From contig CAYGJQ010000015.1 in NCBI GenBank assembly GCA_964350285.1, forward strand, positions 1 through 28,291: a stretch of DNA of 28,291 nucleotides, read 5' to 3'. The position numbers and the translations under genes were made by a program. Positions within the stretch are counted from its first letter, which is position 1, and each line of letters opens with the position of its first letter. The notes below the pieces were generated by a model. That model worked only from the letters and a program-made list of their open reading frames with translations. It searched no databases and was not told where the DNA came from. Source of the DNA: an uncultured Candidatus Peribacteria bacterium. GTDB lineage: Bacteria; Patescibacteriota; Gracilibacteria; UBA1369; CAYGJQ01. Of this stretch, positions 1-28,291 are shown piece after piece.

Positions 1-2
1 TG

Positions 3-407
3 ATTTTCGATCCCATCAGCCACGTCATCGCCAATATCCATTCCGGTTGGCGCGGGTCACTGGCAAATATTGCCGGCAAAACTGTTGCTACTATGGAAAG
101 AGAATTCGGCACCAATCCCGAGCATTGTATCGTCGGCGTTGGACCAAGTCTTGGGCCCTGTTGCGCAGCTTATCCGAATGAAGAAAGCCAATTCAAAGGC
201 GCCCTCAAAAAATTCTATCTCCCAAACAAACACGCTGATTTCTGGGAAATGACAAAGCACCAGCTCATAAAAGCTGGAGTGAAAGCAAAGAATATCGAAG
301 TAGCCACAGTCTGCACCGCCTGTCACACCGAGGAGTTTTTTTCCTATCGCGCCGCCAAATCCCAGCCAACCGGGCGTTTCGGCGTGGTGATCGGATTGAT
401 TGACTAA
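3..407 (+). CDS. pgeF: Purine nucleoside phosphorylase / polyphenol oxidase-like PgeF (YfiH/YlmD, DUF152), 5'-truncated by the window edge
   Basis: Frame is open from position 3 (IFDPISHVIANIHSGWRGS...). It contains the family motifs HxGWRG, VGVGPSLGPCC and CTAC...FFSYR...GR. Confidence 0.92.
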   Translation: MFDPISHVIANIHSGWRGSLANIAGKTVATMEREFGTNPEHCIVGVGPSLGPCCAAYPNEESQFKGALKKFYLPNKHADFWEMTKHQLIKAGVKAKNIEVATVCTACHTEEFFSYRAAKSQPTGRFGVVIGLID

Positions 408-408
408 C

Positions 409-436
409 TTGACTTTGCCTCTATTTCAAATACGAT
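409..436 (+). promoter_or_regulatory. sigma70 promoter of the orphan gene 545-1057
   Basis: TTGACT (409-414), 16-nt spacer, TACGAT (431-436). Confidence 0.65.
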
Positions 437-486
437 GAAGATCGCTCTGAATGGAGTGGTATCATTAACGATCAAGTCTAATCGTA

Positions 487-517
487 CCCGCTTTCAGAGA
501 TGTTCTTTGAAGGCGGG
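487..517 (+). promoter_or_regulatory. 14-bp leader hairpin whose 3' arm can alternatively pair with 1065-1075
   Basis: CCCGCTTTCAGAGA-TGT-TCTTTGAAGGCGGG is fully paired on the + strand using two G.U pairs. Confidence 0.75.
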
Positions 518-544
518 AAATTTCCCATGAGGAGGTAAAGCACC

Positions 545-1057
545 ATGGGATGGTTAAGTAATTTTTTCGGTTGGGGAAAGAAGGAAACAGAGGAGGAACC
601 CAATGTCCAAGAACGGGCAAAAAGGGGACAGCAACCCACTCGTGAGGCGATAGCACAAGCAGCTGAACCGGCGCGGCCAGTATCGAGAGTAGAAGAAACT
701 CTCGATCAAATACCAATGGATCAGCTTTCTGAAGTGAGCTCAGCCGCAGTGGACCTACCTATGCTCGACGATGCAAAGTTCGCTGCCATCGACGGGATTT
801 TCGAGGCTGAGGAGATTCCCCCGGAAGACCTAGAGGCCAGAAGGGCTGCGGCTGAAGAGCATCACCGGCAACGAGTAGGCAAAGACCAGATGGTCGCCGC
901 CCTCAAAGCCAAACAAGGCGGCGCCCTCAGCACAGTGCAAAAAGCCAGGCTCAAGCTTGGCATGCCACTTACCCCCCCCAAGTTCCAATACGACCCGGAT
1001 CAAGAGATCCCCGTATTCATTCGTTCCGACAGCAAATCCTCCAAAAAGGCAAAATAA
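545..1057 (+). CDS. Orphan 170-aa protein with an N-terminal amphipathic helix and a C-terminal FtsZ-tail-like peptide
   Basis: Open ORF with SD AGGAGGT 8 nt before ATG and its own promoter. N-terminus is MGWLSNFFGW; C-terminus is DQEIPVFIRSDSKSSKKAK. Confidence 0.8.
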   Translation: MGWLSNFFGWGKKETEEEPNVQERAKRGQQPTREAIAQAAEPARPVSRVEETLDQIPMDQLSEVSSAAVDLPMLDDAKFAAIDGIFEAEEIPPEDLEARRAAAEEHHRQRVGKDQMVAALKAKQGGALSTVQKARLKLGMPLTPPKFQYDPDQEIPVFIRSDSKSSKKAK

Positions 1058-1060
1058 AAA

Positions 1061-1075
1061 CTCACCCGCCTTCAA
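1061..1075. repeat. 3' arm of the inverted repeat flanking 545-1057 (partner 507-517 and 528-531)
   Basis: CCCGCCTTCAA (1065-1075) is the exact reverse complement of TTGAAGGCGGG (507-517). CTCA (1061-1064) complements TGAG (528-531). Confidence 0.7.
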
Positions 1076-1085
1076 TCCCCCCCCA

Positions 1086-1094
1086 TGTTATAAT
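1086..1094 (+). promoter_or_regulatory. Extended -10 promoter of proC
   Basis: TG-T-TATAAT ending 23 nt upstream of the ATG. Confidence 0.65.
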
Positions 1095-1117
1095 CAGGCC
1101 ACTTTTAAATCCGCAAT

Positions 1118-1900
1118 ATGAATCTCACCATCATCGGCGGCGGCAACATGGGATCCGCCATCGCTCGCAGCCTCATCAAAAATTCCGACATCAATCTCAC
1201 TATCTCGGACCCGACAGTAGATAAACTAGCTGAATTCCAAACCCAAGGCGCCACCGTCACCAGCAACAACCAAGCAGCCACCTCCAGCGCCGACGCCATC
1301 ATCATCGCCATCAAGCCACAATACATCGACAGCCTTTTCGCCGAACTAAAAGACCAAATCCCCACCAACGCCCTGATCATTTCTATCGCCGCTGGCGTCA
1401 CCATCGAACGTTTCCAAACCGGTTTCAACCATCAACAAATCGTCCGCGTAATGCCCAACACTCCAGCTCAAATCAACCAAGGCGTATCTGGTTGGTTCGC
1501 CTCAGCCGAAGTTACTGAAGCCCAAAAAGCCCAGGTGAAAACCATCCTCCAATCTTTCGGCCAAGAAGTCGAAGTCGAAAATGAATCCCTAATCGACGCT
1601 GTAACTGCTGTATCTGGTTCTGGCCCAGCATACTTCTTCTATTTCCTCGAACACATCATCAAAGGCGGAGTCGCCTGCGGTCTCACCGAGTCCCAAGCCA
1701 AAGACCTCGCCATCCAAACCGCCATCGGCGCTGCTCACCTTGCTGAACAATCCGAAGACGATCTCGCTACTCTCCGCCAAAAAGTCACCTCCAAAGGCGG
1801 CACCACTGAAGCTGCCATCAATTCCATGGTGGAAAGCAATGTCGGCGAATCAATCTCCACCGCCATCCAAAAAGCCAACCAACGCGCCAAGGAATTATAA
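1118..1900 (+). CDS. proC: Pyrroline-5-carboxylate reductase
   Basis: IIGGGNMGSAI Rossmann motif, IIIAIKPQ, ISIAAGV, VRVMPNTP, TAVSGSGPAY and VTSKGGTT. Confidence 0.98.
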   Translation: MNLTIIGGGNMGSAIARSLIKNSDINLTISDPTVDKLAEFQTQGATVTSNNQAATSSADAIIIAIKPQYIDSLFAELKDQIPTNALIISIAAGVTIERFQTGFNHQQIVRVMPNTPAQINQGVSGWFASAEVTEAQKAQVKTILQSFGQEVEVENESLIDAVTAVSGSGPAYFFYFLEHIIKGGVACGLTESQAKDLAIQTAIGAAHLAEQSEDDLATLRQKVTSKGGTTEAAINSMVESNVGESISTAIQKANQRAKEL

Positions 1901-1910
1901 AAATTTTCAT

Positions 1911-1952
1911 ACGAAAGAGCCTGGTCTCTGGGGGTTACAAACTCTTCCAGAA
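1911..1952. repeat. 3'-trailer arm of the inverted repeat flanking 1969-3159 (partner 3194-3237)
   Basis: AGCCTGGT-CTCTGGGGgttACAAACT (1918-1943, +) aligns with AGCCTGGTTCTCTGGGG-aaACAAACT (3231-3206, -). Short extensions continue on both sides. Confidence 0.85.
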
Positions 1953-1978
1953 TGTGTCCGAGGACACATCATTTCTTT
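1952..1978 (+). terminator. Possible intrinsic terminator of proC
   Basis: ATGTGTC-CGAG-GACACAT stem followed by CATTTCTTT, which is a weak U tract. Confidence 0.45.
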
Positions 1979-3159
1979 CGTCGGCCACAGATCAGACAGA
2001 AGGCCTTTCCACTACTCGAGTACTCCATGTCCTGCGGCCGCTCTTTACATTGAGCCGGCTGGTGGAACTTCTCGTAGTCCGGGATCTCCTGCTTTTCCAC
2101 GGGAGGCACGAAGGCCTCGGTCTCGATGGTGTCGGGGTGCTGCTGCGGCTTTTCGGCTTGGCAGTTGCTGCAGACACACCACGCTCCCGATTTGCAGGCG
2201 TTGCAGGTGCAGGTTGTGGGGTGGGTTTTGAGACATCCCATCACGTGGCGGATCGGCACTTCAACATCGGCGGACTGGACGGGGGGCAAGACACTCTCCA
2301 TCCTCTGGCCATCGTTACCGGAGAAGAAGGGCTGGCTTTCCGCCGAAGCGGACGGGCTGCTCTCGACGTGGGCATTGCCGCCGTGGATCGAGATATTGGG
2401 AGCGACTGTGATCTCGAAGACCTTGCCTTGGAAGCTGTCCCTGTTTGCGGAGAGTTGCTCGAGAAAGGCTCCGAGTTTTTCCAGCGCCCCGGGCGTCCAT
2501 TTGGTGCCTTGGGAGCACTCGCAGTCTTGGGCCGGTGCCGCCAACTCTTTGCCTTGGTTGAGACCGTCTTTGAATCCGGCCAGTTCACCCTCAGCGCGAG
2601 CTGCCCGAACTTCACCTTGGAGGCGAGCGGTTTTGACTTCGGCTTGGTGGCGCTTCTCCCGTTCTTCTCCCTCTCTGATTTGAGCGACTTCGGCGTTGGC
2701 CTGGAGTTCTTCCTGGCGCAGCTTCAGTCGTCGAGACTTCAGCCACTTGCGGAAGGTCAAGAACGCTGCGATCAAACCCAGGAACAATGAGGCCCACCAT
2801 TTTTTATCAGCGAGCCAGTTGTTCCAGAACGAACGCATCGGTCGGATGACCGCTGTCAACGAAGCCATGAAGGTTCGCTTCGGTTCGGTGGCGGGTTGTC
2901 GCTTGAGACGCAGTCCATCGATCTTCGATCCCCAGATTCGCCCCACCACCATCACGGTGTAGGTTTGCCGCTCGATACGGGTGATCTGGATCCGGCGAGG
3001 AGCCACGGTCAGGCGCGTCGGCGCAACGGTGTACTGGGAGGAACGGTGGTGCGTACCACACCGGAGCGGGGACTGACTATCCCCAGCCTGAGCGCTGTTC
3101 GCACCCAGGGAAAAAGAGAGTAACAACAGGGCGATTGGGAAAAGTCGTGAAAATTTCAC
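1969..3159 (-). CDS. Orphan 396-aa membrane protein: signal peptide, one TM helix, coiled coil and Cys-rich C-terminus
   Basis: GTG start with AAGGAG 7 nt upstream. Signal MKFSRLFPIALLLLSFSLGANSAQA, TM WWASLFLGLIAAFLTF, and Cys clusters CTCNAC, CVCSNC and CLIC. Confidence 0.8.
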   Translation of the reverse strand: MKFSRLFPIALLLLSFSLGANSAQAGDSQSPLRCGTHHRSSQYTVAPTRLTVAPRRIQITRIERQTYTVMVVGRIWGSKIDGLRLKRQPATEPKRTFMASLTAVIRPMRSFWNNWLADKKWWASLFLGLIAAFLTFRKWLKSRRLKLRQEELQANAEVAQIREGEEREKRHQAEVKTARLQGEVRAARAEGELAGFKDGLNQGKELAAPAQDCECSQGTKWTPGALEKLGAFLEQLSANRDSFQGKVFEITVAPNISIHGGNAHVESSPSASAESQPFFSGNDGQRMESVLPPVQSADVEVPIRHVMGCLKTHPTTCTCNACKSGAWCVCSNCQAEKPQQHPDTIETEAFVPPVEKQEIPDYEKFHQPAQCKERPQDMEYSSSGKAFCLICGRRKK

Positions 3160-3193
3160 TGTAGACTCCTTTTCAGTTCATTTCTTTGTGTGT

Positions 3194-3237
3194 TTCGGAA
3201 TATTTAGTTTGTTTCCCCAGAGAACCAGGCTGTCCGC
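3194..3237. repeat. 5'-leader arm of the inverted repeat flanking 1969-3159
   Basis: Complementary on the - strand transcript to 1911-1952, with one bulged U and an A-rich internal loop. Confidence 0.85.
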
Positions 3238-3254
3238 CCGGAACAGGCCACTGT

Positions 3255-3295
3255 GAGCCTTTTGAAGCAACAAATTTCATTGCCTCAAAAGGCTC
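3255..3295 (-). promoter_or_regulatory. 16-bp leader hairpin
   Basis: On the - strand GAGCCTTTTGAGGCAA-9 nt-TTGCTTCAAAAGGCTC is fully paired with one G.U. The same position is a mismatch on the + strand. Confidence 0.8.
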
Positions 3296-3396
3296 CAGTA
3301 AAACCATCACGTCCCAAGCGAACTACTAGTTTTCTGGAAAATTCTTGATGTAAAAGATCACCTCCGATTTCAGATTCTTCATTTCTAGAGGCGGGA

Positions 3397-3424
3397 ATTA
3401 TAAAAAATAACAAAAAAATGTCAA
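3397..3424 (-). promoter_or_regulatory. Consensus sigma70 promoter of 1969-3159, giving a ~230-nt leader
   Basis: TTGACA (3424-3419), 16-nt spacer, TATAAT (3402-3397). Confidence 0.85.
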
Positions 3425-3643
3425 GTCCAGCTTTTTACCATCTGAAACAGTTGAAAAATCGGGGCTCTCAGCTTAAAAAATTACCTCACATCACCAATTC
3501 AAAATCGTCAAACGAAACCACTCTCGAATAATCAATAAAACCCATCTTCCGGACACCAACACCAAAATCCACCTACCCAAAACCTGATTACCCAGAGTTG
3601 CACCACATTTCCAAAATCCCGGGCAGCCAGAAAAAGACTCTTC

Positions 3644-3689
3644 GCATCTTGCCGAGTATAATAGTTCGGTCAACCTGCGTTCTCTGGGA
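3644..3689. repeat. 3'-trailer arm of the inverted repeat flanking 3863-4300 (partner 4324-4367)
   Basis: ACCT-GCGTTCTCTGGGA (3673-3689, +) aligns with ACCTCGCGTTCTCTGGGA (4341-4324, -). The match extends through CTTGC...GAGT, partly via G.U-compatible substitutions. Confidence 0.85.
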
Positions 3690-3840
3690 TTTTTGAACAG
3701 ACGGACAGCCTCCATATAGGCCATCCAGGTTTGACTCTAACAACGATTCCACCCCACGGTTGCAGCCGAGAGGGTAGGAATGATTTTCCTCGGAGATGAG
3801 TTGGTATTGCAGTACTAGCTCATCTCCACTCCTTTCAGTT
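3669..3840 (+). ncRNA. Putative antisense RNA convergent on the 3' trailer of 3863-4300
   Basis: TATAAT at 3657-3662 with a weak -35. A 15-bp hairpin at 3792-3827 is fully paired only on the + strand (two G.U). There is no credible ORF. Confidence 0.35.
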
Positions 3841-3862
3841 TCAGTTAACGCCAATCACACTG

Positions 3863-4300
3863 CTATGCAGCGATTTTGACGGGCGCGTTGATCACGTGGA
3901 CATTGGCGGGGAGCCCGTAGGTCTGGCGCAGCCGCGCGACCATCTCACCTTGGGTCATGCGAGGTGCCGGAGGCACCACCGAGAGCCGGGGGCGACGGGG
4001 GTGGGGGGCCAATGCAGGGGAGGTGGGGAACGGCGATTGCTCCACTACCTCCAGTGGCCACAACGGGGGCAGTGGGGAGTTTTCCAACTGGTGCACCACA
4101 CAGCCAAGGCCCTTGACGGGCACATTGAGTTGCGCCGATGCCTTCAGGCGACAGTGAAATCCTTTGACGCTGACTCCTTTGATGCGGCCCTTACAGACCT
4201 GTTGTGCCATCCATACCAACCCCTTCGCCTCACTTTCAGACAGATTTTGCTTCTTCTGGAGCACCACGATTGCGCTCATCATCTTGATCAAATTCTTCAT
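3863..4300 (-). CDS. Orphan 145-aa basic protein with a Pro-rich segment
   Basis: ATG with GAGGT 7 nt upstream, its own promoter and a ~200-nt structured leader. No recognisable domain. Confidence 0.7.
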   Translation of the reverse strand: MKNLIKMMSAIVVLQKKQNLSESEAKGLVWMAQQVCKGRIKGVSVKGFHCRLKASAQLNVPVKGLGCVVHQLENSPLPPLWPLEVVEQSPFPTSPALAPHPRRPRLSVVPPAPRMTQGEMVARLRQTYGLPANVHVINAPVKIAA

Positions 4301-4323
4301 TTCAGTAACCTCATAACGTTTTT

Positions 4324-4367
4324 TCCCAGAGAACGCGAGGTGTCCTAGTCACTCAGCAGCAAGCCGC
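4324..4367. repeat. 5'-leader arm of the inverted repeat flanking 3863-4300
   Basis: Complementary on the - strand transcript to 3644-3689. Confidence 0.85.
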
Positions 4368-4371
4368 TTAA

Positions 4372-4413
4372 TGACTCCAGATCTATTAGCCACAGCTAAT
4401 CTCTCCAGAGTCA
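4372..4413 (-). promoter_or_regulatory. Leader hairpin
   Basis: On the - strand TGACTCTGGA/TCTGGAGTCA forms 10 bp with two G.U, capped by ATTAGC-TGTG-GCTAAT. Confidence 0.75.
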
Positions 4414-4499
4414 CCAAGGGCTCACCGACCACAAGCAACCAGGACCCTCACTTTCTCGTAATTTCTGTAAATCAAAGAACATTTTTGCTAGCGCGCCAC

Positions 4500-4527
4500 A
4501 GAATACACAAAAAGTCAAATTTGTCAA
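4500..4527 (-). promoter_or_regulatory. sigma70 promoter of 3863-4300
   Basis: TTGACA (4527-4522), 16-nt spacer, TATTCT (4505-4500). Confidence 0.7.
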
Positions 4528-4719
4528 CCCTTCGCATCCTGTTTCACCGCTTTTCAATTGCCGATCCAACAAAAATCTGGCCAAACAAAATTCTATATTT
4601 CCTGACAAAAGCCTGTCATTTAGCCGCAAAAACACCACAATAGTTGGCATTATCAAAATCTGATTTCTCCGGGGAGTGTCATCAGATTTTCTTTTTCCTC
4701 TGTTTTTGCTTAATAGAAA

Positions 4720-6687
4720 TTAACCTCTCCTCCCAAACATTTTTTCCAGGTCGCCAAAGGTCAAAGGCAGCATTGTTGGCCGACCATGTGGGCAGGTCAC
4801 AATTCCTTCAGTCTTATCCATTTCTTTGATCAGCCCCACCATTTCTTCATGGGTTAACGGATCCCCAAATTTAATCGCCGTCCGACAGGCCATATATTCT
4901 AATATCTTTATCTTCCTTTCTTCCGCAGTTTTCGGTTTTCGTTCATTCGTAAGATCATCCAGAATCCCCATGATCAGTTTCTCCACATTCACCTTGCGCG
5001 CATCTGCTGGAATCGCCCCCAAAGCAAAGGTATTGCCTCCAAACGCTTCAATCTCAAACCCTAACTTCTGAAACACCTCAATATTCTCCTCCAATACCGA
5101 AATTTCCTGATGCGATAATTCAATATTTAACGGCATCAACATCGGCTGCGAAGCCAAGGGCCTTTTCTCCCAGGCCTCCTCGAATTTCGCAAACAACACT
5201 CGTTCATGTGCCGCATGCTGATCAATCAACACCAGTCCATCGGCATTCTGCGCCACAATATACGAATTCGCCACCTGCACAATCGGCTTCATACTTAAAT
5301 TATCCTCAAGGCGGGCATGTGGACGTCCAATGCTTTGATCTGCTTGAATATTTTGACTAACATCAATTGTCGACGGATTCGGGGCAACAGCATTGCTTGC
5401 GGGTGAAGGGGGCTGCCTTTCGACTTGTCCCTCGAAGCCTTGGTGAAGTGGTGTCGACGAAATCTGGGCGACAGCATTAGTCTTCTCGCCACTAGGATGG
5501 AATGTCGACCGATTCCGGTCAACAGCACCTCCATTCGCCTCACCGATTACCCCAGTCACCGGATCAACATCTCCCATCAATGATCTTTTCGTCGGGCCAA
5601 AGTCATGAGTACTTAAAGTCATCGCTTCTTGCTCCCCCGTTACTCCCTGCGGCAAAATTTCATCTTCACTCATTCCCTTCGCAATCTGCGGTCGCAGCAA
5701 ATTCGTATCCAGCGCCGCTAAGCAAGCCCGTCTCACCACTCGATTTACTTCCCTTTGATCCACAAATCTCACCTCAGTTTTCCGCGGATGCACATTCACA
5801 TCCACCAGTTCCGGTGAAATTTCCAAACAAATCACAAAAAATGGCTGCTTCCCATCCATCAACAAAGATCCAAAAGCATCTTTCACCATATAAGACATCG
5901 CCGAATTCTGCACCGGCCGTCCATTTACAAATAAATACTGTCCTTTTCTACTTTTTCGGGAAATCCGCGGATGTCCCACAAAGCCTTCAAGTTGAATATC
6001 TGCCCCGCCAAAAAACACCGGAATCAAAGCCTCTCCCACCGATCTCCCCAACAAAGCCTGAATCCGCTCCGATAATTCTGCAGTCGCTGGCACATCAAAG
6101 ATCTGTCGACCATCTTTGATCAACGAAAAGCTCACCCCCGGATTCACCAATGCCAATTGTGTCACAATCGCTAAAATTTGCTGATATTCCGTTGCCGTCG
6201 TTTTTAGATATTTCTTCCGCGCCGGCGTATTAAAGAATAAGTTTTTCACTTCCACCTGCGTCCCTTCTGGACAGCCCACCACCTCAAATTTCTTGATCTC
6301 ACCGCCATCACACACCAATTCATATCCTTCCACTTCTCCCCGTCTTTTCGTCTTCAAGCAAAACTGTGAAACCGAAGCAATACTTGCTAACGCTTCCCCA
6401 CGAAACCCCCGCGTCCGAATTCGATGTAAATCTTCTTCTACTTCAATTTTACTCGTCGCATGTCTTTCTAAAGCCAATTCTGCATCTTCTTTATCCATTC
6501 CATTTCCATCATCAGTCACCCGAATCAACTCCGTTCCCCCGACTGCAATTTCTAATACAATTCTTTTCGCGTCAGCATCCAGCGAATTTTCTAAAAGCTC
6601 TTTTGCAACCGAAGCTGGTCTTTCCACCACTTCACCGGCGGCAATTTGATTCCGTAGCTGTTCCGAAAGAATCCGAATATCTCCCAT
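4720..6687 (-). CDS. mutL: DNA mismatch repair endonuclease MutL
   Basis: NQIAAGEVVERPASVAKELLENSLDA, ATSKI, GFRGEALASI, DVNVHPRKTEVRF, DQHAAHER, ACRTAIK and CPHGRP. Confidence 0.99.
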   Translation of the reverse strand: MGDIRILSEQLRNQIAAGEVVERPASVAKELLENSLDADAKRIVLEIAVGGTELIRVTDDGNGMDKEDAELALERHATSKIEVEEDLHRIRTRGFRGEALASIASVSQFCLKTKRRGEVEGYELVCDGGEIKKFEVVGCPEGTQVEVKNLFFNTPARKKYLKTTATEYQQILAIVTQLALVNPGVSFSLIKDGRQIFDVPATAELSERIQALLGRSVGEALIPVFFGGADIQLEGFVGHPRISRKSRKGQYLFVNGRPVQNSAMSYMVKDAFGSLLMDGKQPFFVICLEISPELVDVNVHPRKTEVRFVDQREVNRVVRRACLAALDTNLLRPQIAKGMSEDEILPQGVTGEQEAMTLSTHDFGPTKRSLMGDVDPVTGVIGEANGGAVDRNRSTFHPSGEKTNAVAQISSTPLHQGFEGQVERQPPSPASNAVAPNPSTIDVSQNIQADQSIGRPHARLEDNLSMKPIVQVANSYIVAQNADGLVLIDQHAAHERVLFAKFEEAWEKRPLASQPMLMPLNIELSHQEISVLEENIEVFQKLGFEIEAFGGNTFALGAIPADARKVNVEKLIMGILDDLTNERKPKTAEERKIKILEYMACRTAIKFGDPLTHEEMVGLIKEMDKTEGIVTCPHGRPTMLPLTFGDLEKMFGRRG

Positions 6688-6756
6688 AGCAAAAATTGTC
6701 GACTAATATTCATCAACAACTTAACGGTCGAGTCCCAATTCCACAATCAATAAAGA

Positions 6757-7536
6757 CTAGTTATTCAACTTTCCGTCTGGGAACACCAGCAATAAATCTT
6801 TTCGCTCCAATACAATCGGCCACGCTTGCTTCTTTGCTTCCTCCGCCAGCGCATAGGTCGGATTAATCACAATCGATTTTCCTACCTTTTTTAGCATTGA
6901 TACATCGGAAACCGTGTCTCCAAGAGCAATACATTTTTTCAAATCAAACTGCTTTTCATACTCCTTTTCAATAAACGCCCCCTTATGCTTCAAAATCGTC
7001 AGATCAATATCACCAGTAAACACATCATTCTCAAAAATCCACTCGGAACTATGGATCTTCCAAGGGAAAAGCCCAATCTTATTTAAATACATCTGCGCCA
7101 TAAACGACGGCGCTCCAGATACCGCAATCAGCTTATAGCCAAGATTTTTCAGTTTAATCAGCAACAGCCATGGAAAGAAGTAGAAGCTCGCGCCTTGTCC
7201 TTCCACCACATCTTGCGCAATTTTATGGAGAATTTCATATGAAAAACATTTTAAACTCGGGATCAGATTAATCACATCATCCAGATATTCTTTAAAGTCT
7301 AATTCCCGGTTTTTCCAGAGTTTACGTGCTCTTTCAACCATTACCTCCTTATCACAAGATAGTAGGTCTCGCCGCGTAATCTCCGTAATCAGCAGTTCCA
7401 AATTATCATTGCGGCTCACCGTGCCATCGATATCAAAAAACACCGCCGCATCACCATTTACCGGTTTCTTAATTTCCAATGTCTCCAGCAAATGCTTGAT
7501 CTGCTTCGACGCAATTTTTGAATTTTCAATATTCAA
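6757..7536 (-). CDS. HAD-superfamily subfamily IB hydrolase (SerB-like); TTG start uncertain
   Basis: Motif I FFDIDGT, motif II AVSG, motif III K and motif IV ALGDTVSDVSML...INPT. Confidence 0.92.
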   Translation of the reverse strand: MNIENSKIASKQIKHLLETLEIKKPVNGDAAVFFDIDGTVSRNDNLELLITEITRRDLLSCDKEVMVERARKLWKNRELDFKEYLDDVINLIPSLKCFSYEILHKIAQDVVEGQGASFYFFPWLLLIKLKNLGYKLIAVSGAPSFMAQMYLNKIGLFPWKIHSSEWIFENDVFTGDIDLTILKHKGAFIEKEYEKQFDLKKCIALGDTVSDVSMLKKVGKSIVINPTYALAEEAKKQAWPIVLERKDLLLVFPDGKLNN

Positions 7537-7627
7537 GATTTTTGTTTTTATTTTCGATCACATAATTATAACATAGAGCACAGAGTCAAAAAAGACGCTT
7601 ACTGACTCCCAAAGTTAAATCCAACCC

Positions 7628-8107
7628 ATGAATAGCACTTCCCCCAAAATAGCTTCAACCAAAGGTTTTTTATTTTTCAGCAGTATCGTAATTGATCTGA
7701 TTATTCTCGACCAGCTCACCAAATATTTTGCCCGCACCAGTTTCGGTGACAGTCCTATCGAAGTGATTCCTCAATGGTTTTACCTCACCTACAGTGAGAA
7801 TGTTGGGATCGCTTGGAGTATTCCAATTCCTCAAACTCTACTTCTACTTGGGATTCCACTACTTTTCATCGCCGGTGTCCATGTTTCGATCAAATATTTC
7901 AACTACCAAAAACGGCTTACTCAAGCTGCTTTTTCACTGATTTTTGCCGGAGCTATCAGCAATTACGCCGATCGTATCATCTTCGGCCATGTCATTGACT
8001 TTATTTCTGTTGGCAGCTTCCCAATCTTCAACCTCGCCGACGCATATATTACTTGCGCTGCCTTTATTATCATTGTCTTTTATGGTAAAATAGAGAGAAT
8101 TAATTAA
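7628..8107 (+). CDS. lspA: Lipoprotein signal peptidase II
   Basis: DQLTK, N-x-G-I-A-W, GAISNYADR, VIDF and FPIFNLAD catalytic motifs. Confidence 0.97.
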   Translation: MNSTSPKIASTKGFLFFSSIVIDLIILDQLTKYFARTSFGDSPIEVIPQWFYLTYSENVGIAWSIPIPQTLLLLGIPLLFIAGVHVSIKYFNYQKRLTQAAFSLIFAGAISNYADRIIFGHVIDFISVGSFPIFNLADAYITCAAFIIIVFYGKIERIN

Positions 8108-8112
8108 GGACT

Positions 8113-8892
8113 ATGGACCAATTTGAGCCACCTCACATCTCTTTTACCACTTTTGCGCTGAAAGTTGCCGCTGGCATCACCAGTGGTATCGCCGCAACCG
8201 GAATTCTCTTAGGTCTATTTTTTGCGACCTCGTCCATTCTCCAGCCAGTGCTCAATCCCGAGGGCATCACCACTGATACTAATCCATTGTTTGTGGTTGC
8301 CGTGATTCTGATCATTTTCCTCACAACTCTCGGTGCCAATATGATCGGCACTTTGCTATTTTCCCTCGCTCACCGTGAAAAATACCAACGCAAAAGTACG
8401 GCACTCACGCACATCTTTGCTCTCAACATCATCATCCTTTTGCTCCTCTTACCGCTCTACGCAATCAGTAGTTCAACCTCAGCCAATCTGACTATTTCCA
8501 TCGGTGCCCTCCACGTAATCATGGGCACCACCGCTAGCTTGATGATTTTCGAAGTCATTAGCAATATGCGCTACGCCCTCGTAGGAATCTACAGTACACT
8601 TTTTGCTCTCCTCGCTGGCATTGGGCTCAATTTTCTCGTCTTCGAAATCACTGCCAACTGGACGATTGTTATGTTTACTGCAATGCCAGTTATCTGGGCC
8701 AGTATTGGGTTTAGTTCGGCCATCGTTGAGTCTCTTTATCGTTGGGTTTACACTACTTGGGGTAAAGATTTCTTGCTGACAACCGCAGAATACGGCGCTG
8801 ATTACGGCGTTCAGGAAGAACCAGAGGAAGCAGCACCTCAACCGCAAACTCATGATGAAGCCGGCAGCGATTTCTTGAAGAAGAATCGCTAG
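8113..8892 (+). CDS. Polytopic membrane protein of unknown function with an acidic C-terminal tail
   Basis: 259-aa ORF with about 6-7 hydrophobic segments, 5 nt downstream of lspA. Confidence 0.85.
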   Translation: MDQFEPPHISFTTFALKVAAGITSGIAATGILLGLFFATSSILQPVLNPEGITTDTNPLFVVAVILIIFLTTLGANMIGTLLFSLAHREKYQRKSTALTHIFALNIIILLLLLPLYAISSSTSANLTISIGALHVIMGTTASLMIFEVISNMRYALVGIYSTLFALLAGIGLNFLVFEITANWTIVMFTAMPVIWASIGFSSAIVESLYRWVYTTWGKDFLLTTAEYGADYGVQEEPEEAAPQPQTHDEAGSDFLKKNR

Positions 8893-10667
8893 CTTTTTTT
8901 CTTGTTTCTCCGTCTGCCGAATAATCCAAATAGTCTATTCGCAATACTCAGTGGAGATTTTTGCTTTTCAATTTCCAAGCCTTCACTCTCGGCTTCATCC
9001 AATTCCTCTTCTTTATCTTCAAAAACCGGACCAATCATTCCTGTTCGAACCCCAATTTCCTGCTGGAGTTTATTTTTCAATCCATTGTCTTCAGTCTCAA
9101 CCGCCATATCAACTGCCATTTCCAAAATATCGATTTCAGTTTCGCTAATTTTCAAGCGTCGAAAAATCCGTTGGAACATTGACCAATTTTTGCTGGCATG
9201 AAACTCCTTTAAAATTAGTCGATACTTAAAGTTGCCTTTGATTTCTTCAATCATAATTTCAGAAAATAGGATCATTCCTTCCGTACTTCCCTGAGCCACG
9301 CTTAGTTTTAAGCCCAAAGGCAGCAGGTAAGTGTCATCTTCAGACAATTCACCAGGGCTGGTAATCTCAATAAATCTTCTTAGATTTTCCAAGGCCATCT
9401 CGCGATCCCCAGTAATAAAGTAAGTTGTAAATCGACTCAAAAAGCGTTCTTTCGGTGGCTCGGGCTCTACAGTTTCTAATCGCAGGAGACATTTCTTTAT
9501 TTTGCTGTAATCCCGTAATTTGGAAAAAACCGCTAAACAAAGCAAGAGTTCACTATGGGGACAATCTTCACTTTCTAGTAAAAACTCCGCTGATTCAGCC
9601 GCTAGTTTTAAATCTCCATTCTCAAAATAAGCTCGAGCCGCCACTCTTTCCACAAACCTGGGTTTTTCCGAGCAATTCTCTCGTAGGTAGTCGATATCTT
9701 CTGCCACAGCTTTATACTCTCCAGTATTCAAGCCGGAAACTGTCTTAATAATCACCGCTCGTTTCGTGTGCTCTTCCGGATCAAAGAAATTATAACTTTG
9801 ATTCGCTTCAGAATCAGATTTATCTAAAAATAATTTGCTGTAGTAGAAAGCGTTATCCCAGTCGCCTAAATTATAATAAGCTGATGCGATATGCATGATT
9901 GTCAGTAGACAGTCAGGCTCGTTGTCATGAATTTCATAAGCATAGTCTAAAATATCTTCGAACCTTCTCAGTCTCCGAGCTGCAGTTAGTGCATAAACAA
10001 CCGTCGGCTTTTCCGAGTAATGGTGGGGTTCTTTATCCGTATTCTCAAAGTAGTATTTCACCCAGTCAGCAATTTCTCGCCATAAATGCATGATTGCCGC
10101 TTGTCGGGTGGCCACCGGGGAATAAACTTCATTATTTTCTTGGCATAAACCATGTAGCTTTTTCATTACTTCGTTGAAGCGTTCCATCTCCAGGTTTTCA
10201 TGTGTTAGTTCTATCGGCATTTTCGGAGTTTCACCTTGTTCAAGGTGTTTTTGGGCTTCCAAGATATTCGCCAGTTTTTTCAGTGACACCAAAAGTTTCC
10301 CCAGATGGGCTGGTGATTGAAGGAATTTCTCACTTTCTCGTCCCTTCATCAGTTTAGTAAAAATCTCAATCGCCCTTAGATTTGAAGACAATCCGCCTCT
10401 TTGCAATTGTTTAGCACTATCAATTGTCATCATTTCATGATTGTCCAGACCTCCTTCAGAACCATGAACGTAAGGCCCCACATATTTCGGTGCTTCAGGA
10501 ATCGATTCAGTAAAACCAGGATCACTAAGCGCTTCATTCAGTTGTTGTATTAATTCTGCACTTATCCCCTCCGAGATCGCAGGATCAACATTATGTTCTG
10601 ATGGCAACTCTACTTCCGGCAATTCCGGAATTCGTTTGACTAGATTTAGTTTTCTTTGACTCGACAA
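8889..10667 (-). CDS. Orphan TPR-like helical repeat protein with a C-terminal amphipathic helix; start uncertain
   Basis: 592-aa ORF with TPR-like segments (ASAYYNLGDWDNAF, ARAYFENGDLKLA), ending RLFGLFGRRRNKKKS. Confidence 0.8.
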   Translation of the reverse strand: MSSQRKLNLVKRIPELPEVELPSEHNVDPAISEGISAELIQQLNEALSDPGFTESIPEAPKYVGPYVHGSEGGLDNHEMMTIDSAKQLQRGGLSSNLRAIEIFTKLMKGRESEKFLQSPAHLGKLLVSLKKLANILEAQKHLEQGETPKMPIELTHENLEMERFNEVMKKLHGLCQENNEVYSPVATRQAAIMHLWREIADWVKYYFENTDKEPHHYSEKPTVVYALTAARRLRRFEDILDYAYEIHDNEPDCLLTIMHIASAYYNLGDWDNAFYYSKLFLDKSDSEANQSYNFFDPEEHTKRAVIIKTVSGLNTGEYKAVAEDIDYLRENCSEKPRFVERVAARAYFENGDLKLAAESAEFLLESEDCPHSELLLCLAVFSKLRDYSKIKKCLLRLETVEPEPPKERFLSRFTTYFITGDREMALENLRRFIEITSPGELSEDDTYLLPLGLKLSVAQGSTEGMILFSEIMIEEIKGNFKYRLILKEFHASKNWSMFQRIFRRLKISETEIDILEMAVDMAVETEDNGLKNKLQQEIGVRTGMIGPVFEDKEEELDEAESEGLEIEKQKSPLSIANRLFGLFGRRRNKKKS

Positions 10668-10693
10668 AGGTAGGATTAAATTTATAGGTGAGC

Positions 10694-10721
10694 ATTCTAT
10701 GTGATTTTCCAGTTATGTCAA
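10694..10721 (-). promoter_or_regulatory. sigma70 promoter of 8889-10667
   Basis: TTGACA (10721-10716), 16-nt spacer, TAGAAT (10699-10694). Confidence 0.75.
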
Positions 10722-10726
10722 CACTT

Positions 10727-10759
10727 AAAAAAGACCCGAGCCAAACCCGAGTCTTTTTT
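10727..10759 (-). terminator. Intrinsic terminator of the SPFH gene (possibly bidirectional)
   Basis: On the - strand GACTCGGG-TTTGG-CTCGGGTC is followed by TTTTTT. Confidence 0.8.
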
Positions 10760-10781
10760 AGTTCTATTATCACAACGTTTT

Positions 10782-11564
10782 CTATTTTTTCTTTCTTACA
10801 AAATCACCAATTTCCTCAACCGCCCGTAATACTTCAATCGGCAACATCCAGATCGTAGTATTTGATTGATCAGATGAAAGATCATTTACCGATTGCAAAG
10901 TCCGGAGGTGGAGTGCACCTGGTGACGCATTCAAAGTACTAGCAGCTTTCGCCATATTTTCTGCGGCAATTACTTCTCCTTCCGCTTTAATAATAACCGC
11001 TCGGCGTTCCCGTTCCGCTTCCGCTTCTTTCGCCATTGTCCGTTTCATTTCGCCTGGAAGCACAATGTCTTTCAATTCAACCGATTCTACCTCGATTCCC
11101 CAAGGATCACTTTGTTTATCAACAATTCCTTCGATCCGGGTTGCAATCTCATCACGGTTGCGGAGAAGTTCATCAAGAGTTACTTCACCTACCGCATTCC
11201 GCATAGTAGTTTGGGCCAATTGGCTTACCGCCCAGAAGAAGTCTTCAACAGCCAATACTGCTTTTTCGGCGTCACGAACTTTATAGTAAATAACCGCATT
11301 AATCGTTACCGAGATGTTATCTTTGGTAATCGCTTCTTGATCCGGTACATCCACCGCTTTTACCCGCATATCAACTTTTCTCATACTCATAAAAACCGGT
11401 ATCACCAGTCTCCAACCTGGTTTTTTAGCTTTATGAAATTTACCCAGCAAAAAAGTCACTCCACGTTCATATTCATTTACTTGGCGGATTGTCGCAATCA
11501 AAATCGGCACCAAAACAAATAATAATGGAATGCTAATTGGAAAAAATTCTAGCAAAGTCTCCAT
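10782..11564 (-). CDS. SPFH/band-7 (stomatin/slipin) family membrane protein
   Basis: RQVNEYERGV, VDMRVK, ITKDNISV, AQTTMRN, WGIEVESVELKD and AEAERERRA...AEGE. Confidence 0.96.
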   Translation of the reverse strand: METLLEFFPISIPLLFVLVPILIATIRQVNEYERGVTFLLGKFHKAKKPGWRLVIPVFMSMRKVDMRVKAVDVPDQEAITKDNISVTINAVIYYKVRDAEKAVLAVEDFFWAVSQLAQTTMRNAVGEVTLDELLRNRDEIATRIEGIVDKQSDPWGIEVESVELKDIVLPGEMKRTMAKEAEAERERRAVIIKAEGEVIAAENMAKAASTLNASPGALHLRTLQSVNDLSSDQSNTTIWMLPIEVLRAVEEIGDFVRKKK

Positions 11565-11642
11565 AGCCTATGAATTACAGATTATTGAGACCATTCTAAT
11601 CCGAAAATAGCCATTAGCAAAAACTTTGTTTAAAATAGGTGT

Positions 11643-12416
11643 ATGGTTACAGAATCGTTACTATTGGTTTCTATTATCGCCTTCGCCCTCACCTTCTTCG
11701 ATGCGGCCGTTGGTATGGGCTACGGCACCAGCATTATCCCAATTTTGATTCTCATCGGAATCGACCCCTTAGATGCAATTCCTGCGGTGCTGCTTACAAA
11801 TGTTGTATTTGGCATTGCTGCCGGGTTTGCTCATCATAAATTCGACAACGTCAAATTCACTAAAAAAAGCCGTGATCTCAAAGTAATGCTTGCCTTATCC
11901 GGATTTGGTGTGATCGGAGTCGTCTTGGCAACTATTGTGGCAGTCCAAGTTCCTAAAGTTTATATCGAAGGGTACATCGGTTTATTAGCAGCTATTGTTG
12001 GTGCTGCTTTAATTATTCATCACAAAACTAAGCACAAGTTTTCCTGGAAAAAGATTATCGGACTTGGGTTTTTTGCCGCTTTTAACAAGGGGTTTACCGG
12101 TGGAGGATATGGGCCCGTAGTTGTTGGAGGGCAAATATTTTCTGGAGTCAAAAGTACTAAAGCTGTCGGTATTGCTTCCTTGGCGGAGGGGATCGTCTCC
12201 ATTGCTGGCGTTCTGGCTTACGCTTACAACTCCCATTTTACCAAGGCTCAATGGGCACTCACTGGCGCCCTAGTCATCGGAGGAATCACCGCTGTGCCAA
12301 TTGCTGCCTTCATCGTCAATAAATATCATCCACGAAAACTCCGCCGAATCATTGGTATCGTCAGCCTGTCTCTTGGTACAGTAATTATTACTCAACTATT
12401 TATCGCCTCCCAATGA
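11643..12416 (+). CDS. TauE/SafE (DUF81) sulfite-exporter family permease
   Basis: About 8 TM segments with the repeated GMGYG / GGGYGP motifs and KAVG. Confidence 0.9.
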
Positions 12417-12793
12417 CTGAAGATCAAAATTGGAAAGAGAAGCTCACTCCTGAGCAATATCGCGTTTGCCGCTTAAAAGGTACTGAAGCTCCCTTTAGCG
12501 GAAAATACTACAATCATCATGAAGACGGTATGTACAAGTGTGTTGCTTGCGGTGAACCACTCTTCGAATCAGATACTAAGTATGAATCCGGATCCGGCTG
12601 GCCTAGCTTTTTCCAGCCAGCTAGCGAAGACTCAATCGGATACCACGAAGATACATCTCACGGTATGAGCCGCACCGAAGTTACCTGCAAGAAATGTGGA
12701 TCTCACCTTGGTCATGTATTTGAGGATGGACCTAATCCCACAGGAAAAAGATATTGTATTAACTCAGAGTCATTAGATTTCGAAGGTAAGTAG
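12413..12793 (+). CDS. msrB: Peptide-methionine (R)-S-oxide reductase
   Basis: [33 protein letters not shown] and RYCINS. ATGA overlap with the upstream gene. Confidence 0.98.
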
Positions 12794-12806
12794 TCTTCAT
12801 AAATTC

Positions 12807-13019
12807 TTCATAAAAAATTTCGAAAAATTTCATATTTGTTTGTTAGGGTTAGCGTGTTAGCTAACAGCAGAGGTTTTTTATTAGGTTAGAAGCGAAGGAC
12901 GATTTCCAAAAGTTTGTCGAATAAGGAGGAAATCAAATTTGAATAAGAGGGGCTGAATTGAAGGGGGGAGGGGAGAATTTTTTCTTTTTCACATCAGGCC
13001 TGACCTTCCCCATACCCAA
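12807..13019. repeat. Dispersed intergenic repeat, copy A (inverted relative to 20484-20702)
   Basis: The first ~95 nt are near-identical by eye to the reverse complement of 20610-20702. Later blocks AGGGGCTGAAT and CATCAGGCCTG...CAT.CCCAA are also shared. Confidence 0.9.
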
Positions 13020-13054
13020 AAAAGGGCTGCCCACCTCCTAGGTAAGCAGCCCTT
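13017..13054 (-). terminator. Intrinsic terminator of ahcY
   Basis: On the - strand AAGGGCTGCTTACCT-AGG-AGGTGGGCAGCCCTT is followed by a T run. Confidence 0.85.
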
Positions 13055-13074
13055 CCAAGTTCTAAAAGAAAATT

Positions 13075-14397
13075 CTAAGTCCCTTCTTGCCAGCTGTTCA
13101 TATACTCAATCTGCTCAGCAGTAAGTTCATCAACCTCAATCCCAAAAGCTTTAAGTTGCAGTCCGGAAATGAAGTCATCCAATTCTTCCGGAAGCAGATG
13201 TACTTTCGGTTCAAGCTGTCCTTTGTTTTGTACCAAGTATTCACAAGAAAGTGCCTGACCACAGAAAGAAAGACTCATCACTTCACTCGGATGACCTTCA
13301 GCCGCTGCAAGATTTACCAGGCGACCTTCTCCGGCGACAAATACCACTTTGTCACCAACAGTATACTCATCAAACCAATCACGAACTCTACGTTTGTTAT
13401 CCGCAGTTTCTTCCAGCCCATCCATATCAATCTCATTGTCGAAGTGTCCTGAGTTACAGAGAATCGCACCGTTTTTCATGTTCTTCACATGTTCCGGACG
13501 AATCACATGTTTATTTCCAGTCACAGTGATATAGATGTCACCTTCTGCCACAGCATCTTCCATTTTCATTACCCGGAAACCATCCATTCGCGCTTGCAAT
13601 GCACAAAAATTGTCCACTTCAGTTACGATTACATCTGCCCCCATTCCTCGGGCTCGAAGTGCACAACCTTTACCACAAGAACCATAACCAGCAACCACTA
13701 CAGTTTTACCAGCAATTAAAATATTTGAAGCACGGATAATTCCATCCAAAGTAGATTGTCCAGTTCCATAGTAGTTATCCATCAAGTGCTTAGTCTTATT
13801 ATCATTCACTGCAATCATCGGATATTTCAAAGCATTATCTTTCTCCATCGCATGTAGACGGTGAATTCCAGTAGTTGTTTCTTCACAACCGCCAATAATA
13901 TCTGCAATCAATTCTGGATTATTTTGGTGAATTTCACTTACCAAGTCACAACCATCATCAATCGTGATATGCGGTTTGAAATCAACAATCGCCCGAATGT
14001 ACTCATAATATTCTTCATTTGATTCCCCTTTGTACCCATATACTTCAACGCCTTCATTTTTCAAAGCCGCCGCTACATCATTTTGAGTACTAAGTGGATT
14101 ACAACCAGTGATCGCCACTTCAGCCCCACCAGCAATCAAAGTCCGCACTAGTACCGCTGTTTCCTTAGTTACATGAAGCGCCATCCCGATCCGAACTCCT
14201 TCAAGTGGTTTTTCGGCAGCAAATCTTTTCTTAACCTCCATCAAGGCCAACATATTTCGTTCGGCTAGCTCAATATTATTTTTCCCTTGAGCAATAAGAT
14301 TGGGATCAGAAAAATCTACTGGGCAGCTACGTCCGTGAGCTTTGCCCTCAGAAATTGTTGATGTCTCCTGCGCATCAGTCATAGTTTGAGTATCCAT
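13075..14397 (-). CDS. ahcY: Adenosylhomocysteinase (SAH hydrolase), short archaeal-like type
   Basis: LHVTKETA, CNPLSTQ, DDGCDL, EETTTG, VND..TK...DN.YGTGQS, GYG.CGKG, GHFDNEI and GEGRLVNL...EGHP. Confidence 0.99.
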   Translation of the reverse strand: MDTQTMTDAQETSTISEGKAHGRSCPVDFSDPNLIAQGKNNIELAERNMLALMEVKKRFAAEKPLEGVRIGMALHVTKETAVLVRTLIAGGAEVAITGCNPLSTQNDVAAALKNEGVEVYGYKGESNEEYYEYIRAIVDFKPHITIDDGCDLVSEIHQNNPELIADIIGGCEETTTGIHRLHAMEKDNALKYPMIAVNDNKTKHLMDNYYGTGQSTLDGIIRASNILIAGKTVVVAGYGSCGKGCALRARGMGADVIVTEVDNFCALQARMDGFRVMKMEDAVAEGDIYITVTGNKHVIRPEHVKNMKNGAILCNSGHFDNEIDMDGLEETADNKRRVRDWFDEYTVGDKVVFVAGEGRLVNLAAAEGHPSEVMSLSFCGQALSCEYLVQNKGQLEPKVHLLPEELDDFISGLQLKAFGIEVDELTAEQIEYMNSWQEGT

Positions 14398-14470
14398 AAA
14401 TAATAGTTAAAACATGCCTTTGCATCGTATCGGAAAGCCAAGATTATGCAACCTGATTATTCAATGCACC

Positions 14471-14501
14471 AAAAAAGCGCCAGCCATCAGACTGACGCTT
14501 T
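14471..14501 (-). terminator. Intrinsic terminator of metK
   Basis: On the - strand AAAGCGTCAGTC-TGAT-GGCTGGCGCTTT is followed by TTT. Confidence 0.8.
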
Positions 14502-14518
14502 CTAGATTTTAAGCTAAA

Positions 14519-15775
14519 TTAAGCTGTTGGCCCTTCCTCCATCAAAGGAGCTGATTCCGTCGCTGCTTCAGCAGGAGCCTCTTGAGCTGGAGCAGTTTTT
14601 TCAGCCACACTAGAATGCAGTCTAGATGCTGCCTCTTTCAACGCAGCTGCTTTATTAGTTTTTTCCCAAGCAAATTCTGAACGACCAAAGTGGCCATAGG
14701 CAGAAGTGTTTTTGTAAACAGGTCGGAGAAGATCTAAGCTTTGGATAATCATTGCCGGTCGTAGATCAAAGTTGGCTCGCACCAATTGTTCAATCTGTTC
14801 ATCAGCAATTGTTCCCGTTCCAAACGTATTTACATGAATTGAAACTGGTTCTGGTACCCCAATTGCATAAGCAATCTGTACTTCACATTTATAAGCCAGA
14901 TCAGCAGCCACAATATTTTTTGCTACGTAACGAGCAGCATAAGCCGCAGAGCGATCTACTTTTGAAGGGTCTTTGCCAGAGAAAGCACCACCACCGTGGC
15001 GCCCCATTCCACCATAAGTGTCTACAATTATCTTACGTCCAGTCAGACCACAATCACCTTGTGGCCCGCCAATAATAAATTTACCAGTCGGGTTGATGTG
15101 GTAGATCGTATTTTCATCAAGATACTCACCACATACTGGCTTAATAACTTTTTCAATAACTTCCTGTTTGATTTCCGCATGTTCAACGTCAGGATCGTGT
15201 TGAGTAGAAACCACTACTGTATGTACACGTTTCGGTTTATCATTTTCGTATTCAACTGTAACTTGAGCTTTCCCATCAGGTCGAAGGAAAGTGATTTCAT
15301 GGCTCTTACGTGCTTCAGCCAAACGTTTTGTAAGCTTGTGAGCCAAAGTAATAGGCAAAGGCATTAGTTCCTCAGTTTCCTTAATCGCATATCCAAACAT
15401 CATCCCTTGGTCTCCAGCACCTTGTTCAGCATGAATCCCTTCCCCTTCATTTACCCCCTGAGCAATATCAGGACTTTGTTCATCAATCGCTACCAGAACC
15501 GCACAAGACTTGTAATCAAGGCCATAATCAGAATTTGTATAACCAACTTCTTTAATCGCATTACGTGCAATTTTCTGCATATCAGCAAATCCACTAGTGG
15601 TAATTTCACCAGCAATAACTACCAAGCCAGTATTTAGAATAACTTCACAAGCTACACGACCACGTGGGTCCTGTGCCAAAATAGCATCAAGTACCGAATC
15701 AGAGATTCGATCTGCCATTTTATCTGGATGTCCTTCAGTAACTGATTCTGATGTGAAGAGGTAGTTTTTTGCCAT
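14519..15775 (-). CDS. metK: S-adenosylmethionine synthetase
   Basis: [49 protein letters not shown] and AYGHFGR. Confidence 0.99.
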
Positions 15776-16052
15776 GATATGCGCTTTTAGAAAATGATTT
15801 TCAGAGTGGAACTTTATCAGTTTAAAGGCATGAAATCAATGCGAAATATGGCAACATTGTCGACAAATAAGGGACAACAGAAAATTAGAGCAAAAGAACC
15901 TTTAAGTAAGGGCAAAACCCAAACCAGCAGTTCCCAAACCCAAAATTTCTCCTGTATGCTCCCCCTATAAAGGGCGGGGGGCTAGGAGGAGGGATAGAAA
16001 GACCGCCCCATTCACTTGTCTTCACCCCCAAAAAAAAAGTTAAACCAAAAGC

Positions 16053-17069
16053 ATGCTCCCCAAAATTCAGCTCACTCTCATCAATTACAACGGCGCCCAA
16101 TTCCTCAAAAAATGCATCGCCTCACTCCTTTCTCAAACTTACCAAAACTTCCACCTCACCATCATCGACAACGTCTCCACCGATGAATCCGTCTCCATCC
16201 TCAACCAAAATTTTGCCAACAATCCCAAAGTCACCATCACTCAAAACCCCGAAAATAACGGCTACACCGGCGCCGCCAACCAAGCTTGTGAATTCGCCGT
16301 CACCACCGGCGCCAAATACTTGATGATTCTCAATCCCGACATCGTCTTCAATCCCGACTACCTCGAAAAAGCCATCACCATCCTCGAACAAGATTCAAAA
16401 ATCGCCGCTTTCACTGGCAAGATCCGCCGCTACGACTGGGCCACTCATCAGAAAACCAACCTCATTGATACCGTCGGCCTCAAATGTTTCCCCAACCGGC
16501 GCGTCGTCGACTACGGCCAAGGCCAGCAAGACAAAGGCCAATTCGACGAACCAGCCGAAGTATTCGGCGTCTCCGGCGCCTGCCCAATTTACCGCACGGC
16601 AGCGCTCCAGGATGCTGCTATCAACGGCGAAGTTTTCGATGAAGACTTCTTCCTCTACAAAGAAGACATCGATATTTCCTGGCGCCTCCGTCTCCGCGGT
16701 TGGAAAATTTTCTATCACCCCTCTGCCATCGCTTACCATGGGCGCGGCACTGGGGTACTCAAAGAATTCAGTCACAAAGCGGTTTTCAAGAATCGTCGTC
16801 ATTCCAGCCAGTTAGCCAAATACTATGCCTTCAAAAACCAGCGCTTAATGCAGATCAAAAACGAACAGTTCCCAAATATTCTCCGCGACGTCATCCCCAT
16901 CCTCACCAAAGAAATCCTAATCTTCGGCTATATCATTTTCCGCGAGCCCCGTCTCCTCAAGTCCGTCGCCCATCTCCTCCGCCAAATTCCTGGCGCGCTA
17001 AGCAAACGTCGTGAAATCAAAAAGAGCACTAAAATTTCCCCGCCAGAAATGCGACAATGGTTTCGCTAA
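16053..17069 (+). CDS. Glycosyltransferase family 2 (WbbL-like)
   Basis: INYNG, IIDNVSTD, NNGYTGAAN, ILNPD, FDEDFFLYKEDIDISWR and AYH. Confidence 0.95.
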   Translation: MLPKIQLTLINYNGAQFLKKCIASLLSQTYQNFHLTIIDNVSTDESVSILNQNFANNPKVTITQNPENNGYTGAANQACEFAVTTGAKYLMILNPDIVFNPDYLEKAITILEQDSKIAAFTGKIRRYDWATHQKTNLIDTVGLKCFPNRRVVDYGQGQQDKGQFDEPAEVFGVSGACPIYRTAALQDAAINGEVFDEDFFLYKEDIDISWRLRLRGWKIFYHPSAIAYHGRGTGVLKEFSHKAVFKNRRHSSQLAKYYAFKNQRLMQIKNEQFPNILRDVIPILTKEILIFGYIIFREPRLLKSVAHLLRQIPGALSKRREIKKSTKISPPEMRQWFR

Positions 17070-17087
17070 ATAATTTTCGTCGTTTCC

Positions 17088-18434
17088 ATGGTCGTCCGCC
17101 GTCACAATTCGATGATTTCCCAGAAAAGCCTTGTCTTCAGTCTTCTTTTCAGTGATCTCACCACTTTCATCCTCAGTTTTTTCGCCGCTTACTACCTCCG
17201 CAACAATTTTTTCTCAACTCAAATCCAACCATTAGAAATCTACGCCCAAGCACTCCCCGTCGTTGCCGCACTATTACTGATCATTTTCTATCTCAACGGT
17301 CTCTATTACAACAAAACTCGCCTCACATCAGTCAGCGAACTCTACTCCGTCACCAAGGCCACTACTTTTGTGATCATCCTGATTATGGCCGGTTCTTTTC
17401 TCAATAAATATGATTACTCCCGCGGCGTTGTCCTGATTTTCTGGTTTACCAGTTTAACTTTTATTAATACCGGTCGCATCATTGTCCGTACCATCCAAAA
17501 GCATATTGTCCAGCAGGGGAAAGGGATTACCCGCATCGCCATTGTTGGTTCTGGCCATCACGCTGCTGAAATTGAGAAATCTCTCACCCGTTTTTATCAT
17601 CTCGGATACCGTGTCGTCACTAAAATCAAACCCACTAATCTCCATGATTTACCCCAAATCATTGCCCGCCAACAAATCCAAGAAGTCTACCTCGCCGACC
17701 CTGAAATTCCCCACGAACAAATTCTCAACACCATCGCCGCCTGCGAAAAAACTAACGCTTCATTCAAAGTAATCTCCAATCTTTTCGGCATCCTTACTCC
17801 CCACATGGACGTCTACAACCTCGAAGGCATCCCCGCTATCAATCTCAACCGCAGCCGTCCCAACATCCTCTACCTCACCACCAAACGTCTCATCGATATC
17901 AGCGCCAGCATTATTCTAATAGTCCTACTCTCCCCAATTTTCATCATCATCTCCATTGCCATCCGTCTCGATTCCAAAGGCCCGGCCATTTTTAGTCATC
18001 AACGCGTCGGTCATCGCGGTAAAAAATTCATCCTCCACAAATTCCGCACGATGACTTCCAATACCAGAAAACAAGCCATCGCCCCCCGCCAAGCCGGCGA
18101 TCCTCGGGTTACCAAATTCGGCAGTTTCCTCCGCCGTACCAGTCTCGACGAACTCCCTCAGCTCTGGAACGTTTTCAAGGGGGAAATGTCTCTAGTTGGT
18201 CCCCGTCCCGAAATGCCCTTCATCGTCGCTGAATACAATCAATGGCAACTCCAGCGTCTCAAAGCCAAACCCGGCATCACCGGACTCTGGCAAATTCTTG
18301 GGCGCAAGGACCTCCCCTTACACGAAAATCTCGAATACGATATATATTATATTAACAATCAGTCCCTTCTCCTCGACGTCATTATTCTTTTCAAAACCAT
18401 CGGAGCTGTCATCAATGCAAAAGGCGCTTATTAA
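17088..18434 (+). CDS. Polyprenyl-phosphate sugar phosphotransferase (WcaJ/WbaP family)
   Basis: N-terminal TM helices, a Rossmann-like IAIVGSG segment, KFRTM, RRTSLDELPQLWNV, SLVGPRPE, KPGITG and D.YY. Confidence 0.96.
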   Translation: MVVRRHNSMISQKSLVFSLLFSDLTTFILSFFAAYYLRNNFFSTQIQPLEIYAQALPVVAALLLIIFYLNGLYYNKTRLTSVSELYSVTKATTFVIILIMAGSFLNKYDYSRGVVLIFWFTSLTFINTGRIIVRTIQKHIVQQGKGITRIAIVGSGHHAAEIEKSLTRFYHLGYRVVTKIKPTNLHDLPQIIARQQIQEVYLADPEIPHEQILNTIAACEKTNASFKVISNLFGILTPHMDVYNLEGIPAINLNRSRPNILYLTTKRLIDISASIILIVLLSPIFIIISIAIRLDSKGPAIFSHQRVGHRGKKFILHKFRTMTSNTRKQAIAPRQAGDPRVTKFGSFLRRTSLDELPQLWNVFKGEMSLVGPRPEMPFIVAEYNQWQLQRLKAKPGITGLWQILGRKDLPLHENLEYDIYYINNQSLLLDVIILFKTIGAVINAKGAY

Positions 18435-18442
18435 TTCGCTTC

Positions 18443-20446
18443 ATGAAACGATCATCTACCAAAATTTACCCCAAACTACCTTTCTATTTGCTGGTAGTTC
18501 TCATCCCTCTGGTCCATCTCCCTTTCATCAACGCTTCAGTTTTCGCCGCACCAAAACTTTTAGTTTTACGACTCATCACTTTTACAACTTTGGCTTTCAT
18601 TAGCTATCAAGTCTTCGTTAGTCGACAGTTCATTTTTCGCGAATCACGTTTCAATTTATTGTTGCTTGGCTACGCTGCCGCCACTTTCTTATCGACTATT
18701 TTTTCAGAGTTCGTCTACACCAGTCTTCTTGGCATCGACGGCCGGTTTATCGGCCTTTTCACGATGATCAATTTTTTCATCCTCGCCTTCCTCGCTTTCA
18801 ACACTTTTAAAAAAACTCAAGAACTTCGGCCAATTCTCAAAGTCTCACTGATTGTCTCAACCCTCACCGCCGTTTACGGAATTATCCAAGATCAAATCTG
18901 GTTCGAAGAGCTCACTCGCAACATTTTCCAGTGGGGGATTAGCCCGACGCTTCGGACCTTTTCTACCTTCGGTCACAGCAATCATTTTGCTCTCTATCTT
19001 GGTATGCATCTCCCGATCGCCATTTATTTTGCGCTCACTCCCAAAAACAGTCTTCATCAAAAATTGCCTTATTATATCAGCAGTCTCTTATTGATTTGGG
19101 CCCTCTTCACTACCGGTAGTCGAGGAGCCCTCATTGCTACAGCGATCGCCGTAATCGGCTTGGTGTTTTGGCTTATGTATCAATCAAATAGCCGCCGAAA
19201 AAAGAATATTACAATTGGGTTTTTCATCGCTCTGCTTGCCATCTTAGCCATCATCTGCTTTACCCCTCTTAAGCAAACTTTCAACGAGTTCACAGTGGTT
19301 AAGCGTTTCAACGAAACCATCAGCCAAGTCCAAAAAGGTCACGTCACCGACCGCCAAAGCTGGTGGTATAGCAGTATCTCCATGTGGAAAGACGCCCCCA
19401 TCTTCGGCCACGGCCTCTCCACCTTCGCCGACACCTACAACCGTTATCGCCGCACAGATTACGTTCTTCAAGAAGACTATCAAGACATTACCGTCCCCCA
19501 TTACGCCCACATGGATTATTTGAATCTTCTCGCCACCCAGGGGATCATCGGTCTTCTCACTTATCTTGTGCTAATCCTTTGGGTTTTCCTTCAAGTCTTC
19601 CGTTACATCCGCAATCCGCGTATCAAAAACGAAGATAAAATTCTCATTTTCACTCTTGCAACCGCAATCTCCATTTATCTCCTCAACATGTTCGTTAATT
19701 TCGGCGTGATCTCTACACTCACCTTTTTCTATCTTTTCCTTGGCGCCCTCACCGGCATCACCTCCAAGGCTTCTTTTCATCAAAGCAAACGCTGTATCGC
19801 CACCATCAGCATCACAATTTTAGTTTTTGCTGCTGTTGCTACATTATACTCAATCACTCAATACTCCGCCGACGTCTTCAAATCCCGCGCCGAAAAATCC
19901 CGCTTCAGCGCTCAAGAAGAAAACTATGAACGCGCCATTTGGTTGGTCCCTTATGAATTTAGCTACTACGCTGACTACGCTGACCTCCTCGTCCAAAAAG
20001 CCCAAGTCAGCGACGATATCGCTTACTCTCAAGACAATATCAAGCGTGCCCTTTTACTTTACCTTAAGGCTGAATCAATCAACGATTCTCATCCCTATCT
20101 CAACAATCACATTGCCATTGCCTACAAAGAACTCTTAAAAATCGCCGCCGACAACGGCGATCCTGCCAATTATGATAAATACCACGAAGCTGCCACCGCC
20201 AATTACCAAAAAGCCATCGCAAAAGGCCCAAACAACCCTCGTTACCTCTACAATTTCGCCCAATTCGAATACACTTCCGGCCGTTACCAAAAAGCCATCG
20301 ATCTCTATCTTCAAATCCTCGAAATCCGCGCCCCCTACCGCAACGTCTACAACCGACTTCAACAAAGCTACCAAAAACTCGGCAACCAAGAAAAAGCCGA
20401 TTACTACGGCGAAAAGACTGAGGAGCAGTTTCAAGATGCCGGTTAG
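18443..20446 (+). CDS. O-antigen ligase / O-oligosaccharyltransferase family (Wzy_C) protein with C-terminal TPRs
   Basis: About 12 TM segments, STFGHSN, TGSRGA, R..W, GHG..TF, AHMDYL..L...GIIG and TPR-like repeats after about aa 470. Confidence 0.92.
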   Translation: MKRSSTKIYPKLPFYLLVVLIPLVHLPFINASVFAAPKLLVLRLITFTTLAFISYQVFVSRQFIFRESRFNLLLLGYAAATFLSTIFSEFVYTSLLGIDGRFIGLFTMINFFILAFLAFNTFKKTQELRPILKVSLIVSTLTAVYGIIQDQIWFEELTRNIFQWGISPTLRTFSTFGHSNHFALYLGMHLPIAIYFALTPKNSLHQKLPYYISSLLLIWALFTTGSRGALIATAIAVIGLVFWLMYQSNSRRKKNITIGFFIALLAILAIICFTPLKQTFNEFTVVKRFNETISQVQKGHVTDRQSWWYSSISMWKDAPIFGHGLSTFADTYNRYRRTDYVLQEDYQDITVPHYAHMDYLNLLATQGIIGLLTYLVLILWVFLQVFRYIRNPRIKNEDKILIFTLATAISIYLLNMFVNFGVISTLTFFYLFLGALTGITSKASFHQSKRCIATISITILVFAAVATLYSITQYSADVFKSRAEKSRFSAQEENYERAIWLVPYEFSYYADYADLLVQKAQVSDDIAYSQDNIKRALLLYLKAESINDSHPYLNNHIAIAYKELLKIAADNGDPANYDKYHEAATANYQKAIAKGPNNPRYLYNFAQFEYTSGRYQKAIDLYLQILEIRAPYRNVYNRLQQSYQKLGNQEKADYYGEKTEEQFQDAG

Positions 20447-20483
20447 CTTCTAAGGGAGGGGGACTTTAGTAAAAGTTTAGACA

Positions 20484-20702
20484 TTGGGCATGGTTAAAGA
20501 CAGGCCTGATGGTAGTAGAAAAACGAATCTCCGCTTCCTTAGCTGCCATTCAGCCCCTTTCATCCCCCTCCATTCTGGCCTCCACCTTACTGACAAATTT
20601 AGAAGACCTATCCTTCATTTCTAACCTAATAAATGCCTCTGCTGTTAGCTAACACCTTCACCCTACCAACCAAATATGAAATTTTTCGAAAATTTTTATG
20701 AA
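20484..20702. repeat. Dispersed intergenic repeat, copy B
   Basis: Reverse complement of 12807-13019. Shares the palindrome TGTTAGCTAACA (20643-20654 / 12855-12866). Confidence 0.9.
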
Positions 20703-20765
20703 AAAAGATGAAATAAAAGAATAGGCATTGAGGCCAAAACTCCCAATCTCTTAATTTCTAACCTC

Positions 20766-21323
20766 CTATCTTCCCCTCATCCAAGCCAAAAACTCCTTAT
20801 TCTTCCCTTTGCCTCCAAGAATCGGCGATTCAATCGTTCCTTTAATTTCCAACGGCAAATCTTTTAGTTCCTCCTCCACCCGCGCCATAATCTCCGGCAA
20901 CTTTTCATCCGGAATTTTTCCATCAACCAAAGCCCTTCGGCCAGCTTCGTAATGGGGTTTTACTAACGTCACAATCTGTCCATTATCTTTCAGTAATTCC
21001 AATGCTTTGGGAATAATCAGCTTCTGCTTCGTCCACCCCACATCAATTGAAATAAAGTCCACTTTCTCCGGGAATTCCACATGCAGCGCATTCTGTCTTT
21101 CCCTCACTACTACTCGCTCATCATTTCGTAGCTTCCAATCCAAAACGCCATATCCCGTATCGACTGCAAAAACTCGGGTTGCGCCATTTTGCAAGGCACA
21201 ATCTACAAAACCACCAGTGCTACAGCCCAAATCCGCACATACAAGACCTTCAAGATCAATTTGAAAGACCTCTAAGGCGTGTGCTAATTTTTCTCCTGCT
21301 CGGGACACAAATTGGTTTGTCAT
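20766..21323 (-). CDS. tlyA: TlyA-family rRNA 2'-O-methyltransferase lacking the N-terminal S4 domain
   Basis: FVSRAGEKL, DLGCSTGGF, AVDTGYG, IDV and LVKPHYE. The start is placed at ATG 21323 because the upstream TTG lies inside the promoter. Confidence 0.9.
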   Translation of the reverse strand: MTNQFVSRAGEKLAHALEVFQIDLEGLVCADLGCSTGGFVDCALQNGATRVFAVDTGYGVLDWKLRNDERVVVRERQNALHVEFPEKVDFISIDVGWTKQKLIIPKALELLKDNGQIVTLVKPHYEAGRRALVDGKIPDEKLPEIMARVEEELKDLPLEIKGTIESPILGGKGKNKEFLAWMRGR

Positions 21324-21329
21324 AGATAT

Positions 21330-21380
21330 GTTATAAAACAAAAGTTTTAATTTGACAACGGGGTGCTTTTACCGTACTAT
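21330..21380. promoter_or_regulatory. Back-to-back sigma70 promoters sharing one -35 region
   Basis: + strand: TTGACA (21352-57), 17 nt, TACTAT (21375-80). - strand: TTGTCA (21358-53), 17 nt, TATAAC (21335-30). Confidence 0.75.
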
Positions 21381-21419
21381 CTGCACCTTTGTCTCGCAAA
21401 GGGCTAACATGTTTTTACC

Positions 21420-23177
21420 ATGAAAGGGATTAAGTTAGAAAACAAGTATAGTTGCGCCGAAAAAAATCTTCTTCCGGAGGCAAGTTTCAACGAGTCCAAT
21501 GGTACTGCCGAGGGCTTTCCCGATCACAGCGATTTTCAAGCAGGTATCAATGATGCCCTAGGAGGTAACCCCTTCGAGCCCAATAGTGGCGTTTACCAAC
21601 AAGCGTACACTTCGAGCCAGCGGTGGCTCGTTTCTGAGGCAAAACGCTCTTTAGACGGAAATTTGCAGAGTTGTATTCGCGGTCTCGAGAATTATTTGAC
21701 GTTACTTCATTCTCAAGGGAAAGAAATGTTGCTTTTCAGGGATCAAGGAACTATTGGCAAGATCTATGATGCTTTGTATCACATCGTTACCAATAAGTTA
21801 GATCAATCTCAGCCGCTCACGATGTTGCATCGTAAGCTAATAGATGTCGTCGGAAGAATGGAAAGTTTTCGGAAGCGATATCAGCAAATACCAGCAGATC
21901 AAAATCATCAAGTAGCGGAAACTTCGGATTTAATACTTAAAATTTGGGCAGAGATTTTAGAGTGGGTTTTGCTCTACATTCAAAATGCAAGCGATGGTCT
22001 GGAGGAACTAACTTACCGCCATCACAAGATGTTAAAAATTGGCATCGAGGCTGCTGGGCATACCAATTCCCACCATCATGTTCTTAAATTAGGAAAAAAG
22101 CATTCTGAATTTAGGCCCAGCGATTCGGAAGTTCATTTTCAGGTCGCTCAATCCGCATTTGCCGTTGGTGATTATAATTTAGCCTTTAAGCTAGGAGCAA
22201 AGTCTTATAAAAAAATGCGCAAAAAGAGCTTTCCTGATGCCCAGGAGCAGAAAACTATCCTCAGTAAGTTGCTAGCAATTTGTGCTAACAAGCTGGGTTT
22301 TCACGGATACGTAATCCACTATGCCAAAGAGTTTGCCGACAATGGAGGGAACGATGAGCAGCTAGCTGACATTTTAGCTAAGGCTCATTTTTCAATCGCC
22401 ATCCAGCAAGGAAATCGTAAGCGCGCCGCAGAGTTAGCCACTACAATCCTTCAACAAGATATCAATCAATACCAGTCTTATCTTGCTTTATTTGACTATG
22501 CCTTCATCCAAGGAGACTACTATCAGGCCTTCGGCTACCTTTGGGATTGCATGGATTCACTCGATCCTGCCAATTCCGAACAGTGCGCTAGTTTTGCTGA
22601 ATCCATCTACCGCATGCTCGATATCACTCTTCGCCACAACAAAAAGGAGTCCTATATCTATTGGGCTCAGGAGTTTTTCAAATATTCAGACCGGGGAAAG
22701 CGCCATGAACTGATATTAAACCATCTTGCTCGCAGCAATAAGTGGCAGTGGATACTTGAAATTTCCGACCAACTGAGTGAGGAACATCAGGCTCTGGTTG
22801 CTGACTATATTGATGAAGCAAATGCCAATATATTCGGCGAGACATTGGCAACAGAAGAGCTTTCTGCCATCGAGCTAGAACAACAAATACCGCAAGATGA
22901 AAATTCCGAACTTCCAATCATTCAACTACTAGATGAAGAAGCATCGTCAAAGGATTCTCAAGATGCTATCAAAGCACTTACCCCAGACCAGAAACAACAG
23001 CGTCTGGCTAAAACTCCACCTCATTCAGTACCGGTAGAGAAATTGCTCAACGAAGTAAAATCTCCAGCTTCGATTAAAAAAACTACCCGGCCCCGTGAGT
23101 TTAAGTCTCACGATTCACCGGGTAGATTTAAGCAGTTTTGGCTCAACTTAGTTCAAAAACTTAAGCTAACCTCCTAG
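21420..23177 (+). CDS. Orphan TPR-like helical repeat protein, probable paralog of 8889-10667
   Basis: 585-aa ORF. ILKIWAEILEWVLLYIQN aligns with IMHLWREIADWVKYYFEN, and AQSAFAVGDYNLAF aligns with ASAYYNLGDWDNAF. Confidence 0.8.
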   Translation: MKGIKLENKYSCAEKNLLPEASFNESNGTAEGFPDHSDFQAGINDALGGNPFEPNSGVYQQAYTSSQRWLVSEAKRSLDGNLQSCIRGLENYLTLLHSQGKEMLLFRDQGTIGKIYDALYHIVTNKLDQSQPLTMLHRKLIDVVGRMESFRKRYQQIPADQNHQVAETSDLILKIWAEILEWVLLYIQNASDGLEELTYRHHKMLKIGIEAAGHTNSHHHVLKLGKKHSEFRPSDSEVHFQVAQSAFAVGDYNLAFKLGAKSYKKMRKKSFPDAQEQKTILSKLLAICANKLGFHGYVIHYAKEFADNGGNDEQLADILAKAHFSIAIQQGNRKRAAELATTILQQDINQYQSYLALFDYAFIQGDYYQAFGYLWDCMDSLDPANSEQCASFAESIYRMLDITLRHNKKESYIYWAQEFFKYSDRGKRHELILNHLARSNKWQWILEISDQLSEEHQALVADYIDEANANIFGETLATEELSAIELEQQIPQDENSELPIIQLLDEEASSKDSQDAIKALTPDQKQQRLAKTPPHSVPVEKLLNEVKSPASIKKTTRPREFKSHDSPGRFKQFWLNLVQKLKLTS

Positions 23178-23783
23178 CTGTTCATAGGTTTTCGAAGCTT
23201 TCTCTTCATTCTCAGATCGTAAACGATAAATCATTTCGGCCATTTCACCACGAGTTACTAAGTGTTCAAAACTTTGGACCGAAGTTGGGATCGCATTTTT
23301 TGCTTCAAGCGCCTTTACATAGGTTTTATACCAAGGACCATCACCTTCTTTTGTTTCTAGCTCCGCCGCATTGGCAATAATTTTCGCTGCTTCTACAAAA
23401 GAAATTTTCTTTTCAGGTTTAAAAGTTAGATCAGGGTATCCTTGCACTAGTTCATAGCGGTTTGCAAAACAAACATATGTCGCAAACCAAGCCTTTTCCG
23501 GCACGTCATCAAAACAGTAGTTTGCCGTAAAGTTTTGGTACTGAATTTTTTGGAAACCCAGCACAACAATCTTCGTAAATTCCGCCCGATTAATTGTGTT
23601 CCCCGGTTTAAAGGTCCCGTCAGCATAGCCATTTACCACTCCTTGTCCTTCTACATAGCTCACCGCATCAAACCACGGATCAGTTACTTTAATGTCTGAA
23701 AAACGATTGAACGCCGCCATCGCACTCATCGGCACAGCCAAAACAGCAACGATTGCAATCGCTATTAGTTTTAAACGATTCAT
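23166..23783 (-). CDS. Secreted S-layer homology (SLH) domain protein
   Basis: Signal peptide from MNRLKLIAIAIVAV. SLH repeats FSDI...W...GVVNGYADGTFKPGNTINRAEF, FDDV...GYPDLTFKPEKKISFVEA and VTRGEMA. Confidence 0.93.
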   Translation of the reverse strand: MNRLKLIAIAIVAVLAVPMSAMAAFNRFSDIKVTDPWFDAVSYVEGQGVVNGYADGTFKPGNTINRAEFTKIVVLGFQKIQYQNFTANYCFDDVPEKAWFATYVCFANRYELVQGYPDLTFKPEKKISFVEAAKIIANAAELETKEGDGPWYKTYVKALEAKNAIPTSVQSFEHLVTRGEMAEMIYRLRSENEEKASKTYEQLGG

Positions 23784-23885
23784 AATTAAAACTTTAAGAT
23801 TAGTAAACTCGTTATAACAAAGAACTCCCCAAAACGACAAGAATATTGTATAGTAATAAACAGCTTTATCATTAACTCTTCATAT

Positions 23886-24080
23886 ATGAAAAGTTGCTCT
23901 TGGACTATGTCTGGTATGTGCGCCGGCATTTTGATGATTGTCTTCGGTGTGCTTTTTCTCCTTGGCACTACTGGTATTTGGCCAGAGTTCACCTTTAGCA
24001 AATACTGGCCAGTAGTGGTGATTGTAGTTGGCATTCATTCGCTCGTATGTCACTGTGGATGCAAAAACTGTAAGAAATAG
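23886..24080 (+). CDS. Small membrane protein, DUF5668/LiaF-TM-like, with a Cys-rich tail
   Basis: GILMIVFGVLFLL...W......YWPVVVIVVG pattern followed by CHCGCKNC. Confidence 0.75.
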   Translation: MKSCSWTMSGMCAGILMIVFGVLFLLGTTGIWPEFTFSKYWPVVVIVVGIHSLVCHCGCKNCKK

Positions 24081-24085
24081 AATCA

Positions 24086-24961
24086 ATGGAAAATTACGGC
24101 TGGTTATTACTCTCAATCCTCGCTGCTTTTGCTCAGGCCAGCCGTAATTTATTTATGAAAGACCTCGGTCATAAACTTGATGAATACATCAACGTCTGGG
24201 GCCGCTTTACTTTTTTATTGCCGTTCACTTTCCTCATCAACTGGTACGTTGGCTTTCCTGAGATCCAGCCTGGTTTTTGGTTGAATTCGTTGGCTGCCGC
24301 TTCCTCCGTGACCATCGCTACATTGCTTTTGTCCAAAGCTTTTAAATACGGCCATATTTCAGAAGCCACGGCGATTTGGAAAATCGGCATTGTTATCTTT
24401 TTGATCCTCGGAGTCATCTTTCTTGATGAACAACCCAGCCTCCTCGGTATCATCGGAATCTTCATAGTTTTAATTGGTGTCTACCTCTTAAATATTTCCA
24501 AGGCCCACGTCTCCTGGTTTCAGCCGATCAAATTGTTGTTCACCGATCGCGGCATGCGCTACGCCCTTCTCGCCGCCATCACCGTTGCCCCCGCCATGAT
24601 GTTTTTCAAAACCACTTCCCAGCTCTCTAACGGTTACTTTTCCGGCATGGTTAATTACGCCCTTGCTTCCGTGATGATGTTCCCCCTGGTCCTCAAAGAA
24701 TCCCGCCAACATTTCAAGATCATTCCCCAGCACCTCGGCGCTTTCCTGGGGATGGGGCTTGCCGCGGCCGTTACCACTATTGCCAGCAATATCGCTTACG
24801 TCCAAACTGTTGGCGCTTATGTCGAAGGCATCAAGCAAATCGAAATTATATTCGTCTTCATTTTCGGCGCTCTATTTTTCCAAGAAGCCCAGCGGATCAA
24901 AGAGATCTGGCTCGGCTCCAGCGTGATCGTTGGTGGGATGTTGTTGATCATCTTTTCTTAG
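24086..24961 (+). CDS. EamA/DMT family transporter
   Basis: About 10 TM segments in two repeats, with KAFKYGHIS...I and LGVIFLDEQPSLLGIIG. Confidence 0.92.
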   Translation: MENYGWLLLSILAAFAQASRNLFMKDLGHKLDEYINVWGRFTFLLPFTFLINWYVGFPEIQPGFWLNSLAAASSVTIATLLLSKAFKYGHISEATAIWKIGIVIFLILGVIFLDEQPSLLGIIGIFIVLIGVYLLNISKAHVSWFQPIKLLFTDRGMRYALLAAITVAPAMMFFKTTSQLSNGYFSGMVNYALASVMMFPLVLKESRQHFKIIPQHLGAFLGMGLAAAVTTIASNIAYVQTVGAYVEGIKQIEIIFVFIFGALFFQEAQRIKEIWLGSSVIVGGMLLIIFS

Positions 24962-26412
24962 TCCCGCGGCCCAGAAGGGATCCCTTCCAAAATCCATTCC
25001 TTCGCCCGTTTAATCTTCACTGGAATAATTTGTCCCGTGAAGTCTCGGCGGGAATTAACATACACTTCTTTGTAGTCTTCAGTACGACCTTTATTGATTC
25101 CATTTTCATTTTTCTCAACCAATACTTTCACAATTTTTCCGACATACTCTTTGTTTTTCTCATGCGAAATCCCCATCATCAAATCATTCACCGCATGCCA
25201 CCGGCGCCGTTTCTCTTTCGCCGGCACATCATCTTCCATTAGTCGGGTAGCAACAGTCCCTTTCCTCGACGAATATTGCGCAATATAAGCCATGTCCCAC
25301 TTCACTTCTTTAAACAAATTATAAGTATCCATAAATTCTTCCTCCGTCTCCCCACAAAATCCCACAATCAGATCAGTAGTAATCACACACCCCGGAACTT
25401 CTTTACGCAACAGATCAATAATCTCCAAATAATGCTCTTTCGTATGACTCCGATTCATCCGCGCCAACACTGCGTCATTCCCACTTTGCAAAGGCAGGTG
25501 CACATAAGGTTTCAAAGTCTCCAAATCACGAATTGCATAGACCAACGCCTTCGAGAAATTCCATGGATTGCTAGAAGTAAACCGCACTCGTTGCAGCCCT
25601 TTGGCTTTCAGCGCATCCACTTTTTTCATCAACTGCACAAACGGCGGATTGTTTTCCATATCCGAATAATCAAAGGCCCCTTCTTTCTTTTTATCCGCAA
25701 TCGTAATCCCATAAGAATTCACATTCTGCCCCACCAACGTAATTTCCAATGCCCCATCCGCCACCATTTTCTCTGCTTCCTCCATCACCTCATCCATCGA
25801 CCGACTAAACTCCCGACCGCGCGAATAGGGAACAATACAGTAAGTACAAAATTTATCGCAGCCACTCATAATCGGCAGGAAACGTTGGAACTTCGTCACA
25901 TTCTTCGGATTGATCTGAAAATAATTATCGGTACTAGAAACATGCCCTTCAAAATCCACCGCCTCCGGATCAAATTCCGTGAGTAACTTCGGCAACTCCA
26001 ACAAATCCTTAATCGGAAAAATCAGATCCAACTTCGAAATCTGTTTCAAAATCGCATCTTTCTCTTCCGAAAACCGCGTACTGGGAATCCGTGCCATACA
26101 ACCCGTCACCCCAATCACCAGCCCTGGCCGGTGTTTCCGAATCAGCGACATCTTATGAATCATACTAAACACCTTGTCTTCCGCTTTTTGTCTAATCGAA
26201 CAAGTATTGAATAACACAAAATCCGCATCTTCCATTTTATCCGCTTGTTGATAGCCAATCTTTTCTAGCAACGTCGCCGTCCGTTCACTATCAGAATAAT
26301 TCATCTGACAACCGAAGGTGTGAATGTAATAAGATTTCACTTTCGGCTGATTCCCCAATTTTACATCTTGAAGCGAGAGGCCTTTCGGCGGCGTAGCTGT
26401 AGCAGGATTCAT
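24958..26412 (-). CDS. miaB: tRNA-2-methylthio-N6-dimethylallyladenosine synthase
   Basis: TFGCQMNYSDSE, NTCSIRQKAE, GCM, radical-SAM CDKFCTYC, IVPYSRGRE, GQNVNSYG, HLPLQSG and a C-terminal TRAM domain. Confidence 0.96.
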   Translation of the reverse strand: MNPATATPPKGLSLQDVKLGNQPKVKSYYIHTFGCQMNYSDSERTATLLEKIGYQQADKMEDADFVLFNTCSIRQKAEDKVFSMIHKMSLIRKHRPGLVIGVTGCMARIPSTRFSEEKDAILKQISKLDLIFPIKDLLELPKLLTEFDPEAVDFEGHVSSTDNYFQINPKNVTKFQRFLPIMSGCDKFCTYCIVPYSRGREFSRSMDEVMEEAEKMVADGALEITLVGQNVNSYGITIADKKKEGAFDYSDMENNPPFVQLMKKVDALKAKGLQRVRFTSSNPWNFSKALVYAIRDLETLKPYVHLPLQSGNDAVLARMNRSHTKEHYLEIIDLLRKEVPGCVITTDLIVGFCGETEEEFMDTYNLFKEVKWDMAYIAQYSSRKGTVATRLMEDDVPAKEKRRRWHAVNDLMMGISHEKNKEYVGKIVKVLVEKNENGINKGRTEDYKEVYVNSRRDFTGQIIPVKIKRAKEWILEGIPSGPRD

Positions 26413-26480
26413 ATGAAAATTTACACGTGTCTCAATTTGTACAATAAGAATTGCCAGCTAGCAAGGTTGATCCAATGAAT

Positions 26481-28291: not shown

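Follow-up and report, generated by a model that had tools for sequence, protein, structure and literature searches.

We describe ORF170, a 170-codon open reading frame located between pgeF on its 5′ side and proC on its 3′ side, whose product we tentatively propose, with a probability of roughly 40%, to be a membrane-tethered competitor for the pocket of FtsA that receives the C-terminal tail of FtsZ. ORF170 lies within a 28,291-nucleotide stretch of DNA, hereafter the window, from an uncultured Candidatus Peribacteria bacterium. The frame carries a coding signal, its product has an FtsZ-like motif near the C-terminus and an aromatic segment at the N-terminus, no collection that we searched contains a homolog, and the genome encodes both FtsZ and FtsA. 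Resemblance to characterized sequences suggests that the protein may bind the membrane, may bind FtsA and may thereby affect division; the interpretation is a motif-level hypothesis on a single orphan gene and is partly supported.

ORF170 and its locus

The features of the locus are the following.

3 to 407, plus strand: 3′ part of pgeF (Cu-oxidase_4/YfiH family), the upstream neighbour (PF02578, E = 4.5e-35; TIGR00726)
409 to 436, plus strand: putative promoter-like element TTGACT-16-TACGAT directly after the pgeF stop codon (consensus scan, 9 of 12 matches)
437 to 544, plus strand: structured leader, predicted by RNA folding of positions 437 to 575
507 to 517, plus strand: left arm of a perfect 11-nt inverted repeat (repeat search)
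529 to 535, plus strand: Shine-Dalgarno sequence GAGGAGG, 9 nt 5′ of the ATG, read from the sequence and atypical for this genome
545 to 1057, plus strand: ORF170 coding sequence, 170 amino acids plus stop codon (list of open reading frames)
545 to 583, plus strand: putative aromatic interfacial membrane anchor MGWLSNFFGWGKK followed by KK, residues 1 to 13 (Wimley-White scale; likeness to the FtsA tail)
584 to 976, plus strand: acidic A/E/P/Q-rich linker, predicted to be mostly disordered, residues 14 to 144 (charge; AlphaFold2)
992 to 1024, plus strand: motif DPDQEIPVFIR resembling the FtsZ C-terminal peptide (CTP), residues 150 to 160 (sequence; pattern match at 1004 to 1023)
1025 to 1054, plus strand: short basic tail SDSKSSKKAK, residues 161 to 170, in a position analogous to the FtsZ C-terminal variable region (sequence)
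1065 to 1075, plus strand: right arm of the same inverted repeat (repeat search)
1118 to 1900, plus strand: proC (pyrroline-5-carboxylate reductase), the downstream neighbour (TIGR00112, 255.7 bits)

The translation agrees with the original prediction in its description of the N-terminus, the charged middle and the C-terminal tail, and the family matches listed above confirm that pgeF and proC are the flanking genes. Our results indicate that ORF170 is very probably a real gene. A codon-usage log-odds score trained on 630 long open reading frames of the same genome gives ORF170 0.239 when read in frame, the other five frames reaching no more than 0.033 (training genes, 0.287 ± 0.094), and the GC content per codon position (0.66/0.42/0.53, that is, GC1 > GC3 > GC2) follows a coding-type pattern. 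The frame also fills 513 of the 710 bases that separate pgeF from proC. In its leader, RNA folding of positions 437 to 575 predicts a 14-bp hairpin at about 487 to 517 and another whose loop contains the Shine-Dalgarno sequence and whose stem includes the AUG; the predicted free energy is −48 kcal/mol (z = −4.5), and none of 200 shuffled sequences was equally stable. The perfect 11-nt inverted repeat flanks ORF170 on both sides, an arrangement for which we estimate a chance of ~0.07 in a 751-nt stretch, and proC has an extended −10 element of its own (TGTTATAAT, at about 1086 to 1094) 3′ of ORF170.

Four metagenome runs (biofloc, unlabelled, aquatic and animal gut) yielded Logan contigs that span parts of the locus. 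Two of these runs possibly correspond to the sample behind the assembly of the window, and in these two a pair of overlapping contigs links pgeF to ORF170 and ORF170 to proC. Coverage of ORF170 in the aquatic strain consists of positions 545 to 583 and 1018 to 1057, where the sole difference is a synonymous A>G substitution at 1051. Because the strains are at least 99% identical across the covered parts, they yield no dN/dS estimate.

ORF170 is a strict orphan across all collections searched. A word-indexed search of 5.8 billion proteins, a phmmer search of 1.84 billion cluster representatives (which gave no FtsZ match either), GTDB genome contigs and six-frame searches of 60 same-order genomes each returned only ORF170 itself; phage and plasmid collections gave nothing besides it, and a query limited to the tail (residues 131 to 170) again retrieved only its source. 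Neither a paralog nor a repeat of the 710-bp insert was found in its own genome, which represents the sole species of its family in the collection searched. Since no homolog was found, sequence comparison offers no evolutionary evidence of selection on the motif. The two flanking genes abut or lie within about 50 bp of each other in five of the six relatives in which both were found, the sixth having a DUF1385-like gene between them, and none of 26 relatives carries a similar open reading frame beside proC or pgeF. A remnant of the DUF1385-like gene was considered as the origin of the insert and rejected, as that gene is intact on another contig (C93) and shows no match to the inserted DNA. 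Given that pgeF and proC are adjacent in relatives and that the DUF1385-like gene is intact elsewhere, we therefore place ORF170 in a lineage-specific 710-bp insertion.

ORF170 also differs from most genes around it in composition. The leaders of housekeeping genes in the window are AT-rich and devoid of Shine-Dalgarno sequences, and ORF170 shares Shine-Dalgarno-like sequences and a GC content of 0.54 to 0.60 with three minus-strand open reading frames of no known family (1969 to 3159, 3863 to 4300 and 27367 to 27897). Genome-wide, Shine-Dalgarno sequences precede ~4% of crude gene calls and are enriched in GC-rich genes, their frequency being ~2% at a gene GC content below 0.45 and 18 to 28% at 0.50 or above; sequences of at least 6 bases precede 0.4% of long open reading frames. 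Many of the GC-rich genes encode products with signal-peptide or lipoprotein N-termini. The Shine-Dalgarno sequence and the GC-rich composition thus assign ORF170 to an atypical accessory gene class, which fits recent acquisition or fast evolution and fits equally well a young orphan with no role in division.

Terminal motifs, fold and division partners

The C-terminal stretch of ORF170 ends in …FQYDPDQEIPVFIR followed by SDSKSSKKAK, and it matches the CTP motif [DE]-[IV]-P-x-F-[LI]-[RK] at 10 residues from the C-terminus, where a disordered linker and then acidic residues precede it. The FtsZ encoded by the same genome has the C-terminus …NELDIPAFIRKKME (terminal sequence …SDNELDIPAFIRKKME; tail used for the motif comparison, DNELDIPAFIRKK). 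Comparison of the cores, DIPAFIR in FtsZ and EIPVFIR in ORF170, upholds the original prediction of an FtsZ-like tail: the two share I, P, F, I and R, so that the IP-x-FIR core agrees at five of six positions, A is replaced by V, and the preceding D is replaced by E, with further acidic residues upstream. E-I-P-A-F-L-R is found in natural FtsZ tails of alphaproteobacteria, and the x position varies among A, T, S and P. FtsA, ZipA and SepF are contacted through I, P, F, L/I and D/E of the FtsZ tail. The basic tail of ORF170 has a net charge of +3 over its ten residues, and the computed charge of residues 151 to 170 is +2. Across the order, the FtsZ tail follows the consensus E(N/S)E(L/Y)-DIPAFIR-(K/Q/R)KM in 26 of the 31 loci examined, including the one in this genome.

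Statistical support for the resemblance is moderate and depends on how chance is estimated. Among six-frame open reading frames of at least 60 amino acids in the genome, only FtsZ and ORF170 have IPxFIR within 15 residues of the C-terminus, and the chance expectation per genome for the last 25 residues is 0.002 for the strict core [DE]IPxFIR and 0.025 for a relaxed core. With a 14-column matrix built from the FtsZ tails of the order, ORF170 scores 9.9 bits (null probability of 2.7e-5 per window scanned), a value that about 30 random six-frame windows of the genome reach; it comes about 27th in the genome as a whole and 6th among windows at a C-terminus, the others being mostly short junk open reading frames. 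Its flanking residues P151, Q153, S161 and D162 are unlike those of FtsZ. Given this modest matrix score, the resemblance therefore consists of a core of 6 to 7 residues, flanks excluded. Searching the DNA of 201 same-order genomes for [DE]IPxFIR gave matches of which nearly all those listed are FtsZ. Of the non-FtsZ matches, 20 were retrieved, and each of them falls inside an enzyme or a transporter, is out of frame or runs antisense; a candidate second mimic, EIPAFIRPKM in L070, was rejected as antisense to a gene of 431 amino acids. No other C-terminal mimic occurs among the matches listed for the 201 genomes, and therefore no class of such proteins is visible. By our arithmetic, one strict-core C-terminal case was observed in these genomes against ~0.2 expected by chance.

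At the other end of the protein, residues 1 to 13 resemble the membrane-targeting tail of FtsA. The FtsA of this genome ends in MKGWFKNLFP (full ending, …MKKPIENMKGWFKNLFP), and the ORF170 segment GWLSNFF shares with its GWFKNLF a W-phi-x-N-phi-F pattern; the consensus of the FtsA membrane tail in the order is K-x-W-[FVI]-[KR]-x-L-[LFV]-P. The Wimley-White sum of the ORF170 N-terminus is −5.9 kcal/mol compared with −2.0 kcal/mol for that FtsA tail, which ranks it 5th of 1375 N-termini for interfacial propensity and leaves it alone in the top set in lacking a transmembrane or signal-peptide continuation. At least four F or W residues within positions 2 to 11 followed by a charged stretch is a combination unique to ORF170 among 1550 open reading frames, by a filter defined post hoc. 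The helical hydrophobic moment of residues 2 to 11 is only 0.28 to 0.38 versus 0.45 for the FtsA tail. The N-terminus had been called amphipathic, a term that is generous for so modest a moment, although its interfacial hydrophobicity is indeed very high. AlphaFold2 places no helix there and leaves the segment unstructured; such an outcome is often seen with segments that fold only upon contact with a membrane, and it does not constitute positive evidence.

Between the two ends, residues 14 to 110 have a net charge of −13. A single-sequence AlphaFold2 model of ORF170 (pLDDT of 65, pTM of 0.21) has no compact fold; helices are predicted at residues 94 to 123 and 130 to 138, and FQY and VFI are tentatively paired as two strands. 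ESM Atlas places the protein in no named cluster and gives it a low recognition value. Searches of Pfam (including PF04472 at E ≤ 1), NCBIfam and PHROGs returned no family match, and a PDB sequence search returned nothing relevant. The best library matches were low-complexity noise (ORC1 with E = 0.37, RimP and the PolII small subunit).

Several known families were considered and rejected. For SepF, there is no PF04472 domain match at E ≤ 1 and AlphaFold2 predicts helices and disorder with no alpha/beta core; the best SepF matches of the genome, at 13.7 bits, are at loci other than ORF170. The original reader had been unable to align a SepF core, and the Pfam and NCBIfam searches bear this out for SepF as for any other known family. 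ORF170 matches neither the GTPase domain (PF00091) nor the FtsZ_C domain (PF12327) of FtsZ. It has no Pfam match to MinE (PF03776), and MinC was not found in the genome; likewise, it lies outside the ZipA family, and no ZipA_C domain was found in the genome. The SSB C-terminal tip (D-D-D-I-P-F with a terminal Phe) differs as well, the IPVF of ORF170 being 10 to 13 residues from the end.

The assembly totals 1.87 Mb in 153 contigs (90% complete, GC content of 0.44), genomes of the same order range from 0.7 to 1.6 Mb, and ribosomal protein L30 was not found in it, which agrees with, although it does not prove, a Patescibacteria/CPR-like lineage. The genome encodes FtsZ, FtsA, whose gene on contig C124 is truncated by the contig, and a second FtsA-family paralog, P0002 (TIGR01174, 111.8 bits, below the cut-off). 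SepF, MinC, ZipA, EzrA and ZapD, searched for as known binders of the FtsZ tail, were not found, and the FtsA family, that is, FtsA and one paralog, is the only one detected among the known FtsZ-tail binders searched. The genome thus offers a plausible FtsZ-tail-binding target of its own, as had been anticipated. The accompanying argument that ORF170 occupies the usual position of sepF does not hold. In Firmicutes, Actinobacteria and Cyanobacteria, sepF adjoins pgeF. SepF was found in none of 41 same-order genomes, and the argument is therefore void in this lineage, in which pgeF and proC are adjacent or separated by the DUF1385-like gene.

Proposed role and competing explanations

We propose that ORF170 may be a lineage-restricted accessory gene for a peripheral, mostly disordered protein of the inner membrane. 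Residues 2 to 11 (W3, L4, F7, F8 and W10, then KK) would insert into the cytoplasmic leaflet, and a flexible, acidic linker some 140 residues long would present D-P-D-Q-E-I-P-V-F-I-R and the basic tail. This peptide, a short linear motif that copies the C-terminal peptide of FtsZ, would fill the FtsZ-tail pocket of FtsA or of its paralog, so that ORF170 concentrated at the membrane would compete with FtsZ filaments for the one membrane tether detected for them. The predicted outcome is a lowered or tuned attachment of the Z-ring, that is, a conditional division brake. Over-produced C-terminal fragments of FtsZ reportedly block division by titrating FtsA and ZipA. Of the decoy originally predicted, what stands is a probably real gene with a matching core, an N-terminus resembling the FtsA membrane tail and FtsA in the same cell; its chromosomal position no longer contributes.

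About equally likely is that the resemblance arose by chance in a real, young or fast-evolving orphan, IPVFIR being accidental and the protein perhaps membrane-bound with a target outside the divisome. The strict orphan status and the unexceptional matrix score of ORF170 favour a chance origin, as does the company it keeps: the GC-rich, Shine-Dalgarno-bearing accessory genes of the genome are mostly for secreted proteins or lipoproteins with no link to division, and the neighbouring orphans at 1969 to 3159 and 3863 to 4300 likewise belong to no family. The single strict-core case compares with the ~0.2 expected in 201 genomes, and ORF170 was drawn from a scan of ~250,000 windows, in which a few such cases are expected. 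Against chance stands the combination of a C-terminal FtsZ core, an N-terminal FtsA-like anchor and a disordered linker, for which our own estimate of the joint probability is ~1e-6 to 2.5e-4 per genome, or 0.01 to about 2 cases over those ~250,000 windows. Moreover, an exposed peptide with every consensus contact residue can be expected to bind FtsA to some degree, whatever its origin. A product with no function at all, from a frame that merely lies open in an expanded intergenic region or is untranslated, appears improbable. The missing homologs, the AlphaFold2 model with no fold, the low ESM Atlas recognition and the start codon inside a predicted stable leader hairpin would all fit it; however, the codon score falls in the range of genes in its own frame only, the frame covers most of the intergenic region (513 of 710 bases), strains from different samples keep the sequence, and the Shine-Dalgarno sequence is strong, correctly spaced and of a length (at least 6 bases) that so few long open reading frames possess (0.4%).

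The original prediction also allowed for a decoy acting in a host cell, and this variant found no support. As an effector against FtsA, ZipA or SepF of a host, neighbouring or competing cell, possibly made by an episymbiotic producer with a small genome, ORF170 would suit the small genome in which L30, Min and SepF were not found, its membership in the atypical GC-rich, Shine-Dalgarno-bearing accessory set, and a motif whose agreement with the pan-bacterial consensus is no worse than that with the lineage-specific flanks. We nevertheless regard this as decidedly unlikely, for ORF170 has no signal peptide or recognizable secretion signal, its N-terminal anchor suits the inner leaflet of the producer itself, and no secretion or toxin-immunity gene is adjacent. 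The least probable explanation, to which we give very little credence, is a SepF that has diverged strongly, or else some other known FtsZ anchor of the MinE-like or ZipA-like kind. A possible SepF-like N-terminal helix and a location beside pgeF, as for sepF elsewhere, speak for it; on the contrary, neither PF04472 at E ≤ 1 nor any other family was matched, helices and disorder are predicted instead of the alpha/beta SepF core, the PDB sequence search gave nothing relevant, and SepF was not found in the 41 genomes of the order.

Relation to known division proteins

The FtsZ tail is a hub for nearly all membrane tethers and regulators of the Z-ring, and we know of no earlier natural regulator that mimics it. 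The full-text literature that we searched contains no natural FtsZ-tail mimic or decoy, an absence that is not proof, and describes no small division inhibitor acting through FtsZ-tail mimicry. If ORF170 does compete with FtsZ for FtsA, in its own cell included, it would be the first known natural regulator to act through such mimicry and would reveal a new logic of divisome control, namely competitive short-motif mimicry on the membrane surface. At ~170 amino acids, it would also provide a compact and transferable probe for FtsA–FtsZ coupling and an entry point to cell division in uncultured lineages with small genomes. Should the match be due to chance, ORF170 would still help calibrate the trust that can be placed in a 6-residue motif within an orphan.

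MciZ, SulA, Kil and SidA are small, lineage-restricted or accessory proteins that conditionally modulate the divisome; the known ones target either the FtsZ core or proteins that act late in the divisome. ORF170 resembles the C-terminal region of FtsZ in that a disordered linker leads through acidic residues into a [DE]-I-P-x-F-I-R core, which is capped by a short basic tail, but it lacks the tubulin/FtsZ GTPase domain or any detectable homology and its flanking residues differ; its DNA gives no indication of recent copying from an ftsZ 3′ end, as the synonymous sites differ, and a putative membrane anchor absent from FtsZ takes the place of the polymerizing core. If anything, ORF170 would behave as a lone FtsZ tail attached to the membrane. 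SepF begins, as ORF170 may, with a segment that binds the membrane and continues into a linker, and in several phyla it has the same location beside pgeF; however, SepF binds the FtsZ tail and ORF170 carries a look-alike of that tail, which would make their roles opposite. The membrane-targeting sequence of FtsA, like that of the engineered FtsZ-mts, is a short interfacial segment of aromatic and basic residues comparable to that of ORF170, in which the segment is at the N-terminus, has a lower hydrophobic moment and is accompanied by no actin-like domain. ZipA offers a similar overall plan, in which a flexible linker, charged or rich in P and Q, connects a membrane anchor to a C-terminal module involved in the FtsZ-tail interaction; whereas ZipA combines a transmembrane helix with a globular tail-binding domain, ORF170 is predicted to combine a peripheral anchor with the peptide itself.

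GC-rich accessory genes and Shine-Dalgarno use

Shine-Dalgarno (SD) sites are scarce in G000, the genome assembly to which the window belongs, where a whole-genome count places them at about 4% of 1375 crude genes. Among G000 genes with a GC content of at least 0.50, SD frequency rises to 18-28%, and many of these genes encode signal peptides or lipoboxes at the N-terminus. ORF170 (545-1057, +), the 170-aa orphan protein, and the other family-less ORFs of the window are members of this GC-rich, SD-bearing accessory class.

Family-less ORFs near ORF170 and SD-bearing regions of the window
529-535, SD-bearing region
1969-3159, - strand, family-less ORF, 396 aa
3160-3175, SD-bearing region
3863-4300, - strand, family-less ORF, 145 aa
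4301-4320, SD-bearing region
27898-27915, SD-bearing region

GC content is 0.59-0.60 across the ORFs at 1969-3159 (-) and 3863-4300 (-), for which no family was found in Pfam or PHROG. The arms of an imperfect 22-nt inverted repeat, at 3668-3689 and 4324-4345, flank the latter, and a TTT(C/T)CCCAGAGAAC element is common to positions 3212-3225 and 4321-4334.

ORF170 leader and the pgeF-proC interval

RNA folding gives strong structure in the ORF170 leader (437-575; -48 kcal/mol, z -4.5), in a fold that places the AUG within a stem and the SD within a loop. The coding sequence is flanked by a perfect 11-nt inverted repeat with arms at 507-517 and 1065-1075. The leader structure and the repeat could represent a translational switch or 5'-3' pairing.

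Some relatives carry a DUF1385-like gene (...GGQA(I/L)(I/V)EGVMMR...) immediately 5' of proC (loci L010-L012 and L014); in L014 (G033:C57) it occupies positions 936-1898, between pgeF and proC. The pgeF-proC gap is therefore a site of recurrent insertion within the order.

FtsZ termini, an FtsA paralog and lineage

In G000, ftsZ (G000:C124, locus L001) is broken by an N run, an assembly gap that yields frames of 250 and 193 aa, and ftsA on the same contig continues past the contig end. An SLH-domain protein is encoded directly downstream of this ftsZ. Comparison of three FtsZ proteins of family f8 (L038, L058 and L063, from genomes G007, G038 and G025, respectively) revealed that all three share a terminal ...(S/D)RPRF motif. 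In two of them (L038 and L058), the PAFLRKKM peptide lies away from the C-terminus, and an extension of about 35 residues leads to the terminal (S/D)RPRF; for L063, the peptide did not appear within the 45 residues inspected. (S/D)RPRF is a second C-terminal FtsZ motif, not seen outside f8 among the families compared.

A second member of the FtsA family in G000 is P0002 (416 aa; G000:C37, L005:1291-2538, -; PF14450, 67 bits), which scores 111.8 bits against TIGR01174, under the cut-off. Its N-terminus reads MGLFSKK and its C-terminus is an amphipathic-looking ISKILKKVVRLMQI; P0002 is a possible alternative partner for an FtsZ-tail-like peptide.

Searches of the G000 assembly, which is 90% complete, recovered no ribosomal protein L30, SepF, MinC, ZipA, EzrA or ZapD, and genomes of its order span 0.7-1.6 Mb. 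These absences and genome sizes are consistent with a CPR/Patescibacteria-like lineage.

Follow-up and report, generated by a model that had tools for sequence, protein, structure and literature searches.

Only a handful of bacterial genes are, to our knowledge, documented as having mRNAs whose two ends pair in cis. [quoted passage not shown] We describe here a candidate for such pairing at orf396, a gene for a lineage-restricted, uncharacterized membrane protein, in a 28,291-nucleotide contig of an uncultured Candidatus Peribacteria bacterium; the whole of this stretch was analyzed and is referred to as the window. The 5' and 3' UTRs of orf396 contain complementary segments whose pairing is predicted for the full transcript, and the long-distance interaction has, in silico, a metastable local alternative. 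If it operates, it would combine a large orphan gene, an exceptionally long strand-specific hairpin alongside, and a clean predicted switch from local to long-range pairing.

The hbs mRNA is similar in having a structured 5' UTR, a strong Shine-Dalgarno (SD) sequence, and a short 5'/3'-UTR complementarity that modulates ribonuclease access and leaves the SD uncovered (PMC5737220). However, the orf396 duplex is longer, at ~28 bp divided over four blocks, adjoins a 56-bp hairpin, and faces predicted competition from a local partner; moreover, hbs codes for an abundant nucleoid protein, whereas orf396 codes for an orphan membrane protein and its case is computational. In icaR, a 3' UTR motif binds the SD and blocks initiation (PMC3868564), in contrast to orf396, where the segment that pairs is 47 to 72 nt ahead of the start, and a separate local hairpin contains the SD in either state. 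A parallel to the predicted switch is found in hok/Sok and aapA1/IsoA1, in which a weaker co-transcriptional local structure gives way to a stronger 5'-3' interaction (PMC6733600, PMC5416894). Those systems, however, code for toxic peptides of 30 to 50 amino acids and have an antisense RNA antitoxin, whereas the orf396 product has 396 amino acids, far from the hydrophobic peptides of fewer than ~60 residues that typify type I toxins, and no antisense partner is seen.

The orf396 gene and its structured leader

The orf396 coding sequence (P0001; positions 1969 to 3159, minus strand) is an orphan, as the initial annotation had proposed: the protein itself was the only match in a word-indexed search across 5.8 billion proteins and in an exhaustive HMMER comparison with 1.84 billion representatives. 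There are no matches to it in Pfam, NCBIfam, PHROGs, PADLOC, or PDB sequences, the best ESM Atlas score (0.60) is uninformative, and a scan of IMG/VR returned nothing. The GC content by codon position is 0.59/0.48/0.70, with GC3 at 0.70 against a genome median of 0.445. The protein features described earlier are borne out, with a signal-like N-terminus ending in AQA, a basic segment (residues 26 to 118; pI 11.7), a hydrophobic stretch (121 to 136) that runs on as a single long helix (119 to 206), and a Cys-rich C-terminal part. There are 13 cysteines, including those in CEC, CTCNAC, CVCSNC, and CLIC, and their spacing is CxC and CxxC alone; in GELAGFKDGLNQG, glycine recurs at every fourth residue. 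A single-sequence AlphaFold model has a mean pLDDT of 52.7, with helix 119 to 206 as the one confident part and pLDDT below 50 throughout the Cys-rich part. The product is predicted to be a bitopic membrane protein with Cys clusters; its description as a metal-binding effector is purely conjectural, and no known metal-binding domain or fold was matched in Pfam, NCBIfam, or PDB. Judged from its sequence, orf396 is a real and rapidly diverging orphan gene with a Cys-rich and, by prediction, membrane-anchored product.

The sigma-70-type promoter (3424 to 3397, minus strand; TTGACA-16 nt-TATAAT) has the consensus base at all 12 positions and is located outside the complementary arms, in agreement with the initial annotation. 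It is among 12 perfect TTGACA-N16-18-TATAAT sites in the 1.87-Mb genome, every one of which is intergenic, and the sole promoter-like site on the plus strand between 1000 and 5000 is a weak one (3505 to 3532; 9/12 match). A candidate 18-codon upstream open reading frame (uORF; MKNL...; 3326 to 3382, minus strand) in the leader begins ~9 nt from where transcription is expected to start and terminates within a short segment (3326 to 3341, minus strand), here called leader-up, with which the 5' arm can pair locally as an alternative. The uORF is a possible one, of a length that chance could give; the context of its start, GAAATGAAGAAT, has just two genomic occurrences, the second being the start of the neighboring gene orf145.

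The leader contains a long hairpin (core at 3233 to 3322, minus strand) that with its base helices spans 3207 to 3341 and comprises 56 bp, 13 of which are G.U, with 24 bp of continuous double-stranded RNA in the core. The 90-nt core has an energy of -52.7 kcal/mol on the minus strand and -31.0 kcal/mol on the plus strand, the fold of the whole leader has a z-score of -6.1 versus -2.5 on the plus strand, and the hairpin ranks fifth lowest in energy among 15,236 noncoding window-strands in the genome. The leader is thus structured only on the mRNA strand, as judged by the z-scores and the 13 G.U pairs in 56 bp, and the region is therefore under RNA-level constraint. A smaller hairpin (3140 to 3170, minus strand) pairs the SD (AAGGAG; 3171 to 3166) and the GUG start codon (3159 to 3157) against codons 2 to 7. 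We note that the host has a small genome and is poor in Shine-Dalgarno sequences.

At the other end of the gene, a palindromic hairpin over the stop codon (1952 to 1969) is terminator-like on the plus strand only, where it would serve the convergent gene proC and has the tail CATTTCTTTC; it is not called on the minus strand by the terminator scan, which also finds no minus-strand terminator-like site from the stop codon to the 3' arm and no clear terminator in the interval from orf145 to the orf396 promoter. Rfam has no matches to the whole window at the gathering threshold or to positions 1850 to 4600 at E <= 1, and a tRNA search found none.

Predicted pairing between the leader and the trailer

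An inverted-repeat search of the window recovered the arms with the complementarity that had been claimed for them (pair I23; 1918 to 1943 and 3206 to 3231), bracketing the orf396 coding sequence. Each arm is 26 nt, and the two are 73% complementary without gaps; with gaps, they form 8 + 8 + 7 Watson-Crick pairs, interrupted by a single bulged U and an internal loop of 2x3. The 5' arm (3206 to 3231, minus strand) is immediately 3' of the leader hairpin and has the trailer as its partner in both the minimum free energy (MFE) and the centroid structures of the full transcript. The 3' arm (1918 to 1943, minus strand) is 26 to 51 nt past the stop codon, in the 68 nt that separate orf396 from the convergent proC. 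Of the two extensions of the duplex proposed initially, the inward one is present in the whole-mRNA MFE, in which UUCCG and CGGAA pair around a bulge; the UUCCGAA stretch that extends the 5' arm inward (3194 to 3200, minus strand) forms five pairs with the trailer, the counterpart there being UUCUGGAA (1945 to 1952, minus strand), seen both in the sequence and in the full-length MFE. The outward extension (GCGGA/UUCGU) is absent from the fold because GCGGAC is taken up in the basal part of the leader hairpin.

The alignment score of the arms (30) was not reached in any of 5,000 dinucleotide shuffles of both flanks (mean, 15.7; maximum, 28), and the duplex energy (z-score of -3.6) was matched by 2 of 1,000 shuffles. 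The orf396 leader/trailer match ranks fourth to sixth among the 1,469 genes of the genome, and when leaders and trailers are re-paired at random, ~2 of 1,430 genes (~0.14%) score at least 30. The complementarity is unusual, at about 0.1 to 0.4% per gene, yet not overwhelming alone, and a chance origin of the pair is unlikely. There are no copies of the arms elsewhere in the genome, and the 3' arm is unique. The core of the long-range helix has only Watson-Crick pairs and so carries no strand signature, unlike the leader hairpin, and the duplex is equally stable as plus-strand RNA (-57.3, versus -52.3 for the minus strand).

Partition-function calculations for the full transcript give a probability of 0.86 per arm nucleotide for pairing between the 5' arm and the trailer, which is near full occupancy, and 0.00 for local pairing of the arm, whereas in transcripts that end before the trailer, local pairing has a probability of 0.53 to 0.54. 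The duplex with the trailer has 28 bp in four blocks at -41.5 kcal/mol, compared with -17.7 kcal/mol for that with leader-up (15 bp, including 3 G.U, in the leader-only fold), and the probability that leader-up is unpaired rises from 0.13 without the trailer to 0.50 with it. The models, which are of MFE type for 1.5-kb mRNAs and leave out ribosomes and folding kinetics, predict a 5' arm that is paired locally in the nascent RNA and moves over almost entirely to the trailer in the full-length mRNA. The SD and GUG have unpaired probabilities of 0.27 to 0.29 and 0.02 to 0.03, respectively, with the trailer present or absent; we do not favor translational switching, since a small hairpin of their own encloses the SD and the start codon in either state.

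We propose that transcription from the consensus promoter would yield an orf396 mRNA with a ~230-nt leader carrying the 56-bp G.U-rich hairpin, and that during transcription the 26-nt 5' arm would be weakly paired to leader-up, overlapping the end of the candidate uORF. Once the 3' UTR is made, the arm would re-pair there far more strongly (28 bp, -41.5 kcal/mol), closing the mRNA as a panhandle stacked onto the leader hairpin. Such a cis-acting post-transcriptional device may set stability or processing by masking or exposing a 5'-proximal single-stranded segment and both ends, and RNase III possibly acts on the duplexes. The orf396 mRNA probably closes on itself through leader-trailer pairing, and the panhandle, while unproven, is supported by thermodynamic modeling, by leader structure specific to the mRNA strand, and by the matching layout of orf145. 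We infer that both arms are co-transcribed, that the duplex forms in the cell, and that it affects stability. The full explanation, that a cis 5'/3'-UTR duplex controls the stability or processing of orf396 mRNA as in hbs, icaR, or hok, is one that we adopt tentatively, at just short of an even chance; if true, it would offer a compact, testable model for transcript-completion sensing.

Recurrence at orf145 and competing explanations

The neighboring orphan gene orf145 (3863 to 4300), for which a homologue search gave only the self-match, has the same layout as orf396, with a highly structured leader (z-score of -7.4), a long G.U-rich hairpin, and then an arm that pairs with the trailer. Its 5' arm (4315 to 4345, minus strand) has the core GTTCTCTGGG in common with the orf396 arms, its 3' arm (3670 to 3695, minus strand) reads UCCCAGAGAACGC on the mRNA strand, and the arm-trailer pairing probability is 0.71. 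Three of the six genomic copies of the 10-mer core are within the arms of these two genes. The two leaders align with a score of 27, equalled by 15 of 1,000 shuffles, and the two trailers have no similarity past an 8-mer. Several other genes have leader-trailer pairing, each with its own unrelated arms of 13 to 17 nt, and such pairs are enriched among genes with hairpin leaders (9/91 versus 14/751; Fisher p = 3e-4). Across the genome, leader/trailer repeats outnumber permuted pairs only modestly (6 versus 2.0 at scores of at least 30, and 15 versus 7.4 at scores of at least 27). Recurrence at orf145, and possibly at several unannotated genes, would indicate a reusable expression module serving rapidly evolving genes in a poorly known lineage. 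The strongest flanking repeat belongs to a gene for a 23S-rRNA-IVS-family protein. This gene was considered as a positive control and rejected, as its locus is free-standing and has no rRNA match.

These comparisons bear on whether the repeat is simply a functionless historical by-product, arising by chance or left over from a local duplication and rearrangement that would have built the tandem orf396 and orf145 cassettes from shared pieces, with the leader hairpins alone being functional. In its favor, permuted pairs reach the orf396 score at the frequency given above and the pair was picked after the window had been read; there are also signs of local paralogy, in the likeness of the two leaders and the confinement of GAAATGAAGAAT to the orf396 leader uORF and the orf145 start, and the helix core lacks a G.U signature. 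Nonetheless, we consider a by-product unlikely, if a serious contender, because both arms are in UTRs at two adjoining genes, beside the leader hairpin and soon after the stop codon, they are the best-matching parts of UTRs that are otherwise unrelated, and leader/trailer repeats go together with hairpin leaders genome-wide. A role for the duplex as a destabilizing or maturation site, with the stalk and the 56-bp hairpin as RNase III substrates at which the mRNA is trimmed or inactivated in an icaR-like or rRNA-type manner, seems improbable. Continuous double-stranded RNA is available in the hairpin core (24 bp) and the stalk (8 + 8 + 7 bp), the 5'/3' pairing of icaR makes an RNase III site (PMC3868564), and the predicted long-range helix (8 + 8 + 7 + 5 bp), when compared with processing stalks, is accompanied by a single RNase III gene (rnc) in the genome. 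The interval from orf145 to the orf396 promoter also lacks a clear terminator, and read-through RNA could therefore form nested stalks. However, the stalk helices are short and interrupted, and the SD is left uncovered by the pairing, unlike in icaR.

The 3' arm could also matter through the convergent proC, either by antisense overlap of the two mRNAs or by action in trans of a sense copy of the 5' arm carried in the proC 3' UTR. With the proC stop at 1900 and the plus-strand terminator-like hairpin at 1952 to 1969, positions 1918 to 1943 would therefore be transcribed on both strands, yet this leaves the same layout at orf145 unexplained, where no convergent gene shares the trailer, and we regard it as very unlikely. 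At the DNA level, short inverted repeats around a gene or promoter recall invertons and shufflons. Inversion could involve the orf396 coding sequence, as the initial annotation suggested in proposing that it would uncouple the gene from its promoter, or the segment of ~440 bp between 3206-3231 and 3670-3695, and a spacing of ~440 bp around a promoter is typical of invertons. This pair does bracket the consensus promoter, and four sites of alternating orientation have CTG(C)G(T)TCTCTGGG in common. The orf396 locus differs from invertons and shufflons, however, in having flanking inverted repeats with no nearby recombinase, there being none in the 28-kb window and all of the genome's serine and tyrosine recombinase matches being on other contigs. 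The adjoining leader hairpins have RNA-strand-specific G.U pairs, and the genome's other leader/trailer repeats are gene-specific, unrelated sequences rather than copies of one site. A single orientation is present in contigs, and no inversion joints or alternative junctions were found in those of runs X1 to X4, two of which contain the locus, a weak test given ~4x depth and the loss of rare variants from contigs. The proposal of inversion thus finds no support, and we judge it highly improbable. Among mobile elements, MITE, ERIC, and insertion sequences were rejected, as the leaders, trailers, and arms have no further genomic copies; there is also no transposase domain, as would be expected of an insertion sequence or transposon, and the bases just beyond the arms are not repeated. 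An integron cassette was rejected as there is no attC-like single-site palindrome or nearby integrase and the sites alternate in orientation.

Variation among related strains and a possible common module

Returning to the cis UTR duplex, a broader version of this explanation is that a set of fast-evolving orphans (orf396, orf145, orf176, and several on other contigs) is expressed via a common post-transcriptional module comprising a strong promoter, a short uORF, a ~55-bp G.U-rich leader hairpin, and a switch segment that pairs locally and then with the 3' UTR. We regard this generalization as doubtful. If true, the module would sense completion of the transcript and then close or process the mRNA, leaders would be near-invariant between strains while the proteins diverge fast, and hok-like fold-back logic would extend to ordinary-sized secreted and membrane proteins as a genome-wide class.

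Forty genomes of the same order have only mutL and proC in common with the window, at 64 to 88% DNA identity, and synteny is uninformative because these two genes are not adjacent in those genomes. A ProC scan across GTDB contigs gave nothing, exact 24-nt and 30-nt leader patterns are not present in JGI metagenome contigs, and a contig look-up by exact protein returned none. Strain comparison used contigs from runs X1 to X4, in which related sequences reach the leaders and pieces of the coding sequences, none of them covering the 3' arm. The X4 pieces, which are short Logan contigs and may mix two strains, have no substitutions on three leaders (418 to 583, 2996 to 3394, and 4319 to 4490), 1 to 2% divergence in pgeF and proC, 12 to 13% divergence in the orphan coding sequences, and 37 substitutions in the spacer at 3395 to 3561. 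In the diverged X4 contig, positions 3396 to 3425, which include the orf396 promoter, are unchanged and the flank upstream is densely different. Indels in a related strain are of 3 and 6 nt within the orf396 coding sequence, versus 1 nt upstream of the promoter.

The orphan gene orf396 and its flanking arms

The 396-aa reading frame orf396 (1969-3159, -) has proC (1118-1900, +) on one side and a second orphan, orf145 (3863-4300, -), on the other, with mutL (4720-6687, -) beyond orf145; the remaining genes of the contig have ordinary housekeeping and envelope functions. The window is one complete 28-kb contig of a 1.87-Mb source genome (153 contigs, 44% G+C), which alone represents its family in the genome set compared; genomes of its order are small (0.7-1.6 Mb). 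The initial annotation called orf396 an orphan, and neither protein search tool nor any family library yielded a relative; its account of a signal peptide, one transmembrane helix and several Cys clusters is also accurate on sequence check. In the AlphaFold model confidence is high for helix 119-206 alone, where the hydrophobic segment continues into a long helix, and 'metal-binding' can be proposed from CxC and CxxC spacing only.

G+C by codon position in orf396 (0.59/0.48/0.70) is as expected for a coding frame; the genome median for GC3 is 0.445, and only 14 of 1579 ORFs have GC3 of at least 0.65. We note that three other ORFs of high GC3 (0.68-0.72; C69:6821-8554(-), C32:19274-19909(-), and C19:23622-25067(-)), two without a Pfam or NCBIfam family and one with MopE-type Cys-rich motifs, may belong to a gene set of distinct composition. 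The whole genome is SD-poor, with no SD of at least 4 nt at 89% of longest-ORF starts, and the SD of orf396 (AAGGAG) is among its top 27; the few genes with 6- to 7-nt SDs have a higher average GC3 (0.515 versus 0.45). The promoter is, as proposed, a perfect TTGACA-16-TATAAT (3424..3397), and all 12 such sigma-70 consensus promoters in the genome are intergenic.

The arms reported around orf396 are present at 3206-3231 in the leader (5' arm) and 1918-1943 in the trailer (3' arm), and their gapped alignment has 8+8+7 Watson-Crick pairs, interrupted by a single bulged U and a 2x3 internal loop. Of the extensions ascribed to this duplex, the inner one (5 bp) is used in the predicted fold, and the outward one is unused, its bases forming the foot of the leader hairpin. 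None of 5000 dinucleotide shuffles of both flanks reaches the score of 30 (maximum, 28), and the duplex energy (z -3.6) is reached by 2 of 1000; in leader/trailer complementarity orf396 ranks 4th to 6th among the 1469 genes of the genome. Re-pairing leaders with random trailers is a stricter control than shuffling, and gives a mean of 2.0 genes per 1430 at scores of at least 30 (versus 6 real) and 7.4 at scores of at least 27 (versus 15), making the orf396 repeat roughly a 0.1 to 0.4% event per gene. The genome-wide excess over this control is real but modest; orf396 is a genuine orphan gene bearing a genuine, fairly unusual sequence feature.

Leader structure and a predicted change of pairing partner

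The 236-nt orf396 leader folds at -85 kcal/mol (z -6.1, 0/200 shuffles; complement, z -2.5), and its long hairpin includes 13 G.U among 56 pairs; on the opposite strand these 13 would read as A-C mismatches. The 90-nt core has -52.7 kcal/mol on the minus strand versus -31.0 on the plus strand. In the genome fold scan the hairpin is fifth by energy in 15,236 non-coding window-strands, and no other top hit differs as much between strands. By these folding models, the predicted RNA structure of the leader belongs to the mRNA strand.

Folded alone, the leader pairs the 5' arm with an upstream segment (3341-3326; 15 bp with 3 G.U, -17.7 kcal/mol), and in the complete transcript the partner of the arm is the trailer (-41.5 kcal/mol), in MFE and centroid alike. 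Partition-function values per arm nucleotide are 0.86 for arm-trailer and 0.00 for local pairing in the full-length model; in models ending at the stop, 2800, or 3100, from which the trailer is missing, local pairing is 0.53 to 0.54. The 5' arm would thus take its local partner first and the trailer once the full transcript is made, and the resulting 5'/3'-UTR duplex would close the finished mRNA in cis. The SD and GUG sit in their own 12-bp hairpin, closed in both modelled states, so the switch, if real, would affect stability or processing and not initiation directly. The local partner segment is exactly where a candidate 18-codon uORF (3382-3326) ends. No terminator-like site lies between the orf396 stop and the 3' arm on the minus strand; the palindrome at 1952-1969 is followed by a T-rich stretch on the plus strand only and probably terminates proC.

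Cis pairing and other readings of the arms

Leader/trailer repeats are enriched in genes with a strong upstream hairpin (9/91 versus 14/751; p 3e-4). Six other genes (C40:1209-1694(+), C27:3506-3847(-), C132:648-968(+), C33:18687-19139(+), C3:11957-12925(+), and C4:11162-13321(-)) have perfect or near-perfect arms of 13 to 17 nt, each gene-specific, and full-length models of all except the C4 gene, which is too long, predict arm pairing with P of 0.88 to 0.98. Five of the six were scanned against Pfam and have no family there; the C4 gene carries SBBP and MopE motifs. Because the arm sequences are gene-specific, they are unlikely to be a shared site of DNA recombination, and a role of the RNA in cis is favored. 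DNA inversion between the orf396 arms, which the initial annotation suggested would uncouple the ORF from its promoter, is unsupported, as there is no recombinase gene in the rest of the 28-kb contig and no joints were seen at the locus in contigs of sequencing runs X1 and X2, which carry it exactly and are probably one data set filed twice. A mobile element is likewise unsupported, the arms having no further copy in the genome, as is an integron cassette. Of all flanking inverted repeats in the genome, the strongest (score 42) surrounds C42:1467-1862(-) (locus L011), coding for a product of the 23S-rRNA-intervening-sequence/bAvd family; no rRNA match lies around it, and the gene is thus free-standing there.

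The cis 5'/3'-UTR duplex is the best-supported reading of the orf396 arms, although the model, coherent at the RNA level, is entirely computational and we put it at slightly below an even chance. Its closest precedent is Bacillus subtilis hbs, in which a 14-bp 5'/3'-UTR interaction next to a structured leader and strong SD modulates RNase access (PMC5737220). The folding logic resembles that of hok/aapA1-type toxin mRNAs (PMC6733600), but the 396-aa product rules out membership of a type I toxin family, and in contrast to icaR (PMC3868564), where pairing covers the SD, the predicted orf396 pairing leaves it uncovered. RNase III is encoded in the genome, and cleavage, in place of protection, is therefore a live variant.

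Neighboring orphans and a related strain

The orf145 product also has no homologues and is unrelated to that of orf396 in comparison, and its gene has the same layout (3640-4530, -): a 10/12 promoter (4527-4500), a candidate 23-codon uORF, a long G.U-rich hairpin in the leader (whole-leader z -7.4), and, directly after it, a 5' arm predicted to pair, in MFE and centroid, with a trailer segment 174 to 190 nt past the stop (P 0.71). The four arm sites of orf396 and orf145 alternate in orientation and have CTG(C)G(T)TCTCTGGG in common; these arms contain three of the six GTTCTCTGGG sites in the genome. TGGTTCTCTG has only two copies in the 1.87-Mb genome (3218-3227 in the orf396 leader and 28108-28117 in that of the orphan orf176), both on the mRNA strand. 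Likewise, GAAATGAAGAAT has two genomic sites only, 16/17 identical, at the uORF start in the orf396 leader (3371-3385) and the orf145 start codon (4289-4303), which hints at common ancestry of the two modules. The orf396 and orf145 leaders are modestly alike (score reached by 15/1000 shuffles). These similarities suggest expression modules related by local duplication, or with a recognized motif in common. We also note 24 copies of GTTCTCTG, four of them in UTRs of the contig's three orphans.

Both orf170 (545-1057, +) and orf176 (27367-27897, -) have raised G+C. Neither matches Pfam, PHROG, or PADLOC, and the only NCBIfam match is sub-threshold (orf170, 14.8 bits; cut-off, 425). The N-terminus of the orf176 product resembles a signal peptide, and the hairpin in the orf176 leader (27931-28050) has -52.6 kcal/mol on the minus strand versus -31.7 on the plus strand.

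In run X4, from a related, diverged strain, leader pieces of three orphans (418-583, 2996-3394, and 4319-4490) have zero substitutions, orphan CDS pieces diverge by 12 to 13%, and pgeF and proC pieces by 1 to 2%; these are short Logan contigs that may mix two strains, and their coverage excludes the 3' arm. The 30-nt orf396 promoter core and 399 nt downstream are unchanged, and the spacer upstream of the promoter (3395-3561, 167 nt) has 37 substitutions plus 5 indels of one base; indels within the orf396 CDS are of 3 and 6 nt, and those upstream of the promoter of 1 nt. This pattern is suggestive only, and would fit promoter and leader constraint with rapid protein divergence. Elsewhere in the window, a dispersed repeat forms an inverted pair (12804-12899 and 20611-20705), with copies 7.7 kb apart between convergent genes and complementary at 88% over 75 nt and at 91% over the adjoining 23 nt.
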